From IMG/VR virus record IMGVR_UViG_3300045284_000214, positions 1,062 through 65,061 of that record: DNA of 64,000 nucleotides; one strand, given 5' to 3'. The number at the start of each line of letters is the position of its first letter. Position 1 is the stretch's first letter. Of the stretch, positions 1-64,000 are shown piece by piece. The position numbers and the translations under genes were made by a program. The notes beneath the pieces are model-generated. The model did not search any database. It saw nothing but the letters and a program-made list of their open reading frames with translations, and was not told the origin of the DNA. This DNA comes from a virus (taxonomy: Duplodnaviria > Caudoviricetes).

Positions 1-234
1 GAGAGCATCCTCGGCCACATTGCTGGCTTGATGGGGATCGATACCTTTATCCCCTACAGCTACAACGGCGGTGACTTCCGGCTGGGACGCAAGGAAGATG
101 GTGCGCTCTGGTACCCCAATCACCGCATCTTCAAGCAGACCTCCGAGGCCAAATGGGAACCTGTATTCGAGCGCATCATTCTGGCCATCCGGCAGAAGAT
201 GGAAGCCAAGAAGCAGCAGAGGAGGGTGGCATGA
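1..234 (+). CDS. C-terminal fragment of a glycosyltransferase family 9-like protein (TPR-GT type), 5'-truncated by window
   Basis: Frame 1 is open from base 1: ESILGHIAGLMG..F.....DFRLG....LWYPNHRIFKQ....WEPVF. This matches the 'xS/TxxxHLAGALG...W Y P..RLFRQ...W' tail of TPR-GT9-like proteins. Confidence 0.7.
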   Translation, partial: ESILGHIAGLMGIDTFIPYSYNGGDFRLGRKEDGALWYPNHRIFKQTSEAKWEPVFERIILAIRQKMEAKKQQRRVA

Positions 235-473
235 TGGCTAGCGTTAGGGTGAAGATTGCGGTCGCCGTGGACCCCACGGGCCGTTGGTATGCCCACAGCT
301 ATGGCGATGCCGAAGCCGTGGCTTACCCGGATAATCATGACGAAATGCTGGAGTTTGTCGATGTAGTGGAGCAGTGCGGGCCAAGCGAGGCATGGTTCTG
401 GGTTACGGCTGAGCTGCCAATTCCGGAGCCAAAGGAGGTGGCTGGCGAGATTGTGATGGTCAAGGATGGCTGA
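231..473 (+). CDS. hypothetical protein
   Basis: ATG at 231 follows a GGAGG RBS and overlaps the upstream stop. Confidence 0.6.
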   Translation: MMASVRVKIAVAVDPTGRWYAHSYGDAEAVAYPDNHDEMLEFVDVVEQCGPSEAWFWVTAELPIPEPKEVAGEIVMVKDG

Positions 474-705
474 TCAGAAAGGTATAGATTGGCGTAACGT
501 CTTCAGTACTAACATCATCCGCGTAGGCTATGACTTCGACACCAACGAGTTGTTAGTGGAATGGAAGCGCACCGGCAAGATATCGGCTTACGGTCCAGAC
601 TTCCCCTTCACCGAGTTCGAGAAGGTCTCCAAAGCCCCATCTGTGGGCAGCATGGTAAAGAACGATGTGGTTCCGAAGTATTCTCACCGGTATTTGACAG
701 AATGA
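466..705 (+). CDS. KTSC-domain protein
   Basis: STNIIRVGYD....LLVEW...Y......F.....APSVG...N pattern typical of KTSC. Confidence 0.8.
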   Translation: MADQKGIDWRNVFSTNIIRVGYDFDTNELLVEWKRTGKISAYGPDFPFTEFEKVSKAPSVGSMVKNDVVPKYSHRYLTE

Positions 706-1487
706 CAGCGTTTGAAAAATGGCTGACTGAGGCACCTTATCCAGCTCCTCCACGCATCCTCGTAGCTGGCTCTGCCTATGTCCATGATGAGGGCCTGCGT
801 GAGCTATGCAAGCTATGGTCAAGGGTAGTCCAGCATCTGGACCCCAATGTGGACATCGTGATCATCGACAGCGTGTCGCCGTTCGAGCCTGCGGTGTTTC
901 TGGAGTGGCCAGTTACGATAGAAGGTTATGATGATTATAGGGATGTTCGCGGTCATCAGAAATGGATTTACCGCTTCAAGGAAAACATCGGACACCTCTC
1001 CCGTGGCGGTCAGGATGGAGCTGGCCGCACCTTCTGCAAGAGCATCGAGCTGGGAATCGAGGGCGGGTATGATTATGTGGCAATCATTGAAACTGACCTC
1101 ATCTTCCTCCGGTCAATTACTGACATATGCAAACGTCTTCAACGTACAGGAACTCCTATTGCCGCTGTTGGGAATCAGCAATACCAATTTCCTGAATTCG
1201 GCGTCTGCTTTGTCGATTGTAGCTGGGCAAAGGAATTCGATTTTGTCGGGAAATACAACTGGCTCTCGTCGCAGCCATGGCCCATTCCTGAGATAAGGAT
1301 CATGAACATCGTGCAGGACTATCTGATGCTCCTGCCGATCTACGGAATCCGCGTTGATCAGACTGGTCTTACGGCACAGACTATCCAGAACTACTTTCCT
1401 TATTTCGCCCCAGCATGGGTTACCCACGCACAAAGCCTTGACGTGTATTTCAAGGCCATCATGATGAACAACCTAACTCTTCCTTGA
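702..1487 (+). CDS. putative GT-A-fold glycosyltransferase-like protein
   Basis: Start at coupled ATG 702. Contains 'IVIIDS', 'NIGH' and 'YDYVAIIETD' (DxD-like); lies in the sugar-gene cluster. Confidence 0.5.
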   Translation: MTAFEKWLTEAPYPAPPRILVAGSAYVHDEGLRELCKLWSRVVQHLDPNVDIVIIDSVSPFEPAVFLEWPVTIEGYDDYRDVRGHQKWIYRFKENIGHLSRGGQDGAGRTFCKSIELGIEGGYDYVAIIETDLIFLRSITDICKRLQRTGTPIAAVGNQQYQFPEFGVCFVDCSWAKEFDFVGKYNWLSSQPWPIPEIRIMNIVQDYLMLLPIYGIRVDQTGLTAQTIQNYFPYFAPAWVTHAQSLDVYFKAIMMNNLTLP

Positions 1488-1494
1488 GGTTCAA

Positions 1495-1833
1495 ATGCGC
1501 TTCACCATCCCCGCCATCAACAATGACTACTATGACGAGGACTATCTGCGTGTCTTCGGCTTCAAGAGCCTCGGCAAGAACATCCGTGTTCACCGTTCCG
1601 TCGTCTTCATGAAGCCAGCTAACATCAGCATTGCTGACGATGTAACGATCATGCCTTACTGCGTCTTCGGTACCGGCAAGACCGATGTTGTGATCGACGT
1701 TGATCCGTTCCAGTATTTCGAAGGCAAGCCGGAGGAGTCGCCGCTCGATGCCGAGAAGCGCATCAAGGAATTGGAGGCTACATTGGCCTCCTATAAGGCC
1801 GCCAACAAGGGCAAGACCGGATCAGATCGATGA
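1495..1833 (+). CDS. short left-handed beta-helix (acetyltransferase-like N-terminus) protein
   Basis: GFKSLGKNIRVHRSVVF..P.NISIADDVTI hexapeptide turns; appears truncated relative to full acetyltransferases. Confidence 0.55.
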   Translation: MRFTIPAINNDYYDEDYLRVFGFKSLGKNIRVHRSVVFMKPANISIADDVTIMPYCVFGTGKTDVVIDVDPFQYFEGKPEESPLDAEKRIKELEATLASYKAANKGKTGSDR

Positions 1834-2546
1834 CTGATGCAGACATCAAGCGTAAACCGACTGCCGTCTTTGGTGCGGGCGGCCACGGCCTTTTGATTGG
1901 AGCGCTACTGCTGGCATGCGGTGAGAAAGTGTTCTTCCTGGATGACCGCATGGATGCCCTGCTGGCAGTCGAGAATATCGGGGCATTGCTGGTTGGTGGT
2001 TCGGAGAAGCTGGAAGACTCGCGCTTCCTGCGTAGGCATGATCTGTTCATAGGTATAGGTGACAACCAGAAGCGAAGACACTTTAGCGAATTAGCATCCA
2101 AATTCGGGGCGCATCACTCCATTCTCATCGATCCCGATGCTACGGTAATGAATGGTTCCATACTGGATAGCGGCGTAGTTGTCATGGCTGGGGCTGTGGT
2201 CTCTCACGATGTAAGATTGGGCCGGTCAGTCATCGTCAACACCAGCGCCTCAATTGCCCATGGCTGCATCGTTGGGGACTATGCCAACATATCCGATGGT
2301 GCGCGGCTATTGGGTGAAGTCAGGGTGGGCGAGATGGCATTCATCGGCGGCGGAGCTATCGTGCTGCCAAAAATCAGGATCGGTGACAGGGCCATTGTCG
2401 GTGCTGGTGCGGTCGTAACCAAGGATGTTCCAGATGGGTTCACAGTCGTCGGCAATCCAGCCCGTACAGTCAGTCATTCCGATAGTGAGGCCGTACTTCC
2501 CGGCACTGGAGACAATATCGTCAAGATTATCCCGGGCGCTAAATGA
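1830..2546 (+). CDS. NeuD/PglD-family sugar N/O-acetyltransferase
   Basis: GAGGHG, FLDD, IGIGDN..R, long hexapeptide repeat tract with HGC, and VVGNPAR. Confidence 0.9.
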   Translation: MTDADIKRKPTAVFGAGGHGLLIGALLLACGEKVFFLDDRMDALLAVENIGALLVGGSEKLEDSRFLRRHDLFIGIGDNQKRRHFSELASKFGAHHSILIDPDATVMNGSILDSGVVVMAGAVVSHDVRLGRSVIVNTSASIAHGCIVGDYANISDGARLLGEVRVGEMAFIGGGAIVLPKIRIGDRAIVGAGAVVTKDVPDGFTVVGNPARTVSHSDSEAVLPGTGDNIVKIIPGAK

Positions 2547-3597
2547 AGGCTGCATTACCAACAACGGCCCCTACGTTCAGGACTTCGAGGCGCTGCTAGC
2601 CAAGTATCTCGGCGCTCCGGTGCTGTGCTTTGGCTCCGGTCAGGCTGCGCTGACGGCCATGCTGATGGCCAGTGAAATCCAGGGGCAGGAAGTGATCATC
2701 CCCTCATTCACTTTCGCCGCCACCCCAAACGCCGTACTTGCTGCTGGCGGCATCCCCGTATTTGCTGATGTCAGCATCGACACCCTGACCCTCAGTCCCA
2801 TTGATGTCGAGAAACGGATTACGGAGCAGACGGGTGCTATTCTGGCGGTCGATGCTTATGGCATTGGCGCGGATTACCAAATACTCATCAAGATTGCCAA
2901 AAAGCACCGAATTAAGCTTCTTCGCGATAGCGCACCAGCCTTCGGCACCATCTGCTCCGGACAGAACGATGTCACCGGGATTTATTCGTTTCATGCGACA
3001 AAGGCCTTTGCGGTTGGTGAGGGTGGTTGTATAGTATCGCATGACGAAAGCCTGATGGCCAGAGCCAAGTTGATCAGGAACTTCGGCCTCGACAAAAACC
3101 ATGCATGGCGGCTTCCAGGAATCAATGGCAAGATGACAGAGATCAGCGCCATTATCGGCATCCAGAGCCTAAAGGGATGGCCTGACAGGCTGAACGAGCG
3201 GCAGAAGGTCAAGGCGCGGCTGGATGCTGTCCTGACCGGTATCGATGGGCTAACGGTGATCATGACGCCTGCTGGACAGTCTGTCTCATGGTGCTACGCC
3301 CCTGCTCTCATCGACCCCATAGCGTTCGGATGCTCCCGCGACGAACTCCAGCGCCAGCTTGAGGCCAATGGCATCTATACCCGCAAGTATTACCCGGCTT
3401 GCCACATGGAGAACTTTATTTCGGACAGCGACCCGCTGGGATCAGACCTCCGGGGAATCGGGTTACCACGAACTGAGCGGTCAGCCAGTCAGGTGCTTGC
3501 CCTCCCCTGCTACGAGTCCATGACCATGACCGAATGCCAGCGCATCGGTGATACCATCCGCAATATCCAGAACATGGTCAGCACGGTATATTCATGA
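2425..3597 (+). CDS. DegT/DnrJ/EryC1/StrS PLP-dependent sugar aminotransferase
   Basis: TNNGP, PSFTF.AT, PVFADV, SFHATK (PLP lysine)..GEGG, GINGKM, VLALP. Start codon is uncertain (2425 or 2434). Confidence 0.93.
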   Translation: MFQMGSQSSAIQPVQSVIPIVRPYFPALETISSRLSRALNEGCITNNGPYVQDFEALLAKYLGAPVLCFGSGQAALTAMLMASEIQGQEVIIPSFTFAATPNAVLAAGGIPVFADVSIDTLTLSPIDVEKRITEQTGAILAVDAYGIGADYQILIKIAKKHRIKLLRDSAPAFGTICSGQNDVTGIYSFHATKAFAVGEGGCIVSHDESLMARAKLIRNFGLDKNHAWRLPGINGKMTEISAIIGIQSLKGWPDRLNERQKVKARLDAVLTGIDGLTVIMTPAGQSVSWCYAPALIDPIAFGCSRDELQRQLEANGIYTRKYYPACHMENFISDSDPLGSDLRGIGLPRTERSASQVLALPCYESMTMTECQRIGDTIRNIQNMVSTVYS

Positions 3598-3833
3598 ATT
3601 TACAAGATCGGATTGACGACCTTGAGGAAGCGTTGCAGCGGATCATTCAGTGGTCCGAAGCATATCCGCCCGACATTTTCCATGAGCCATCTGCTGAGGA
3701 ATGCCGCCGCGCCCACAAATTACTTACAGCTAATGGCATGACGCTGGATGCCTTTAGTGCGAGCATGGGAAGACATTGCCTCAAAGGCATTGGTGATATT
3801 GCTCGCGGAGTCTTAAAATGCGATGTTTTGTGA
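3594..3833 (+). CDS. hypothetical protein
   Basis: Coupled ATGA overlap; fills the gap between sugar genes. Confidence 0.6.
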   Translation: MNLQDRIDDLEEALQRIIQWSEAYPPDIFHEPSAEECRRAHKLLTANGMTLDAFSASMGRHCLKGIGDIARGVLKCDVL

Positions 3834-4822
3834 GCGGGTCCGGCGGGTATATTGGCATGGTGCTATGCAAACAGCTTGTGAAGGAAGGTCACGATGTCAC
3901 TGCTTTTGATCGTTACTTTTTTGGTCATAAGCCTGATGGCTGTCGCATTGTCGTGGGTGATATACGGACTGTCGGGGCCGAGACACTAGAGGGCCATGAT
4001 GTTGTGGTTGATCTGGCTGGGTTATCGAATGATGCCGCTTGTGAGATCGACCGCAATTTTACATCTGCTATAAACTTTTATGGGGGCAGGAATCTGGCTT
4101 CATGGGCGGTTGGCTCTGGCATTGGCCGTTATGTATATGCCAGTTCAGCGTCGATATATGGACATGGAGAGAAATCCGGACTCACGGAGACTGATGAAAC
4201 CAATCCACTGACTGATTATGCCAAAAGCAAACGCTGCATGGAGGAGGAATTGTCCGATGACTTTTTCTCCAAAATGGAAATAGTCATCCTGCGCAATGCC
4301 ACGGTCTTTGGCGTCTCGCCCCGCATGCGCTTCGATCTTGCTGTCAATGTCATGACCATGCGTGCATGGCGGGACAAGGTGATCTACGTCATGGGCGGTG
4401 GCGAGCAGTGGAGGCCCTTCATCCATGTCGAGGACGTGGCCAGAACCATCATCTGGGCGCTGACAGCCCGCAAGGAGGTGGTGGCAGGCCAGACCTTCAA
4501 TGTGGGTTCCGCTGACAATCAGGTCACCGTGGGGCATCTGGCCACCATGGTTGCCAACTACTTTCCGGATGCCAAGATACACCGCATCCCAGACGAGACC
4601 GACCAGCGCAGCTACCATCTGTCCTTCGACAAGTTCTTCAAGGCATCCGATCTGCGCAAGTTCAAGACCATAGATTATGGCATCACCGAGATCATGCGGG
4701 CCCTGAACAATGGCTCCATCGATCCTAATGATCCACGCACCATCACCCTGAACTGGTACAAATCCATGCTAGAGTGGAAAGATCGGCTGGATACCCTCTC
4801 AAAGGATGGACCCATTCTGTGA
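3818..4822 (+). CDS. NAD-dependent epimerase/dehydratase (extended SDR)
   Basis: GSGGYIG Rossmann motif, ASSASIYG, YAKSK catalytic motif, RPFIHVEDVA. Confidence 0.93.
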   Translation: MRCFVSGSGGYIGMVLCKQLVKEGHDVTAFDRYFFGHKPDGCRIVVGDIRTVGAETLEGHDVVVDLAGLSNDAACEIDRNFTSAINFYGGRNLASWAVGSGIGRYVYASSASIYGHGEKSGLTETDETNPLTDYAKSKRCMEEELSDDFFSKMEIVILRNATVFGVSPRMRFDLAVNVMTMRAWRDKVIYVMGGGEQWRPFIHVEDVARTIIWALTARKEVVAGQTFNVGSADNQVTVGHLATMVANYFPDAKIHRIPDETDQRSYHLSFDKFFKASDLRKFKTIDYGITEIMRALNNGSIDPNDPRTITLNWYKSMLEWKDRLDTLSKDGPIL

Positions 4823-5067
4823 CCCGCGAAGAAATAGCTGACCGCTTCAGGAAGATGGCCGATCAGATCGAGGCCAACAAGGAGTACCCTTTCGGCGGGG
4901 CTTTTGTTATGGTGCCGCCACAGGACCTTGAGCCTGTGGAACTTCTCATCCTCGATACCCGTCAGAATGCCCACCAGTTCTACGCCAACATCAAGACCTT
5001 GGGCGAGGAAAGGGCCATGCTTCTGGGAGAAGAAGAACTCCGCAGGAAGGCATACGGAGTTAGGTAA
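4819..5067 (+). CDS. hypothetical protein
   Basis: GTG at 4819 overlaps the epimerase stop; its stop overlaps the terminase ATG. Confidence 0.6.
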   Translation: MTREEIADRFRKMADQIEANKEYPFGGAFVMVPPQDLEPVELLILDTRQNAHQFYANIKTLGEERAMLLGEEELRRKAYGVR

Positions 5068-7022
5068 TGTACGTTGAGGAAGATGGCGCAACAGGCTGGA
5101 CACATGGCAAGCGCCTCGCCTTCGAAGACAGCTTCCGCACCTTCCTTAACCACGTCACCATCAACTCCAAGGACACCGGCCCCACCATCCTCGGGGAGCA
5201 TCTCTTTGACGCCCAGGAGCGGTTCATCAAGTTCGTGTTCGATGGGCTTGAGCATAACATCCATGACTTCTATGTGCTCAAAAGTCGGCAATTGGGCTCG
5301 TCTGTTATCTCCAGAGCCTTCTCGGTCTTCTGGCTTGGCATGCACCCCGGCCTGACCGGCGGCATCGTGTTTGATACCGACAGCAACAAGTTATCAGCAC
5401 GCCGCGAGATCGAGAACATGATCCGGGACTTGCCGCCGGAAATGGGTTTCCCGAAGATTGCCAAAGCCAACCGCAACGGCATCGAACTGTCGAATCAATC
5501 AACCATCCTGTTCATGTCGGCCGGTGTGAAGAAAAGCCGTGGCAGTGGTACTCTGGGCCGGTCGCTGGGGCTATCCTACTCGCACGCCTCAGAACTCTGT
5601 TCCTACGATAATCCTGAAGGCTTGGTTGCCTATCGAAAGGCGCTGTCGCAAGTTCATCCAAATCGACTGTACCTCTACGAATCCACCGCCAGAGGCTACA
5701 ACGACTGGTACCATATGTGGGTCGAGGCAAAGGCTGATGCCGCCCAAAAAGCATGCCTGTTTTTGGGATGGTGGAGCAAACCGACGCAGCGGATCAAGAA
5801 GACCCATTCTGACTTTTCTCGCTATGGCATCCAGCTTCCTACCCCAAAGGAAGCCGAAAAAATCAAACAAGTGCGGGAGCAGTACAATCACCAGATCACT
5901 CCGGAGCAGTTGGCTTGGATCAGGAAGGACAGCGATCCCCTTGCCAAGCTGATGGAGGGAGAAAAGGCGGTTGAGTATGAGGCATCATCATACCAATTGG
6001 CCGAACAGCCCTGGACGGAAGAAGACAGTTTTCAGCAGAGCGGATCGACGTTCTTTGCCCCCGAATCACTGAAAGTGCTGACCGATGAGCAAGCCAAAAA
6101 CCCCAAGAGCTATTACGCCTTCGCTACCTTTGCCGAGTTCATTGATACCTCTGTCCATCAGGTCACCAATCCAAGAGTCGCTCACCTCAAGGTGTGGGAT
6201 GAGCCAATCGATGACGGAGCTTACTACGTGGTGGCCGCTGACCCAGCTTGGGGCATGCGAGAGAAGTCCGACCGCTCCGCCCTTCAAGTGCTACGCTGTT
6301 ATGCTGACGGATGCGACCAAGTAGCTGAGTATGCGTGGCCTTTGGTCGGTACAAGGCAGTTCGCGTGGTCCATACTGGCTATCGCGGCTTGGTACGCTGG
6401 GCACTCCAACGACGTGCGGCTGATCGTGGAGATGAATGGCCCTGGTCGCCCGGTCTGGGATGAGGTGAACTCGGTCAAGCGCCACATTGCTTCCGGCTAC
6501 CAGCCCAAGGAGGTGGACGCGCTGGGGCTGAAGCGGATATTCGGCAACGTCCGCAACTACATCTTCACCCGTAATGATTCCCTCGATCAATCCAAGAGCT
6601 GGCAATGGATCACGGCAAAGGGTGACGGCCCCTCAAGCAAGGTGCGCCTGATGGAGCGCATGCGGGATGCTACCTCGACCCAGAAGGTGAGAATCAGGTC
6701 CATAGACCTCATCAACGAGATGAAGGGTGTGCAGCGCGGCGAGGACAACTCCATCGAGGCCCTCGGCAACAGCAAGGACGACCGGGTGCTGGCCATGGCG
6801 CTGGCTCTGATGTGCTGGGACGAGCGGCTGGTTCCGGCCCTGTCCAGCCGCAAGCGGACCCGGGAAGCAGAAGAAAATCGCCGCAAGCTCACACTTCAGG
6901 ATATGTATTCGCTGTATACGGAGCGCCAGTTCAACGATGTGCTGCGCCGCAAGACACTGGATCGCAAGGCAACTCTGCGCCAGATGAAGCTGCAGGCACG
7001 GCTATATGGGAATCGAAGGTGA
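5067..7022 (+). CDS. terL: terminase large subunit
   Basis: VLKSRQLGSS (Walker A), HASE (Walker B), ESTARG coupling motif, AADPA...DRSA nuclease, KDDRVLA. Confidence 0.9.
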   Translation: MYVEEDGATGWTHGKRLAFEDSFRTFLNHVTINSKDTGPTILGEHLFDAQERFIKFVFDGLEHNIHDFYVLKSRQLGSSVISRAFSVFWLGMHPGLTGGIVFDTDSNKLSARREIENMIRDLPPEMGFPKIAKANRNGIELSNQSTILFMSAGVKKSRGSGTLGRSLGLSYSHASELCSYDNPEGLVAYRKALSQVHPNRLYLYESTARGYNDWYHMWVEAKADAAQKACLFLGWWSKPTQRIKKTHSDFSRYGIQLPTPKEAEKIKQVREQYNHQITPEQLAWIRKDSDPLAKLMEGEKAVEYEASSYQLAEQPWTEEDSFQQSGSTFFAPESLKVLTDEQAKNPKSYYAFATFAEFIDTSVHQVTNPRVAHLKVWDEPIDDGAYYVVAADPAWGMREKSDRSALQVLRCYADGCDQVAEYAWPLVGTRQFAWSILAIAAWYAGHSNDVRLIVEMNGPGRPVWDEVNSVKRHIASGYQPKEVDALGLKRIFGNVRNYIFTRNDSLDQSKSWQWITAKGDGPSSKVRLMERMRDATSTQKVRIRSIDLINEMKGVQRGEDNSIEALGNSKDDRVLAMALALMCWDERLVPALSSRKRTREAEENRRKLTLQDMYSLYTERQFNDVLRRKTLDRKATLRQMKLQARLYGNRR

Positions 7023-7024
7023 GC

Positions 7025-7573
7025 ATGATCGGAATACGCTGCCATCTCTGCCGCGAGCGCTTCAGCTGGGACATCATGAAGGGCTATCCAACCCATTGTG
7101 AGTGCTGCAAGCAGTTCATCGGCATTGCTGAGGACGCCCCAGAAGTAGCCACCCCTTACATTTCGACCCAAAAGAAGCGGGGCAATACCGACGCCATCTA
7201 TCGTGACATGGAGAACAAATCAGTGGCCCGTGCCGAGATGGCTGCCGCCGAGACGGGCCAAACCATGGCCGAGGTCTCCCACCTCAAGATGACCGACATG
7301 AAGGATAATCTGAAGGAGGGTGATCAGGCCTTCTCGAATAATCTCCAGAACAATCCTGTCCATCAGGCCATGCAGCAGGCTCCCGCTGGGGCCACGGGCT
7401 TCAGCAGTGCCAAGGCCATGGCTATCCAAGCCAGCGCCGGAACCAGGGTAGGGCCATTGCCTAATGCCGGAACAAACTTTATTCATGGCATGGGCGGTTT
7501 GCGAGACAAGCACTCCAGCAAATACCACGCTCCCGTCTCCAGTATGCCGGGGAATGGCACAAGGATCAGGTGA
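7025..7573 (+). CDS. zinc-ribbon hypothetical protein
   Basis: N-terminal CHLC...CECC; lies between terL and portal. Confidence 0.6.
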   Translation: MIGIRCHLCRERFSWDIMKGYPTHCECCKQFIGIAEDAPEVATPYISTQKKRGNTDAIYRDMENKSVARAEMAAAETGQTMAEVSHLKMTDMKDNLKEGDQAFSNNLQNNPVHQAMQQAPAGATGFSSAKAMAIQASAGTRVGPLPNAGTNFIHGMGGLRDKHSSKYHAPVSSMPGNGTRIR

Positions 7574-8320
7574 AGATCACGATGGATTGCTCAGACTGGC
7601 AACCATACTTCGCGTGGGTACCGGTCTACGTGGATGCCTATGAGGTTGGGGAGATCAAGAATGGCAAGACGCGTTACCTAAAATGGGGTAATGTCGAGCG
7701 CAGACTGTGCATCAGAGTAGAAACTGAGGATGAGTCCCAATTCGGGGTTAAATATCCAGTTTGGCGCTTCCGTCTGGCTAGGAAACCATTATGAATTTTG
7801 CATCGCACGTTCCGTGGTATCGTCGGTTTGTCTTTGGCGACCCGTGGCCTAACAAAACCTCATGGAAGGTTCTAGAGGCTGACGTGCGAGGCTCGTGGTT
7901 AATTGTAGAGCGGCATACGCGAGATTGTACCTGTTCCTACTGTCGCAATGAACACGGACGCGGGGTGCTTTGGCTACCCCAAGACAGAAAGCGTGGCTGG
8001 CGTGTCATCAATCTATTCCACTGGCTATACATCCGCTGGATTCCGGGTAGGGAACCAAAATGAAGTCGGAGATATTCTCCCGAAATCTAGCTCTGGATGA
8101 TGAGCAGCGGTTAGCCAAGAAAGGTCGATGGCGTTTACTGTGTCTGGTTTTGCCTCATAATTGGCACCATACTCACCTGTTTGATGAGCCGCCTGACTAT
8201 AATCTACCTTATGGCATGCATAGAGGCTCATCACACTATGCTGGCATCTGTCGGCGTTGCGGTGCTCGCGATCTATTCAGCGGCTCTTACCGGCCCTTGG
8301 AAACCAAGGAAGATTTTTAG
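7570..8320 (+). CDS. three small coupled hypothetical ORFs (7570-7794, 7791-8063, 8060-8320)
   Basis: Stop/start overlaps (GTGA/ATGA); Trp/Cys-rich small phage ORFs. Confidence 0.55.
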
Positions 8321-10072
8321 ATGCTCAACATACCCAGTGACCGGAAGCAGCTAGTCGTCTGGGCGCAGAACCTGATCGAGGCTTGCCGGGCTAGTTCCGG
8401 CGACCGGGCTTCGCTCTATCGGTTGCTGGCGACACTGGTCGAAACCGGCACCGACGATCCTGCCGTCCGCTCCCGCATGAACCTGATGTACCACCATCTG
8501 CGCCGCACCGAATCGCATCTGTTCAGCCCGATCCAGATGCAATTTGCCATCGATTTCGAGCGGGAATATCCACGGGAAATCTATGAGCGCGGTCAGGCGG
8601 TTGGCCGGGTTTTGACCCGCAACTGGGCGCTGAACGACACCGACCGGGCCTTTGCACAGGGCGTATTCGAGGCGCTGAAGTACGGGGCCTGCATCCTCAA
8701 GCAATGGGTTGAGGAATCAGGCCCCAAGCGCACGCCAAGATACCGCCGCAAGCTGATCATGCCGTGGCAGTTCGGCGTCTACCGGGAGGACGAGAATGAT
8801 CTCGATCTCCAGGATGCCATGTGTGAGACGACCTACCTGTCGATGCCACAGATATGGCAGCGCATCGCCCATCTGCCTGATGCCAGCAACTTGTTTAAAC
8901 GCATCCAGTCTCATGCCCAGCGCGGTACGGCTCCCGATGACCCCTCCAGCTTCCTCGGCAATATCCTATCGACCAACACCATCAATACCTCCGGCAATAC
9001 GATTGCTGGTGCTGGTTCTCCGGGTGGTGTGGCTATATTCGGTGCTCCGTCTGCTCCTACGCCGGGAGCATCTGTGGACATTGATCTGGTCAAGTTCCAC
9101 GAAATCTGGGTCAAGGGTCCGGAAGACTACGTCACCATCCAGATCATCGACCCCGATGTCCTGATCATGCCGTATTTCTCCGGCGACATCATGACGCGGA
9201 AGACCAACGCCCTGATCCCCGGCAAGATCAACAGCGGCATTCATCCCTACACCCTGATCCAGCCCAACGAGACCTCGGGCAACTTCTGGGGCCGCAGTGA
9301 AATCATTGATCTCATCGAGCCGCAGGTCATGATCACCCAGACCACCAACGATGCTCGCCGATTGTTCGGGCTTCAGGTGGACAAGTATTTGGCCTTCACC
9401 GGGGTCGATGGCGATATCGATGAAGTCTATGACAGCATGCGTTCGGCTGGTTATTCGAACCTTGGCCAGAATGGTCAGGTCAACGATCTAACACCTAAAT
9501 TCCCGCCGGAAACACTGCCTTACATCAAGTCGCTGATTGACAGCTTCAACATCATCGGCGGCTTCCCGTCCGTGATGCAGGGTGAGGGCGATGCCGGTGT
9601 GAGAGCCGGGTCGCACGCCGATACACTGCTGAAGACCGGTTCGCCGCGTCTACGGAGCATGTCTCTGGCGGTAGAGCGCAACTGTGCCAAGGCTGGCAGC
9701 CTGACCCTTGATCTGGCTGAAGCCAAGGACGGCTCAAATTACTGGACCAATGGCAAGACGATGGAATCCATCAAGGACACGGAATTCATCCTGAGCGATC
9801 TTCCGGATGACCGCCATGTTATTGTCGATTCCCACAGCACTTCCCCGATCTTCATGGATGACCATGAGCAACTGGTAGCCTTCGGAGCCAAGCTGGGCTG
9901 GATCGGAGCCGAAGAAGGTATCGACATGATGCCGCTCCCCAACAAGGAGCTGCTGAAGGCCAAGTATGCAGAGCGCCAGGAAGCCGCTGCCAAGGAAAAA
10001 CAAGAGATGATGCAGCGCTATCCTGACCTTGGAGAGAAGGTCGCGCTGAAATCCATAACCGGCAGGAAATAA
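8321..10072 (+). CDS. portal protein (P22-like)
   Basis: 583 aa, downstream of terL. Contains 'ALKYGACILK', 'FWGRSEIIDLIEPQ' and 'QGEGDAGVRAG' segments plus a helical C-terminus. Confidence 0.8.
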   Translation: MLNIPSDRKQLVVWAQNLIEACRASSGDRASLYRLLATLVETGTDDPAVRSRMNLMYHHLRRTESHLFSPIQMQFAIDFEREYPREIYERGQAVGRVLTRNWALNDTDRAFAQGVFEALKYGACILKQWVEESGPKRTPRYRRKLIMPWQFGVYREDENDLDLQDAMCETTYLSMPQIWQRIAHLPDASNLFKRIQSHAQRGTAPDDPSSFLGNILSTNTINTSGNTIAGAGSPGGVAIFGAPSAPTPGASVDIDLVKFHEIWVKGPEDYVTIQIIDPDVLIMPYFSGDIMTRKTNALIPGKINSGIHPYTLIQPNETSGNFWGRSEIIDLIEPQVMITQTTNDARRLFGLQVDKYLAFTGVDGDIDEVYDSMRSAGYSNLGQNGQVNDLTPKFPPETLPYIKSLIDSFNIIGGFPSVMQGEGDAGVRAGSHADTLLKTGSPRLRSMSLAVERNCAKAGSLTLDLAEAKDGSNYWTNGKTMESIKDTEFILSDLPDDRHVIVDSHSTSPIFMDDHEQLVAFGAKLGWIGAEEGIDMMPLPNKELLKAKYAERQEAAAKEKQEMMQRYPDLGEKVALKSITGRK

Positions 10073-10713
10073 TGATTGCAGCGCTCTACGTGGCTAAAAA
10101 CGGAAGCTATATCGACCTGCCTGATGTTGACCCGTGGACTGAGGCTCGTGATGCACGTCTCTATGCTGGTCCACACCCGGTCATCGCTCATCCGCCGTGT
10201 CAGCGTTGGGGAAAGATGTGGTTTGGGTCCCCTTTCGCCGTCAAACGAACAGGTATTCGTAAAATCAAGGGAGATGATGGTGGCTGTTTCGCTGCGGCGC
10301 TTGCTTCAGTAAGAAAATGGGGAGGCGTTCTGGAGCATCCACATGGAAGCCACGCTTGGGCACACTTCGGTCTTAACAAGCCGCCACGGCAGGGCGGCTG
10401 GATAGCTGCCGATTTCGAAGGCGGCTGGACTTGTTGCGTTGAACAGGGGCGCTATGGCCACTATGCACGCAAGCCGACATGGCTTGTCGCCTATCATTGC
10501 GAGTTGCCAGAACTCGACTGGGGTGAGAGTGAGCCGAATTATGATCCAGAGATCGTTGCGCGGGTGGGATTGCAGCGAGCCAAGCGCCTTGGCGAGGTTT
10601 GCGGAAGGGGTGGAGGCGTGGACAGCAAGCCGAGAATTTCGACGCCAGAACCATTCCGTGACTTACTTCTGTCGGTTGTCCGCACGGCAAACGCCTCGGA
10701 ACTGGCTGCTTGA
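10072..10713 (+). CDS. C5-cytosine methyltransferase-like protein (no clear motif I)
   Basis: VIAHPPCQ (motif IV-like), GVLEHP (motif VI-like), Q..YGH.ARKPTWL (motif VIII-like). Confidence 0.6.
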   Translation: MIAALYVAKNGSYIDLPDVDPWTEARDARLYAGPHPVIAHPPCQRWGKMWFGSPFAVKRTGIRKIKGDDGGCFAAALASVRKWGGVLEHPHGSHAWAHFGLNKPPRQGGWIAADFEGGWTCCVEQGRYGHYARKPTWLVAYHCELPELDWGESEPNYDPEIVARVGLQRAKRLGEVCGRGGGVDSKPRISTPEPFRDLLLSVVRTANASELAA

Positions 10714-10779
10714 CAGCGAAATCAAAGCCCTATACCGATTGCTTTGCCTAGACGTTTAAACGAGGACGCTAAGTTAAGC

Positions 10780-11220
10780 ATGGCCCTACCCGGTCTCGCA
10801 TCCACGATGCCAGCGTCAGCCACTCCTCCCATGGCGGGCGCTGGTGGCGCTCCGCCGCAGAAGACCCCTCCCTTCGGTTCGTCACCCGCTGTGACCCCGA
10901 ATGCGAATCAGGGCTTTCAGGTAGCCGGGATGATGAAGGTCGGTACCGCGCTGAAGATTCTGACCGGCGCATTGAACGATTACGGCCCCACCTCCGAGGA
11001 GGGCCAAGGAATTCTGAAGGCGCTTACGTCGCTTTCAAAACTGGCCAAGCCGGGTTCTGTCAGCCCGGCGGGTGAAGCTAACCAGCTTCAGAAGGCTCAA
11101 CTGCAGAACGCGCAGAACAGCTCTCTGATGGCTGCCACGAAGCAGGGAATGGACCAGCAGCAGGCTGGTGGCCCCGGAGGCGCTCCACCGCCTCCCTCGC
11201 CGCCGCCCGGTGTCGGTTAA
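10780..11220 (+). CDS. Pro/Gln-rich head-module protein
   Basis: ATG 10780; located between portal and scaffold. Confidence 0.65.
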   Translation: MALPGLASTMPASATPPMAGAGGAPPQKTPPFGSSPAVTPNANQGFQVAGMMKVGTALKILTGALNDYGPTSEEGQGILKALTSLSKLAKPGSVSPAGEANQLQKAQLQNAQNSSLMAATKQGMDQQQAGGPGGAPPPPSPPPGVG

Positions 11221-11234
11221 CAAGGGAGAAGACA

Positions 11235-11402
11235 ATGGCTGTCGATATCTTCAAGAATTCCACGATGAAGCTGCCCAAGTCCGACAAGCAGATCGTGCGC
11301 GTAGACATGGAAGAGGACGAGCTTCAGGGCCGCAAGGACCATCTTCCGAACCAGGAGAAGTCCGACATCCTGAGCATTTCCCACGTCACCAGCCGGAAGT
11401 GA
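11235..11402 (+). CDS. small head-module protein (55 aa, not in the ORF track)
   Basis: AAGGGAG RBS, then MAVDIFKNSTMKLPKSDKQ...TSRK*; fills the gap exactly. Confidence 0.7.
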   Translation: MAVDIFKNSTMKLPKSDKQIVRVDMEEDELQGRKDHLPNQEKSDILSISHVTSRK

Positions 11403-11405
11403 TCC

Positions 11406-12002
11406 ATGCCCGTCGAGGTCGATGAACACCAGTTAGCCAATCTTCAGAACACCGCGAAGATTGTGCAGGGGTTGCTTCAGAACCCGAAGACCCGTGGCAA
11501 GGTGCTGGCCGCCTACAAGGAGGCCCATCCCAACGCCCACGTTCCCGAGATCGACTCCCAGGTTCCGGTGATGCAGCGCATCCAGGGCATCGAGAATGCC
11601 GTGGTGCAGTTCATCAACGAATCCAAGGCCCAGAACCAGCAGAAGGAAGTCGATCAGCAGATTTCCCGGCTCAAGGCCGACCAGGAGAAGGGTCGCAAGC
11701 TTCTGAAGGACAAGGGCTATACGCCAGAAGGCATCAAGGCTCTGGAAGAGTTCCGCGATACCAAGGGTCTTGTCGAATACGAGGATGCAGTTCGCCTCTA
11801 CGAACTCGACAACCCTCCGCCCCAGGTCAACGATCCATCTGGCCTCGGCGGCCACAACTTCTTCGAAGCCATCAAGCACGAAGCCGACCAGAACGATTTC
11901 CACAAGCATCTATTCGAGACCCAAGGCAACAACGATGCCGTGGTGGAACGTGAAGCCATGAATGCGATCAGAGAACTCAGGGGCGCGGGTTCGCGTCGGT
12001 AA
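11406..12002 (+). CDS. putative scaffolding protein
   Basis: Charged helical protein immediately upstream of the capsid gene. Confidence 0.6.
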   Translation: MPVEVDEHQLANLQNTAKIVQGLLQNPKTRGKVLAAYKEAHPNAHVPEIDSQVPVMQRIQGIENAVVQFINESKAQNQQKEVDQQISRLKADQEKGRKLLKDKGYTPEGIKALEEFRDTKGLVEYEDAVRLYELDNPPPQVNDPSGLGGHNFFEAIKHEADQNDFHKHLFETQGNNDAVVEREAMNAIRELRGAGSRR

Positions 12003-12019
12003 CTAGGAGATAGACCATC

Positions 12020-13069
12020 ATGCCGATCAGCGGTACCGGGGTTGTCCCGTCAGGGCAATTATATACTGAGTTGGCCGCCGTCACGAGACGGGCTTTTGTT
12101 CCTCAATTAGTTGTCCAGCTGTACTATGCCTCCCCGTCCCTCTTCTACATGATGGGCAATGCGCAGAAGGCGGCGGGCGGCCTCAATCAGGTCACCGTGC
12201 CTGTTCAGGGCCAATCCATGGTGCAGGGCAACTTCACCGGTTATGGTGGTGGTTTCCCGCAGCCCGTGGTCATCCCCGGCGTGCAGGACGGCCAATGGAA
12301 TCTGGCCTACTGGGTGGTTCCGATCCCGATCCCGTTCGGTGAGAGTGTGATCCAGTCCACCGAAGCGGTCATCCCGCTGCTCAAGGCCCGCATGAACGAC
12401 GCTTATGCGGTGACGAAGCAGAAGATGGCTTCGCTGCTCTACACCAACAACAGCGCCAACCCGCTGTATCCGGACAGTTTCCAGTCCGCGTTCGACAACG
12501 GCACCAACTTTGCCACCTACGGCGGCATCAACCGCACCACCACCGGCAATTCGTTCTGGCAGGGCCAGTACATCAATCTTGCCGCCACCCCCTACACCGG
12601 GTTCTCGATTGCCACGCTGGGCATGAGCAAGACCTCGATGTCCACGGTGCTGGCCAAGGTTACCGATACCGCAGGCGGCGAAAAGCCCACGGCGGTCATC
12701 ATGAACCCCGGCGATTACGCCACGCTGAACAACTCGATCACCGGCACCGAGAATGTCTTTGTCGATCCCAACAAGGAATACGGCGGTTCTTCGGCCTCGA
12801 TCCGGTCTGTGTTCACCAACATCTACATTGCTGGCGTTCCGATCTTCGCGGACCACTTCTGCCCGCAGGGAAGCATGTTCATCTTCAACGCCAAGTACAC
12901 CGCGATGTACCTGTCGGAGGATGCGGCATTCGACTTCTCCGGCTTCCAGAGCCTGATCCCGCTGAACCAGATCGGCCAGCAGGGCATCGTGGTCTGCGGC
13001 TATGATCTTCTCTCGACAAAACCGGTGTCAGGCGCTTGGGCGTATGGCATTGGCAACCCGGCCTTCTGA
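12020..13069 (+). CDS. major capsid protein
   Basis: 349 aa, AGGAG RBS, strong codon bias. Contains YGGINR...FWQ, 'KPTAVIMNPGDY' and 'IAGVPIFADHFCP.G.MF.FN' HK97-fold capsid motifs. Confidence 0.85.
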   Translation: MPISGTGVVPSGQLYTELAAVTRRAFVPQLVVQLYYASPSLFYMMGNAQKAAGGLNQVTVPVQGQSMVQGNFTGYGGGFPQPVVIPGVQDGQWNLAYWVVPIPIPFGESVIQSTEAVIPLLKARMNDAYAVTKQKMASLLYTNNSANPLYPDSFQSAFDNGTNFATYGGINRTTTGNSFWQGQYINLAATPYTGFSIATLGMSKTSMSTVLAKVTDTAGGEKPTAVIMNPGDYATLNNSITGTENVFVDPNKEYGGSSASIRSVFTNIYIAGVPIFADHFCPQGSMFIFNAKYTAMYLSEDAAFDFSGFQSLIPLNQIGQQGIVVCGYDLLSTKPVSGAWAYGIGNPAF

Positions 13070-13081
13070 GGAGCACCGACA

Positions 13082-14203
13082 ATGAGCGGAAGAATTTCAG
13101 GTTCCGGGGTAGGTCTCCAAATCCCCAGCTACTACTTTCCAACGGAGATCAATCCGGCCAACACGCCGCTTGATCTTGCCAGCGCCATTCAGGGCCTGTC
13201 TCCGGGGGATGCCATTGCGGTGCCCGCCGGTTCGTGGCTCCTGAACCCGGGTCCGTATTCGGTCATCCAGTTCATGGACCCCGTTACCCAGGTCTGGCGC
13301 GGGCTTAGTTCTGCTCTGGTCAAGACCGTCCCGGTCATCAGCGATGGTTTCAACTATCGGGTTGCCAACCTGACCGGTTGCCCGGTTACGGCGGTGGTCA
13401 CCACGGGCGGCTCCGGCTACGTTCAGGCCTCCACCACGGTCACCTCGTCCTCGGGTGGCTCGACGTGGCGCGCGGTCGTGGGCGGCATGTGCTCGATCTC
13501 GACCATCTCCAATGCGGGTTCTGGCTACGGCATCCCGCCGATGGTGTTCATTGCATCCCCGCCGGTAGGTGGCGTGCAGGCATCCGGTTATGCCACCATC
13601 CAGACCGGAACCGTGTCAGCAGTTACCTTGACCAACGTAGGCGGCGGATATGTAACCGCACCGACCGTAGTCATCGTCACCAGCCCCTACGATCCGAACT
13701 TCATCGCTGGATCGACCATCGTTCAGGCTGTTGCGGCCATTACGCTGGTGGGCTCCGGTTCGATTGCGGCCATCGTCTGCACCGACAACGGTGCCTCGAT
13801 TGCGGCAGCCCCGACCCTGACCATTGCCGGTGCCGGTACTTCCGGTGCGGCGACCGCGCTGCGGATGTCCACCTTCGTCTCGGCCACCGCTGCCTCGGCG
13901 GGGACGTGGACCGGTGGTGCCTACATGACCACGGTTGGTGGCGGTGCCGGTGCAACGGCCCAGTTCGCCAACCCGGCCATCGACGGTACGGCCTTCATTC
14001 CGCGACCGGCGCAGGTTCTGCTGTCGGGGGCGTCCTCGACCATTGCCAGCGTGGCCACGATCTACGATGGCGGCCTGTTCGTCAGCGCCCCGACCGTGGT
14101 GGTTGGTGCAGTCGGCGGCAACCTTACCCCGGCATCGGTGGTGACTGTCACCGCTACCTACGCTGGCGCGGCCGATACCTGCCTGTTGCAGCCAGCGCCA
14201 TAG
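13082..14203 (+). CDS. virion decoration/structural protein with G-x-GY repeats
   Basis: Follows the capsid gene; repeated 'GSGY..P.V.I' beta modules; G/A/T/S/V-rich. Confidence 0.65.
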   Translation: MSGRISGSGVGLQIPSYYFPTEINPANTPLDLASAIQGLSPGDAIAVPAGSWLLNPGPYSVIQFMDPVTQVWRGLSSALVKTVPVISDGFNYRVANLTGCPVTAVVTTGGSGYVQASTTVTSSSGGSTWRAVVGGMCSISTISNAGSGYGIPPMVFIASPPVGGVQASGYATIQTGTVSAVTLTNVGGGYVTAPTVVIVTSPYDPNFIAGSTIVQAVAAITLVGSGSIAAIVCTDNGASIAAAPTLTIAGAGTSGAATALRMSTFVSATAASAGTWTGGAYMTTVGGGAGATAQFANPAIDGTAFIPRPAQVLLSGASSTIASVATIYDGGLFVSAPTVVVGAVGGNLTPASVVTVTATYAGAADTCLLQPAP

Positions 14204-14288
14204 CTACTCCCAACGCAAGCCGTCATGCTTGTGAAACTCCGGCGGCATGGGTATCATCCTGTGCCGCCTTTTTCTTATCGGAGTCACG

Positions 14289-15023
14289 ATGCTCGATCAG
14301 TACGTTCTCCGTACCCAGCAGCTTTTGCAAGCGCCCGCCGCCCCGACTGAATTGTACGCGGAAGCAGACATCATCCAGTGGGTCAATCAGGGCCGTGGCC
14401 AGCTTGCCGGTGAAGGCAAGTGCATCCGGGCTATCGGCACGTTGCCAACCGTGATCGGGCAGCGGGCCTACAACTTCTCCAGCATCAACTTCGGCACCAG
14501 CGCCATTACCGGCATTGCAGGCGCAATCAATGTTCGCAGCATCCAGGTTGGCGTCGGGGATGGGCTGAAATGGATCAATGCCCGTGGCTGGACGTGGTTC
14601 AACTTCTACAACATGAGCAACGTGACGCCTCAGCAGGGTGAGCCTGCAGAGTGGTCCCAACTGGCTCAGGGCACCACAGGTTCATTCTACGTCGATCCCC
14701 CACCGGATACCGTTTATACGCTGTCCTGCGACTGTGTGTGCCAGCCTATCGATCTGGTGGATGACACTACGGTGGAGGCGCTGCCCTATCTGTGGACCGA
14801 TGCCGTGGCCTACTTTGCGGCCTATCTGGCCTTTCTGTCGGCGCAGTCTCCGGCTCGACAAAACGATGCAGCCCGCATGTTCGAGCACTACAGCACGTTC
14901 GTAGACCGGGCCCGTCAGTTCGCTACCCCGGATGTCAACTACACCATGTACCCACAATCAAAAGATCCAGCCCAGCTTGCCAAGCTCGGCCTGTCACCCA
15001 AGAGCGCCGCTGGAGGTGGCTAG
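14289..15023 (+). CDS. head-tail adaptor-like protein, paralogue A
   Basis: ATG 14289; 'WVNQGR..LA', 'FYVDPPPD.VY.L', 'LPYLWTDAVAYFAAYLA'. Confidence 0.65.
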   Translation: MLDQYVLRTQQLLQAPAAPTELYAEADIIQWVNQGRGQLAGEGKCIRAIGTLPTVIGQRAYNFSSINFGTSAITGIAGAINVRSIQVGVGDGLKWINARGWTWFNFYNMSNVTPQQGEPAEWSQLAQGTTGSFYVDPPPDTVYTLSCDCVCQPIDLVDDTTVEALPYLWTDAVAYFAAYLAFLSAQSPARQNDAARMFEHYSTFVDRARQFATPDVNYTMYPQSKDPAQLAKLGLSPKSAAGGG

Positions 15024-15655
15024 TGGCCGACGACGACTATCAGACCCAGCTAACACCGGAGGAGGAAGGCCAGTTCCAGACGTGGAAAGGCCAGAACATG
15101 CCGCTGGATTCCGGCGCTGACTACGACCAGCGCGGCGCGTTCAAGATGGGGCTAACGGCTGGGCCAAACGGGCACTGGCCTGACACCTTCAAGAAGCCGA
15201 ATCATCCTACCTTTAGCGACCAATCGATGTATTCTAGGTTTGCCCCTGAAAAGGCAGGACACTGGGAAGGCGAGACCTATATCCCGCCAGCAGGAGCTAA
15301 CCCAATGGCAGACGAGAAAGAGCCGAAGCCTCAGCCTCAAAGCAATGCAGCACCAGCCGGGGGCAGTCCTTCCGGCGCAACGGAAGGCCCTGCTGGGACA
15401 GTCTCCATCCCTGGTGGATTGGCACAGTTTTTGATCAAGTTCATGAAGTCCAACCCTGACATTGCCCGTGAGATATCCACCCGCATGAATGCGGTCATCC
15501 ATGGCCAGCAGCTTCAGGGCCTGAAGGCGGCTAGTGCTCCGGGACAGCCTCCACAGCCCATGGGAGCGGCTCCTCCGATGGGTGCAGCGCCACAGCCGAT
15601 GGCTGGCACCCCCGCTCCAATGAGGCCTCCGGGACTTCCTAATGGCGCTCAATGA
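15023..15655 (+). CDS. hypothetical virion-associated protein
   Basis: GTG 15023 after GGAGG; 'DYD.RG...GHWPDTFKKPNHPTFS' domain plus a P/A/Q-rich tail. Confidence 0.6.
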   Translation: MADDDYQTQLTPEEEGQFQTWKGQNMPLDSGADYDQRGAFKMGLTAGPNGHWPDTFKKPNHPTFSDQSMYSRFAPEKAGHWEGETYIPPAGANPMADEKEPKPQPQSNAAPAGGSPSGATEGPAGTVSIPGGLAQFLIKFMKSNPDIAREISTRMNAVIHGQQLQGLKAASAPGQPPQPMGAAPPMGAAPQPMAGTPAPMRPPGLPNGAQ

Positions 15656-16574
15656 ATATTTACGCCAGACACAACGCTTCCTGCGAGAAGCCAACCAGGA
15701 ACTGATCAATCCGGGTGACCTGATCGCTTACGTCAACCGTGGCCGTCGCGAGATTGCCATGCGGGCGCAGGCGATCCGCATCCTGACGCCGATCTCCGGC
15801 TCCATCATTCGCATCGATCTGACAGACGGCGGCACCGGTTATACCGACACGCCCACCATAGCGATCTCAGCCCCTGACTTTCCCTCCGGGGCCACGCCCT
15901 CGCCGCAGGGCGCGCAGGCCACAGCCTTGGCCATCGTCAACAATGGCGTCATTCAGGCCATCGACGTGCAGTTCGGCGGCTATGGCTATTTTCAGCCCAC
16001 TGTGACCATTACCGACGACACCGGCTCTGGAGCTGTCGCCACGGTCACGGAGATCACCTACATCAATCAAGTCTCACAGGGGCAGGAAGTCTATCCGTTC
16101 AGCATGGTCGATCTGTCAGCCTATCCGGGTGTTGAGAGCGTCTACTGGATCAGGAAGTGCTCGATCATCTTCTCGAACTCGCGCTACACCACCCGGGTCT
16201 ATTCATTCTCGACCTACAACGCCCAGATCAGGACTTATCCGTTCCAGTACCAGTACACGCCATTCTTCTGTGCCCAGTTTGGCAGAGGCACCAAGGGCTC
16301 ATTCTACATGTATCCACAGCCATCACAGGCCTACCAGCTTGAGTGGGACTGCCAGTGCCTGCCATCGGCCCTGATCGATGACAACAGCCCTGAGGCGCTC
16401 CCTGAGCCCTTTACGGATGCTGTGGCGTTCTATGCAGCTTTCATGGGGTATAACGAGCTGCAGAACTTCAATGCGGCTAACTACTATCTGGGGCTGTTTG
16501 ACCAATTTATGAAGCGATATCAACAATATACCCAGCCGGGCGGCTCCATCGATTCATACGGTGGACGCTGGTAG
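15642..16574 (+). CDS. head-tail adaptor-like protein, paralogue B, with inserted beta domain
   Basis: Aligns by eye with 14289-15023 at both ends; carries an internal GGTGY..TPT insert. Confidence 0.65.
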   Translation: MALNEYLRQTQRFLREANQELINPGDLIAYVNRGRREIAMRAQAIRILTPISGSIIRIDLTDGGTGYTDTPTIAISAPDFPSGATPSPQGAQATALAIVNNGVIQAIDVQFGGYGYFQPTVTITDDTGSGAVATVTEITYINQVSQGQEVYPFSMVDLSAYPGVESVYWIRKCSIIFSNSRYTTRVYSFSTYNAQIRTYPFQYQYTPFFCAQFGRGTKGSFYMYPQPSQAYQLEWDCQCLPSALIDDNSPEALPEPFTDAVAFYAAFMGYNELQNFNAANYYLGLFDQFMKRYQQYTQPGGSIDSYGGRW

Positions 16575-16582
16575 GTATCATA

Positions 16583-18169
16583 ATGCCAATCCGCTCCCGC
16601 CCCATCGAACCGGAAAAGCCGAATCCGTATCTCAATACGCCCATTCCTCCACTCATCATGGAGCAGTTTCAGGGCATCGACACCTATACGACGCGGCCCG
16701 GCGTTGACGACAAGCAGTGCTGGTGGATCGATGGGTTCATTTGCCTCAATGAGCGCAACCTGCGGACGCTCTACGGCCCGACGCTGTTCAAGACGTTTGA
16801 CGACCCGATTGCCTTTTTCGACTTTGCCAATATTGGGGCTGACCCGTTTGTCATTGTCATCCACAACAATGGCAAGGTGACGGCGGTTAACACCGCGACT
16901 GGGCTAACGACTGTCATTGCCCCGGCTGGAACCATCCAGAACCCGTCCGTGCTCAATACCGATGTTACCCAGTACGGCAGCCAGTACATCCTGATTATCA
17001 GCACCCAGACCAATGGATACTTCATCTGGGATGGCACCACGTTCTGGTTTCCGGGCGATGTTGCGCCGTTTGGCACAATGCCAACGGGTATCAGCGGCAC
17101 CGGAATCGAGACCTATCAGGGGCGTGTCTGGATCATAAACGGCGCAGACCTGACGTTCTCGGCGCCGGGCTCCGTAGTGCTGTTTGCCAGTGGCGGCGGT
17201 GGCAGTGTTACCTCGACCGACAGCTTCCTGCGTGTTCACTATACCGCACTGATCCAGACCAATGGCTTCCTGTACCTGATCGGGGATTCGTCCGTCAGCT
17301 ACATCTCGGGTGTCCAGACCTCTGGCTCACCGCCAGTCACGATCTTTACCCAGCTCAACGCTGACCCGGAAGTGGGCACCGCTTGGCCGCCCACGGTGAC
17401 GACCTTCGGCAGAAGCATTGTCTTTGCGAATGCCTTCGGGGCACACATCAATTATGGCGCTGCCGTCACCAAGATCAGCGATCCCTTGAACGGCGTCTAC
17501 AATACCGTTCCTATGTTTGGCGGCCTGATCCCGTCGTCGGCCAAGTCGATTCTGTTCGGCATCAAGGTTTGGATGCTGTTGCTGCCCATCATCGATCCCA
17601 TCACGGCCCAGCAGGTCAACAAGCTGATGATCTGGGACGGCAAGAAGTGGTTTGCCTCGGGGCAGGGCATTCCTCTGACCTACATCCAGCATCAGGAGAT
17701 CGACTCGATCCTGACGGCATGGGGGACGGACGGCACCAATCTCTATACCCTGTTTACCACCCCATCCAACAGCTACGAGAAGATCGTCCAGTCCAAGTTC
17801 TGGGACAAGCCGGTGGGCTATCAGGCCACCAAGACGGTGGGACGAGCCTACGGGATGGCTAAGTACTACAACTTCAACCATCCCAATGTGCTGCTCTATC
17901 TCGACAACGAGAATGGATCGGCAGGGCCTGTCACCTTGGTCCCGCCACAGGTTATCCCGGTGATCAATGCGGCTGGTCATGTCATCCCGACTGTGAATGC
18001 CATGGGGGAGGTGATCGTGGTTATCTCGTCATGGGATATCGCGCCCTATGCTGCACAGGCCATTGGCCAGCAAGGCAAAGTCATAGGCATGACCGCCAAG
18101 ACATTTGCCGAGGATATGTCTATAATATCGCTCATGTTCCAACCGGAAATCGCAAGGGTGGACGGATAA
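16583..18169 (+). CDS. tail nozzle / tubular protein B-like (beta-propeller)
   Basis: 528 aa beta-rich protein after the adaptors; 'YQGRVWI' and 'GFLYLIG' blade-like segments. Confidence 0.6.
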   Translation: MPIRSRPIEPEKPNPYLNTPIPPLIMEQFQGIDTYTTRPGVDDKQCWWIDGFICLNERNLRTLYGPTLFKTFDDPIAFFDFANIGADPFVIVIHNNGKVTAVNTATGLTTVIAPAGTIQNPSVLNTDVTQYGSQYILIISTQTNGYFIWDGTTFWFPGDVAPFGTMPTGISGTGIETYQGRVWIINGADLTFSAPGSVVLFASGGGGSVTSTDSFLRVHYTALIQTNGFLYLIGDSSVSYISGVQTSGSPPVTIFTQLNADPEVGTAWPPTVTTFGRSIVFANAFGAHINYGAAVTKISDPLNGVYNTVPMFGGLIPSSAKSILFGIKVWMLLLPIIDPITAQQVNKLMIWDGKKWFASGQGIPLTYIQHQEIDSILTAWGTDGTNLYTLFTTPSNSYEKIVQSKFWDKPVGYQATKTVGRAYGMAKYYNFNHPNVLLYLDNENGSAGPVTLVPPQVIPVINAAGHVIPTVNAMGEVIVVISSWDIAPYAAQAIGQQGKVIGMTAKTFAEDMSIISLMFQPEIARVDG

Positions 18170-19785
18170 TGGCTTGGCCTTTTGCATTCGCTAATGTTTC
18201 AACGCTGGCGACCCCGGCAATCGACGCGAACTTCAATGCGGTCGGGGCACTTACTCCTGTGCCGTGCCTTGTGGCGGGTACGGACTCTCTGACACTTACG
18301 CCATTGGCCTCGACCCCAACGGTTGCCGCTTACTCCAACTATATGCAATTCACCGGGATTGCAGTTAACACAAATACCTCGTCGGTGTCGGCCGTTGTTG
18401 GGACCGCCGGTCTTCTCCCTGTTTACAAGGACACTTCGGGTAGCCCTGCGCTCCTTACCGGTGGGGAAATCGTAGCGACCTGCGCTTTTGGCCTGCTGTA
18501 CGACTCGGCGTTGAACTCATCCAACGGCGGCTTCCACCTGATGCAGATCACCGGAGCCGGTGGTGGGGGCGGCGGGACGGATTACTTTGCGACCTCGGAG
18601 ACGCTGACGACCGGGGCTAGCCCTGTAGATATCGATCCGGCGGTGTTCCTGACGAAGATCGTTTCTGGGGGAACGGCAGGCATCGAGGTCGTGAACTTCC
18701 CTGACTATACCTTTACTCAAGCAGGCAAACCGCACCTCGTCATCTTCGACACCCAGACCGACCCTGCGGACGTAATTCATGTTACGGGCACCACCAACAT
18801 CATCGGCTCGCCCTATGGCCCCGGCGTAAAGCTCGGTGATTTCGGCAGCCAGTCCGCCATCTATAGTCCCACCTTGATGGCCATGGATGCTGTCAATCAG
18901 GGCTTCAACTTGACGTGGGGCAACAACGCATGGGTGATTACAGGGCTGGTTGATAATCCGACCATCACCTATGAGATGGCCTCCGAGGAGTTATGGGGGC
19001 CGCCCCCGCCTGACGGTCGCGTGCCGGGCATCCTGTTCCAGGATACTGATGGCACACTGAATATGGTAATGGACCCGACCAATCCTCAGTTCGAAATAAC
19101 CATCACTGCAAGCACAGACAGTCTAAACCCGGCGAGAATCCCGGGCGGAGTTCGCTCCGTTGTTATTAACTCTACCGGTTTGGGTGGCCCCGGATACATT
19201 CACTTTGACGGACCCGCGATTGTGCCGGATGATCTTGGTGCCACCAACATACAAAAGGTTGTGAGGGCCAACATTGTTGCCGGTGGTGATACCATCGTCA
19301 GCAACGACGGCTATATCCGGAACTGGTTTAACAGAAATACAGTAGTAACATTTTCATCTACCGGGGAAATTGCGGTTTGCCACTGGGACAATGTGTGGAT
19401 ATTGGAATCACAGACAAACTGTACCACGGTTCCGCTTGTCTGTGAGCCATTGCAGGGCATCAATGGAACAGCATATGCCAACAATGCCAACACGACGATA
19501 TCGATCCCTGCGGGTTATGTAATTGGAGGCATCACATTCTCCAACAGTGCGGCCCACGCAGTAACCGGAGGTGTAAAGATTGGCACGACTTCTGGAGCGG
19601 CGGATGTTGTTGCAGCGCAGCCTGTTGGTTCAAATGGCATCGGGAAAATACCTGATGCGTCACTTCTCTTGACCGGGTTCTCCAGTTCGGCAGACCAATT
19701 GCTCTACATCCAGCCCGTAACTTCGTGGAACGGAGCAGTTATATCTTTCTACTTTGTCCTGTTCCCAGCATTGGCATTATTCTGA
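18169..19785 (+). CDS. tail fibre/spike-like protein
   Basis: Coupled ATG 18169; N-terminal 'IDANF' anchor, poly-Gly linker, beta-rich distal domains. Confidence 0.6.
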   Translation: MAWPFAFANVSTLATPAIDANFNAVGALTPVPCLVAGTDSLTLTPLASTPTVAAYSNYMQFTGIAVNTNTSSVSAVVGTAGLLPVYKDTSGSPALLTGGEIVATCAFGLLYDSALNSSNGGFHLMQITGAGGGGGGTDYFATSETLTTGASPVDIDPAVFLTKIVSGGTAGIEVVNFPDYTFTQAGKPHLVIFDTQTDPADVIHVTGTTNIIGSPYGPGVKLGDFGSQSAIYSPTLMAMDAVNQGFNLTWGNNAWVITGLVDNPTITYEMASEELWGPPPPDGRVPGILFQDTDGTLNMVMDPTNPQFEITITASTDSLNPARIPGGVRSVVINSTGLGGPGYIHFDGPAIVPDDLGATNIQKVVRANIVAGGDTIVSNDGYIRNWFNRNTVVTFSSTGEIAVCHWDNVWILESQTNCTTVPLVCEPLQGINGTAYANNANTTISIPAGYVIGGITFSNSAAHAVTGGVKIGTTSGAADVVAAQPVGSNGIGKIPDASLLLTGFSSSADQLLYIQPVTSWNGAVISFYFVLFPALALF

Positions 19786-20123
19786 TGGCCCTGGCCGCAC
19801 TTACGAACGTCCCCAGCGACAAGGACGAGTTGGATATGTGGGGGTTCTGCCACATGGCCCATCACCGCGATATCAATGCGCGGATATTTGAGCTATTGAA
19901 CGTGCATCTGGACGAATACATTCTCGATCCCCTGAACCCGAACAATCCCGGCGGATGGGGCAACCAGCATCAGGCCATGCACAATCAGGTCAATCTGATA
20001 TTGGGTACATCGGGCTTCGACCTGACACAGCCAGATTGGAAAGACCCGTCCAATTTAGCGGGCTGGGTACAGAGTAACTCGCTGGAACATAGACAATGGG
20101 CTGATATCTTGGGGGTTGGCTGA
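19785..20123 (+). CDS. hypothetical His/Trp-rich tail-module protein
   Basis: Coupled ATG 19785; repeated W...H...H motifs. Confidence 0.6.
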   Translation: MALAALTNVPSDKDELDMWGFCHMAHHRDINARIFELLNVHLDEYILDPLNPNNPGGWGNQHQAMHNQVNLILGTSGFDLTQPDWKDPSNLAGWVQSNSLEHRQWADILGVG

Positions 20124-20270
20124 GATGATTGACAGGGATAGGCCACCTTCCCCGAGAAGTGGTTTCCGGTGGGAATATCGAGAAGGTTGCGATTGCAAGT
20201 CATGTCCATGGAAACCAAATTGTCGTGGACAAACATGGCCACATTGGATTCAAATCAAGGAAGAATGAAA

Positions 20271-20747
20271 ATGGCAGAACCAGCAGTAGCTTTCGACGTT
20301 CTTATGGACCCGGCCCAGCACATTGTCAGGGCCTGCGACCTTCCGCAGCTTGCCGACCGCGCGGCATGGCTCGCGCCACGTCTGCGCACGCTGTTTCCCG
20401 GCTATCAGGACGCCCACATCATGGGATGGCTCCGGACCATGGCTGGCACCAACGGCACCAGCAACTACCGGCTGGTCTGCACCGACAATGCCGTCGCCCT
20501 GTCCGAACACCGCAACGAAAAGCTCGTCGTCGCCCCCTTCATCATCGATCACTTCGTCATCGTCAACGAGGGAGCAGACATCAGCGAAGGACAGGCCCTC
20601 TACGACGACATGAACCGGTGGGGAATGTCCATCGGGGCTTCGGAAATCCACATCAACCCCAAATCCGATGTACAGCGCCCTCTGATCGAGGAGCGACTGG
20701 GCAAGACCATCGAGCGCAAGATTCTCTGCGCCAAGGTAGGCAAATGA
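20271..20747 (+). CDS. GNAT-like virion assembly protein 1
   Basis: ATG 20271; 'IVRACDLPQL' start and 'W...GA..I' end; located before the ejection genes. Confidence 0.45.
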   Translation: MAEPAVAFDVLMDPAQHIVRACDLPQLADRAAWLAPRLRTLFPGYQDAHIMGWLRTMAGTNGTSNYRLVCTDNAVALSEHRNEKLVVAPFIIDHFVIVNEGADISEGQALYDDMNRWGMSIGASEIHINPKSDVQRPLIEERLGKTIERKILCAKVGK

Positions 20748-21157
20748 ATGCGCTGACCGGCCAGATCAGGGAAGCGAGCCTAGCCGATATCGACTTCATC
20801 CTCCGGCTGGGGCGCAAGATGTATCCGGGCGAGCCTATCCACAATGGCCTGCCATGGGTGATCGAGTGCATGAGGCGTCCAGATCGGCTCGTATTGGTCT
20901 CGGACTACGGCGTCGGTATTGCCTCGATCTTCTTCGCGTACGGCTTCATCAAGAGGGTCAATATGGACGTTCTGGCCGTTGAATCCGGCCATGGACTGCA
21001 TGTTTTGGGTTTCCTGCGAGCTATGGTACGGTGGGGCCAGTTTCAGAAAGCCAGCTCCCTCAGGGTCGGATCGACCACCGGGGTGGACTTTGGGCCTGCA
21101 GTCAAAAGATTGGGTGGCAATGCCGCTAAAGCATCATCCTATCAGATACCTTTATAG
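20744..21157 (+). CDS. GNAT-like virion assembly protein 2
   Basis: ATG 20744; 'IREASLADIDFILRLG' GNAT N-terminus. Confidence 0.55.
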   Translation: MNALTGQIREASLADIDFILRLGRKMYPGEPIHNGLPWVIECMRRPDRLVLVSDYGVGIASIFFAYGFIKRVNMDVLAVESGHGLHVLGFLRAMVRWGQFQKASSLRVGSTTGVDFGPAVKRLGGNAAKASSYQIPL

Positions 21158-21163
21158 GAGCCT

Positions 21164-22699
21164 ATGATGGGTGAACTTGCTGGTCTTGGTGAGGCCTTGC
21201 TACCGGCGGCAGTTGAGGCTGGCAGCGAAGCGGTCCCGGAGGCGGCTTCTGGAGTAGGCGATTTTTTTGGAAATATAGCCTCCGGGATAGGCGATTTCTT
21301 CGGAGGCGGCGGTGGTGAGGCGGCAGGCAATGCCATTGCCCCTGCTGCGGACTATTCCTTCAATCCCGGATTTGACAAGAGCGTCTTCGATTATCTCGGT
21401 GGAGCTGGTGGGGAGGCTGCTGCTGCAGGAGACACAGCAGGGTTTGGCGGTTCGGCCACCACGACCGGTGGGGCATCGGCATTTGACCCCGGTGCCTATG
21501 CCAGCGGTGCAGCCAGCACCCCTGACTGGCTCAATGGCGGAGCCCTGTTCGATACCGGGGTTGCCGGGGCTGCTCCAGCGGCAGATTTCAGCGGCGGGGT
21601 GGGCTCGTTCAGCGCTCCCGGTGTCAGCTCCTTCGCAGATACCATGGCTGCGGGCGGCGGTGGTCCTCAAGCCATGTCTTCAGCCTTCGGCCCGGCTCCG
21701 GACATGACTGGAGGGGTTTCTGCCTTCACCCCGGGCCCCGGCATCCAGACCCCTGACATCAATGCCATCGACCCGACTTCGCTGGCGGCTACCGGCGAGA
21801 GCAACATCCCGGCCAATGCCACGTTTACCAGTGGCACTGCGCCGCAGGCCCCCACCGATCTGTCAGGGCTGGATGCTGCCCAGAAGTCCGTGGCTGATCA
21901 GTATGCGGCGGTAAATGCCAATTCTGTGCCGACAGCCCCAGGGGATGTGAGCCCCAATGCGGCTGCTGCCGCTACTCCTGGAACAACTCCGGCCACCCCA
22001 GCGGCCTCATCCAGTGGCAAGTTCCTCGGCATGGACATCGGCAAGCCCACTGTTCTTGGGTCTGCGGGAGCGCTGATTTCCGGCGGCTTACTGGCCAACA
22101 ACCTACTCAACAAGAGTGTCCCCGGTCAGGCCCAGGTCAATGCCATCAACAGCAACATCCCGCAGGTTCAGAGCGTGATCGATAGTGTCAACAAGACGGC
22201 AGCCGATCTTCGGGCCAGCACAGAACCGCTGAACGCCGATGCCAAGGCCATGATGTCCTACGTCAGTCAGGGCACACTGCCTCCAGCGATGCAAGAACAG
22301 GTCAAGGCCGGTGTTGCAGCGGCCAAGACGCAAGCGGCGTCGATCATGGCCCAACACGGGCTGTCGGCTGATCCGACCAAGAATGCCCAGCTCAAGCAGC
22401 AGTTCGATACTATCGATTCCCAAGCCATCCAGATGCAGGCAACGCTGGCCAACCAGCTCTACCAGTCGGGATTGGCTGCGGTTAACGCCTCCAACCAGAC
22501 CCAGCAGGTTGCCGCTGGCCTGCAGCAGACCGGCCTCAACGCAGTCGGCCTCAACCAGAACACCTATCTGGCGCTGCAGAAGATTTACAGTGATCAGGAT
22601 ACCAAGACGCAGGCTGCCGTCACCAACTTCGCCTCGGCGCTGGGCAAGATGACGGGCGGCAGTGGTGGTGGCACCACCATCAAGATCGGTGGGACCTGA
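21164..22699 (+). CDS. internal virion / DNA ejection protein (Gly/Ala-rich)
   Basis: G/A-rich N-terminus and Q/A helical C-terminus; typical podovirus position. Confidence 0.6.
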   Translation: MMGELAGLGEALLPAAVEAGSEAVPEAASGVGDFFGNIASGIGDFFGGGGGEAAGNAIAPAADYSFNPGFDKSVFDYLGGAGGEAAAAGDTAGFGGSATTTGGASAFDPGAYASGAASTPDWLNGGALFDTGVAGAAPAADFSGGVGSFSAPGVSSFADTMAAGGGGPQAMSSAFGPAPDMTGGVSAFTPGPGIQTPDINAIDPTSLAATGESNIPANATFTSGTAPQAPTDLSGLDAAQKSVADQYAAVNANSVPTAPGDVSPNAAAAATPGTTPATPAASSSGKFLGMDIGKPTVLGSAGALISGGLLANNLLNKSVPGQAQVNAINSNIPQVQSVIDSVNKTAADLRASTEPLNADAKAMMSYVSQGTLPPAMQEQVKAGVAAAKTQAASIMAQHGLSADPTKNAQLKQQFDTIDSQAIQMQATLANQLYQSGLAAVNASNQTQQVAAGLQQTGLNAVGLNQNTYLALQKIYSDQDTKTQAAVTNFASALGKMTGGSGGGTTIKIGGT

Positions 22700-24510
22700 T
22701 GACTGATCTGGCCGAACAGGACGATGATGCCGAGGTAAAGCCGCAGCAGACAGCGGATGCCTCAGCACCCCCGGCGGCCCCAGCCCCACCGCCGGGGCCT
22801 TCGGCGTTCAGCCAGAGCCAGGACACATGGAAGAATCCGTTCGAGTCGATGGCCACGGCTCTGCCCACCCCTGACTACAAGCGTGCTTTGGCCAACAAGC
22901 AGTCTGTCGCAGATCAGGAACTTCGCGCTGTTGATGCCCAGGCAGGTAGGATAGCTGCTGATAACCAGCGTCTTGGTGCTGCTGCCGAAGCAAAGAATGC
23001 CCAGCTTCAGGCCGTCGATCCCAACCAGATGACGACATGGAATGCTGCGGAGAAGCAAAAGCAGTATTCCACCTCCCCATTCGAGGCTTTTGGCTCTGCA
23101 GCCATGATTGCCTCGCTGGGCATGGCTGCGTTTACACGCGCCCCGATGACGGCCTCACTTAATGCCATGGCCGGTGTCATGAACGGCATCAAGGAGGGCA
23201 ACGATCAGGCTTATGACCGCGATTATGCGTCATGGAAGGAGAACAACAACGTCTTTCAGAAGCGTTTTGACCTGATGAAGTCGCAGTTGTCATCTGACAT
23301 GGACATCTGGAAGACCAAGGGTGCCATGGGTAAGGAAGACCTGTCGAACACCCTGCTGAAATATGGTCTGTACAAGCAAAAAGCCCTGCTGGATGCCGGT
23401 CTGGATGATGTCCTGACGGATTCCCTGACCAAGCAGGCCCATGCTGTCGATCTCATGTCCTCCGCTTCCCAGAAGATCGAGGACCAGCATGCTCTGGTGG
23501 AGGCCGTGAAGGGCGAGCAGATGCGTCGTCAGGCTACTGGCCAAAAACCCATGGACGGGCAGGAAATTCTTCAGTTCAGAGCTGATGCCGTGCGGTCTGC
23601 TACTCCTGAGCAGCGCGAGGCCCAGAAGACATGGCGGGAGATTTCTAACTCCGAAAAATACCTGAAGGCGGGTCCGGAAGAGAAGGGAACTATATTCAAC
23701 GACTTCTGGAATGCGCAGAAGACCGGTAGCAATCAGTCCATGATTAAGGACCGGTACGATACCGGGGTTAAGGAGTATCTGGCGGCTCATCCAGAGGTCA
23801 AGACCGAGGAAGACATTCCGTTCGAGGCCAAGAATGAAATTGCTCAGAAAGCCAAGGCCTATAAGGGTGAAAGCAGCAAGGCCAGCGCCGAGAACGATCT
23901 GCGCAAGACCTTGACTGCGGAAGCCATTGCGAAGAATGGCGGGCAGCCGTTGGATGCGGCCCAAAAGAAGCAAATCGAGGACAAGGTCGCACAAAAGCCC
24001 ATCCCCGGAGGCGTCCGTGAAAGGCTTGGCGAGAGAATCGAACTTGCCAAGCTCACAACCAAGACCATCGATGATGTAGAGCGCTCCCTGGCAAGGCATG
24101 GCTTCCTTGCTGGTATCGGCGGCTCCATCCGGCGGCCAATGGAAACCCTTGCCAACAAGGCCCTTCTTAGTGATTCCACTGCGGCCACCGACTTCAGGCA
24201 ACTGATCTCGGTTCTCCAGCAACTGGAGCCTCGCCTGCTCACAGGTGGGCCCGGCGGCAGGCCTTTGAAAGCCGAGGCTGATCTGGTCAGCCAAATCATT
24301 CCAGGTCTTAATGGTCTGGATACGGTCCAGAATACGGTAAGCCGCCTGCGAACCTTCAAGAGCATGATCCAGAATCTGGAGGGTGGATGGACACGGATGT
24401 ATGAAGGCAACTATAATCCGACCGCTCCGCTCGCACCGCCGGTCATGGGCGGATCACCGGGACAGCCCACAGGTAAACCTCTATGGATGACCGGCAGACC
24501 ACGGGAATAA
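22699..24510 (+). CDS. internal virion / DNA ejection protein
   Basis: 603 aa helical protein coupled to its neighbours. Confidence 0.6.
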   Translation: MTDLAEQDDDAEVKPQQTADASAPPAAPAPPPGPSAFSQSQDTWKNPFESMATALPTPDYKRALANKQSVADQELRAVDAQAGRIAADNQRLGAAAEAKNAQLQAVDPNQMTTWNAAEKQKQYSTSPFEAFGSAAMIASLGMAAFTRAPMTASLNAMAGVMNGIKEGNDQAYDRDYASWKENNNVFQKRFDLMKSQLSSDMDIWKTKGAMGKEDLSNTLLKYGLYKQKALLDAGLDDVLTDSLTKQAHAVDLMSSASQKIEDQHALVEAVKGEQMRRQATGQKPMDGQEILQFRADAVRSATPEQREAQKTWREISNSEKYLKAGPEEKGTIFNDFWNAQKTGSNQSMIKDRYDTGVKEYLAAHPEVKTEEDIPFEAKNEIAQKAKAYKGESSKASAENDLRKTLTAEAIAKNGGQPLDAAQKKQIEDKVAQKPIPGGVRERLGERIELAKLTTKTIDDVERSLARHGFLAGIGGSIRRPMETLANKALLSDSTAATDFRQLISVLQQLEPRLLTGGPGGRPLKAEADLVSQIIPGLNGLDTVQNTVSRLRTFKSMIQNLEGGWTRMYEGNYNPTAPLAPPVMGGSPGQPTGKPLWMTGRPRE

Positions 24511-27500
24511 ATGCTGATCTCGGTCAGAATGAAGACCCGTATGCAGGCTATGGCCACGATGTTCAGCAAGAGGTCGATGCTGGCACGCCACGGGTGCGCA
24601 GCGACATCGATTTCCTGAATCTGCCGGAAGGCAGCGACTATCTTGGTCCGGATAACCGCAGGCGAACCAAGCACTATACCGTCACCAACGATGCCGACTT
24701 CATGCGGATACCGGAAGGCGCTCCGTACATCGGGCCTGACGGGATTCCTCGCGACAAGCCCAATTATGGCGACATCGGATTCACTGCGCAGGCCATGCAC
24801 GACATGGCCGTCACCCCGGAGGCCAAGACCGAGGCCCTGCGCCGCAGCTATGGCGACAAGGTCAAGGTAGACGAGGCCGGTCCTTATATTCAGGAGGATG
24901 ACGGCACCATCCGCCGTCCCGGTGTCCGCAGCCTGAAGTCTGCCCTTGGCACCTCTGTTGCAGAAACCCTCCCGGCCATTGGCATGGTGGGCGGTGGTCT
25001 TCTGGGCGGTGGCCTTGGCGGTGTCGTTGGTACAGCCGCAGGCCCCCCGGGGACCGTGGCGGGGGCTCTTGCAGGCGGCACTGGCGGCGCTGTTGGCGGG
25101 GCCATGGCCGGTAGGCAGGCCAACAATGTCATCCTGAGCCTTCTGGGCATCCATCAGCCTGTCCTCGATCAACTCCACTCAATGGGCCAAGAGGGCCTCT
25201 ATACGGCCGGTGGAGAGGTTGTGGGCCGTGGGGTGGGTAAACTGGCCCAATACGCCAAAGGCCCCTCCAAGGCAGGCACAGGGCTTCCTAATGACTTTAC
25301 GGCTGGCCTCTCCGATGCTGAGACACCGGCCGCCACCAAAACCTACGCTACCCGCAAGCAGCAGATTGCGCAGGACCTCGGTGGCGTTCTGGAATCGATG
25401 GGAATTACTCCGGAGAAAGGCCCCTTCATTGGAATAACCCGCAAAGGGAAGGGTTCCGATGTCATCCCGAATGACTTTACGAGGGGGCTGGAAGACATCC
25501 CAGCGCCACCGGGCACCAAAATGCCCGATAGTAGCCTGGATAATCCCAAGGGAGCCTTCGGAAGCTATGTCGAGCCTGAGGTGAAGAAACACGGCTACCC
25601 AACCCCAGGTGCCAGGGAGTTTTTGGGGGTCAATGACGAGGGCTTGGAGCGTATTGCTTCGGCACAAAAGTCTGGCTTCAAACCGGCTCCTTCCGTGGCC
25701 TTCCCGGAAGCTCCAATGCTGACCAAGATCGAGCAGTTCGATGCGGCATTCAATCCAGATGCTTCAGGGCAGGGACGCTTCGGTCAGTCCTTGCGCGAGG
25801 GCTATAACCGTATCGGCGAGAATATCATCACCGCCCCGGAAATTAAGGGCGTTGTCAAGGAGCCATTGACGTCATCCACCGAGGCGGTTTCCTACAAGGA
25901 GGCTGGCGAAAAGGCTGTTGTTAGTGCCAGAATCAAGATGGCTCTGGAGGATATCAACCTGGAAGCTTCAATTGCCGAGGGGCCTGAGAGGTGGGCGCAA
26001 ACCTATATTGATAATGTAGGCGCTGCCCGAAATATGGTTAAAACAGGGATTGACCAGCTCAGGCTTGATGCCGATGTTGCAATGCAAAACATAGCGACCG
26101 GATCAAGGCCGGTATTCCCCGGCCATCTTGTCAATGACATTGCTGCTAGTTTCAAGAGTTATGGCACCGCAGTCAGGGCGCGGGCATCTGGCTATTATAC
26201 CGAATGGGATAGGGTGGCCGGAGCCAAGCCAGTAGATGTTACCGGTCTGCAGGCTGATGCAGAGCGCTTCTTCGATGCCATGCCGGATGGACTTGCGGGG
26301 AAATATCCCCTTGAAGTCAGGCTGTTGAACAAGCTTGTTGCACCGGAGGGTGAAGAAGCCATCACCATGACTGCCGGTGAGCTACATCATCTCCGCTCAT
26401 GGATGCGGCATGGAATCGACTATGACGACTTGGCTTCGGACATGAGCCAAGGAGCCATGAAGCACTTTGAGGGTAAGGTTAACAGAGTAATACAAGCCCT
26501 TCCAGATTCAGACCTTTTGAACAAGGCTGATGCCTTTTACAAAGACACCATCCCGTATCTCAACAATGAGATGATCCGGGCTACCATGAAGGCTATCAAG
26601 GGCGGCACGGGGATCGACCCGGAAGTAGCTGCCAACATCTTCTTCAAAGCAGGACGTGCCGAGGATGTGCGGGAAGCCCGCAAGGTGTTGGGACCGAATC
26701 TATGGAATGCGATTGAGGCTGCTCATGTTCAGTCTCTTGTAAACAAGTCCAAGGACTTCAATGGCGTAGATGCAGGTAAATTTTCTGATTATATCCTTAG
26801 CGACCACAGAGCAGGAATGCTTAATCTCGGCTATTCAGAATCAAAGATGAAAGAATTGCTTCATATTGGCGAGGAAATTCAAAAGCTTGACGGCAAGATT
26901 TATATTGATGCATTACCTACAGACAGCATCCCCATGATCCTCAACAAGGCTAGGGCCAAGGCTCTTGAAGATGCCCGTGTTGCGGCTATTGACCCCCTGA
27001 AGGCCTTTGATGAGGCCGCCAAGAAAATGCGGTCCGATGCAGCGCTTCATCGGAAAAGCGGTCCTCTTAGCGCTCTCTTTGGGACTGATATGTCATTCAA
27101 GGGCGAGCAGGCCGCCAGAAACATCCTTAGCAATGAAGACAGAATCATCGCCGCTTCCAACTATCTTGATAAGGCCACATTTGATTCTCTTCGTCAGGTG
27201 TTCGTCCGTGATTTCCTCCAGCGGGAATTCAAGGCCGTTGGTGGAATGCGAAAGGAATTGAGTGCAAATCCGCTGATGACGGAGAGGGTTCAGGCCCTCA
27301 TGTTCCCCGGCAATACTCTCGACCAACTGAAGACCCTTGCAAAGAATGCGGAATTCCTGTCCGGGGCTGTCTCTATTGGCAATGGCGAGATGAGCGGTGG
27401 CTTGGCTGCTGGTGCACAGGTCATGAACCCGTCTCGCCACGTCCCCGGCATGAAGAAATTCTCCAAGATTCCAGGTGTTGATTTTGTCAACCGCATCATT

Positions 27501-27719
27501 CTCGGCAAGGTCTATGGTGCCCTCATGGAGGGGGTATCACATCCGTCTTTTGCGGCTTGGCTGACAAAGAGCCTTGAGAGCGGTAACCCGGCCCAGAGGC
27601 TTGCAGCTAGGAATGTTTTGAATGACCGGCTGAAGACCTCGCCATGGATTGGCCGGGCTCTCGGTCAGGAATCGGTGCCGTCAGCTCCAGACCAGACACA
27701 GGATCAATATGCCCAATAA
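24483..27719 (+). CDS. large internal virion / DNA ejection protein
   Basis: 1078 aa with a Gly-rich hydrophobic segment (GGGLLGGGLGG...GAVGGAMAG), then a long helical region. Confidence 0.65.
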   Translation: MDDRQTTGINADLGQNEDPYAGYGHDVQQEVDAGTPRVRSDIDFLNLPEGSDYLGPDNRRRTKHYTVTNDADFMRIPEGAPYIGPDGIPRDKPNYGDIGFTAQAMHDMAVTPEAKTEALRRSYGDKVKVDEAGPYIQEDDGTIRRPGVRSLKSALGTSVAETLPAIGMVGGGLLGGGLGGVVGTAAGPPGTVAGALAGGTGGAVGGAMAGRQANNVILSLLGIHQPVLDQLHSMGQEGLYTAGGEVVGRGVGKLAQYAKGPSKAGTGLPNDFTAGLSDAETPAATKTYATRKQQIAQDLGGVLESMGITPEKGPFIGITRKGKGSDVIPNDFTRGLEDIPAPPGTKMPDSSLDNPKGAFGSYVEPEVKKHGYPTPGAREFLGVNDEGLERIASAQKSGFKPAPSVAFPEAPMLTKIEQFDAAFNPDASGQGRFGQSLREGYNRIGENIITAPEIKGVVKEPLTSSTEAVSYKEAGEKAVVSARIKMALEDINLEASIAEGPERWAQTYIDNVGAARNMVKTGIDQLRLDADVAMQNIATGSRPVFPGHLVNDIAASFKSYGTAVRARASGYYTEWDRVAGAKPVDVTGLQADAERFFDAMPDGLAGKYPLEVRLLNKLVAPEGEEAITMTAGELHHLRSWMRHGIDYDDLASDMSQGAMKHFEGKVNRVIQALPDSDLLNKADAFYKDTIPYLNNEMIRATMKAIKGGTGIDPEVAANIFFKAGRAEDVREARKVLGPNLWNAIEAAHVQSLVNKSKDFNGVDAGKFSDYILSDHRAGMLNLGYSESKMKELLHIGEEIQKLDGKIYIDALPTDSIPMILNKARAKALEDARVAAIDPLKAFDEAAKKMRSDAALHRKSGPLSALFGTDMSFKGEQAARNILSNEDRIIAASNYLDKATFDSLRQVFVRDFLQREFKAVGGMRKELSANPLMTERVQALMFPGNTLDQLKTLAKNAEFLSGAVSIGNGEMSGGLAAGAQVMNPSRHVPGMKKFSKIPGVDFVNRIILGKVYGALMEGVSHPSFAAWLTKSLESGNPAQRLAARNVLNDRLKTSPWIGRALGQESVPSAPDQTQDQYAQ

Positions 27720-27933
27720 CGACCTCCGCACCGAACTGGACAAGATGGCTCTTGAGATTGTAGGCGATCTTCAGTCTCGCGAGTGTTCTCTCGATACCAA
27801 ACTTGATGCCTTCAAGGTATTGAGCGCCTATCACCTCGGCCTGATGAAGAAGGGCGACAAGGGACCTTCAACGGAAGAGACCGGCAGGCCCACCTTCAAG
27901 GACCTTCGCAGCCGCATTGAAGCGGTTAAATAA
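27709..27933 (+). CDS. hypothetical protein
   Basis: ATG 27709 after an AGGA RBS. Confidence 0.55.
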   Translation: MPNNDLRTELDKMALEIVGDLQSRECSLDTKLDAFKVLSAYHLGLMKKGDKGPSTEETGRPTFKDLRSRIEAVK

Positions 27934-27973
27934 AACTGCTACCATATCACTTGAACAATGCAGGGGCTGAAAC

Positions 27974-28297
27974 ATGGCACTTTCTGGCGTCCACATCACC
28001 TTCGGCTACTCGAATTCAGGTGGCTCTGAACTGCCGTACACCGCAACATCGAGCGAGCTGATGGCTGCGGCCACGACCTCGACAGTGTTTGCGCCGTCAC
28101 CTCCGGCACCAAGGTCAGTAGACAGGAACACGACCTACCTGCCGCTTCTGTCGATCAGCGCTTCGGCGGCTATCTTCTATGCCGTTGGTCCCAACCCGGA
28201 CTCGACCAATGGCCCGCTCCGCTACATGGACCCGGCCTTTGGCAGGGAAGACATCTTCGTTAATCCCGGCGACAAGTTTGCTTGGGTTGCTGCGTGA
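27974..28297 (+). CDS. small beta-rich structural protein
   Basis: GGGG RBS; ends 'V.PGDK.A'. Confidence 0.6.
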   Translation: MALSGVHITFGYSNSGGSELPYTATSSELMAAATTSTVFAPSPPAPRSVDRNTTYLPLLSISASAAIFYAVGPNPDSTNGPLRYMDPAFGREDIFVNPGDKFAWVAA

Positions 28298-29415
28298 GCG
28301 GCCTGATCCTCCCCAAGCATCTTGAGCTACAGAAAAGCCTGCACCTCAAGCGCGGGCCAAAAGCGCATGGAGGCGGGGGAGGGGTGCCCGAATGGGTGCC
28401 GGTCGACGCCAAGATTTATATCGAGCCACGCATTCTTGATGGTTTCCCTGACGGACGCGCATGGACAGAAGAGGGCGGCATCGTTGCGGTAGATACTTTA
28501 CTTGGGGCCGATCCTAATTCGGATGCTGTACTTCATAATAATCATGCGCTCTATGATTCTGCTAATTTGACAGCAGATGGTTATCAGATGGCCTCTCCAC
28601 TTGCGTTAATTGGCGCAGCTAGAACAATGGTATTGGACGCAGCTACTTTGGTTATTTCATACACGCAAGTTGGGGTAGCCACGTTAGCGCCTGAAATGTT
28701 CTTGGCGGCTACGGACGGTGACGACGCTATAAAGCTGGATATCTCCTCCTCTTCTCGTAAAGCTGCTGTTGGTAGTTTTAACGGGGACTTATTTAATGAA
28801 ACTACTGCCACGTTGAACGTTGGAGAAGGGGCCATAAACGGACTTGCCGCAACAACGACATTAACGCGATTTGATATTGCTCTTAACGGTTCTCCTGCGG
28901 TCGCCGGGGTAGTCACTGATACTGATAGACCTCCTTCTAATCCATTCACAACTGTGCCTTTTGCAGATGCGGGCGGCTCTCCTGTGCCACCAGCAAATAT
29001 CCGGTTCATTACTATTTATGATGCTCTACCATCCACTGATGGTCTTTCAACGTTATCCGATATCGGAGTTTTACCACCTCCACCTGTTTTGTCGAATGCC
29101 ACAGCTACCGCAACCGGGTCTAACACCGCCGACATTTCTGTTGATACTGATGTATTGAACGGTTCGCTAGGCTGGATACTAACTATAAACAACGATACAC
29201 CCTCGGCAACAGCAATTTTTAATGGGCTTGATGGTATAGGCTCTCCCGCTGCATTTGCGGGACTGATGAACGGCGTATCTTCGTCGCCCATTGTAGATTC
29301 GGCCTCATCAGGGCTAGACCCCGACACAACATATTATTTCTTTGCAGTACAGCGGGACGTAAACTCGCAGTATTCAAATGTCATAGCAGCCGCTCCAATA
29401 ACGACAGACCCATGA
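28294..29415 (+). CDS. beta-sandwich (lectin/FN3-like) structural protein
   Basis: GTG 28294; C-terminal 'GLDPDTTYYFFAVQRD' FN3-like signature; locally AT-richer DNA. Confidence 0.55.
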   Translation: MSGLILPKHLELQKSLHLKRGPKAHGGGGGVPEWVPVDAKIYIEPRILDGFPDGRAWTEEGGIVAVDTLLGADPNSDAVLHNNHALYDSANLTADGYQMASPLALIGAARTMVLDAATLVISYTQVGVATLAPEMFLAATDGDDAIKLDISSSSRKAAVGSFNGDLFNETTATLNVGEGAINGLAATTTLTRFDIALNGSPAVAGVVTDTDRPPSNPFTTVPFADAGGSPVPPANIRFITIYDALPSTDGLSTLSDIGVLPPPPVLSNATATATGSNTADISVDTDVLNGSLGWILTINNDTPSATAIFNGLDGIGSPAAFAGLMNGVSSSPIVDSASSGLDPDTTYYFFAVQRDVNSQYSNVIAAAPITTDP

Positions 29416-29510
29416 CCAGCGCCACCACAAGCCCTAGCGACTGAGCCCATTGCTGGACAAATCAAGGAACTGCAGATAGTCTCTTCCGGCGTTTAAACGC
29501 AGGAGAACCC

Positions 29511-29819
29511 ATGGCCTTAAGCCCGCACCCCCTGTTTTCCGTCGAGCCACTGGAAGAACTGGAACCGCGTCCTGCTCCCGCACCGCACCAGCCCGGTCAG
29601 GACAAGGCCGTAGGAGCCCTGATGCTGGGGCTCAAGGCTCTGTCCCAGGGGGCGGTCATAGCCGCAGGCCGGTTCACCAATCTGGCTATGGTGGCTAGCG
29701 TCTTCTGGCTGTTCATGTCGATCTCTAACCCAAGCCAGTTCCAGATCGTGTGGGGCGGAATGTATAGTGCATTTATACTGACAGCCCTGTATTTTATCAA
29801 TCGAGGACGCCGCGCATGA
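29511..29819 (+). CDS. small membrane protein
   Basis: AGGAG RBS; two hydrophobic segments. Confidence 0.65.
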   Translation: MALSPHPLFSVEPLEELEPRPAPAPHQPGQDKAVGALMLGLKALSQGAVIAAGRFTNLAMVASVFWLFMSISNPSQFQIVWGGMYSAFILTALYFINRGRRA

Positions 29820-31594
29820 TCAGGTATCTCTGGGCAGCGTTCCTGCTGCTCTCGGTGACAGCGGCCTCTGCCCAATCCGGGTCAAGCGTCCGGCAGTCAG
29901 GCAACGTGACGCCACAACACGCCCCTTCGTGGACAACGAATGGCGTGATTCAGGACGGTGGTACCGCAGCCGACAGCCCCATCACCAGCTTCGGCGTTAC
30001 CAGCAACACCACGGCAGGCATCTGCGTTTCCAGTGGCAGGGCCACGGCTGCAGGCCGCCAGCAGATTTGTCTGGGAGCGCCATTAAATGGCCCCGGCATC
30101 CTTAGCGTCCAAAACTACGGCACGGCCACCCCGCAGGGCCTCAGCTTCAACATCAATGGAACGCTTGTGACTCTGCCGACCGGAGGTGGCGATTTCGTCT
30201 TCGGAATGGGTCCATACGCCGCTGGCGGGATGTCATGCTTCACCGGAACCACCGCCGTTATCCAGGATTGCGGACTGACGGCTAGCTCCGGCACGATCAC
30301 GGCAGGGACTTGGGCTGGCACAACCATAGCCCTCACCCATGGCGGTACCGGTGCCACCACCGCCTCTGCCGCGCGGACCAATCTCGGTCTCGGAACAATG
30401 GCCATCCAGAACGCTTCTGGAGTAGCCGTTACCGGCGGCAGCATCACCGGCATGCCAAATCCTACCGTTTCTACCGATGTAGCGACCAAGGCCTATGTCG
30501 ATGCCAATGCCAGCGGCTTGTTTCTATTAGCTCCAAGCACCCTGGCAACTGCTGCCGTTCTGCCCAACTCACCCACCTATGACAATGGTACGTTGGGCGT
30601 CGGCGCTACGCTGACTGCTGGCTCAAACACCACGCTAACGGTCGATGGGACGGCCGCTCCACTCAATACCGTAGTGTTGGTGAAGAATCAGGCTTCAACC
30701 TTCCAGAACGGCATCTACACGGTGACCCAAGCTGGCTCCGGCTCGGTGCCGTGGATTTTAACCCGCGCTACCTACTTCGATCAGGCTGCTGAGATGCAGG
30801 CCGGTTCCTACACTTTCGTTACCAATGGCAGCGCCAACGCCAATTCATCCTATGCCTTGCAAACCGACGTAGCTGTTGTCGGCACCGATCCCCTTGTTTG
30901 GGTTCTGTTCTCGGCGGCCAGCGGAACGGTTAACTCAGCTGCTCTGGATTCGGCCTTCGGCAATACCCAAGGTAATATTCTCTTCCGTAACGCTAGTGCA
31001 TGGACAGTGCTTGCCCCGGGAACATCCGGGCAGACGCTGACCAGCGGTGGGGCTGCTGCCAATGTTTCATGGACGACAATAACTTCCCTCAGCTCCGCTC
31101 TGATGGACTCAACCTTCGGAGCCTCTCAGGGTGGCGTTCTGGCAAGATTTTCCAGCACATGGGCCAATGCAGGCACCGGAACATCCGGTTTCATCCTTAC
31201 CTCTCAGGGGGCCACGGGGGTTGTCTGGTCAAACCCGGCCTCTCTTACAGTTTCCTCGGCACAGCTTGACGCGACCTTCGGGGCCACGGTCGGCGGGATC
31301 ATGGTCAGAAGTCCCGGCGGCTGGGTGAATATGGGTGTTGGGGTGGCTGGCCAAGTGCTGCAAAGCAATGGTGCGACAACGCCTTCGTGGGTCAATATAT
31401 CTGGTCTTGTGCCAGGAGCTGGAGCTGTTGGCTCTTGGGGTGTCAGCAATTGCAGCAGCGGAGCCTTTAATGCTGCTGGGTCTGGCATATTGCCCGGTGG
31501 ATGGACCGTTGTTTCTCAAAACACCACGACGGTACAGAGCTTCGATGGACAAGCCGTCAGTGTAGCGTTTTGCATAGTGCAGCGCACGTCCTGA
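29816..31594 (+). CDS. tail-fibre-like protein with N-terminal Sec-type signal peptide
   Basis: Starts MIRYLWAAFLLLSVTAASA|Q. Contains GGTGATTASAARTNLGLG, ATKAYVD and VLVKNQ..QNGIY fibre motifs, plus three ~50-aa C-terminal repeats. Confidence 0.65.
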   Translation: MIRYLWAAFLLLSVTAASAQSGSSVRQSGNVTPQHAPSWTTNGVIQDGGTAADSPITSFGVTSNTTAGICVSSGRATAAGRQQICLGAPLNGPGILSVQNYGTATPQGLSFNINGTLVTLPTGGGDFVFGMGPYAAGGMSCFTGTTAVIQDCGLTASSGTITAGTWAGTTIALTHGGTGATTASAARTNLGLGTMAIQNASGVAVTGGSITGMPNPTVSTDVATKAYVDANASGLFLLAPSTLATAAVLPNSPTYDNGTLGVGATLTAGSNTTLTVDGTAAPLNTVVLVKNQASTFQNGIYTVTQAGSGSVPWILTRATYFDQAAEMQAGSYTFVTNGSANANSSYALQTDVAVVGTDPLVWVLFSAASGTVNSAALDSAFGNTQGNILFRNASAWTVLAPGTSGQTLTSGGAAANVSWTTITSLSSALMDSTFGASQGGVLARFSSTWANAGTGTSGFILTSQGATGVVWSNPASLTVSSAQLDATFGATVGGIMVRSPGGWVNMGVGVAGQVLQSNGATTPSWVNISGLVPGAGAVGSWGVSNCSSGAFNAAGSGILPGGWTVVSQNTTTVQSFDGQAVSVAFCIVQRTS

Positions 31595-31597
31595 CAA

Positions 31598-32224
31598 ATG
31601 GCCTTCATAAACACCCTCTACAATCTATGGCCCAACGGCGATGAGAGAATGCCGGGGCTGCGGGATGGGATCGCAGCCTCAGCTCCGGAGGTCTTCGACC
31701 GCTTTCATATCGATACCCCTCTGCTGGTGGCCCACTACATGGCGCAGGCGAGCCACGAATGTGGAGCCGGGCATGACATCATCGAGAACCTGAACTACTC
31801 GGCCACCCGCATGACCCAGGTCTGGCCATCTCGATTCCCTACAATAGCCAGTGCCAGACCCTACGAGCACAACCCGCAGGCCTTGGCTAACAAAGTATAT
31901 AACGGTCGAATGCAGAACAGGATGGGGACCGACGACGGCTGGAATTATCGGGGTCGCGGTGCTTCCCAGACCACCGGTAGAGAAGGCTATCAGCGCGTGC
32001 AGGACGCCACCAAAATTCCAGTTTTGTCAAATCCAGATTTACTTATCGATCCCAAATACTTCCTGCTGTGCGGGGTTTCGGACTTCATCAACTGCGGCTG
32101 CCTGCCATTCGCCCAGCAAGACAACATCACCATGGTCACAAAGCGGCTGAATGGTGGCCTGATCGGGCTTCCGGAGCGCAAGGTATGGTTGTCAAAGTGG
32201 AAGAAGGCCCTTAATGTGGTTTAA
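31598..32224 (+). CDS. endolysin, glycoside hydrolase family 19
   Basis: AQASHEC, ENLNYS, ANKVY, DGWNYRGRG..QTTGR..Y, TKRLNGG..GL.ER. Confidence 0.92.
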   Translation: MAFINTLYNLWPNGDERMPGLRDGIAASAPEVFDRFHIDTPLLVAHYMAQASHECGAGHDIIENLNYSATRMTQVWPSRFPTIASARPYEHNPQALANKVYNGRMQNRMGTDDGWNYRGRGASQTTGREGYQRVQDATKIPVLSNPDLLIDPKYFLLCGVSDFINCGCLPFAQQDNITMVTKRLNGGLIGLPERKVWLSKWKKALNVV

Positions 32225-32239
32225 ACGCAGGAGGGTCTC

Positions 32240-32590
32240 TTGAGCAGCATCACCAGAACCCAGTGGTTTGCCATCGGTATTCTGTTCTGCACGGTCATTA
32301 CCGGCGGCACAGCCCAGCTTGTCGATCTCGTCGGCCCCTCCACTACCAAGATCATGGTTTCCCTCTGCACGCTCACCACCGGTTTTTTGGCTGGTATCCA
32401 GATCATTCTCGGCGGTCAGGCCCAGCAGATCAAGGACGTGGCTGCGATGCCCGGGGTTGACAGGATCGCCCTGAATGCCAACGCCTCCCTCGCCGCAGCT
32501 CAGGTCGCTACCGATCCAGCCCAACAGAAGGTAGGAGCTACTGACCCCGGAACCCGACAGGCGCTTCAAGCCACTGTCGCGAAAGGATAA
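32240..32590 (+). CDS. putative holin
   Basis: TTG start after AGGAGG; two TM segments; directly follows the endolysin. Confidence 0.55.
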   Translation: MSSITRTQWFAIGILFCTVITGGTAQLVDLVGPSTTKIMVSLCTLTTGFLAGIQIILGGQAQQIKDVAAMPGVDRIALNANASLAAAQVATDPAQQKVGATDPGTRQALQATVAKG

Positions 32591-32594
32591 TGAG

Positions 32595-32987
32595 ATGAAG
32601 AAGCTATTAGCTATTGCGCTATTGACCTTGACGCTTGGGGGCTGTGCTACCCAGTTTGGCACCCGGGTTGAGACAGCGTGGCAGGTAATCACCCAGACCT
32701 CGGTCAGCCCCACCCAGATCGTGATTGCTGGCAACGCCTTCGATGCCGTCGAGGTCACCGCCACCAACTATCTGGTCTACTGCAAGCAGAACGTAAACCC
32801 CCAGCCCCAGTGCGCTCTGGTAACCCGCCAACGGGTGATCTCATCGGTGCGGGCGGGGCGCGTAGCCCGCGATGCGCTGGAGCCCTACGTGGTCTCCGGC
32901 AAGGCTGGTCCCATCGTGATCTATAATTCCCTGATCGAGGCCATCAAGGCCGTCAAGGGCAACACCCCACTCGTAGGAGCTTCGTGA
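32595..32987 (+). CDS. lipoprotein (spanin-like candidate)
   Basis: MKK-hydrophobic-LGGC lipobox within the lysis cassette. Confidence 0.65.
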   Translation: MKKLLAIALLTLTLGGCATQFGTRVETAWQVITQTSVSPTQIVIAGNAFDAVEVTATNYLVYCKQNVNPQPQCALVTRQRVISSVRAGRVARDALEPYVVSGKAGPIVIYNSLIEAIKAVKGNTPLVGAS

Positions 32988-33283
32988 TGATCGGTATAGC
33001 CGTACAGGTTCTCAGCCTGATCGAAACCTATCTGCTGCCGCTGGTGCTGTCCGGAGGCAATGCCGCATTGGTTACCTCGATCATCCAGACGCTGACCAAG
33101 ATGTTGCCATTGATAGTAACGGAAATAGCCGACCTCAAGGACCCCGTGAAGAACATCATCTCTGTCCTGAGCGATGCTCCCGGCACCACTGACGAACAGC
33201 TTGCCAGCCTGAAGACGCTGGATGCCAAGGCTGACGCAGCGTTCGAGGCCATAGCGGCTGAGACCGATGCCGAAGCTGGCTGA
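32984..33283 (+). CDS. hypothetical amphipathic lysis-cassette protein
   Basis: Coupled to the lipoprotein gene; hydrophobic N-terminus, acidic tail. Confidence 0.55.
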   Translation: MMIGIAVQVLSLIETYLLPLVLSGGNAALVTSIIQTLTKMLPLIVTEIADLKDPVKNIISVLSDAPGTTDEQLASLKTLDAKADAAFEAIAAETDAEAG

Positions 33284-33299
33284 GAGGTAGTGCAAGGGA

Positions 33300-33593
33300 A
33301 TGCCATTCGATTCCACTGTGAGGCTGGGAGACATTATCACCCTGCTGGCCTTTCTGGTGGGTGGGTTTGGTTTTGTCTGGACCATGCGAGGTGAAATACG
33401 CATGCTCGCCAAAGACGTGCAAAGGCAGGGGGACAAGATCGAAAAGCTAGAGGCAGTCATTACGCATCAGGCCGTTCAGGACCAAAGACTGATCGACTTG
33501 GAACGGCGCATAGAGGATTTGCGCCATGGCCGGGGCTTTGTGCAGCGCGACATAGACGGTCTGTGGGGCGTTGCTGGGAAGGTTAAGGATTAG
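33300..33593 (+). CDS. single-TM coiled-coil protein
   Basis: N-terminal TM followed by a heptad region. Confidence 0.6.
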   Translation: MPFDSTVRLGDIITLLAFLVGGFGFVWTMRGEIRMLAKDVQRQGDKIEKLEAVITHQAVQDQRLIDLERRIEDLRHGRGFVQRDIDGLWGVAGKVKD

Positions 33594-33595
33594 CC

Positions 33596-33982
33596 ATGAC
33601 AATGCAATATTCCACCACCATGCGGAACAACAAGCTCGATCAGGTCGAGAGCACGGTCGGCGTATCGGCGGTGCTGAAGATATTCTCCGGAGCCCAGCCA
33701 GCCAACTGTGCGGCATCCGACCCCTCTGGCCTTCTGGTCACGATGACACTGCCAAGTGACTGGATGAACGCGGCATCAGGCGGCACCAAGACCAAGCTCG
33801 GCACATGGTCAGCCACGGCATCTGGCAGCGGTACGGCGGCGTGCTGGCGCATCTATGACAGTACGGCAACTACCTGCGGCGTCCAGGGCAATACGACCGA
33901 CATGGTCTTCGATAATACCTCGATAGCCAGCGGACAGACGGTCACAGTCACGACCTTCACTCTGACGGCGGGGAATCCGTAA
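33596..33982 (+). CDS. small beta-rich virion/tail-associated protein
   Basis: 'LKIFSGAQPA...L', 'GTA..WRI.D', 'NTSIASGQTVTVTTFTLT'. Confidence 0.65.
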   Translation: MTMQYSTTMRNNKLDQVESTVGVSAVLKIFSGAQPANCAASDPSGLLVTMTLPSDWMNAASGGTKTKLGTWSATASGSGTAACWRIYDSTATTCGVQGNTTDMVFDNTSIASGQTVTVTTFTLTAGNP

Positions 33983-33986
33983 GTGA

Positions 33987-35729
33987 ATGGCCTTTCCCGG
34001 CAACCAATGGTATGTTAACTCAGTTGGCTATGCTGCGATTACGGCGTGGGCAGCACTTACCGCACAAGCCGCCGGGGTACTACGTCGCCAGTTAGCCGCA
34101 CCAGCGGTAGGTAGCGAGCGTATATTTGTTTGCATTATTGCCGGTACTACATTGGCTTCTGAGCCAACATGGGTCATTACCAGAGGGGGTAAGACCGCAG
34201 AAGCGGCAGGTCCTACGTGGCAGGAATGTACCGGTCAAGCTGGCGTCAATGGAGACCTAACTAACTGTCCCAACTGGACAGCGGCCAAAGTCGTCAACGC
34301 GGTGACGCTTGGCACCATCATCAAGAACAACGCCGCAACACACCTGTTCATCCTGTCCACTTCAAGCGGCAACCTTTCTGCGTCTCAACCATCATTCAAT
34401 ACGACAACCGGCGCTACTACGGCGGATGCCTCCAATGTGTGGACTTGCATCGGAGCAGTCGGCAGTTTCACTGGCGGATTGGCTCCGCACGCCCGCATTC
34501 TGAATGCCATGACATCCACATGGCAGGCCGCTGGTGATAAAATCTGCGTGGGAGACAATCACGCCGAGAGTCAATCCACTGCGCAGACGATTACGGGTCT
34601 AGGGACATCCTCGAACCCAAACATCATCCTCTGCCATAATCATTCTGGAAATTACCCGCCGACAAGCTCTGATCTCACGACAGGGGCAACAGTGACGGGA
34701 AGTGGCAACAATTCGCTCATTCCTGCAGGCTTCTCGGAGTGGAACGGAATAACCTTTATCAACTCCGCTGCGACTGGGACAATAGGTCTCGGCAATAATG
34801 GCGTACTCTCTAAATTCAAGAACTGCTCTTTCCAGCTCTCGAATAATAGCGCCACTGCTCGGTTTGTGCTCGCATCGCAATCGAATAGTGGGGCTGTCAT
34901 AACCGACAACTGCACATTCTCTTTCGCCAACGCGAGTCAGGTAATCCAGCACGGCCTGACCGTCTGGCGCTGGTATAATACAGCCAGCGCTATTCTCGGC
35001 ACCGTCCCTACCGTGTTGTTCTCGACCACCACTGGAGAGATCAGCGATGTTCAGATTAGTGGTGTCGATCTCAGCGCCCTAGGTAGCGGGAAGACAATAT
35101 TCGGGAATGTTGCGACTTTAGCTGGCACTTTTTCTCTTATAGGTTGTAAGCTTGGCGCTTCCGTGGCGGTATCGGCAACTATAACCAGCCCTAATTACCG
35201 GATTTTTCTGGTCGATTGTGACAGCGGCAATACCAACTACCGCAATGAGATTTACGACTTCCGAGGTGCGCTGACGACCGAGACCACCATCGTGAGAACC
35301 GGCGGTGAGAATGACGGCACCACTGCGCTGTCAAGAAAGATGGTCTCCACTGCCAATACGAACTGGTCATTTCCATTCGATGGCTTTGTCATTGAGCAGT
35401 GGGTCAACGGAGGCTCCCAGGTTACCTTGACACTGTTTGGCATCTGGGGTGGCGGGGCCGTCCCCAACAACGATGACTTCTGGATCGATGTGGATTACCA
35501 AAGCTCTGGCTCCACGCCTCTCTACTCTCGCGTGACCAGCACCAAGGCCAATATTCTGGCGTCCAACTCGCCGCTATCCACCGACACTTCGGTCTGGGGC
35601 GGATCAACCACGCCGTTCAAGACCTCCGTGGTGTTTACGCCGCTGCAGAACGGGTATGTCTATATCTACCCACGGCTGGGTGATGCAACAACCACGCTAT
35701 ATTACGATACGAAAGTTACGGTGGTGTGA
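33987..35729 (+). CDS. beta-helix tail spike-like protein
   Basis: Two 'C..AGT....P.W/F..T' CBM-like repeats, then 'FKNCSF/TDNCTF' beta-helix rungs. Confidence 0.6.
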   Translation: MAFPGNQWYVNSVGYAAITAWAALTAQAAGVLRRQLAAPAVGSERIFVCIIAGTTLASEPTWVITRGGKTAEAAGPTWQECTGQAGVNGDLTNCPNWTAAKVVNAVTLGTIIKNNAATHLFILSTSSGNLSASQPSFNTTTGATTADASNVWTCIGAVGSFTGGLAPHARILNAMTSTWQAAGDKICVGDNHAESQSTAQTITGLGTSSNPNIILCHNHSGNYPPTSSDLTTGATVTGSGNNSLIPAGFSEWNGITFINSAATGTIGLGNNGVLSKFKNCSFQLSNNSATARFVLASQSNSGAVITDNCTFSFANASQVIQHGLTVWRWYNTASAILGTVPTVLFSTTTGEISDVQISGVDLSALGSGKTIFGNVATLAGTFSLIGCKLGASVAVSATITSPNYRIFLVDCDSGNTNYRNEIYDFRGALTTETTIVRTGGENDGTTALSRKMVSTANTNWSFPFDGFVIEQWVNGGSQVTLTLFGIWGGGAVPNNDDFWIDVDYQSSGSTPLYSRVTSTKANILASNSPLSTDTSVWGGSTTPFKTSVVFTPLQNGYVYIYPRLGDATTTLYYDTKVTVV

Positions 35730-36676
35730 TGGCGTCGTTCCAGCGAACGCGCTTCACCATATTCGGCACCACGGATATCAGCGAAACCGGAGGGCGGCAG
35801 GCCTCATCCGGTGCTACCGACATCAATGAAACAATATCCATCTCTGCTTCCGCTACCATTACCGAGGCGGATGATACTGTTGCCGGTGCCGCCACCGTAT
35901 TGGTCTCTCTCACAGCCTCAATCACCGAGGGTGCCGATACAGTCTCTGGTGCTTCGACTGTTCTTGTCTCGCTCACAGCCACCATAACCGAGGCAGATGA
36001 TACTCTAGCCGGAGCAGCAACCGGCACCACTTTTGCTTCGGCAAACATCACGGAAGCTGATGATGCCGTTGCTGGTGCAGTTAGCGGAGCAATCACTGCA
36101 AGTGCCAATATCACCGAGGCCAATGATACCGTCAGTAGTGCCTCAACCGTCCAGATTACGGTCACACTCAATGTCACGGAGGAAGACGATACCCTCAGCG
36201 CCACTGCGACTGCGGCATTCGGGACCATCACAGCTAATGCCGATATCCGCGAAGAGGACGACACGCTTGAGGCCTCCACAAGGACGTTCTACTTCATTAC
36301 CCGTGGCGAGATCGTCTATGTGGACCTTGTTACCTCGACCACCACGGGTTCTGTCCCCAGCGCCTCATCCGGCTACGGCTTTTCCCTTCTCTTCAACATC
36401 GGGACAGCGTATCCTGCAGGCACTCCATTTAGCGCATCCCTGATCTCCCCAAGCGGAGAGGAAACGATTATAACCGCCAACAGCAGGCAGTTGAAGCTGG
36501 GTAGGGTTGCGGTCAAGACCGGTGGGTATCTGCCTGCGGGCAATATCATGCTACCCAACGAGTACGTCCTCTACCAGACAGCACCTGATGACTTCGACGC
36601 GCAGGGTATCTGGCAGATCGCCATGACCAGCGGGAACTACTTCTCCCGATACGGAGATGTCAGGATCGCAGCTTAG
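35726..36676 (+). CDS. TE-x-x-D repeat stalk protein with conserved C-terminal domain
   Basis: About seven '(A/S)xITEAxDTVx' repeats of ~20-22 aa; C-terminal domain shared with 36686-39340. Confidence 0.65.
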   Translation: MMASFQRTRFTIFGTTDISETGGRQASSGATDINETISISASATITEADDTVAGAATVLVSLTASITEGADTVSGASTVLVSLTATITEADDTLAGAATGTTFASANITEADDAVAGAVSGAITASANITEANDTVSSASTVQITVTLNVTEEDDTLSATATAAFGTITANADIREEDDTLEASTRTFYFITRGEIVYVDLVTSTTTGSVPSASSGYGFSLLFNIGTAYPAGTPFSASLISPSGEETIITANSRQLKLGRVAVKTGGYLPAGNIMLPNEYVLYQTAPDDFDAQGIWQIAMTSGNYFSRYGDVRIAA

Positions 36677-36685
36677 GAGCAACCA

Positions 36686-39340
36686 ATGCCAACGGTAGAC
36701 ATCGTAAGCCCCGGCGGAGCATTCAGCCCAGCCGCTGTTGGCGACGGCGTAACAGACGACGCTCCCGCTTTTCAGGCGTTCAATACCTGGGCGCAGGCCC
36801 AGGTAAGTCCGGTCACGCTTACTCTGGGAAGTGGTGCCAAGACCTTCCTGTTCGCCAGCCTAGACAGCAATGGTGAGCGCGCCAATTCCCCCGCATGGAA
36901 AGTGACGCAGCCGCTGACTGTTGTCGGCAATGGGCCGGCCACGTCGATTTTAAAAGGCGGGGTTGGTGCCGGGTTTGCGTTGGGTGCGATTGCCTCTATC
37001 AAATCCGGCAATGGACACTATGGATCGTCATCCATATTCACTGCGCGGCTTGATTCTGTAGCGGCTGGCAGCACCCATATTACCTGCAAGACTATAGCCG
37101 ACGCGGCGCTGTTTACGGTCAATACATGGGCCCTTCTCACCGGCATTGATATGCAGGCTGGCGGCTTTCCCCCAAACGCCTACTTCTATGAGTATGTGTT
37201 TATAACCGGCGTAAACACAGGCACTGGCGTGATCACATTTTCCGCCGGAGTAACCAACGAATATCTGGACTCGTGGCCTAATTTTGATCCCGGCACTCCT
37301 GGCTCCGGCGCAGATGAGGGCGGTCCTGCTACACTTTATGTGCTGGACTCGGCTTGGAATGTTGACGTTACCTATCAGTCGCTGGGCATAGACCAAAGCC
37401 TTAACACCGCTCAGACCTACGCCCCGGGCCGTAGCGTTCAGTATGTCGATGTCCAATGCTTTGACGCTTACGGCATGATCCCGACCAACAACGGGCTGAT
37501 GTCGTTCACCGACTGCGATCTTACATCCTACCAGATGGAGGTCGATAAACTAAATGACACTATAATTTTTGACAATTCCGTAACCGGACAATTGCTATTC
37601 CAGAGCACAAACAACAACCTTGTAATCAGGAATGGATCAACCGTCTCTCTCAACGGCTTGGCACGGTTCACAGAGATTACCGATTCAACTGTTACCGACA
37701 CTGAATTTGGGGCGTTGTTCTTTGGAAGAGCGGATTCATTCACTACCACCAACAGCACCTTTACAGGCAGCTTTGTTTTTGCATTTAATATCGACAGCGG
37801 CGGCATTACCGGTACCGGCATTCAAGTTGACTACACCATGTCGGCAGGCGTTATCCGCATCCCCAGAGCTGGTCTGCAATACGGCTGTCACTGGGAAATA
37901 CCGGGGACGCGCTGTTTTTTCCGAGGCCAAAATGGTGGTGGAATTAACATAGACGTTGGCCCAAGCTTTACTGTTACCTCGGTAACAAGTGACGCGACAT
38001 ATATCTATGTAACCACGGATTGGGCATATGGAGGTTTCCCGTCTTGGGCCAAGTCCATCATAGTACATCCGTGCCCAAGTGCCAGCTTTGCCTCCAACAC
38101 AACCAGCACGATCCCGGATGTTGTTAACCTTAAAGCGGCAACCGCTGCTGGTTATCCAGCGGTTGGGACCTATACAACATACACAGTCAACGGGAGTGAC
38201 TTAGGTTCTGATCCGGGTGGGCTGCCGGTGTTTCCTCCTGCGGTTTATGGGGAGCTGGTATCCTTCGTTGTCAACGTCTCGACGGCTTATACGGGCGTAC
38301 ATAATCCGCTGTTCTGGCATGCTGCTGCGGAGTTTGACAATCAACCCACGCTAGATTCCAGTCTGGTCGTTCAATCCTATGGCCCACACATCGATCTTAG
38401 AACGTCTGGCACCCGAACCATTACTCTGACGACGGCCAATCCACTAGGTTCCGACGCCAATCTTGTGCCCGGTGCGGGTACTCTTTGGTTCCCGCCATTT
38501 CAAAGCGGCGTCTGCGCCAACCAGAACATCACAGCGGAATATGCCGGTAACCCAGCCGTAGGTCCCGTTGTAAACGTGACCATCATTACAGATCAGGGGT
38601 TTTCAGATATTACAGCATCGGCCTCGATCACCGAGGCTAATGACACGGTTTCCGGTTTAGCTACAGTGGCAGTCCATGCCACGGTCTCAAAAACTGAAGC
38701 CAACGACACGGTTTCAGCAACGGTGGGCGATGTCATCAGGCTCTCAGCCAGCATCACTGAAGCTAACGACGCGGTCTCTTCTACGGTCACCCTAGCCATC
38801 CACCTTACGGCCTCGATAATCGAGGGCCGCGATACCGTAAGCTCCACCGCCATTGTGGGATCGTCAGCTGTCATCACGGCCACGGTCAATATTACCGAAG
38901 CCAGCGACAGGGTATCGGCTACCGCGCATGTGCCGGTTACTCCCGTGACCTTCCACTTCGTCACCCGGGGAGAAGTTGTCTACGTCGATGCGGTTACCCA
39001 AATCACCACCGGATCGATTCCATCGGCCTCTTCAGGCTACGGATTCTCTCTGCTTTTCAATCTGGGAATGGTGTTTCCTCCCCAGACGGAGTTCAAGGCC
39101 TCGCTGATCTCCCCCGGCGGGCTACAGAAAATCATTCTGGCCAGCAACGGACAGATCAAGCTGGGGAAGACCAGGGTCAAAACCGGTGGCTACAGACCAG
39201 TCAGTGGTGTCTGGGCCCCCTACGAATATGTCATTTACCAGACAGCCCCCGGCGACTTTAACACTCCCGGGGTGTGGAAGGTGGCCATGTCCAGCGGGGC
39301 TCCATTCTCGGGATATCAGGACGTTCGGATCGCTGCCTGA
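36686..39340 (+). CDS. tail spike / depolymerase-like protein with TE-x-x-D stalk
   Basis: AVGDGVTDDAPAFQA (pectate-lyase-3-like start), beta-helix body, five ITEAxD repeats, shared C-terminal domain. Confidence 0.7.
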   Translation: MPTVDIVSPGGAFSPAAVGDGVTDDAPAFQAFNTWAQAQVSPVTLTLGSGAKTFLFASLDSNGERANSPAWKVTQPLTVVGNGPATSILKGGVGAGFALGAIASIKSGNGHYGSSSIFTARLDSVAAGSTHITCKTIADAALFTVNTWALLTGIDMQAGGFPPNAYFYEYVFITGVNTGTGVITFSAGVTNEYLDSWPNFDPGTPGSGADEGGPATLYVLDSAWNVDVTYQSLGIDQSLNTAQTYAPGRSVQYVDVQCFDAYGMIPTNNGLMSFTDCDLTSYQMEVDKLNDTIIFDNSVTGQLLFQSTNNNLVIRNGSTVSLNGLARFTEITDSTVTDTEFGALFFGRADSFTTTNSTFTGSFVFAFNIDSGGITGTGIQVDYTMSAGVIRIPRAGLQYGCHWEIPGTRCFFRGQNGGGINIDVGPSFTVTSVTSDATYIYVTTDWAYGGFPSWAKSIIVHPCPSASFASNTTSTIPDVVNLKAATAAGYPAVGTYTTYTVNGSDLGSDPGGLPVFPPAVYGELVSFVVNVSTAYTGVHNPLFWHAAAEFDNQPTLDSSLVVQSYGPHIDLRTSGTRTITLTTANPLGSDANLVPGAGTLWFPPFQSGVCANQNITAEYAGNPAVGPVVNVTIITDQGFSDITASASITEANDTVSGLATVAVHATVSKTEANDTVSATVGDVIRLSASITEANDAVSSTVTLAIHLTASIIEGRDTVSSTAIVGSSAVITATVNITEASDRVSATAHVPVTPVTFHFVTRGEVVYVDAVTQITTGSIPSASSGYGFSLLFNLGMVFPPQTEFKASLISPGGLQKIILASNGQIKLGKTRVKTGGYRPVSGVWAPYEYVIYQTAPGDFNTPGVWKVAMSSGAPFSGYQDVRIAA

Positions 39341-39415
39341 TCCGTGAAAGTCAAGCCCTTTTCTACCCTCGATTGATCGGATAGCCTCCCTGACCTTTAG
39401 ACAGGGGGACTGACC

Positions 39416-39823
39416 ATGTTGCGCATCACCGCAGCCATCGCTCTACTTGTGTGCCTGATCTCGACCGACGCTGAGGCCCGCCGCTATAGACACCACCACC
39501 ATCGCCATTACGTGGCCGCTGGCGGGACTTTCCTGAGCCACCCTTCTGGATGCCCTGCCCGTGCATTCTGCGGCTGTGGAGCCGCCGTAGAGGTTTTTGG
39601 CAGGCCTGTACGTGACCTCTGGTTGGCCGCCAACTGGCTTCGATTCCCAAGGGCCAACCCAGCCCCTGGTATGGTGGCTGCCCGGAGAGGCCATGTCTTC
39701 GTCCTGAAGCATGAGATATCCCCCGGCATCTGGATGGTGGCTGATTACAACAGCGGAGGCCACCGGTCGCGTTTGCATGCACGTCCCCTCCGAGGTTATG
39801 CCGTGGTCAATCCTCGTGCGTAG
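39416..39823 (+). CDS. secreted CHAP/NlpC-like Cys-His protein
   Basis: Signal peptide (..AEA|R), FCGC....A.NW....P.PG.V.....HV....D.NSG. Confidence 0.6.
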   Translation: MLRITAAIALLVCLISTDAEARRYRHHHHRHYVAAGGTFLSHPSGCPARAFCGCGAAVEVFGRPVRDLWLAANWLRFPRANPAPGMVAARRGHVFVLKHEISPGIWMVADYNSGGHRSRLHARPLRGYAVVNPRA

Positions 39824-40031
39824 GGCCTTCCTGCTGATCCTGCTGGCGCTCCCTGCCTCAGGGGCTGCAGCTGATCTGCTGCCGCCACGGCTGCCAGTAC
39901 CCTACACCTGCGAGGATGTGCGGTTCTATGTGGGGCAGCATGGCAAGATTGTAGCATGGACATGGGCCAAGCTGCATGGCTATAGCCGTGCAGACATTAT
40001 CGAGGCTAGGAAGTGCCTGCGGTCCCCATAG
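39798..40031 (+). CDS. small secreted protein
   Basis: GAGG RBS, ATG 39798, signal-like N-terminus, two Cys. Confidence 0.55.
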   Translation: MPWSILVRRAFLLILLALPASGAAADLLPPRLPVPYTCEDVRFYVGQHGKIVAWTWAKLHGYSRADIIEARKCLRSP

Positions 40032-40049
40032 CGCGCGCCGTTGTCAATC

Positions 40050-40232
40050 CTAGATATCCCAATACGGACGCTTCCTGGAAAAGAGAACGTCCACAGGCCT
40101 GACGACAAGGCCCTTCTCCGTCATCAGAACCGTGATCTCATAGGACTGCTGTTTGGCCATCTTCTCGTTGATGGCCCAGCCCAGAAAGCCTGCAGCGCTC
40201 AGGACGAATATCGAGGTGAGGGCTATTTTCAT
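40050..40232 (-). CDS. small membrane protein
   Basis: N-terminal TM; last gene of the leftward arm. Confidence 0.5.
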   Translation of the reverse strand: MKIALTSIFVLSAAGFLGWAINEKMAKQQSYEITVLMTEKGLVVRPVDVLFSRKRPYWDI

Positions 40233-40323
40233 AGCTATGTTCCTACAAGGTATAGATAGAACGTAACCGTAATAGCTGCTGCCATGCTAAGAGAAGCAAG
40301 CAGAAAGACAAGATCGGTATTGC

Positions 40324-40638
40324 TCATAGCCTCGCTGCCGTTCTTTCATTGGCCTGTTCGGATTGCCATTCCGCAAATCTTGCACGGAGATACTCATGGC
40401 GAAACTTGGCATTGTCGGCCTCGCGGCGAGCTTCTACAATCGAGGTGACATGGATTACCCACTCATTGGAAGCCTTGACCTTCATCTCAGCCTTGTTGAC
40501 GGCCATTTCGCCAAGGGCCGCCATCATCCTGGATAGAACGGACGACTTCAAGTCCTCAAGAAGGCTGGCCGCAGCGTTCTTGTCGCTGTAGTCCAGCCCA
40601 GCTTCATAAGCCTGTTCAGATAGAGGGCGGTTGTCCAT
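40324..40638 (-). CDS. helical hypothetical protein (recombination-module neighbour)
   Basis: AGGA RBS; coiled-coil character; next to the SSB-like gene. Confidence 0.65.
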   Translation of the reverse strand: MDNRPLSEQAYEAGLDYSDKNAAASLLEDLKSSVLSRMMAALGEMAVNKAEMKVKASNEWVIHVTSIVEARREADNAKFRHEYLRARFAEWQSEQANERTAARL

Positions 40639-40647
40639 GACGGTATC

Positions 40648-41112
40648 CTAGAAAGGTATCGAATCCCCGTCCATATCCGCATTCTTCACCGGCTTCCCGT
40701 CCTTGCCGAAGGTATCGTCCCACACCAGCCGGAAGATGTTGACCAGATTGGTGACATGCTCGGTATTAAGATCGACATGGCCACCGCTGATAGCCGCATT
40801 GAGGGCTCCGCAGACAAAAATGCGCTCGGCGGTCACGTCATCGGTTTTGCCGTACTTGCCGTAGCTGGCGCCAGCGCCGTTGGCAGCTGCAGCGGGAGCA
40901 TCCTCGACCTTCTTGACTGACGTGACGGTCTTGTAGGTCTGGCCGTTGAACTCGCGAGACGAAAACTCGATATCATAGGTCTTCTTCTGCTCGAACAGCG
41001 CCAGCATGTCAGGCTTGACGCCATAGAGCTGGTCGTCCTTGGTCTTGATGGTGCCGTTGGTCTTGCCGGGCTTGGGCTGGTTGATGAAGCTAACCTGGAT
41101 GCGGGTGGTCAT
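40648..41112 (-). CDS. putative single-stranded DNA-binding protein
   Basis: OB-like beta N-terminus, flexible linker, acidic C-terminal DMDGDSIPF. Confidence 0.55.
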   Translation of the reverse strand: MTTRIQVSFINQPKPGKTNGTIKTKDDQLYGVKPDMLALFEQKKTYDIEFSSREFNGQTYKTVTSVKKVEDAPAAAANGAGASYGKYGKTDDVTAERIFVCGALNAAISGGHVDLNTEHVTNLVNIFRLVWDDTFGKDGKPVKNADMDGDSIPF

Positions 41113-41345
41113 GAGTGATTTCCCTCTGGGGGGTTGATGATGGGTGGACTTGCATAGGGAGATTCCATGGTTTTTAGATAATCTCTAGCTACCCGATGCC
41201 AATTCCTTGGCGTCATAACAATGACGTGGCCGCCGCAGTTAATGCCAATCCCGCCATTCTCAGTGACATGGATGGAATCCGAATAAAAGTCCCCCTTCCG
41301 CTCTCGCCAGATTTCGCGGTCAGTGTTCTGTGCAGCTGGCCCCAT
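41109..41345 (-). CDS. hypothetical protein
   Basis: Coupled stop/start with both neighbours. Confidence 0.6.
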   Translation of the reverse strand: MGPAAQNTDREIWRERKGDFYSDSIHVTENGGIGINCGGHVIVMTPRNWHRVARDYLKTMESPYASPPIINPPEGNHS

Positions 41346-42106
41346 CAGAGCTTCCTTTCAAAGGTGGCTTCGATGCCATCAGGCAGATCGCTAGTGGCAG
41401 CGCGGTAAGCCCGAGCAGCTGTGAGAATAGCATCCTTCACACCATCAGTCAATCCCATATTTACAATAGCTGCACAGGCATCCTTCACAATGAGCACCTC
41501 GACGGTACGCACCGATACCGATCTGCCAAAGCCTCCAGCGAGCTTCACGTTATCTGCTTCTCGGTCTGCCCTGTAAGCCTCACGGCTGGCTTTACTGAAG
41601 GCACCAAAGGCTTCATCTGCGGTTCTGGTCACCGCAGCCACATCCACCCCGATCTCGCCAACAGCCGCATTGGCCATGGCTTCCTTCTCCAGCCTCTCGG
41701 CCAGTAAGGCGGCCTCCCGGGCGGCATCTGCGGCAGCCTGCTTCTCCTCGGCAATGCGGCGGCGCTTGGATTCCTCCGCCAGCAGATAGGACTGCAGGCG
41801 CTGCTTCAGGATCAGCACCACGCGATCCAGGGTTCCCGGCTTCTTGGCATCGGTATTGTGAGCTGCTTTGTAGAGGCCATTGATCTCGGTGACCTGATCG
41901 TTCAGCGGCTTGACTTTGGCCACCCGCTCCCGTTCGACATCCTCCAGTGCTGCCTTGGCCCTGTCCAGCAGCAGCTTGGCATGGCGAGATTGATCTTCGG
42001 TCTGGATGACGGGGGCCTCATTGGCCATCCAGCCGGATAGCTCGCCTATAACCTCCTTGGCATAGTCGATGGGAGATGGTGGCTCGTTATGTCCAATATG
42101 TTTCAT
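41345..42106 (-). CDS. long coiled-coil phage protein (Gam/Gp157-like architecture)
   Basis: 'IGHNEPP' start, 'E.ERV..VKPL' coiled coil, C-terminal 'LPDG'. Confidence 0.6.
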   Translation of the reverse strand: MKHIGHNEPPSPIDYAKEVIGELSGWMANEAPVIQTEDQSRHAKLLLDRAKAALEDVERERVAKVKPLNDQVTEINGLYKAAHNTDAKKPGTLDRVVLILKQRLQSYLLAEESKRRRIAEEKQAAADAAREAALLAERLEKEAMANAAVGEIGVDVAAVTRTADEAFGAFSKASREAYRADREADNVKLAGGFGRSVSVRTVEVLIVKDACAAIVNMGLTDGVKDAILTAARAYRAATSDLPDGIEATFERKL

Positions 42107-42414
42107 GCCTTCTCCACCGGCTTTTCCTGAAACTGTTTATAGGCCGCCAGCAATGCCACCTTGGCCCTGTCGATATTGACAATGGCGTCGAGCAGATCGT
42201 CCTCAGCCGCCGTCTTGAAGTCTGGCCGCTGCTGGATCACCTCAATATCATGCTTGGCCCATGTGGCGCGGGTATAGATCGTGAAACAATAGTCTTGGAC
42301 GTTCTTCAGCATCCGGGTGGTTTCTTCTGATGGCATGGTTACCTCTCTCGGCTCTAAGGGCAGGGCATCTGCATCCTGCATGGATTGATCAAATTCCTGC
42401 CAATTGTTTCTCAT
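42103..42414 (-). CDS. hypothetical protein
   Basis: Coupled overlaps with neighbours. Confidence 0.55.
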   Translation of the reverse strand: MRNNWQEFDQSMQDADALPLEPREVTMPSEETTRMLKNVQDYCFTIYTRATWAKHDIEVIQQRPDFKTAAEDDLLDAIVNIDRAKVALLAAYKQFQEKPVEKA

Positions 42415-42779
42415 CTTTTAACTACCGTTCCGTCCATCTTCTTCTTCCAGCCCGAATCCTTGGACCCAGGAAACCTTGATGGCTTGCGAATCCCTAAATG
42501 CTTCTTGCGCTTGCGGGCTACCTTGGCTCTCTCGGCTACATCTTCGGCGGTTTTAGCCTTGTGCTGATCGGTCAGGATCGGTGCAAGATTCGACTCACGA
42601 TGAAGCCCGCCATTAACGAGAGCAACAACGTGGTCGCATTGCCAGCCATCTCCAGCCCTGATTTTGCGCCCGCTGCGATGACATATACCGTTATGGCGAT
42701 CAAACACACGGAGCCTAACGCGATCAGGAATTTTAGCATCATCTGTCTTTCCCCGCCACTCCACCACGGTACGAGCCAT
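42411..42779 (-). CDS. HNH endonuclease
   Basis: DHVVALVNGG.H.ESNL......H..KT; basic tail with WKKKMDG. Confidence 0.85.
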   Translation of the reverse strand: MARTVVEWRGKTDDAKIPDRVRLRVFDRHNGICHRSGRKIRAGDGWQCDHVVALVNGGLHRESNLAPILTDQHKAKTAEDVAERAKVARKRKKHLGIRKPSRFPGSKDSGWKKKMDGTVVKR

Positions 42780-44950
42780 TATTCGCCCTTATCGCCGCCC
42801 TGCGTGGGGTGGGCGGATAGCTCAGCTTCAAGTTCGTGAATGCGGAGTTCGTTTTCTCCGCGCTTTGCCGCCTCATCCAGAGCGGTTTGATACCAAGTCT
42901 TTCCGTCAGGAGCGAAAATCGGGTCGCGGTTGCGCCCAGTTTGGGCAGCACCGCGTAGCTCATCAATTACAAGCCTGGCAATGTGCTCCGTATCCGCCGG
43001 GGACAGATAAAGACCGTCCGTATTATAGATTGCGTACACCAGTCGCTGCACCAGTTCCTCGGTCACACTGTCAGATCGCGTGTCCGTCATCGAAACATCT
43101 CCCAAATCTGGCTTTGCTCATTTCCAATCCATTCGATGGTTTGCACCGTTTGGGCTGTCACCATCGAACCAAATCAAAATCTTGATGTACCAAGGGGCCG
43201 CGCGCCAGCGGTTACGCCGCCCGGTATCGCGCGTCTCGGCAATCTCGGTTTTCCGGTCCAACCAACCGGGATCAATCCAGGGCATTTGGCACTCCGTTAA
43301 GCGCGTGATAAATGCGCTCAACCAGATCGCGGGGCACAAGTTGGCATTTACCGCATTTGCAGTCTCCGGCGTACTTCATCGCCGTATATTCGCGAAGCTC
43401 TTCGGCAAGGGCTTGCGTGGTGCCACTGGATGATTGCTGGTCCGTCATCGGTCAGTCCTCAACTTCAACATCGGTTTCGGTGAAGGCATCACATGGCTTA
43501 CAATACCAGCCGCCACGCGGCGGAAATTCGGCCGGGTTATCGTCAACCCATTTGCAAGGTTGTCCACAAACTGCGCAGTTGATGGTGTCGCTCATGGCTT
43601 CCGCACCTCTGCGCCGTCGTGAGAGTTCACCGAGGATGCCAGCTTTGCGGCGGCACTCTCTAATGCCGCTGCTTCGCGCGCTTCCTTTTTGGTGTCTCGA
43701 TCCGAACCATCACCCTCCCATGGCCATTCCCCGGCCATGACAAATTGCGCGGCGCGGTGGAGCATTTGCTTTTCGAATTTGGTTAGTCGCGTCATGGTTG
43801 CGCCTTTGCCACTTCGATAAGAAGAAGGATGACTGCTAGAACGGAGAAAAACCCCAATGTGAAATCGCCCTCGGTCATTTGGGGTTACTCGCTGTTCTCG
43901 CCAGACCGCTAGACTCGGAAACACCACGGGCGGCCGGCGTGGCCCATGGCGGGTGTTCCCGAGAGTTTGCTTTGCTCCAGCACGGGGTCAATATGCTCAA
44001 TCCATCGGAACGGCGACTTCGCCGTGAACTGCGCAATACCAAACCGGAATAGGATGCGGTTGCGCGCATGTGCATTTGGCTCCAAAATCCTCACTGCGCC
44101 CCATGTGGCCGCAATGGTTGCAATCGATGCCGTTGTTGGAATAACGGCTAACGCTTTCCGATCCGCATTCAGGGCACTTCATGGCTTCCCCGCATCTCTC
44201 GCCAGATCGCCAGCGCGCGGCAGTTTGACCTGAACTACCAAGGTGCATTTCTCGCACCATGTAAATGCTCGGTTGAACTGATCGATGCCGCGCACGGTCC
44301 CGCCGCATTCACATTTGCAAATCTTGTTGCCCTGCGGTTTGCTCATCGCCCCACCTCACCGGGCCGGGCAACACGGTTGGCACAGCCCTTTCGACATTTA
44401 TCTTCGTGCGGGCAAAATGCATTTACACAGTGCATCTCTTTGCCGTCTTTGTCTCTGTAGCCAAGGAAAGTTCCGCTGTGCATTGTTGATGACTGCCCCA
44501 CCTCACTGGCGGGCTGGAGGGCGGCGTCAAGTCCGCATGTGCATGATTGGCCCGGCTCTTCGAATATGCCGCAATCTTCGTGATGTCCTCCATATATCTT
44601 CAACGCCTTCTCCATCGCCTCGCAGCGGGCGGTGAGGGAGGCGATCTCGGCCATTAGGTCCGCTACTTCAAGATGATGTGTCATCAGATATTCTCAAAGC
44701 TGGCGCTGAATGCGGTCAATGGGCGATTTTTCTTGCCGTCATCCCGCAGCGGTCTCGTTACCGATTGGGTTTGCCAGAGCTTAATTGCTTCCATAGCATC
44801 GGTGAAGACCATGGCTTCCTTGATATGCCTGGTGAACAGGGCTTCGCCACGGCCATCATGGGCTTCGGGATCGAAGGACTTGAGGTACTCGCCCTTGATC
44901 GGCTCCTTGAGATCGTGAGCAGGCCCCCAGCATTTGATGACTGCGCCCAT
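42779..44950 (-). CDS. cluster of small leftward hypothetical ORFs (e.g. 42779-43105, 43592-43795, 44343-44684, 44684-44950, several Cys-rich <60 aa)
   Basis: Tightly packed minus-strand ORFs with CxxC motifs; individual boundaries uncertain. Confidence 0.45.
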
Positions 44951-44951
44951 G

Positions 44952-45515
44952 TTAGCACGCGCATGAGAAGTAAGTATCGCGGTCACCACGCTCGCCCGTA
45001 ATCGCCTCCCAGTGTGACCACCATTCGCTGTCAATATGATCGCGCGCATCTTCGTAGGGGCCGACGCTGTTGCGGCGTCCGGCGTCGATTGCAAAAGCGT
45101 AGGCGGCCTCCGGGCTCCGTTTCCCCTCGTCGCCGTCGCCGTAGTAATCGTCGCTCATGTGTTCTACGGCCCATTCCCGCATCCAGTGCTCCGACGCGAT
45201 CTTGGAGATATCGGAAGACTCCGCGGCAACCGGAAATGCCGGATGCGTCCAATTGTGCTTGAGCGACGTGATCGTGTTTGGCATCAGGAATAGAAAGAAT
45301 GTCTGACCCGGCTGAACGGCACGTATCAGAAACGGGTCAACGATTCCTAGGGCCAGAACTCCGCCGGGTTCGGCCTTCCCCGCATCATTCAAGCCGATGC
45401 GCTGACCCGGAGACAGCTTCTGCGCGGCTGTAACTGCCACCACAGCAATATGTACGGCATCCCTCTCGGGGCTACCCTCGACAAGCTTGCCAAGCAAGAA
45501 TTGAGTATCGGACAT
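44952..45515 (-). CDS. conserved phage hypothetical protein
   Basis: RDAVHIAV...GIVDPFL...LFL.P.TITSL.H.WTHPAF; AAAGGG RBS. Confidence 0.7.
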   Translation of the reverse strand: MSDTQFLLGKLVEGSPERDAVHIAVVAVTAAQKLSPGQRIGLNDAGKAEPGGVLALGIVDPFLIRAVQPGQTFFLFLMPNTITSLKHNWTHPAFPVAAESSDISKIASEHWMREWAVEHMSDDYYGDGDEGKRSPEAAYAFAIDAGRRNSVGPYEDARDHIDSEWWSHWEAITGERGDRDTYFSCAC

Positions 45516-45589
45516 CGCGCGCTTCCCTTTTCTGGTTCGATGGAATTAAGCGTGGCGTTAGGAGCTACCTTCCAGATTTCTGGATCATG

Positions 45590-45820
45590 CTACCACCAAA
45601 TTCCCCTCAGCAAATGCTTCGGAGTCGTGCCAAGTGCGGTAGCGTAGCGCTCAACTCCGTCTAGCAAGAGGCGCTGCCGCCCAATCTCGGTATTGGTAAC
45701 GGATGCGCGTTTAAGCCCGACACGTTTGGCCAAGTCGTCTTGAGACATGCCAAGTGTCTCGCGGATCATACGAATGCGAACGCCGACCGAAATATGACAG
45801 GCTTCAATTGGGCTGTTCAT
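45590..45820 (-). CDS. XRE-family HTH regulator
   Basis: ATG 45820; IRMIRETLGMSQDDLAKRVGLKRASVTNTEIG. Confidence 0.88.
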   Translation of the reverse strand: MNSPIEACHISVGVRIRMIRETLGMSQDDLAKRVGLKRASVTNTEIGRQRLLLDGVERYATALGTTPKHLLRGIWW

Positions 45821-45899
45821 TTGGCGACCTTTGCATTTCTGTTGATCTGGTGTTACCATACACCCGACGCAGACCCAACGCAAGGATTATTGTTGACCC

Positions 45900-46235
45900 A
45901 TGGCAAACAATGTGTCAAGACACCATGCAGAGCTACCCACATCCCACCCCTTGCGGCAATGGAGAAAGACCCAACCAGACAAGGTAACGCTGGAGCAGAT
46001 CGCACAGTCACTGGACTGCACCAGGGCTCACGTTTCGTTGATCGAGCACTACAAGCTGATGCCGGGGCTGCTGCTGGCATTCAAGCTCAATGTCCTGACC
46101 GGGGTACCGATGGAGAAATTCGTAGGCCCCACAGATTTCCTCAGAAAGGTTTCCAATGGTGTCAAGCTGGCCGATCACCATCAAGTACGCCGGGAAGCCG
46201 CTCGGCAAAGGAAGACCGCGCTTCGGCAAGGGTAG
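45900..46235 (+). CDS. Cro/XRE-like HTH regulator, divergent
   Basis: LRQWR...TLEQIAQSLDCTRAHVSLIE...P. Confidence 0.8.
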   Translation: MANNVSRHHAELPTSHPLRQWRKTQPDKVTLEQIAQSLDCTRAHVSLIEHYKLMPGLLLAFKLNVLTGVPMEKFVGPTDFLRKVSNGVKLADHHQVRREAARQRKTALRQG

Positions 46236-46545
46236 GGTCTACACTCCCAAGAAAACCTCTGATTACGAGACTGGCTTGGCTTGGGCTGCCAAGACCGCGA
46301 TGAAGGGACGGCTGCCGCTCAAGGGGCCTGTTGGGGTCGATATAAAGCTAAGATTTAGCTCTAAGAAAGGCTTCTATCATATTGGAAAACCTGACGCTGA
46401 CAACTGCATTAAGTGCTTGGACGCCCTCAATGGTATCGTTTTCGAGGATGATAGCCAGATTGCCTTCGGCACCTTCGTCAAGCTCTGTGGAGATGAGGAA
46501 TATATCTCGGTCGATATCTGGCCGCTTCAGGAGCCAGCATTATGA
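46156..46545 (+). CDS. rusA: RusA-family Holliday junction resolvase
   Basis: P.GKGRPRF..YTP, KPDADN..K..DALNGI.F.DDSQI. Confidence 0.9.
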   Translation: MVSSWPITIKYAGKPLGKGRPRFGKGRVYTPKKTSDYETGLAWAAKTAMKGRLPLKGPVGVDIKLRFSSKKGFYHIGKPDADNCIKCLDALNGIVFEDDSQIAFGTFVKLCGDEEYISVDIWPLQEPAL

Positions 46546-47060
46546 GCCAGCGCCCCAGCGGCTATGAACGCAAACCGCACGACCTCTACGTCACCCCAGC
46601 GTGGGTCACCCAGGTTCTTATCCCGCACATCCCCTATCGCATCAGGACGATCTGGGAGCCTGCAGCAGGCGAAGGCAAGATGGTAAAAGTGCTGGAGGAT
46701 GCAGGATATACGGTCAGAAGCTCAGACCTCACTTCAGGGGAAGACTTCCTCGATAACAAGACACATACGCTCTCCTATAACGAGGCCATCGTCACCAATC
46801 CACCCTACAGCCTCGCCAAAGAGTTCATCGAGTGCTCACTGCAGCGAGCTGGCTTCGTGGCCATGCTGCTACGGGCTGACTATGACCACGCCAAGACGCG
46901 CCAGCATCTGTTCCTCGATACAAGGTTTGCCAAGAAGATCATTCTGACCAAGCGAATCAGATGGTTCGAGGGCACCAAGGGTGGGCCTTCCTTCAACCAT
47001 TGTTGGTTTCTCTGGGACACGGAGCACAAGGGGCCACCGGTTATTTCATATGGCCCTTGA
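46542..47060 (+). CDS. phage DNA N6-adenine methyltransferase
   Basis: DLYVTP, WEPAAGEG (motif I), DFL, VTNPPYS (motif IV). Confidence 0.85.
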   Translation: MSQRPSGYERKPHDLYVTPAWVTQVLIPHIPYRIRTIWEPAAGEGKMVKVLEDAGYTVRSSDLTSGEDFLDNKTHTLSYNEAIVTNPPYSLAKEFIECSLQRAGFVAMLLRADYDHAKTRQHLFLDTRFAKKIILTKRIRWFEGTKGGPSFNHCWFLWDTEHKGPPVISYGP

Positions 47061-47084
47061 CGGTATGTCGGCTTCGTGACACAA

Positions 47085-47570
47085 AAAGAAGCCCCGGGTC
47101 CAGAACCTTTCTGGCGCACCGGGGCGTCTATCGCTATGCTTTTTGCCGGGCTAGCGACGAGGATCAACATCTAGCGGCTTGATGTGGTTCCGTCAACCTC
47201 CCCCAGCAAAAATCTCAGCGGTCATATGGTAGTCTGGCCTCGGTAACACCCGCCCCCGGACCCTGATGTGGGAACATGACCGCATGGGACACCGAGTACG
47301 CCACGGGACCTGTGTGATTCAAATGCAGCAAGGGTTGGCCTCTGCGGTCTTAGTCCCTCCAGCGGTTCGAATGGCACATTAAACGTAAGAGATGCTGGCC
47401 TTTTGAGGACCAGCGCGGGGCGGATGTCAGTGGGTTGGCACCTAACCCCCGCCGTTGTGCAGGCGTGCTTGCAGATGAGAGGTGGACACATAACCAACCT
47501 CACAATCCCGGAAAGGGCTCTGCAAATCCACTGTGACCAAGGTCACATGCTCGTTTCGGTACGGCGCACT
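47085..47570. ncRNA. candidate structured non-coding RNA / hairpin-rich element
   Basis: No credible CDS; at least eight complementary pairs visible (see findings). Confidence 0.4.
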
Positions 47571-47729
47571 ATGCCCAAAGCAAGAGGAGGGAATCGATGG
47601 AGACAGACAGGGAAGACAGGAAGTTTCTAATCAAGAAGGACGCCTAACATGGTAATAGATGCTTGACAACGGATTTTACCTATGCTCTCTGCACCATGTT
47701 CAGTTTTAACCCTTGATAGGAACATCACT

Positions 47730-48497
47730 ATGGCAAAGAAGAATGCAGAGACGATAGTCGAACAGGTTGCGAGCGACACTCCGGTCAAGCTGGGAGCTAT
47801 CCTGTCGAAGAAGGCTCAGTTCCAACGCTTCGGCATTTGGCTGGTTGGCGATACACCGCTGATTACGCATGCGTGGTCGGAGAAGGCCCGCAGAGAGATG
47901 CTCTCCAAGCAGGTCAAGGCGACCAAGGGTGGCAAGGAAGCCCGCGATCCCCATGCTGATTTCGTTTCGTCGCTCTACGAGATGGGGGACGGCACCTATG
48001 GCTTCCCGGCGACTGGCATCAAGAACTGCATCCTGAGTGCCGCCCACAAGGACAAGGGCATCCCCAGGACGGCTGTTATGTCGGCGCTGTGGATCGACGC
48101 CGATATGGTCCGGACACGCCCAGCGCTAGCTGGAGCGGTCTGTGACATGCCTTTGGTGCGGATCACGGGCAGCAAGCCGGAAATGCGGGAGGACATGGTC
48201 AAGATCGGCTCTGGCTTGAACAAAGTTGCCAATCTGGCTTACCGGGCTCAATTCACGGTTTGGGCGATGCGAATCACTGGCCGGTTTAATTCATCGATTA
48301 TCACGCCGGAAGCGCTGGCTTTCCTGATCCAGGAAGCTGGTTTGGCTTCTGGGCTAGGGGAATGGCGGAACGAGCGCAAGGGTATGTTTGGCTCCTGCCA
48401 TTTGGCCGATCCAGAGGAAGAGGCCGCATGGGATGCCTATGAGTCTGGCAAAGGCCAGCTCCCGGTTCCCGAGAATTATCGCATGGCAGCGGAGTAA
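47730..48497 (+). CDS. stand-alone RAMP/Cas7-like protein
   Basis: ATG 47730 after AGGA. RAMP-like order of motifs: beta1 'IWLVGDTPLITH', 'YGFPATGIKNCILSAA' (cf. xPGSSLKGxLR), 'YRAQF..W.MRI', C-terminal Gly loop 'AGLASGLGEWR..RKGMFG'. Confidence 0.75.
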   Translation: MAKKNAETIVEQVASDTPVKLGAILSKKAQFQRFGIWLVGDTPLITHAWSEKARREMLSKQVKATKGGKEARDPHADFVSSLYEMGDGTYGFPATGIKNCILSAAHKDKGIPRTAVMSALWIDADMVRTRPALAGAVCDMPLVRITGSKPEMREDMVKIGSGLNKVANLAYRAQFTVWAMRITGRFNSSIITPEALAFLIQEAGLASGLGEWRNERKGMFGSCHLADPEEEAAWDAYESGKGQLPVPENYRMAAE

Positions 48498-48502
48498 TAA
48501 TC

Positions 48503-49006
48503 ATGGTCAAATACATCTTCAGGGATGGCCCACTTACCATCCCGAATGCCAAGAAAGCCAGTGCTCAGAAGATCGGAACTGCGCTGGCTCAGATTGCGGA
48601 ACAACAGAAAGGGAGGCTAACGCCTCCAGCCGTTGTTGAAGCCGCCCGCAGCAATCGGCATCCCCTGCATCAATACTTTGAATGGGACAACGATGTAGCA
48701 GCTGAAGCCTATAGGCTGGATCAGGCCCGGACACTGATTCGGTCGGTCGCAGTTGTTGATGACAACGAGGACTCCAAACCCGCCTACCTGTCGATTTCCG
48801 ACAAGGCAGGAACCAGCTATCGGGCCGTCGAGGAAGTGCTTGACAGTGCTGAATTGCAAAGCGCTGTTCTGGCTGCGGCAGAGCGCGATCTAATTGCGTT
48901 CGAGAAGCGATACCGCCAGCTTCAGGACATCTGTGAAATCATTAGCAGCGCTAGGAGCAAGATTGCTGCTCGTCGCAACAAACATGAAAGCAGACTCGCA
49001 AGTTGA
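48503..49006 (+). CDS. partner protein of the RAMP-like gene
   Basis: GGAG RBS, starting 5 nt after the RAMP-like stop; 'G.LTP..VVEAAR....PLH.YFEWDN..AAE.YRL.QAR.LIRS' motif. Confidence 0.75.
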   Translation: MVKYIFRDGPLTIPNAKKASAQKIGTALAQIAEQQKGRLTPPAVVEAARSNRHPLHQYFEWDNDVAAEAYRLDQARTLIRSVAVVDDNEDSKPAYLSISDKAGTSYRAVEEVLDSAELQSAVLAAAERDLIAFEKRYRQLQDICEIISSARSKIAARRNKHESRLAS

Positions 49007-49017
49007 GCCTGTGAGAG

Positions 49018-49689
49018 CCAGGGACAAGAGGAGCTAGTCAGAGACAGTCGATGCGCAGAGCGTTCGTGTAAGTTAAGGCAGGCTTGGAGTGGCAGTTCCG
49101 AGAGATGCAGGCCAAGGCCTGGAACGGCAAGTTAAGGCAGGCGTGGTGAAGATTGGAACTGAGGTCGGAGCAGGCAAGGAGCAGCAAGTCCTGTACAGTC
49201 ACGGACAGGCAATGCAAGGCCGGATAGGACAGGCTTGTATAATCACGGCCCGTAATGTTCGGGGGTTGTCTGGATTGGTATGGCAGGCAGGGCTGGTCCC
49301 GTAAGTGATCGGTTGTGTGCGTTATCGCGTGGCAAAGCCGCGTTGGTCAAGGCAGGAGGAGAGTGGCATGGACCGTAATGGTTGGTTTTGGCAGGGCGCG
49401 TTGCGTCCTGTAGCGGTTCTGTAAGGCAGGATGTGTGTGGAAGTGCTGAGGCGTGGAAGTTCATATCTGTGCCCATTAAGGCAGGAGCGGTGTGGATAGT
49501 CGCGGCCCGTTCGGGTCTGGCAATGCCCAGTTAGGCAAGTCAGGAATGGAGTGGCAGAGATTGTCTGAGACGGTTTCTGAACTGTAAAGAGAAGAGTGGC
49601 TTGGTGAGGCTGGCTTGGCGTTGTTGAGCGCGGTTCTTCTGGTTTCGGCCCCGTCATGTGGGAAACGGCCCGGCGCTGCTTTGCTGGCA
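49018..49689 (+). repeat. non-coding array of 5-nt units (GG-biased triplet + variable NN) segmented by a 4-nt GGCA linker; candidate guide-RNA array
   Basis: Example from 49077: ggca|ggctt ggagt ggcag ttccg agaga tgcag gccaa ggcct ggaac ggcaa gttaa|ggca. Linker spacings are mostly 5n+4. Confidence 0.85.
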
Positions 49690-49697
49690 AACAAAAA

Positions 49698-49730
49698 TAG
49701 TGGCGGGAGAAATCCCGCTGCTAACTTTTC
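49698..49730 (+). terminator. intrinsic terminator closing the array
   Basis: tagtggcggga-gaaa-tcccgctgcta stem with GNRA loop, followed by acttttc. Confidence 0.75.
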
Positions 49731-49746
49731 TGTTGGGGAGGGTTCA

Positions 49747-51207
49747 TTGAGAGAACTGAGGCAAGATCAGATCGAGTTATTGGTCGAGATAGAGGAGGCT
49801 ATCGAGTCTGGGTTGCGGCGGTTAATGATCCAGGCTCCATGCGGGTTTGGGAAAACACTGGTAGCTTCGACATTGCTCAAGAAATATTGCGATGAAGGCA
49901 AGCGGGTCATGTTTGTGGTCCCGGCTATCAGCTTAATCAGCCAGACAATTGAAGTATTCAACAGCGAGGGATTAGAAGATATTGGCGTAATGCAAGCTTA
50001 TCACATGATGACTAACTGGGACATGCCAATACAAATTTGTAGTATTCAAACACTTTCAAGAAGAAATCTTCCAAAGTCCGATATCGTTATTATAGATGAA
50101 GCTCATATTTGGTTTAAATTCTTCGAAAAATGGATGCTGGACCCTGAATGGAAAGATATTCCATTTGTTGGACTTTCGGCAACGCCATGGGCGAAAGGTT
50201 TGGGCGCTTGGTACCAAAAACTGATCATAGGCAGCACCATTGGCGAAGCTATAGACCAGGGCATTTTGTCTCGTTTCAAAGTATTCGCGCCCGCCCATCC
50301 AGATTTAACAAAGGTTAGGACTCTCGCTGGCGATTTTCATGAAGGCGACCTCGAAAAGGTAATGAACCAAAAACGCCTTGTCGCGGATATTGTTAGCACA
50401 TGGCTTTTACGAGCTAAAGACTTGCCAACACTTTGTTTTTGCGTGAACCGCGCTCACGCGAAACAGGTTCAAGAGCAATTTATTGCCGCTGGGATAAATG
50501 CTGGCTACCAAGATTCCTTTACTAGGGATGACGAGCGAACAGCCATCAAGATCAAGTTCCACAACGGCGAAATGCCTGTCGTTTGCTCGGTAAATACAAT
50601 GATTTTGGGCATCGACTGGAAAATCAAGTGTTTGATTTGGGCGTGCCCGACAAAATCCGAGATGAAGTACGTTCAGGGCACTGGTCGAGGGTTGAGAACA
50701 GATGAAGGCAAGGACGAGTGCCTTATCCTCGATCATTCGGACAACACATTGCGCCTCGGATTCGTGGATTCCATCCATCACGCAGAATTGAACACGGGAA
50801 AAAAACCTTTAGCTGCCTCGGTCAGTCCGATCCGCCTTCCCAAGGAATGCCCGCAATGTACTTTCCTGAAACCGCCCAAGACGCTGGAGTGCCCGAACTG
50901 CGGCTTTGCCACCAAGCCGGTGGTCGATGTGGTGGTCGAGAAGGGCGAACTAGTTGAGTTTACCAAGAGGGGAAAGCCAAAGGATTTGTTCGAGAAACCA
51001 GATACTTACGCCGGTCTTCTGTGGTACGGACAGCAGAAGAATTACAAGGCTGGCTGGGCATTCCATAAATATTTTGAGCTTTTTCAAGAATATCCTCAAG
51101 GACTTGGCGTGGTGCCGAAGCCACCAAGCACGGAATTGGCAAAATGGATCAAATCACGAACCATAGCTTGGGCACACTCCAAATACCGGACTCCGCTTCG
51201 CCCATAA
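49747..51207 (+). CDS. SF2 DEAH helicase (RadD/YejH-like) with zinc finger
   Basis: TTG 49747 after GGGGAGG; LR..Q, APCGFGKT, DEAH, LSATP, QGTGRGLR, CPQC..CPNC. Confidence 0.92.
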   Translation: MRELRQDQIELLVEIEEAIESGLRRLMIQAPCGFGKTLVASTLLKKYCDEGKRVMFVVPAISLISQTIEVFNSEGLEDIGVMQAYHMMTNWDMPIQICSIQTLSRRNLPKSDIVIIDEAHIWFKFFEKWMLDPEWKDIPFVGLSATPWAKGLGAWYQKLIIGSTIGEAIDQGILSRFKVFAPAHPDLTKVRTLAGDFHEGDLEKVMNQKRLVADIVSTWLLRAKDLPTLCFCVNRAHAKQVQEQFIAAGINAGYQDSFTRDDERTAIKIKFHNGEMPVVCSVNTMILGIDWKIKCLIWACPTKSEMKYVQGTGRGLRTDEGKDECLILDHSDNTLRLGFVDSIHHAELNTGKKPLAASVSPIRLPKECPQCTFLKPPKTLECPNCGFATKPVVDVVVEKGELVEFTKRGKPKDLFEKPDTYAGLLWYGQQKNYKAGWAFHKYFELFQEYPQGLGVVPKPPSTELAKWIKSRTIAWAHSKYRTPLRP

Positions 51208-52007
51208 GCGACCATCCCTGCCCCCATTGCGGACCCGACTGTCGGTCCACATTCAATCGCAGGCGTAAGACCTTGCGAATATGGAACAATGATGGTTTCA
51301 TCAGCTGGAGATGTGCCCGCTGCGATACCACGGGATGGAAGAAGGGTAACAAGACGGACCATACCGCGCCCAGTCGGCAGCAGCCACAGCAGCCTCCCCA
51401 GAGCCGTACAGGAGCCGCCCGTGCGCTTTGGGCTGCGTCCTTGCCTCTGAAGGGCAGCCTCGCGGAAACCTACCTGCGGAGCCGCCAGTGCTTCCTGGAT
51501 ACCCCCAACCTTCGATTTCTCGAAGGCGGCAAGCATCCTCCAGCCATGATCGGGCGCTTTAGCTCCGGCGCGGTACATCTTACTCGTTTAAACGCAGACG
51601 GAACCGGGAAGGCAGGCACGGAGAACGATAAGCTGATGTTCGGGCGGGTTGCGAGTTCTCCACTAGTCATCGGCCACGCAGGGCCAGACACGCCGCTGAT
51701 CATCTGCGAGGGAATCGAGGATGGATTGTCGATGGTGTTGGCTACCGGCTTCTTGGTCTGGGTGGCTGGTTCGGCCTCGATGATGCCGAAGCTAATTCCG
51801 GCGTCCACGACACATCGAACGGTGTACTTTGCGCTCGATCTCGACAAGGCAGGCTTCCGCGCCTATCGCAGGGCACTGGAGCTGCGGACGGATATTCATT
51901 CCGTGAGATTTCCGAAACAACTTGACGCCAACGCCATCATTCGACAACCTGAGGGCACCAAACGCTTGAGAGAATTAGTGCTTCGCCGCCCCACCTTTCA
52001 CAGGTGA
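51144..52007 (+). CDS. zinc-finger TOPRIM primase-like protein
   Basis: CPHC...CARC, AETYLRSR, VHLTRL, CEGIEDGLS, ALDLDKAG. Confidence 0.85.
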   Translation: MDQITNHSLGTLQIPDSASPISDHPCPHCGPDCRSTFNRRRKTLRIWNNDGFISWRCARCDTTGWKKGNKTDHTAPSRQQPQQPPQSRTGAARALWAASLPLKGSLAETYLRSRQCFLDTPNLRFLEGGKHPPAMIGRFSSGAVHLTRLNADGTGKAGTENDKLMFGRVASSPLVIGHAGPDTPLIICEGIEDGLSMVLATGFLVWVAGSASMMPKLIPASTTHRTVYFALDLDKAGFRAYRRALELRTDIHSVRFPKQLDANAIIRQPEGTKRLRELVLRRPTFHR

Positions 52008-52115
52008 GTAGGGGCATCTGGAGAGATAGCTTGCGGGGGGCGGCCATGGCGCAAGTCATGATAGTGAACCGTAAAAAGGCTATCGATCCCTACATAAATT
52101 CAGGAGCTAAACTAG

Positions 52116-53717
52116 ATGGGTGATGGAAGCGGCGGCGGAGATGGTGGCGGTGGCGGCTCGGACAGCAGTTCTGACAGCGCCAACGATACCGGTGGCTTTA
52201 CCGGTGTAGCTCCCGGCGATCCCAGCGCCGTAAGCGGCTTCAGTGTAGGCACAGGCTTTGGCGATAGCTCGCAGTCAGGATCTTCACTGAGCGGCGAAGG
52301 GTTCGGCCCGGATGCGGATGCTGCTGCCGCAGCCGCTGCGGTTACTGGTCTTGCCACCGGTCTTGGTAGCGTGAGCGATGCCAATATCGGGACAGGCATC
52401 GGGAGTCTTGGGTTTGGAACCTCCAGCCCAAGCACTCCAGCCCCCGGTGAAGGCGCTGGCTTTGGCGCACCCGGCAATCCGGGCATTGGGGCGCAGACAG
52501 ATGCAGGCTTCGGTATAGCTGGCATTGGCCCGACTGCTGCTGGGCAGGGCTTGGGCCCGGCTGACAGCACCACTAACGATACTGCCAACCTCGGGCAGTC
52601 CATTGGCGCGGCGCTTAGTCAAAACAGCGACCCCAGCACTTCGGTTAGTCCATCCCTTGCGGCTGCTCTTGCTTCATTAGGCCAGACGAGTGCACCTGCG
52701 GCAGCGGCTGCGCCCGGCGCCGCACCGCCAGGAATAGCGGGAATCACCGGCGTAGCCAGCCCTGATCCTACATCACAAGCTGCACAGCCGGATGCTGTTA
52801 GCGCGGTCACGGGAGTTGCGCCTCCGGGCCTGAGCAACAGTACGCCATCCTCTCCGTTTGGCACGATTGCAGCGCCACCTACCAGCATGGACGCAGAGCT
52901 TGGCATAGATGTCCCCGGCATCGATCAGGACATGGCGGTCAATGCGCCACCCCCTCCGGGCGTAACAATGGGCTTCCAAGGTTTCAGCCCCAGCCCTACC
53001 GGCGTAGTGGGAGTAACCTCGCCAACGTCGATTTCGGACCAAGCTTTGGCTAATACCGTCGCGACCAAAGGCGATGCTGAGGCGATGCAGGATGCAAAGG
53101 ATCAAGCTGAGGCTAACGCCATAGCTGGGAAACTAGGCTTGCTAGGCCCCAACGCAATCACCACTAACCAAGGCCCGGTATCGGCGCTTCCTGCTTCGGT
53201 TTCGTCACCGCCGTCCGCGCCCAGCGCTACACTGGGAATTGGGGCTGACGCCGGATTCGGAGCACCGGGACAGCCGTCCATTGGCACCAGTCCGCCAAGC
53301 CCAGCTGCCATTGCCGCTGGATATGGTGCATTAGCTGAGGGGATGTCCACTCCCGCCGCAACTCCGGCAACCTTGGGCATCGCGTCAGACGCCATAGGAG
53401 CACCCAACCAGCCAAGCCTAGCCGCACAACAGAGCATCAACGACGCTAATATTTCCCTTGCTGCGCAAAACAATCAGCCAAACATTGCTCCAGCCCCAGC
53501 GCTCTCGCAGATCGCAACTGCGCCCCCTGCGCCAGCCGTTACCTCACCTGCGCCTGCATTAGGTGTGCCTGCCGCTACCCCCGCCTTATCGCCTGTCGCA
53601 GCTCCTGTCGCAGAGCAATCCATTACCAATCCTGATGGTACGCTGAACTTTGCGGCTCTGATGGCGAACTATCCCGGACTGCGTCAGCAGCTTACCAACA
53701 TACTCCAAACATCATGA
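52116..53717 (+). CDS. low-complexity Gly/Ser/Ala/Pro-rich protein
   Basis: AGGAG RBS; 533 aa open frame, essentially disordered. Confidence 0.7.
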   Translation: MGDGSGGGDGGGGGSDSSSDSANDTGGFTGVAPGDPSAVSGFSVGTGFGDSSQSGSSLSGEGFGPDADAAAAAAAVTGLATGLGSVSDANIGTGIGSLGFGTSSPSTPAPGEGAGFGAPGNPGIGAQTDAGFGIAGIGPTAAGQGLGPADSTTNDTANLGQSIGAALSQNSDPSTSVSPSLAAALASLGQTSAPAAAAAPGAAPPGIAGITGVASPDPTSQAAQPDAVSAVTGVAPPGLSNSTPSSPFGTIAAPPTSMDAELGIDVPGIDQDMAVNAPPPPGVTMGFQGFSPSPTGVVGVTSPTSISDQALANTVATKGDAEAMQDAKDQAEANAIAGKLGLLGPNAITTNQGPVSALPASVSSPPSAPSATLGIGADAGFGAPGQPSIGTSPPSPAAIAAGYGALAEGMSTPAATPATLGIASDAIGAPNQPSLAAQQSINDANISLAAQNNQPNIAPAPALSQIATAPPAPAVTSPAPALGVPAATPALSPVAAPVAEQSITNPDGTLNFAALMANYPGLRQQLTNILQTS

Positions 53718-53735
53718 CCTAGGGGAGAGAGCTTA

Positions 53736-53900
53736 ATGCCAAGCAAGACTCCAAAGCAAAAGAAGCTGATGGCGATCGCGGCGCATACCAAGGGTGGCTA
53801 TGGCGGAGTGCCGCAGAAAGTCGGCAAGGAGTTTCACAACGAGGATCGCGGAAAGTATGGGCACAAGACCGGCAAAAAGAAAATGAAAGGGAAGTATTGA
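53736..53900 (+). CDS. small Lys-rich protein (54 aa, not in track)
   Basis: GGGGAG RBS; MPSKTPKQKKLMAIAAH...VPQKVGKEF...KGKY*. Confidence 0.75.
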   Translation: MPSKTPKQKKLMAIAAHTKGGYGGVPQKVGKEFHNEDRGKYGHKTGKKKMKGKY

Positions 53901-53902
53901 TC

Positions 53903-54064
53903 ATGGCAAAGAAACATCCAGGATTTAAAGCGGTCAAGGGGAAGATCGAGAAGGAGGGCTATTCGCCCAAAGCAGCTGGCGCAATTCTCGCTTCATCGAC
54001 TCGTCATGCTTCGGCTAAGGCCAAGAAGGCCAACCCGCATTTGAAGCGCGTCAAAGGCAAGTAG
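53903..54064 (+). CDS. small Lys-rich protein (53 aa, not in track)
   Basis: MAKKHPGFKAV...AAGAILASSTRHASAKAKKANPHLKRVKGK*. Confidence 0.75.
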   Translation: MAKKHPGFKAVKGKIEKEGYSPKAAGAILASSTRHASAKAKKANPHLKRVKGK

Positions 54065-54115
54065 CCGGAACTATCCCGTCGCAAAACTGTTGCAGGCGTG
54101 CTATAGGGGATCGTC

Positions 54116-54424
54116 ATGAACCTATTCTGCCGTCACAGCCGACAACTTACCAGAATGGAGCTACTGCTTATGGCCCTCGACCAGAACGTACAGACCCTTA
54201 TCGATGAAGTCGCCAACAACAGCAATCTCGTCGCCTCGGCTATCGCAGGCCTCAAGGTAGAGAGCGACCAGATCACAGCCCTTCAAGCTCAGATCGCCGC
54301 CATCCCGCCCTCGCAGCCTATCGACGCCGAAGACCTCGCTGCACTGCAAAAGGCTGTGGGCGATCTCAAGGACACCAATGCGCAGCTACAAACCGCTGTA
54401 CCTGCATCGATTCCGGGCGTATAA
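54116..54424 (+). CDS. coiled-coil hypothetical protein
   Basis: GGGGA RBS; heptad pattern; alternative start at 54170. Confidence 0.65.
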   Translation: MNLFCRHSRQLTRMELLLMALDQNVQTLIDEVANNSNLVASAIAGLKVESDQITALQAQIAAIPPSQPIDAEDLAALQKAVGDLKDTNAQLQTAVPASIPGV

Positions 54425-54496
54425 GACCAGCGCCTCTGGGGAGCCAACTTTTCTGGCGGCGGTCTCGCTCACCAAGCTAGCATAATCCTACTAGGG

Positions 54497-54527
54497 AAAG
54501 CCCGCCTTAACCGGCGGGTTTTCTTTT
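54497..54527. terminator. bidirectional intrinsic terminator
   Basis: aaagcccgcc-ttaacc-ggcgggtttt-ctttt between convergent genes. Confidence 0.8.
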
Positions 54528-54530
54528 GCC

Positions 54531-54746
54531 CTAGCGCCAGTGCAGCGTAGGAAAGGCCGTTCCCGCCCCTAGCAGCCCTGCTAGGGCGTTTATGATGACA
54601 AGGGCTATGATCACCACCAAGATGACGTTGACCACCTGTACAATGGGCGCAGGCAGGGGAATCAGCCCTATCAATTGCATGAATGCCCAGTAAATAACGC
54701 CCACGATTAATAGCGTTATCAGCAAACCAATAAGCGAGCCGACCAT
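54531..54746 (-). CDS. small two-TM membrane protein (Thivi_2564-like)
   Basis: GGAGG RBS; TM-'IPLPAPI'-TM. Confidence 0.75.
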   Translation of the reverse strand: MVGSLIGLLITLLIVGVIYWAFMQLIGLIPLPAPIVQVVNVILVVIIALVIINALAGLLGAGTAFPTLHWR

Positions 54747-54814
54747 AGCTATGGCCTCCAGTCAGATGGAGGACAAGCGTTTAAACACACTAATGTTCCT
54801 TAAAACGCAACCTA

Positions 54815-54844
54815 TTGACAACGGCCCATATGTTAGCTTATGTT
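54815..54844 (+). promoter_or_regulatory. sigma70-like promoter
   Basis: TTGACA-N18-TATGTT upstream of ATG 54899. Confidence 0.55.
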
Positions 54845-54898
54845 AGCTTGCGGAACCCTAAACCGCTATCCTCGTTTAAACGCAGAAAGGGAACCATC

Positions 54899-55102
54899 AT
54901 GAGCAAAACCCTGGAACATATCTACATCTCGCAGTCCTGTGAGGACTACGGCAACCATGCCTTGGCGTTGCTGCATCTCAATGCTGCGGCGGTATTTGCG
55001 GCCTGCGAATCCCCGGAGCACGTCCCCATGATCCGCCAGACCATCGACCATTACCGGCGCGCCTATCAGATCAGCCGCAGGCAGGGCTTGGAAAGCCATT
55101 AG
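54899..55102 (+). CDS. hypothetical protein (own promoter and terminator)
   Basis: AAAGGG RBS; ATG 54899. Confidence 0.6.
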   Translation: MSKTLEHIYISQSCEDYGNHALALLHLNAAAVFAACESPEHVPMIRQTIDHYRRAYQISRRQGLESH

Positions 55103-55126
55103 CGCCTCGCCCATGCGGCAAAAGAG

Positions 55127-55154
55127 AAGCCCGGCGGGTTAGGCCGGGCTTTTT
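55127..55154. terminator. bidirectional intrinsic terminator
   Basis: aagcccggc-gggttag-gccgggctt-ttt between convergent genes. Confidence 0.8.
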
Positions 55155-55176
55155 GCTGTCGTGCTGTAGGGGCTTG

Positions 55177-56352
55177 CTAGAGCGGTCTTTCGTGGCTGGA
55201 TGCGGCCTCATCCTCGGCATCACCAAGCCAGACGACCGGGAACCCGTCTAGTTCCGCCGCATCCTGCACGCCGTCAAGGAATGCTATGATGCCGTCAATG
55301 GCTGGATTATCTTTCTTCCATACCAGCTTCAAAAGTCCCAGCTTTTGCTCGGAAAGCAATTGCCAATCGATATTTTCAAAGACTGTGCGGAGATTATTCA
55401 TGATCTTTTACCTTTCCATTGTTTGAGTGTTAGCGCCGCAGAGCAAATGCCGCGCGACGGTTTAGGATGGTATTGCGCCAATAGCGGGTTGATACGGCAT
55501 GGCCGATAGCGAATCCGATACTGACTCCGACTAGCAGAACGCCGCTCAGGAACATGAAAAAGACGACTGTGAAGGACATGGCTTTATTCCTTTTCGTTGC
55601 TATTGAAAGTCGCTTTCTGTGTGGTCGTTTGAAGGTACGCCTTCCCACTCGCAGCAAAAGCGATAATCCGTTTGCGCGCCAACCTTATCGGGGAATTCGC
55701 AAACTGTTTTGGAGTGTGTCCAATTTCCGTTCGATAATTGTTCGATTTGGCCGCTGCAATAGCGTCTCATGATTTTTGCGCTCATGTCTCTAACCTTTCG
55801 AGTTGCCGATTGATGTAGCGGTAATTCACCGGGTTGATATTAGTATGGTTGAACGATTGCATAACCCTTGACGCGGTTATGGTGATCTTTCACGGTTTCG
55901 ATATGGACGCCCTCGCCCGGCAATGCGTCGCCGGTAGCATACATATCCTCAAGCACCTCGTTAGCCTTGTCGTGGGACTTGTAAGGGCCAGCATAGATGA
56001 ATCCGCCGTTTGCTGTAAACCGTGACATAGGATTAACCTTTCCGATAGTGGCTTGCGTTTAGTCCATTGTTTGTGATTTGATGCCGTGCCCACATGGCGT
56101 TTAGAACGTCTTATATTTTAGATCGTCCTCGATCCGCATGACAATCACGCGCAAGAATTGCTCACGCGTTAGTGGTTTATCGTCGTCACTGACGTATGGC
56201 ACAAGCGATGCGGCCAGTCCGTATTGAACGCCAGAATATGAAGCAAAACGGCGATGCGCCCAATCGGCGGCTTGCGTATTTCTAAGTGCGCCGTGTCGAT
56301 CCCGCTTGTCATCGGGATAGGTGCTATAATTCATTGAATGCTTGTCTGTCAT
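55177..56352 (-). CDS. small leftward early-type ORFs (55177-55401, ~55430-55579, 55600-55785, 55840-56028, 56101-56352)
   Basis: Each is preceded on the minus strand by an AAAGG RBS. Confidence 0.55.
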
Positions 56353-56355
56353 GGT

Positions 56356-57000
56356 CTAGCCTTTCTTGAAAGTTTGCCCGCACGAAATATGCGTAGCCTC
56401 AAACGTGTCAGACGATACGCGTACCTTGCACCCGCACCCGCAGACATACAGACGCAAGCGGGAACCACTACCTTTACCACGCGATGTGCCGCCGCGCGTA
56501 CCAATCCCCGCGCCACATGGGCGAGGTGCAGCTCCGCCAGCCATATTGCCCAAGGCTGTTACGGGTTGCCCCTCGGTAGGCTTAGGGAGGGCAGCTATGG
56601 CTGTTCTGAGATCGGGCGCAAACATGGCGAGCCGGTATTCCGTCCCCGCCGCCTTGATGCTACGCAAACCTAGGGCAGCACATGCGGCGTGCCATGGCTT
56701 CTTGTGGCCCGCTGCAAAGCCAGCTGCCACGTGGCCTAGTTCGTGAACCACGGTCCCGGCGATCTGGACCCATGATTCCTGGTTAAAGGCGCTAATCTCC
56801 ACAAAGGGAACCGGCTGATCCTTATCCCCGTTGCGCTTCCATTTAGAGAAATAAGTAACGCCGCGAACGCCGCTTTCGCCCGCGCCATACACAAGCTTGA
56901 TGGAATCGAGTTGGGATCGGATATCACCGGCCGGGATGCGAGCAATGGCGAGGGCAGCAACGGCGCTCACAAAGGATTCATGGGTGACAATGGCTGGCAT
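56356..57000 (-). CDS. SprT-like zinc metalloprotease
   Basis: HELGH.......GHKKPW...C..LGL; C-terminal C.CGC..R.....H..CG zinc ribbon. Confidence 0.8.
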   Translation of the reverse strand: MPAIVTHESFVSAVAALAIARIPAGDIRSQLDSIKLVYGAGESGVRGVTYFSKWKRNGDKDQPVPFVEISAFNQESWVQIAGTVVHELGHVAAGFAAGHKKPWHAACAALGLRSIKAAGTEYRLAMFAPDLRTAIAALPKPTEGQPVTALGNMAGGAAPRPCGAGIGTRGGTSRGKGSGSRLRLYVCGCGCKVRVSSDTFEATHISCGQTFKKG

Positions 57001-57004
57001 GGGA

Positions 57005-57862
57005 TCAATACCCCATAGCTTCGGCGCTATGGTCGCGCTGATGTTCCTCGCTCGTTTGCCAAGCGGGGAAAGTCACGCCCATATCGGGATCGACATATCC
57101 GCTGGCGAGTTGATCGACATGGCAAACGGTCAGGCCGCTGTGTTGCATTCTGCCATCGCAGTCACGGGCATCGCTATCCCATTCGCACGTGACCGTTTTG
57201 CCGTCGAATGAATAGGTAAGGACTGTCCAGCTATAGCCCTCATCGGTGGGTCCACCATAGGAATGAGAAAGGGTTTGACCGGCAGTGATCTTGAGTTTGA
57301 CGATATCGCCGTTGTGGTCGGTCCAGAAACGAGCTTGTGCCATAGCTAAGGCCTTTCATTTGGTGATAGTAGAGGATTAGTGATTAAGCCAAATACTGCT
57401 CAACATAGGCGCGGGCGTCATCAGTCAGACGACCTGCTTTGAGCATAAGGCGCGCCATTGATTGGTCTAATCCAGCGTTTTTGCCCTTGGCGCGAGCCTT
57501 GCAGGCAGCCAGATCAGCCTTGACCATATCGAATGACCGCATCGGGATACCCCTCCTTGCAGCCTCTGTATGAAGCCATTGTATCGTTGTTTGTGCCATG
57601 ACGTGCATTCCTTTCGGTTTAGGGGTTAGACGGTTTCAATTTTGGTGACTGTGCAAGCATGATCGTTGAACAGGCCATTAATCGCCCGTTCTGCGGTGCT
57701 GTAATTCTTGCCACAGCCAAGATTTGATGGGCCATGGTCAATATCATCAGCATAGAATGTTTCATCATAATCCTGCGAGACCTTGACCGGCTTGCGGTCG
57801 AAGCAATAGGCCGGATGGGGATGGGTTGCGGTGACATAATAAACGGTGCGGGATCGGGGCAT
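57005..57862 (-). CDS. leftward early-type ORFs (57005-57343, 57384-57608, 57626-57862)
   Basis: GAAAGG RBS before each. Confidence 0.6.
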
Positions 57863-58064
57863 TTGAGACCTTTCTTTTGGACGGAATACGGGCGGTTTGA
57901 GTGTTAGATCACTATTAGCTAACAGCATCAATCATTATCAGCGCTTAAACGATGAAAGGGCTAACTTTGGAAGATTATTCTCTCTTAACAATCTGGCATG
58001 GTTTATGCTACGCGCGCGCTAGTCCTCCGGCGCAAAATACCGTGGTATCGAAGGGAACAATCTG

Positions 58065-58487
58065 CTAGGGTTTGAGCGCGTGATTTGCGGCGTCATCAGC
58101 TGCTTTCGCCTTCCGCGCTTTCGCTCCGGACAGGTGAGTTGACGGGTTCCGCTCCGGGCGTTTTGCGTGCTCCAATTCTGCCAGGACGGCAGCACCACTT
58201 TCAAGCCGGTTCCGGATAGTGGCGATCAGGATCAGTCTGACACGTTCTGGCATTTCCCTTCGACCACTAAGCCAATGTTTCAGGCTGCCCACTGAGCACG
58301 TCAGCATAACCGTTAGAGAGGCATACAGACCGGGACTATGGTCAAGGTAAGGGAAGAGCCAAACTACAGCCCGCCGCATCACGGGCCAGCGCAGGGGCTT
58401 AGGGGCTACGTTGGCAAGCTTGCGGCGTTGGTAGAGAATATGGCCCGCTTGCCTCTCGCGCTCGCGCTGGCGCGCATTTGGCTGCAC
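58065..58487 (-). CDS. hypothetical protein with possible HTH
   Basis: AAAGGGA RBS, GTG start; 'SVGSLKHWLSGRREMP'. Confidence 0.45.
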   Translation of the reverse strand: MQPNARQRERERQAGHILYQRRKLANVAPKPLRWPVMRRAVVWLFPYLDHSPGLYASLTVMLTCSVGSLKHWLSGRREMPERVRLILIATIRNRLESGAAVLAELEHAKRPERNPSTHLSGAKARKAKAADDAANHALKP

Positions 58488-58886
58488 CGCGTTATCCCTT
58501 TATTCCGCTAACAGCTATCGCTTTGCTCAATGCTTTAGTGCTAAAGCCCGTCACGCTGTTACAACGCCCCTGTCGATAGCGTCACAGCGTATGGGCCTTG
58601 GGCTGTGACTAGGCTGGCAGCATGGCATAGGGCGTTTAAACGCGCAAGGCAGATGGACCGCGTGGAAGTGTTTTTATCGGTACTAGCCCGGACACGCTCC
58701 CCAAAAATAATTAGCCATGGCCCCTCCCTCCAGCCTGACCTCCCTGCCTATGTGGCTTGTAGGCTCCTCTGGAGCCGTCTACGACGATTTGATCGATGAT
58801 GTCGGCTGACCGACGCCATTAAGTGCTTGATTTAGACGACAGGAATTCTATTATTGTTAAGCCGCCACGAGCAAATTGAGGACTGA

Positions 58887-59228
58887 ATGTCAAAAGATCG
58901 CTTGAAGGAATGGCACCGGGCATGGCTGGCCCACAGGATAGACCGCACCGAGGATTGGCTGCTGGCCATGATGGACCAGGGGTTCCATATCCATCACATC
59001 GATGAAGACCGGAAGAACAACCACCCGTCGAACCTGATACTGATCGAGGGTGGCGACCATATGCGGCTTCATGGCATGGGCTATGTCCGTGTTGGCTGGA
59101 GGCTCAAGAAGCCGAAATACCGGGTGAAAGCCATCACCGTCCGGACAGGGCCAAAGCCACTACCCAACAACCCGAGCATGATGGACAGCATCCCGCCAAA
59201 GGACTTCGCCTCTCTTTTCGTGTCTTGA
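58887..59228 (+). CDS. HNH endonuclease
   Basis: HIHHIDEDRKNNHPSNLILI...DH.RLH. Confidence 0.85.
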   Translation: MSKDRLKEWHRAWLAHRIDRTEDWLLAMMDQGFHIHHIDEDRKNNHPSNLILIEGGDHMRLHGMGYVRVGWRLKKPKYRVKAITVRTGPKPLPNNPSMMDSIPPKDFASLFVS

Positions 59229-59253
59229 CCCCGCCCTCTCCCTGCTGTATATT
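59225..59253 (+). promoter_or_regulatory. sigma70-like promoter
   Basis: TTGACC-N17-TATATT upstream of AGGAG and ATG 59277. Confidence 0.65.
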
Positions 59254-59276
59254 GCTCCTCAACAACAGGAGTTCCC

Positions 59277-59707
59277 ATGGCTGACATGCTGACGGAGATC
59301 GAATACCTGCGCCGGAGGGTGGAATTGCTGCAGAGGCTCCGGGATTGCGCCCTGAGCATCAATGACGGCATGGAGCGATCAAAACCAGGAGACTGCTTCA
59401 CCTACGAGGGCGGAATGAATGCCGTGGAATGCTTTCGTGACCTTGAAGCGCAGATTGTCTCATTCGATTATCACCACAAACCACCTCGGGAACCACGCTG
59501 GAGGGCTGCCTGATGGCCAAGCTGACACGGGACGAACTCATCGAGCGGGTGGCTGATGCCATCAAGCTTTTCGAAGGATATACCTGTCGGGAGGTAGCCA
59601 AGGTCGCCATCGAGACCTACGAGGAACTGACGACTGCCGACGCCTATGGAACCGAAGCCCGCAACAGGCTGCTGCGGGGGCTTCATGGTGGCGTGGGCGG
59701 CAAATGA
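59277..59707 (+). CDS. two small hypothetical ORFs (59277-59513, 59513-59707)
   Basis: RBSs present; stop/start coupling. Confidence 0.6.
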
Positions 59708-59913
59708 AGGTCGGTGAGCTGATTGCTGTCGCAAGAGAATGCAAAGGATGGACTTTGCGCGATCTCGAAAAGCGCACGGGCATTACGAACGCGCTACTCT
59801 CACAAATCGAGACCGGACATATCAGATCGCCCAGTTGGCGGAATGTCGTTAAGATAGCTAGGGCGCTAAATCTAAAGCTGGACCGCTTAGCGGCATGCGA
59901 GGAAGAGAAATGA
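59704..59913 (+). CDS. XRE-family HTH regulator
   Basis: ARECKGWTLRDLEKRTGITNALLSQIETG...PS...V.KIARAL. Confidence 0.9.
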   Translation: MKVGELIAVARECKGWTLRDLEKRTGITNALLSQIETGHIRSPSWRNVVKIARALNLKLDRLAACEEEK

Positions 59914-62178
59914 AGGTTTTTGGAGCCGATGAAGTCGTAACTCTCGACAAATACCAGCGAGAAGGGCGAATGCATCCATTTACCTGTACCAATCGTGGCG
60001 ACGGCAACCATCGGGATATGGGCGGTGATCTGGGTGCCTTAATCCCGACCGTGCGCGGCTGGATATGCCCATTTTGCGATTACACCCAGAATTGGGCTCA
60101 CGGCTTCATGAAGCAGCCATTACCTGATGAAACATTAAAGGAGCCCACATGAGCCGCGATCCCGATGGCAAGACCCACTGCTGCGAACAATGCCGCAAGG
60201 TGACTGATCTGTTCTACAACGATGATCAGGATGCCTGCCTCTGTGAGACCTGCATCGACAATGCCAATGAGGCGGCTTACCAGCGCCAGCAGGAAGCCGA
60301 TCTGGAGAGTCCACCGGAATCATCCCGCGAGACACAGCTGCGGACCTGGGATGAGCATCAGCGACTACACAGGCGGTAACATGGCTCTCCACTTCACCGT
60401 ACCGCTCTATCCAGCTGTCACCGGCCTTCAAAGCCCCTCAGAGTGGCCGGAGATCGATGCCAAGACCGTGGAACAGTTCAATGCATGGTTGCGGCACGAG
60501 ATACAGGCCGAGATCAAGCGTCGGGCTTCGGTACCAGACGATGCCTCGGAATCCATGTCGGGGTCCTATGGCGATGAAATATGGTTCGCCCACATGCGAG
60601 CGGCGGCCATCCTGGAGATGGTGAAGCTGGCCAGAGCCAACCGTGGCAAGTCTATTTCCGTCGATCTCTATGGTGGATTGGGTTATCGTGGCGGGATGAG
60701 GCTGGGATGACCGACAAGGAACTGGAAGCAAGGCTGAGGGCATTGCTGGACCTTGACGCGCTGCTGCAGTTCGAGCGTGAGACGGTCAAGGCCGCTATCG
60801 AGCGATTGAGGAAAAAGGCGCAATGAACTAACATTTCCCTTTACAGGCACCCCTCCATGGTGTATATCCACGCATAACAAGGGGAACCCCATGCCAGACC
60901 TCATTTTCGACATCCTGATGCTGATTGCTGCGGTCATTGCCCTTGGTGGTGCCATCATTATGGCGTGGAACAGGATTTTTTGATGAGCAACCGCCAGATA
61001 GAGCAGAACGAGGCCATCATCCTGATAAGGAAGCTGGAAGACCGCGTTGTGAGGTTGGAAGCGGCACTGCGATCATGCCATACCGTTCTTCTTGGGCGTG
61101 GAGTTGATCCAGACAGCCGCATTATTGGCATAATCAATACCGCCCTCGCACCGGAGGGGGCGGAAGAATGGAAGCCACCGCTTGGGCCAAGTGCAGGACC
61201 ATTACTGGACCGTATCGAGAAGCTGGAAAGAGCGTTGCTGGACATAACTGATTGCTACACTCTGCGGTTTGGTGGGAATGTAACTGCGCTGAAGCCAGAC
61301 CTTGGAATCAGTAAGCCTTTCGATATTGCTCTTGCCGCTCTTGCATCGGGACAGGAATGAAATCTGTCAATGACCTTCTCATCGAAATCAATGCTGCATC
61401 ACGCCGAACACGAGACGCAGCATTGCTAGCCCTTCTTTCGGACCTCAAGGAATTCCTGGAAAGCAAACCCCCAGCCCATCAGGAAAAGCCCATCCTTGAA
61501 CCGAGAGAAGGGCGACCTAAGCGACCGCGCCGTGCCAGAGGGAAGATGCCCGAGCGCGAAGCCCAGATTCGCAAGAACAAATACATGAAGCGGTACATGA
61601 AAGAGCGTCGTCACAAACAGAAGGAAGCCAGACTTGCCAGCCCCCCATCGCATTCTGATCGAGATTGTAGTCAGGTCTCACATGCCGGAAGGTCTTCCGA
61701 ACCTGCTGACGCTGACAAGGCCTTGGCCCAAGCAGAGGCGCATACCCAAAGCCAAGGCAAGCCGCCGTGGGAAGACGAGTAAGGCCAAGGCCTCCACCAA
61801 GGCGGAGAGAGCTTTCCTGAAGAAGCGGATTTATCAGCGTATTTTTATGAGGAAATATCGCGCCCGCAAGAAGAAGGAAGCCAAAGCGTGAGCCTCATTG
61901 ACCTGTCGATCAAAATAGCCATTGCCATCATCGGCATCAGCATCGGGTTCTCACTGGTGTCCTACGCGCTTGCCGAAGACTGCCCCAAGGGTGCCTCGTC
62001 CTGCAAGGTCGTGGTCATGACCCCTGAGGAGATCGCAACCCTGATCCAGCCCGGCGGCGTCTTCGACCAGTCCACTTGGGCTAACCGAAGTGGCATGACC
62101 TCCATTGTCGAGGCATGGAAGAAGAAAATCGAGACTTCACCCAATGGTACGGTGAAGGCGGATGAGCCGAAGCAATGA
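59910..62178 (+). CDS. cluster of small rightward hypothetical ORFs (incl. 59910-60152, 60149-60379, ~60381-60710, ~60983-61360, 61357-61782, 61888-62178)
   Basis: Coupled stop/start overlaps; the last ORF has a signal-like N-terminus. Confidence 0.5.
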
Positions 62179-62642
62179 ACACACCGAGAGTAGAGCGTAA
62201 ACAGGTCTCATTCTGGAACGATGAAAACAAGGAGACAGCGCGCCGTATGTATTTAGACGAGGACAAGTCATCCTCAATAGTCGGGGCCTATCTGGGTGTA
62301 ACCAGGAACTCCGTGATAGGCATCATCAACCGAATGGGACTGAAGAAGGACAAGAAGGTCGTGGTCAAGGGACCAAAGAGAGAGCGCAAGAAGTATGTAC
62401 GGGCAAGGACCGCTGCCGACAGGGTAGAGCGCCGGGCTGAAGGGCCTGCGCCTGTGCTGATCCACGGTGAAGCCATCCCGCCTCTACTGAACTCCGTGCT
62501 GGACCTGACCTATTGGAGCTGCAACTATCCATACGGAGCCCACAGCTTCCAGTTCTGCGGCAGGCCGAAGGTTCGCGGCGCATTTTGCAGACAGCATGCA
62601 ACGATTTGTTATCAGGACCCCCTTTACAGGCGTGTTAGTTGA
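62175..62642 (+). CDS. gcrA: GcrA-family cell-cycle regulator homologue
   Basis: W.DE......Y....S...VG..LGVTRNSVIG...RMGL N-domain; LDLT...C.YPYG...FQFCG.P...G.FC..H...CYQ C-domain. Confidence 0.88.
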   Translation: MNTPRVERKQVSFWNDENKETARRMYLDEDKSSSIVGAYLGVTRNSVIGIINRMGLKKDKKVVVKGPKRERKKYVRARTAADRVERRAEGPAPVLIHGEAIPPLLNSVLDLTYWSCNYPYGAHSFQFCGRPKVRGAFCRQHATICYQDPLYRRVS

Positions 62643-62674
62643 TGTTAGATTAACAACGACCTGAGAGGTGGCCC

Positions 62675-63028
62675 ATGCGCGTGTTGGTATGTGGAGGGAG
62701 ACATTATAACGATGAAGAGCGAGTAAACGCTGAGCTTGACGCTCTGGTTAAGGAGCACGGCTGGATAATTGTTATCGAGGGCGGAGCGACCGGAGCGGAT
62801 ACGCTAGCGCGTAACTGGGCCACATTACACCGAGGCGAAGACGTTGCATTAAAGACATTTGAAGCGGAATGGCGTTTGCATGGCAGAAAAGCTGGGCCGA
62901 TTCGTAATCGCAGAATGCTGATAGAGGGTCAGCCGGATTTGGTGTTGGCATTCCCGGGCGGGAGCGGAACTAGCGATATGGTTGGTAAAGCCATGGCTGC
63001 TGGTGTAAGGATCATAGAGGTGAAGTGA
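62675..63028 (+). CDS. SLOG-superfamily (DUF2493/YspA-like) protein
   Basis: RVLVCGGR.Y, IEGGATGAD, AEW..HGRKAGPIRN..ML, LAFPGG.GT.DM. Confidence 0.88.
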   Translation: MRVLVCGGRHYNDEERVNAELDALVKEHGWIIVIEGGATGADTLARNWATLHRGEDVALKTFEAEWRLHGRKAGPIRNRRMLIEGQPDLVLAFPGGSGTSDMVGKAMAAGVRIIEVK

Positions 63029-63726
63029 TGTCTATTTACGGTTACGTTAGGTGTTCCACTGTAGAGCAGGCTGACCCCAGCCATTCTTCATTGAGCGATC
63101 AGGAGCGCCGTATCCACGGTGCTGCAATGGTAAGGGGAGACAAAATCGATGAAATCCTTACTGATCCCGGTATTTCTGGTTCGGTTGCTCTCTTCGCGCG
63201 CCCTGCTGGGGCTCGTCTTCTGTCTGTTCTGCATGCTGGCGATACCATTATTGCTGCTAAAATGGATCGAATCTTTCGTTCAGTCCAGGACGCCGTCAAC
63301 ACGGCAGAGCGACTGCGACAGATGGGAGTGAACCTGATCCTGGTGGATGTCGGCACCGACCCGATCACGGAAGGCGGCGTCTCCAAGCTGTTCTTCTCGA
63401 TACTCGCAGCCGTAGCCGAGTTCGAGCGCTATCGCATTGCCGAGCGCAACATCGAGGGACGCAAGGCCAAGAAATCCCGTGGTGGCTTCATCGGTGGTGC
63501 CGCACCTTATGGCTACAAGGTCTATGGAAAGGGCAGCAATGCTGTCCTGCAGGAGGATGAAGATGAAAAGCGTGTGGTTTTTCGTATTTGCGACCTTGCC
63601 AATGGTCGTTCTCTACGGAGCGTTGCTCGTATTCTTGATGGCGAAGGCCTATCGGGTCGCGGTGGCAAAGCGTTCCATCCGGAATCTATCCAGCGCATCC
63701 TCAAGCGAGCAGGACAGGCATCGTAA
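63028..63726 (+). CDS. serine recombinase (resolvase family)
   Basis: YGYVRCST.EQ, D.GISGS....RP, KMDRIFRS, AEFER..I.ER, GG..PYGY. Confidence 0.92.
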   Translation: MSIYGYVRCSTVEQADPSHSSLSDQERRIHGAAMVRGDKIDEILTDPGISGSVALFARPAGARLLSVLHAGDTIIAAKMDRIFRSVQDAVNTAERLRQMGVNLILVDVGTDPITEGGVSKLFFSILAAVAEFERYRIAERNIEGRKAKKSRGGFIGGAAPYGYKVYGKGSNAVLQEDEDEKRVVFRICDLANGRSLRSVARILDGEGLSGRGGKAFHPESIQRILKRAGQAS

Positions 63727-64000
63727 TGGGTGATCGCGTCAGAGCTATCCAGTTCTACCAGCAGGCTCAAGAGATCAAGGAAGGGAAGGCATCCAATGCG
63801 AATCCTGCGCAGGCTTATCAACTTCTTTCGACTTCGGTGGTCACGGACCCTACATTCGCCATGGGATGGTACGAGCTTGGGAACGCGAACTCCGACAATC
63901 TATGGCGACCTGCCGCCGTGGCCGCAATACGACGATCACTGGAGCTACCAGATGGCCAAGATGGATCACTGGCAGGAGACCTTAATCCTGAATATCGGGC
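63726..64000 (+). CDS. N-terminal fragment of a TPR protein, 3'-truncated by window
   Basis: ATG 63726 overlaps the recombinase stop and stays open to the end: ...DPTFAMGWYELGNANSD...AAVAAIRRSLELP. Confidence 0.75.
   Translation, partial: MGDRVRAIQFYQQAQEIKEGKASNANPAQAYQLLSTSVVTDPTFAMGWYELGNANSDNLWRPAAVAAIRRSLELPDGQDGSLAGDLNPEYR

Follow-up and report, generated by a model that had tools for sequence, protein, structure and literature searches.

VIPR systems and the architecture of the locus

VIPR is a CRISPR-related, RNA-guided DNA silencer that was first described in 2026 (bioRxiv 10.64898/2026.04.26.720920). In the mechanism given in the available parts of two preprints, one Vipr protomer binds each 5-nt unit of RNA, the GGY of the unit is held by the protein while NN is presented, and silencing is nuclease-free (10.64898/2026.04.26.720920; 10.64898/2026.04.26.720927). 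Published Vipr members were gathered by PSI-BLAST from a Vipr seed, according to the accessible text of 10.64898/2026.04.26.720920. As described there, the type II VIPR of phiSUSP1 (PDB 36pp; KT454805) has separate vrRNAs of 14–16 units, each of which bears a 3' tail and a pseudoknot, and one vrRNA lies upstream. The staggered vrRNA arrays in the same source are phage-borne, lack cas genes, and consist of a long run of pentamers in which adjoining guides overlap by one base.

The window analyzed here is a 64,000-nt stretch of a soil phage, whose source record is a complete genome of 65,061 bp with terminal repeats. The unit at 47730–49733 is very probably a phage-borne VIPR system composed of vipr, a vap-like gene, a staggered vrRNA array, and a terminator (Table 1). 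The first-pass annotation had called it a candidate non-CRISPR RNA-guided system and had noted a likeness to VIPR. That likeness is genuine, and the mechanism it had proposed (one protomer per 5-nt unit, GG held, dinucleotide presented, and silencing without a nuclease) is the one published for VIPR, as far as the accessible preprint text goes. Because VIPR has already been described, in three 2026 bioRxiv preprints, the locus is a further example, staggered with 4-nt junctions, and not a new class.

Table 1. Coordinates of the VIPR unit and associated features in the window.
Feature	Coordinates	Strand	Basis
vipr, 255-aa Vipr protein (minimal RAMP/Cas7-like RNA-binding subunit)	47730..48497	+	ATG 47730 to TAA 48497
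vap-like accessory gene, 167 aa	48503..49006	+	ATG 48503 to TGA 49006; phrog_15946 match
vrRNA array, degenerate NNGGY, 136 units	49020..49687	+	HMM parse, shuffle statistics
Junction motif GGC[A/T]GG[A/C/T], span	49077..49614	+	8 copies, 4-nt unit, phase shift -1
Guide unit, 14 pentamers (GG in 8), with the sole candidate target found	49358..49427	+	
Intrinsic terminator closing the VIPR unit	49698..49733	+	11-pair hairpin and T-rich tail
Candidate solo vrRNA, ~9–10 pentamers (6 with GG), weak	47386..47440	+	Phased-GG windows

The locus has the makeup of a minimal VIPR locus, with vipr and one accessory gene in a virus and neither cas genes nor a CRISPR array. As annotated, the two genes form a compact pair on one strand, separated by 5 nt. 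The start of vipr was placed at ATG 47730 and not at the upstream ATG 47682, because its homologues are 255–257 aa in length at 100% query coverage. The strong terminator noted earlier was recovered as a hairpin at 49698–49723 (6 G-C pairs among the 11, loop of 4) followed by a T-run. A sigma-70 scan of 46900–49900 called no promoter on the + strand, which weighs against the VIPR reading. A lone perfect TATAAT at 49238–49243, seen by eye, lacks a good -35 element and was not called by the scan. No Rfam family was matched at E ≤ 1 over 46900–49900, and the array is therefore not of the hammerhead-interspersed kind.

Vipr and its partner protein

The 255-aa protein is a sequence homologue of the structurally solved SUSP1 Vipr (profile match to PDB 36pp_D, E 2.6e-14; hhalign with phiSUSP1 ALH47069.1, 98.4%). 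The two proteins are 24% identical over aligned columns, the phage protein being ~50 aa longer. The RAMP-like motifs reported in the first-pass annotation (LVGDTPLITH, FPATGIKNCI, and GLGEWR..KGMFG) are all found in its translation. SUSP1 residues H17, R138, D177, W178, and R179, named along with K33 and R39 for GGY binding and function by cryo-EM in the available text of bioRxiv 10.64898/2026.04.26.720927, align with H47, R172, E211 (D to E), W212, and R213; K33 and R39 align with K63 and K69. From this alignment, H47, R172, E211, W212, and R213 are predicted to contact GGY. Among 69 sequences, R172 and R213 never vary, and H47 is retained in at least 90%. A comparison of G-loop sequence with GG stringency across loci gave no clear rule. 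Neither Vipr nor its partner matched Pfam or NCBIfam. The PHROG family phrog_4652, of unknown function, can now be named as Vipr-like.

The partner protein has its best PHROG match in phrog_15946 (6.2e-27), also a family of unknown function, which can now be named as a VIPR accessory protein. Of 48 viral loci, 46 have a homologue of it directly 3' of vipr. Its AF2 model (pLDDT 94.2) has a small N-terminal domain, in which helices and strands are mixed, followed by a ~50-residue helix (116–166). Foldseek returned only weak winged-helix-type matches, all at E > 0.2, by which a winged-helix-like, DNA-binding fold is weakly indicated as a possibility for the N-terminal domain. A wide VIA-align search was swamped by matches of a single helix (residues 111–167) and was for that reason uninformative on this domain. 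A PDB profile search found nothing meaningful, and the ESM Atlas gave unnamed clusters that are mostly viral. The phage shares with phiSUSP1 a homologous Vipr, its GGY-contact residues, and the order vipr-vap-array. Its accessory protein has no sequence relationship to vap1 (ALH47068.1; hhalign probability 0.1% with the partner-gene profile), which counts against the VIPR reading.

A degenerate staggered array of pentamers

The ~670 nt of pentamer-periodic DNA first seen by inspection proved statistically robust. Of 12,790 50-nt segments on the + strand, 49 have at least five GGs in one 5-nt phase, 28 of them within 49076–49491 and six within 47386–47416. Dinucleotide-preserving shuffles of 49007–49700 contain 2.0 ± 2.8 such segments, and none of 1000 reached 28. 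Distances between GGs are a multiple of 5 in 110 cases, as compared with 55.5 ± 6.8 in shuffles (maximum 78). A hidden Markov parse for NNGGY returned exactly one domain in the whole window, the array at 49020–49687; applied to phiSUSP1 as a positive control, the parser returned the four published vrRNAs and no others. The domain adjoins vipr and its partner and has the published VIPR repeat form, at least four tandem units of YNNGG or of NNNGG, YNNNG, or NNNNG. Tandem Repeats Finder missed the array, reporting just an 11-nt, 2-copy repeat in 48900–49800. Period-5 Fourier power over 694 nt is not significant (0.37 versus 0.74 ± 0.47 in shuffles), because every junction displaces the phase by one base. 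In 300-nt windows, those at 49001 and 49301 rank first and third of 637.

The array comprises 125 units of 5 nt, 10 of 4 nt, and one of 3 nt, and it is rich in G (38%, versus 19% C). G occurs at frequencies of 0.67 at position 3 and 0.70 at position 4, and C at 0.46 at position 5; at positions 3 and 4 C is nearly excluded (0.02 each), as is G at position 5 (0.02), a pattern that the parser partly favors. The constant GG triplet proposed in the first-pass annotation holds as a GGY scaffold that is, as it had remarked, more degenerate than strict GGY: GG is kept in 52 of 125 pentamers (42%) and GGY in 38, the Y often being lost. This counts against the VIPR reading, and it makes the scaffold far more degenerate than that of the staggered arrays described in the accessible preprint text. 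At least one G at positions 3/4 is present in 119 of the 125, again partly favored by the parser. The scaffold is relaxed, with just one of the two Gs kept in most units.

Phase is held across 668 nt with ~10 slips, most of which fall at junction motifs. These start at 49077, 49136, 49282, 49291, 49351, 49425, 49480, and 49608. GGC[A/T]GG[A/C/T] occurs eight times on the + strand of the array and never on its - strand, with 75 copies elsewhere on the + strand of the window. The junctions divide the array into ~10 guide-sized units of 54–74 nt. At the eight junctions neighboring units overlap by 1 nt, in the form of a 4-nt GGC-A-GGC step with 5n+4 spacing, as in staggered VIPR. Among direct repeats, the junction motif alone was recovered. 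The units abut with no visible 3' tail, unlike the separate, tailed vrRNAs of SUSP1. A possible extra vrRNA upstream, another likeness to phiSUSP1, lies in the 669-nt gap before vipr; it was not called by the HMM, and shuffles of 47061–47729 reach the observed segment count in 20 of 1000.

The periodicity recurs in homologous loci, with a called array adjoining the genes in 49 of 51; the two misses are L023, in which only the C-terminus of vipr is matched, and L052, which ends inside the vipr match. The arrays have no nucleotide similarity to one another, despite proteins that are up to 82% identical. Eight loci whose vipr is 34–36% identical to the query (a figure relative to the query, not mutual) have 46 distinct guides between them, 23 of them shared. 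The junction motif also recurs in relatives at 5n+4 spacing, and clean staggered arrays accompany the same protein family in the cultured actinobacteriophages Mycobacterium phage Saal and Gordonia phage UmaThurman. Five relatives (L016, L017, L018, L020, and L021) have a domain of 10–15 units just 5' of vipr. Judged by eye, the arrays of L014 and L016 also have a hairpin directly 3'.

Proposed mode of action, candidate target, and alternatives

By analogy with the published SUSP1 and P. fulva systems, vipr, the accessory gene, and the array would be transcribed together, and cleavage of the transcript, at the GGC-A-GGC junctions or close to them, would yield guides of about 55–75 nt. Vipr protomers would polymerize on each guide, one per pentamer, with GG(Y) held by the five predicted contact residues. 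The two variable bases of each pentamer would remain free to pair with double-stranded DNA, read NN-x-NN-x with one base skipped per unit, and the bound filament may stop a rival mobile element from being transcribed, a nuclease being absent. A helper role at the DNA is probable for the partner protein, whose C-terminal helix is long and whose N-terminal domain may be winged-helix-like.

One guide, 49358–49427, has a candidate target. Its 11-NN gapped pattern has a single exact match in metagenome contigs (L056:300–331), with 22/22 core bases matched and all 10 skipped bases falling at third positions of codons in a real 177-aa gene. The whole guide matches at 24/28 NN bases, which none of 200 shuffled-order controls reached on that contig. 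The flanks match at 2/6 NN bases, which is chance level and provides no extension, and the other guides have no match on the contig. The match may be due to chance, the expectation for which is ~0.05 if the metagenome collection is assumed to hold roughly 5e11 bases. The encoded protein has 38 homologues that are 40–50% identical and differ at several guide-coded residues, and the match is therefore specific to one variant. Relatives of this protein were not found in viral contigs. Six exact gapped patterns (five other guides and the core of 49358–49427) gave no match each in viral contigs. The full 14-NN guide at ≤ 3 mismatches had none in the genome of Tianweitania, host of a related prophage, or in 301 genomes from the same order. 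Within the window and the 51 loci (874,600 positions, skips of 0–2), a local scan found nothing above shuffled-order controls and no self-target.

The degeneracy of the scaffold raises the question of whether the array, beside intact genes, is a relic in decay, its GG scaffold lost by drift, with Vipr unloaded and the locus inactive or nearly so. We consider this unlikely. It would fit the GG fraction of 42%, as against 96–99% in some distant relatives (L027, L036, and L037-type), and the empty searches of viral contigs. It would also fit the finding, in the available portion of 10.64898/2026.04.26.720920, that GGY perturbation abolished silencing in SUSP1, which weighs against the VIPR reading here. 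Against decay stand the intact phase, the slips confined mostly to junctions, and the retention of a G at positions 3/4 with near-exclusion of C there and of G at position 5, partly favored by the parser as these are. The same source also notes frequent internal degeneracy and NNNGG, YNNNG, and NNNNG forms. In addition, at least nine relatives (L002, L003, L005, L006, L007, L009, L011, L015, and L050) have GG fractions of 0.34–0.58 in arrays that share no sequence with the query array, which points to a maintained style and not to one-off decay.

Two other explanations set the guide function aside. The G-rich periodic DNA could act as DNA (an origin, iterons, or a G-quadruplex tract) for the helicase (phrog_16, 2e-71) and primase (phrog_510) genes directly downstream, the adjacency to a RAMP gene being accidental; the strong G/C strand asymmetry of the array would suit such a role. 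This is very improbable, as the terminator stands between the array and the helicase gene, nearly all homologous loci have the array after vipr-vap, and the phiSUSP1 arrays, which share this grammar, are proven to be RNAs according to the accessible text of 10.64898/2026.04.26.720920. The helicase and primase occur in none of the 51 loci, and the cassette therefore moves on its own. A remnant of a minimal or degenerate type III- or IV-like CRISPR-Cas system is scarcely credible, even though the closest structural matches to the product of 47730–48497 are Csm3/Cas7 chains. The protein has no detectable sequence similarity to any Cas7 chain in the PDB, its similarity being to Vipr, and PADLOC, including its Cas models, gave nothing for either protein. 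The absence of cas genes and a repeat-spacer array noted at first sight was upheld, as Tandem Repeats Finder reported three small repeats in the window, all away from the locus, with no CRISPR-like array among them. Cas10, Cas5, and Cas6 are likewise missing here, and VIPR differs from the type III backbone in its 5-nt step with 2 bases read and, in the published portions available, in targeting double-stranded DNA and not RNA.

With the VIPR reading, a class less than one year old gains a complete, well-delimited cassette, carried by a soil phage of 65 kb, and close relatives are shown to span near-perfect to very degenerate GG scaffolds. The cultured phages Saal and UmaThurman offer a laboratory route for testing the staggered architecture. 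A bolder proposal, possible if doubtful, is that in this VIPR subclade the code is relaxed such that one G per pentamer keeps Vipr in register, that the array is fully functional, and that 49358–49427 silences a small TubC_N-like, Cys-rich mobile-element gene of soil alphaproteobacteria. If the relaxed-code part is true, the rules for programmable VIPR guides would be widened beyond the strict GGY of SUSP1. Should degenerate arrays prove functional, guides could be built under looser rules than the SUSP1 experiments suggest, which would bear on guide design and on the detection of arrays in genomes.

Locus layout and the Vipr protein

The source record (65,061 bp) has direct terminal repeats and is rated 100% complete; the window spans its bases 1062–65061. 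The co-oriented unit of two genes, non-coding array, and terminator described in the first-pass annotation was confirmed at its coordinates. Genes for an HTH regulator, a RusA resolvase, and a DNA methyltransferase lie upstream of the cassette, and those for a helicase and a primase downstream. The 669-nt gap upstream of vipr (47061–47729) is gene-free, may serve as a promoter or regulator site, and holds a candidate solo vrRNA (47386–47440); neither an Rfam family nor a plus-strand sigma-70 promoter was found in this gap. The primase is followed by a 533-amino acid ORF (52116–53717) whose very low-complexity sequence abounds in Gly, Ala, Ser, and Pro; it has no PHROG match.

Features of the VIPR cassette
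Feature	Position	Strand	Details
vipr	ATG 47730 to TAA 48497	+	255 amino acids
Partner (vap-like) gene	ATG 48503 to TGA 49006	+	167 amino acids; starts five bases past vipr
Gene-free stretch after partner gene			~690 nt; no plausible gene
vrRNA array	49020–49687	+	136 units
Junction motif GGC[A/T]GG[A/C/T]	49077, 49136, 49282, 49291, 49351, 49425, 49480, 49608	+	
Terminator	49698–49723		11-pair hairpin and T-run; probably closes unit

The 255-amino acid protein had no match in Pfam, NCBIfam, or PADLOC. It belongs to phrog_4652, of unknown function in PHROGs, and its family comprises 2,494 clusters at 50% identity (E ≤ 0.001). Among all PDB chains, a search with the single sequence returned 36pp_D alone (the 'SUSP1 Vipr protein' of Escherichia phage phiSUSP1; E 0.001). 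A 69-sequence profile matched nearly the whole of this chain (E 2.6e-14), and hhalign against the phiSUSP1 gene product gave 98.4% probability. These comparisons identify the protein, by sequence, as a Vipr. In the cryo-EM preprint (bioRxiv 10.64898/2026.04.26.720927), residues H17, R138, D177, W178, R179, K33, and R39 of SUSP1 Vipr hold G1, G2, or Y3 or touch the DNA backbone. Their alignment partners are H47, R172, E211, W212, R213, K63, and K69, respectively, with R172 and R213 invariant among the 69 sequences.

Periodicity and grammar of the array

GG dinucleotides are phased at 5-nt steps in the array region. On the plus strand of the whole window, 49 windows of 50 nt are strongly phased; 28 of them lie within 49076–49491, as compared with 2.0 ± 2.8 in dinucleotide-preserving shuffles of the region (0 of 1000 reached 28). 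Similarly, 110 GG–GG spacings are divisible by five, versus 55.5 ± 6.8 in shuffles. The histogram of GG–GG distances peaks at 5 and 10, and then at 14/15, 19/20, 24/25, and 29/30, a pattern of period 5 with occasional one-base slips. Because of these slips, a single Fourier transform across the whole region and Tandem Repeats Finder both missed the array. Arrays were called with a simple hidden Markov model of NNGGY units (NN, two variable bases; GGY, constant scaffold), which found the tabulated array as the sole domain in the 64 kb. The shuffles and this domain together substantiate the pentamer-periodic non-coding DNA reported at first pass. Run on phiSUSP1 as a positive control, this model yielded exactly four domains of 14–16 units, of which one precedes vipr and three follow the accessory gene vap1, matching the vrRNA layout published in bioRxiv 10.64898/2026.04.26.720920.

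Across 125 pentamers, G has a frequency of 0.67 at position 3 and 0.70 at position 4, and C of 0.46 at position 5; positions 1 and 2 show no bias. Ten 4-nt units shift the phase, and eight of these bear the junction motif, which is absent from the opposite strand of the array. Relatives have the same junction every 49–79 nt, mostly 54, 59, or 64 nt (5n+4). This pattern fits the 'staggered arrays', in which neighboring vrRNAs share a one-base overlap, of the Fig. S18 legend in the same preprint.

As had been noted, the array is more degenerate than strict GGY, with GG in 52 and GGY in 38 of the 125 units. One or both Gs persist in 119 of 125, a figure partly favored by the parser, though only ~10 slips are open to it. 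The GG fraction ranges from 0.34 to 1.0 in related loci at 65–82% protein identity and is 96–99% in some distant relatives (33–36%).

By eye, a perfect TATAAT (49238–49243) occurs inside the array, in unit 49225–49284; it has no recognizable -35, the promoter scan was silent there, and it may serve the distal guides as an internal start. A unit containing CCGT recurs at 49249, 49299, 49372, 49505, and 49651, 14–40 nt past five junctions; three copies read CCGTA, one CCGTT, and one CCCGT, and a short complementary stretch often lies a few bases beyond. GGCCCGT-like strings occur in the arrays of two relatives (L002 and L050), and the unit may be a subclade-specific motif or a small hairpin within guides.

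Relatives and the partner protein

The comparison covered 51 related loci; IMG/VR supplied 48 and genomes three, among them a Tianweitania sp. contig with 73% identity. As anticipated at first pass, periodicity accompanies the homologous genes: an array was called beside the gene pair in 49 of the 51. In the other two, the vipr match covers just the C-terminal part (L023) or is cut off by the end of the locus (L052). The helicase and primase were found in none of the 51, which argues that the cassette is a self-contained module to which the helicase does not belong. No nucleotide similarity was detected between the window's array and those of relatives, though the proteins reach 82% identity. 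The arrays of IMG/VR loci L034, L036–L041, and L045, whose Viprs are 34–36% identical to the query, hold 46 different guide units, and 23 of these are shared. The outermost units mostly persist and those between them are exchanged, which recalls CRISPR arrays in its cassette-like turnover.

The partner belongs to phrog_15946 and has a homologue downstream of vipr in 46 of the 48 viral loci. In its confident model (pLDDT 94.2), a small domain that combines helices with strands leads into a helix of 50 residues. Foldseek returned weak matches (all E > 0.2), mostly winged-helix DNA binders; these matches agree with, but fall short of proving, the 'WH-like' label that a figure legend in bioRxiv 10.64898/2026.04.26.720920 gives to accessory proteins. 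By hhalign, the partner is unrelated in sequence to SUSP1 vap1.

Among 50,697 phage records, 33 contain a Vipr homologue: 27 are Mycobacterium records, 5 are Gordonia records, and one is a cyanophage. In Gordonia phage UmaThurman (NC_031249.1), a clean 64-unit staggered NNGGY array (L058:3073–3386, about 33352–33665) directly follows the Vipr homologue gp39, with no vap-like gene between. The annotated 'hypothetical protein' gp40 (L058 3083–3406) is probably a mis-called vrRNA array, because its coordinates almost exactly equal those of the array. Mycobacterium phage Saal (NC_023580.1) has a near-perfect 50-unit staggered array with four GGC-AGG junctions (L057:2096–2342, about 36586–36832), just upstream of its Vipr homologue gp51; gp52 is likely the partner gene.

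Candidate target and relation to VIPR

Targets were read as the first two bases of each unit with one base skipped, following bioRxiv 10.64898/2026.04.26.720920. No self-target turned up in the window, and the related loci likewise gave no target. Six guides or guide cores searched exactly in viral contigs had no match, and neither did the full guide at 49358 with ≤3 mismatches in 301 genomes of the related prophage host's order. When metagenome contigs were scanned with 11 NN of guide 49358, a single exact match emerged, at L056:300–331. The whole guide matches this site at 24 of 28 bases, and three flanking NN match at 2 of 6, the chance level. Each of the 10 skipped bases sits at the third position of a codon in a gene on the opposite strand (L056:248–781, minus), a pattern that the VIPR preprints describe for true targets. 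The gene encodes 177 amino acids and is real, having 38 homologues (in alphaproteobacterial assemblies where named). Its protein has a TubC_N-like start (21.4 bits, below the Pfam cut-off of 26) and a Cys-rich center (CxxC...H..CW), and the guide spells an 11-residue, partly conserved stretch near the C-terminus. An open-ended ORF (L056:763–1170, minus) with a faint excisionase-like PHROG match (E 0.086) precedes the gene. We regard this site as a candidate and consider the chances about even that it is a target of guide 49358.

The VIPR-type systems (RAMP protein with GGY/NN RNA) named at first pass are real, having been described in three bioRxiv preprints from April–October 2026 (10.64898/2026.04.26.720920, 10.64898/2026.04.26.720927, and 10.64898/2026.10.15.759431). 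In its genes and array, the locus shows the features that define VIPR and its staggered-array form. Unlike the type II VIPR of SUSP1, it has no vap1 by sequence, and so differs from type II in this gene. VIPR is already known, and the locus is a further case whose one unusual trait is its degenerate scaffold.

Judging by the homologous SUSP1 system and by the spacing, a single transcript would carry vipr, the partner gene, and the array and end at the terminator, and the array would be cut at junctions into guides of ~55–75 nt. As shown for SUSP1, Vipr would then polymerize with one protomer per pentamer, read double-stranded DNA by the NN-x rule, and, once bound, repress transcription of a competitor element. 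Phages such as Saal and UmaThurman provide cultured systems for testing.

What the first reader, a model, noticed from the sequence alone, without database searches (positions are those of the whole stretch)
49018..49689. Grammar of the array: about 11 segments of 10-15 pentamers separated by a 4-nt GGCA linker (spacing 5n+4)
Seen: linker starts at 49018 (ccag, degenerate), 49077, 49136, 49169 (agca), 49228 (gaca), 49282, 49351, 49425, 49480, 49539 (gtca), 49608 (ggct) and 49686. Spacings are 59, 59, 33, 59, 54, 69, 74, 55, 59, 69, 78. Eight of eleven are exactly 5n+4 and the others are off by one. The best junctions read (T)AA-GGCA-GG(C/A). Within segments roughly half the pentamers begin GG; nearly all others keep G at position 1 or 2 (GT-, TG-, AG-). 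Position 3 is almost never G, and positions 4-5 vary freely. Example at 49484: ggagc ggtgt ggata gtcgc ggccc gttcg ggtct ggcaa tgccc agtta ggcaa. Segments differ in their dinucleotide strings, so this is not a simple satellite. Inference: the linkers are processing sites and the information lies in the NN string, e.g. 49355: gg gt at cc at tg tt ag gc gc ct gc tc aa.
Basis: partly seen in the sequence, partly recalled or inferred. Interest (0 to 1): 0.9.

Follow-up and report, generated by a model that had tools for sequence, protein, structure and literature searches.

The report
Phage VIPR guide-RNA array (staggered form)
The five-base-periodic stretch is the guide-RNA array of a VIPR system, a phage-borne CRISPR-like DNA silencer first described in 2026 preprints, so it is real and its code can be read, but it is a new example of a known kind.

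Summary
Window 49022-49690 is a strand-specific array of GGHNN pentamers (z = 14.6 against dinucleotide shuffles, unique in the window). Its register slips by -1 about every 59 nt at (T)AAGGCAGG.

It is the vrRNA array of a VIPR system (bioRxiv 10.64898/2026.04.26.720920 and .720927).
- The gene at 47730-48497 is a Vipr protein. Its family profile hits PDB 36pp, the SUSP1 Vipr, at E = 4.6e-14. The model has a Cas7/Csm3-like fold and keeps the guanine-binding residues.
- The gene at 48503-49006 is the conserved accessory gene.
- 46 of 48 related viral loci carry the same kind of array.
- The 5n+4 spacing matches the preprint's "staggered arrays", where neighbouring guides overlap by 1 nt.

Read as NN plus one skipped base, guide 49286-49355 spells the antisense of QRFTIAHELGHL, the active-site motif of ImmA/IrrE (M78) peptidase genes. 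It has perfect 24/24 matches in two viral contigs. It also has 24 near-matches in 401 Rhizobiales-order genomes, against 0 for a reversed control. Six other guides gave no convincing target. Processing at the junctions could not be tested because no RNA data exist.

This scan has reported VIPR arrays on other DNA before, including ImmA-directed guides.

The parts
47730..48497 (+). vipr gene (255 aa from the ATG at 47730; the ORF can also start at 47682): the RAMP/Cas7-like protein that binds one pentamer per subunit
   Evidence: The profile of 82 homologues hits PDB 36pp_D 'SUSP1 Vipr protein' at E = 4.6e-14. The same profile aligns SUSP1 Vipr residues 4-190 at E = 4.5e-19. The AF2 model has pLDDT 92.9 and its best Foldseek hits are Csm3/Cas7 chains at E = 3e-5. 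The SUSP1 residues H17, R138, D177, W178, R179, K33, R39 and K82 align to H47, R172, E211, W212, R213, K63, K69 and K107.
48503..49006 (+). vap-type accessory gene (167 aa, phrog_15946)
   Evidence: A homologue lies beside vipr in 47 of 48 viral loci. The AF2 model has pLDDT 93.3. Foldseek gave only weak winged-helix-like hits, E >= 0.08. The profile of this family does not hit SUSP1 vap1.
49022..49690 (+). staggered vrRNA array: 11 guide segments starting at 49022, 49081, 49140, 49173, 49232, 49286, 49355, 49429, 49484, 49543 and 49612. The segments at 49140 and 49429 carry internal indels. The last segment runs into the terminator region and may not be a guide.
49286..49355 (+). guide g5 (14 units). 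The NN of units 1-12, read with a 1-nt skip, are the antisense of codons for QRFTIAHELGHL of Peptidase_M78 (ImmA/IrrE) genes.
49698..49733 (+). terminator-like hairpin (11 pairs) with a T-rich tail, closing the array
   Evidence: the 66-nt stretch 49680-49745 that contains it folds at -24.4 kcal/mol, z = -3.5

Best explanation
This is a VIPR (Viral Interference Programmable Repeat) locus of a complete 65-kb soil phage. It consists of vipr (47730-48497), an accessory vap-type gene (48503-49006) and a staggered array of about ten vrRNA guides (49022-49690), closed by a terminator.

Mechanism established in print for the SUSP1 system:
- Vipr subunits polymerise along the RNA, one per pentamer.
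- They bury the GGY bases and present the two variable bases.
- Those bases pair with double-stranded DNA while every third target base is skipped, which silences transcription of rival mobile elements.

Shown here:
- Homology of the protein to SUSP1 Vipr and conservation of its RNA-contact residues.
- The pentamer grammar, and its conservation beside vipr in distant relatives.
- One guide whose NN string, read with a 1-nt skip, matches the active-site codons of ImmA/IrrE-family M78 peptidase genes, a gene family this phage itself lacks.

Inferred:
- The array is co-transcribed with vipr and vap.
- It is cut, or phase-broken, at each (T)AAGGCAGG junction, where neighbouring guides share one G.
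- The M78-directed guide blocks the induction or defence switch of competitors.
For: - **Protein.** Searches show homology to SUSP1 Vipr and the conserved GG-binding residues. R172 and R213 are invariant in 82 of 82 homologues, and H47 is kept in 74 of 82. Searches show the RAMP fold.
- **Association.** 46 of 48 IMG/VR loci with a vipr homologue (31-82% identity) carry a period-5 G array on the same strand. The vap homologue is adjacent in 47 of 48. The helicase and primase next to the window's array recur in 0 of 48.
- **Grammar.** In 40 distinct arrays there are 464 slips of -1 against 98 of +1. 275 of 522 segment lengths are 5n+4, peaking at 44, 49, 54, 59, 64 and 69 nt, which is 9-14 units. 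This fits the published 9-16 units and 1-nt overlapping guides.
- **Code, viral contigs.** The 8-unit seed of g5 gave at least 117 exact hits, against 6-25 for five other 8-unit seeds. In the 80 loci held, 78 of 80 match 20-25 of 28 positions, and the antisense peptide has A 80/80, H 76/80, E 75/80 and H 73/80. Two loci match 24/24 over units 1-12. 7 of 7 target ORFs tested are PF06114.
- **Code, host-order genomes.** In 401 genomes of the order of the nearest prophage host there are 24 places in 23 genomes with at most 3 mismatches of 24. The pattern read backwards gives 0. 5 of 5 ORFs tested are PF06114.
- **No self-target.** The phage has no PF06114 gene and no match above shuffles.
- **Literature.** Results sections of both April 2026 preprints were read.
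Against: - The scaffold is looser than the published GGY. Only 51 of 123 units start with GG, and position 3 is A in 35 of 123, although the SUSP1 pocket is said to exclude purines.
- Only 1 of 7 guides tested has a convincing target.
  - g0, g6, g8 and g9 gave seed hits at chance level with no extension.
  - g1 gave no hit at all.
  - g4 matches 18/18 in IS1595 transposase genes, but a match of that length is expected about once by chance in that collection.
- The g5 loci were fetched by an exact seed, so extension within one conserved family is not independent evidence. Two of the 12 host-genome loci (one sequence) are not HEXXH genes.
- No RNA evidence exists for expression, ends or processing.
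- The accessory protein shows no detectable similarity to SUSP1 vap1.
Confidence: 0.93

Rival explanations
1. It is the phage origin of replication. On this reading the repeated (T)AAGGCAGG motifs are iterons for an initiator, placed just upstream of the helicase and primase genes, and the G-rich strand promotes unwinding or R-loop priming.
For: The array lies directly upstream of a helicase (49750-51207) and a Toprim primase (51144-52007). GC skew peaks there, 0.19 at 48001-50000.
Against: The helicase and primase accompany the array in 0 of 48 related loci, whereas vipr and vap always do. The signal is strand-specific with a 5-nt, not helical, period. The variable positions carry a readable target code.
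Confidence: 0.02
2. It is a decaying or inactive VIPR array. The locus is a VIPR by descent, but the loose GG scaffold and the indels inside two segments mean that most guides no longer load or target.
For: Only 51 of 123 units begin with GG, against G 0.81 and 0.80 at positions 1 and 2 in relatives. The segments at 49140 and 49429 have internal frame slips. Six of 7 guides tested have no convincing target.
Against: The vipr and vap reading frames are intact and keep the functional residues. The guide with the perfect 24/24 target (g5) has only 5 of 14 GG units, so a loose scaffold goes with preserved information. The closest relative, L001, shows the same looseness. SUSP1's own guides contain GT-type units. 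Exact-seed searches miss targets that carry mismatches.
Confidence: 0.05

Closest known systems
VIPR systems, staggered-array form (bioRxiv 10.64898/2026.04.26.720920, main text and the legend of fig. S18)
   Same: A Vipr RAMP protein, an adjacent accessory gene, and tandem pentamers with a fixed GG(Y) part and a variable NN part. Guides have 9-15 units and neighbours overlap by 1 nt (5n+4 spacing). The locus is phage-borne, has no self-target, and its target is read with a 1-nt skip at codon wobble positions.
   Different: Positions 1 and 3 are looser here (G-or-K, K, not-G). The VIPR type (I-VII) and vap number could not be assigned, because the classification lives in supplements I could not open. 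Staggered arrays are not among the forms the text says were confirmed by RNA sequencing.
Type II VIPR of Escherichia phage SUSP1 (KT454805; PDB 36pp)
   Same: The Vipr proteins are homologous (profile E = 4.5e-19) and the GG-contact residues are conserved. Gene order is vipr then accessory gene, with guides downstream.
   Different: SUSP1 guides are separate RNAs of about 100 nt. Each has its own leader and a 3' tail of about 40 nt that forms a pseudoknot. Here the guides abut with no tail. SUSP1 vap1 is not detectably related to the accessory protein here. SUSP1 Vipr has 195 aa against 255 aa here.
Class 1 CRISPR-Cas backbone (Cas7/Csm3 filament on crRNA)
   Same: The RAMP fold (Foldseek top hits are Csm3 chains, E = 3e-5), one subunit per RNA repeat length, and periodic base flipping.
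   Different: The period is 5 nt with 3 bases buried, not 6 with 1 flipped. There are no CRISPR repeats, spacers or other cas genes. The guide pairs non-contiguously.

Membership tests
VIPR system | Vipr protein: a minimal RAMP homologous to characterised Vipr proteins | tested here: met
   The family profile hits PDB 36pp_D (SUSP1 Vipr) at E = 4.6e-14. It aligns the SUSP1 gene product over residues 4-190 at E = 4.5e-19. The single sequence alone reaches only E = 0.001. The AF2 model's nearest folds are Csm3/Cas7.
VIPR system | Residues that read G1, G2 and Y3 and hold the DNA (SUSP1 H17, R138, D177, W178, R179, K33, R39, K82) | tested here: met
   They align to H47, R172, E211, W212, R213, K63, K69 and K107. 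Among 82 homologues: R172 82/82, R213 82/82, H47 74/82, E or D at 211 82/82, W212 68/82. K107 is poorly conserved, K in 17/82.
VIPR system | vrRNA: tandem pentamers, GGY fixed and NN hypervariable, 9-16 units per guide | tested here: met
   Entropies by position are 1.39, 1.06, 1.72, 1.99 and 2.00 bits. Guides have 11-16 units, apart from one broken 7-unit segment. The scaffold is relaxed: GG in 51/123 units, G at position 1 or 2 in 118/123, A at position 3 in 35/123. The preprint's methods mention related looser repeat forms.
VIPR system | A vap accessory gene beside vipr | tested here: met
   A homologue of 48503-49006 lies next to vipr in 47 of 48 loci. Which of vap1-6 it is could not be told. 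There is no hit to SUSP1 vap1, and the supplements were closed.
VIPR system | NN string specifies a DNA target with one skipped base per unit | tested here: met
   Met for g5: 24/24 in two viral contigs, and 24 places against 0 control places in 401 genomes. Not found for g0, g1, g6, g8 and g9. g4 is only at chance level. g3, g7 and g10 were not searched in the large collections.
VIPR system | vrRNAs are expressed and co-purify with Vipr | not testable with these tools
   Only two DNA runs hold the stretch and none is on record as RNA.
VIPR staggered array | Adjacent guides overlap by 1 nt, so boundaries recur at 5n+4 | tested here: met
   8 of 11 spacings in the window. 275 of 522 segments in 40 related arrays, with 464 slips of -1 against 98 of +1.
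CRISPR-Cas (class 1) | Repeat-spacer array and further cas genes | tested here: not met
   Tandem Repeats Finder found only an 11-nt two-copy repeat. The neighbours are RusA, a methyltransferase, a helicase and a primase. The period is 5, not 6.
Type III toxin-antitoxin (ToxIN-like repeat RNA) | Near-identical tandem repeats followed by an endoribonuclease toxin gene | tested here: not met
   The segments differ in sequence and length. The downstream gene is an SF2 helicase.

The most novel reading that the evidence does not exclude
This clade's VIPR works with a relaxed scaffold in which only one G and a non-G third base are needed. It also uses a tail-less, staggered array whose conserved (T)AAGGCAGG junction is itself the maturation or filament-phasing signal, a mechanism not yet shown experimentally. 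In addition, it carries 'pan-family' guides aimed at the invariant HEXXH codons of ImmA/IrrE/CapP-type M78 peptidases. One guide could then silence the induction or defence switch of many unrelated prophages, islands or immune systems. A second, differently spelled HEXXH guide in related locus L006, and three earlier notes of this scan, suggest the target class recurs. No paper in the searched library holds both 'vrRNA' and 'ImmA' (supplements not searched).
Probability: 0.3. Interest if true: 0.55.

Novelty: new member of a known kind. Interest (0 to 1): 0.35.

Why it matters
VIPR is a newly described RNA-guided DNA-recognition system, proposed to predate CRISPR. Three points about this locus are of use.
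- It shows that the staggered, tail-less array form is widespread in soil phages.
- It shows that a much looser scaffold than GGY can coexist with a perfectly preserved guide.
- It gives a concrete natural target: the active-site codons of M78 (ImmA/IrrE-type) peptidase genes.

This fits the published picture of phages silencing rivals' lysis-lysogeny switches and extends it to a family-wide conserved motif. As a discovery of a kind of system, it is already in print.

Tried and rejected
- **Searches of the window that found nothing.** Tandem Repeats Finder missed the array, giving only an 11-nt two-copy row. Rfam gave 0 families and there are no tRNAs. blastn of the locus against the phage collection found no match. 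NCBIfam and Pfam do not know the vipr or vap proteins.
- **Early ideas dropped once the PDB hit appeared.**
  - TRAP-like or CsrA-like protein sponge.
  - Two-tetrad G-quadruplex tract.
  - Iteron origin.
  - Telomere-like repeat.
  - ToxI-like antitoxin.
- **Accessory protein.** The PDB profile search gave nothing below E = 0.2. Foldseek gave only weak winged-helix-like rows. The VIA-align wide search matched only the C-terminal helical hairpin, Z 8-9, which is uninformative.
- **Self-targeting.** With skip 0, 1 or 2 there was no match above shuffled guides in the phage's own genome or the first 51 loci. Skip 3 only finds the array itself.
- **Target seeds in IMG/VR.**
  - g1: 0 hits.
  - g8: 13 hits, best 18/20 in two related contigs, which is within chance.
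  - g6: 25 hits with no extension.
  - g0: 10 hits, best 19/20 over 10 units, which is within chance.
  - g9: 6 hits with no extension.
  - g4: 14 hits, of which 5 lie in IS1595-family transposase genes at 18/18. An 18-base match is expected about once by chance there, so I do not claim it.
- **RNA evidence.** No RNA holder was listed for the stretch. Read laying was not used because only DNA contigs were offered.
- **VIPR type.** The type could not be assigned because the supplements were closed.

Full report
**Observation.** The region between the stop codon at 49006 and the helicase gene is non-coding and G-rich: 276 G of 734 bases.
- G autocorrelation peaks at every multiple of 5 out to lag 30.
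- A period-5 statistic scores 0.38, against a shuffle mean of about 0 (sd 0.026, maximum 0.088 in 2000 dinucleotide shuffles), z = 14.6.
- The 14 best 300-nt windows of the 64-kb window all lie at 48851-49801.
- Global Fourier power at period 5 is weak because the phase steps back by one base about every 59 nt.
- A Viterbi phasing with slip states gives these base frequencies: position 1 G 0.66; position 2 G 0.71 and T 0.24; position 3 G 0.01; positions 4 and 5 are free. The -1 slips fall after GGCA.

**Identification.** The genes nearby are phage replication and recombination genes: RusA, a methyltransferase, an SF2 helicase and a Toprim primase. Two genes directly upstream of the array, 47730-48497 and 48503-49006, have no Pfam family and fall only in PHROG families of unknown function.
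- An earlier first-reader note on this stretch called the first gene RAMP-like, and I tested that.
- The protein family is very large: 1265 proteins in one search, and 2494 clusters at 50% identity in another.
- A profile of 82 members hits one solved structure, 36pp 'SUSP1 Vipr protein', at E = 4.6e-14.
- The AF2 model (pLDDT 92.9) finds Csm3/Cas7 chains first. That Foldseek library ends before 36pp was released.
- A literature search on the name led to three 2026 preprints. I read the Results, Discussion and three Methods sections of 10.64898/2026.04.26.720920, plus passages including the supplementary figure legends printed in its text. I read the Results of 10.64898/2026.04.26.720927. For 10.64898/2026.10.15.759431 I read the abstract, outline and one Methods section.
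- The preprints describe VIPR as follows.
  - The components are a Vipr RAMP protein, a vap accessory gene, and vrRNAs of 9-16 YNNGG repeats.
  - The NN bases pair with DNA while every third target base is skipped.
  - There are seven types.
  - One array form is 'staggered arrays', in which vrRNAs come from positions overlapping by 1 nt.

**Membership.**
- I fetched the SUSP1 locus. Its 195-aa gene aligns to my profile over residues 4-190 at E = 4.5e-19.
- The residues the cryo-EM preprint names for G1, G2, Y3 and DNA contacts map onto conserved residues of the window protein.
- SUSP1's guides are separate RNAs with tails. The window's guides abut, as in the staggered form.
- In 48 IMG/VR loci with a vipr homologue (31-82% identity), 46 carry a period-5 G array on the same strand. 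L022 and L024 do not. At a stricter threshold the count is 43.
- The second gene is adjacent in 47 of 48 loci. The helicase and primase are adjacent in none.
- Across 40 distinct arrays, the frequencies are G 0.81, G 0.80 and C 0.70 / T 0.16 at positions 1-3. There are 464 slips of -1 against 98 of +1. Segment lengths peak at 44, 49, 54, 59, 64 and 69 nt. The commonest slip context is GGCAGG.

**The record.** The window lies in a complete 65,061-bp virus record with direct terminal repeats. It comes from soil metagenomes. The nearest prophage copy among species genomes is 73% identical, in a Tianweitania genome.

**The code, tested here.**
- I cut the array into 11 segments. No guide matches the phage itself or the first 51 loci above shuffled guides in skip registers 0-2.
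- I then scanned IMG/VR with exact seeds of 8 or 9 units in the 1-nt-skip register. Six seeds gave 0 to 25 hits.
- In the 80 g5 loci held, the whole 14-unit guide matches 20-25 of 28 positions in 78 loci. The antisense translation reads xRQRFTIAHELGHx.
- 7 of 7 ORFs tested carry Peptidase_M78, PF06114.
- Two loci match 24/24 over units 1-12. The best of 10 order-shuffled guides reached 18-19 of 24 in the same 1.93 Mb. That set was enriched by the seed, so this comparison is not unbiased.
- An independent check: in 401 genomes of the order of the Tianweitania genome, 23 genomes hold 24 places with at most 3 mismatches of 24 (2 with one mismatch, 8 with two, 14 with three). The same pattern read backwards gives 0 places.
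- Of the 12 places fetched, 10 encode an RF(T/S)xAHELGH motif, and 2 (one sequence) do not. 5 of 5 target ORFs tested are PF06114. Their settings vary: beside a LexA/CI-like repressor, fused to an HTH domain, or beside a transposase.
- The last two units (AA, AG) do not match the targets and belong to the conserved junction.
- The phage has no PF06114 gene.
- A related array, L006, has a differently spelled HEXXH guide.

**What remains open.**
- No RNA data exist, so transcription, the ends of the RNAs and cleavage at the junction are inferred.
- A terminator-like hairpin closes the array at 49698-49723. No sigma-70-like site was found on the + strand before it, which suggests co-transcription with vipr and vap.
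- The accessory protein folds confidently but has no clear structural relative.
- The scaffold is looser than GGY.
- The VIPR type could not be assigned.

**Earlier notes of this scan.** 58 findings in at least 53 genomes mention VIPR pentamer arrays. Three describe ImmA-motif guides in other genomes, and one of them reads the target as capP-type defence genes. I reached the M78 target before reading these.

**Verdict.** The feature is real, correctly described and largely correctly interpreted. It belongs to a kind published in 2026.

Noticed in passing
L052 3583-3906 (Gordonia phage UmaThurman NC_031249.1 33362-33685): The annotated CDS gp40 'hypothetical protein' is a staggered vrRNA array with GGCAGG junctions (period-5 statistic 0.93). 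It lies between the vipr homologue gp39 and the vap homologue gp41, so it is probably misannotated as a protein gene.
   Followed up: partly
phages collection, 33 records: Vipr homologues, annotated as 'hypothetical protein', occur in 27 Mycobacterium phage records (Saal, Donkeykong, Mattes and others), 5 Gordonia phage records and one cyanophage record. These are isolated phages in which VIPR could be studied.
   Followed up: no
L006, array downstream of the vipr homologue (70% identity): A second guide spells, antisense and with a 1-nt skip, x[NK][FL]TVA[HQ][DE][FL]G[HQ]. This is another HEXXH/M78-like motif with different letters from the window's g5.
   Followed up: partly
window 49232-49286 (guide g4): Its 9 informative units match 18/18 the antisense of K-S-T-R-I-G-V-Y-K in the zinc-ribbon domain of IS1595-family transposase genes in 5 viral contigs (Pfam confirmed in 5 of 5). 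A match of this length is expected about once by chance, so it is only a candidate target.
   Followed up: partly
It shows no period-5 signal, so it holds no upstream vrRNA of the SUSP1 kind. Its role (promoter or regulatory region?) was not examined.
   Followed up: no
window 52116-53717: A 533-aa ORF after the primase has no Pfam, PHROG or NCBIfam match.
   Followed up: no
L053 28474-29061 (SUSP1 vipr): Residue 175 of the GenBank gene product is V, whereas the cryo-EM preprint's text names T175 in the Y3 pocket. The neighbours C173, D177, W178 and R179 agree.
   Followed up: no
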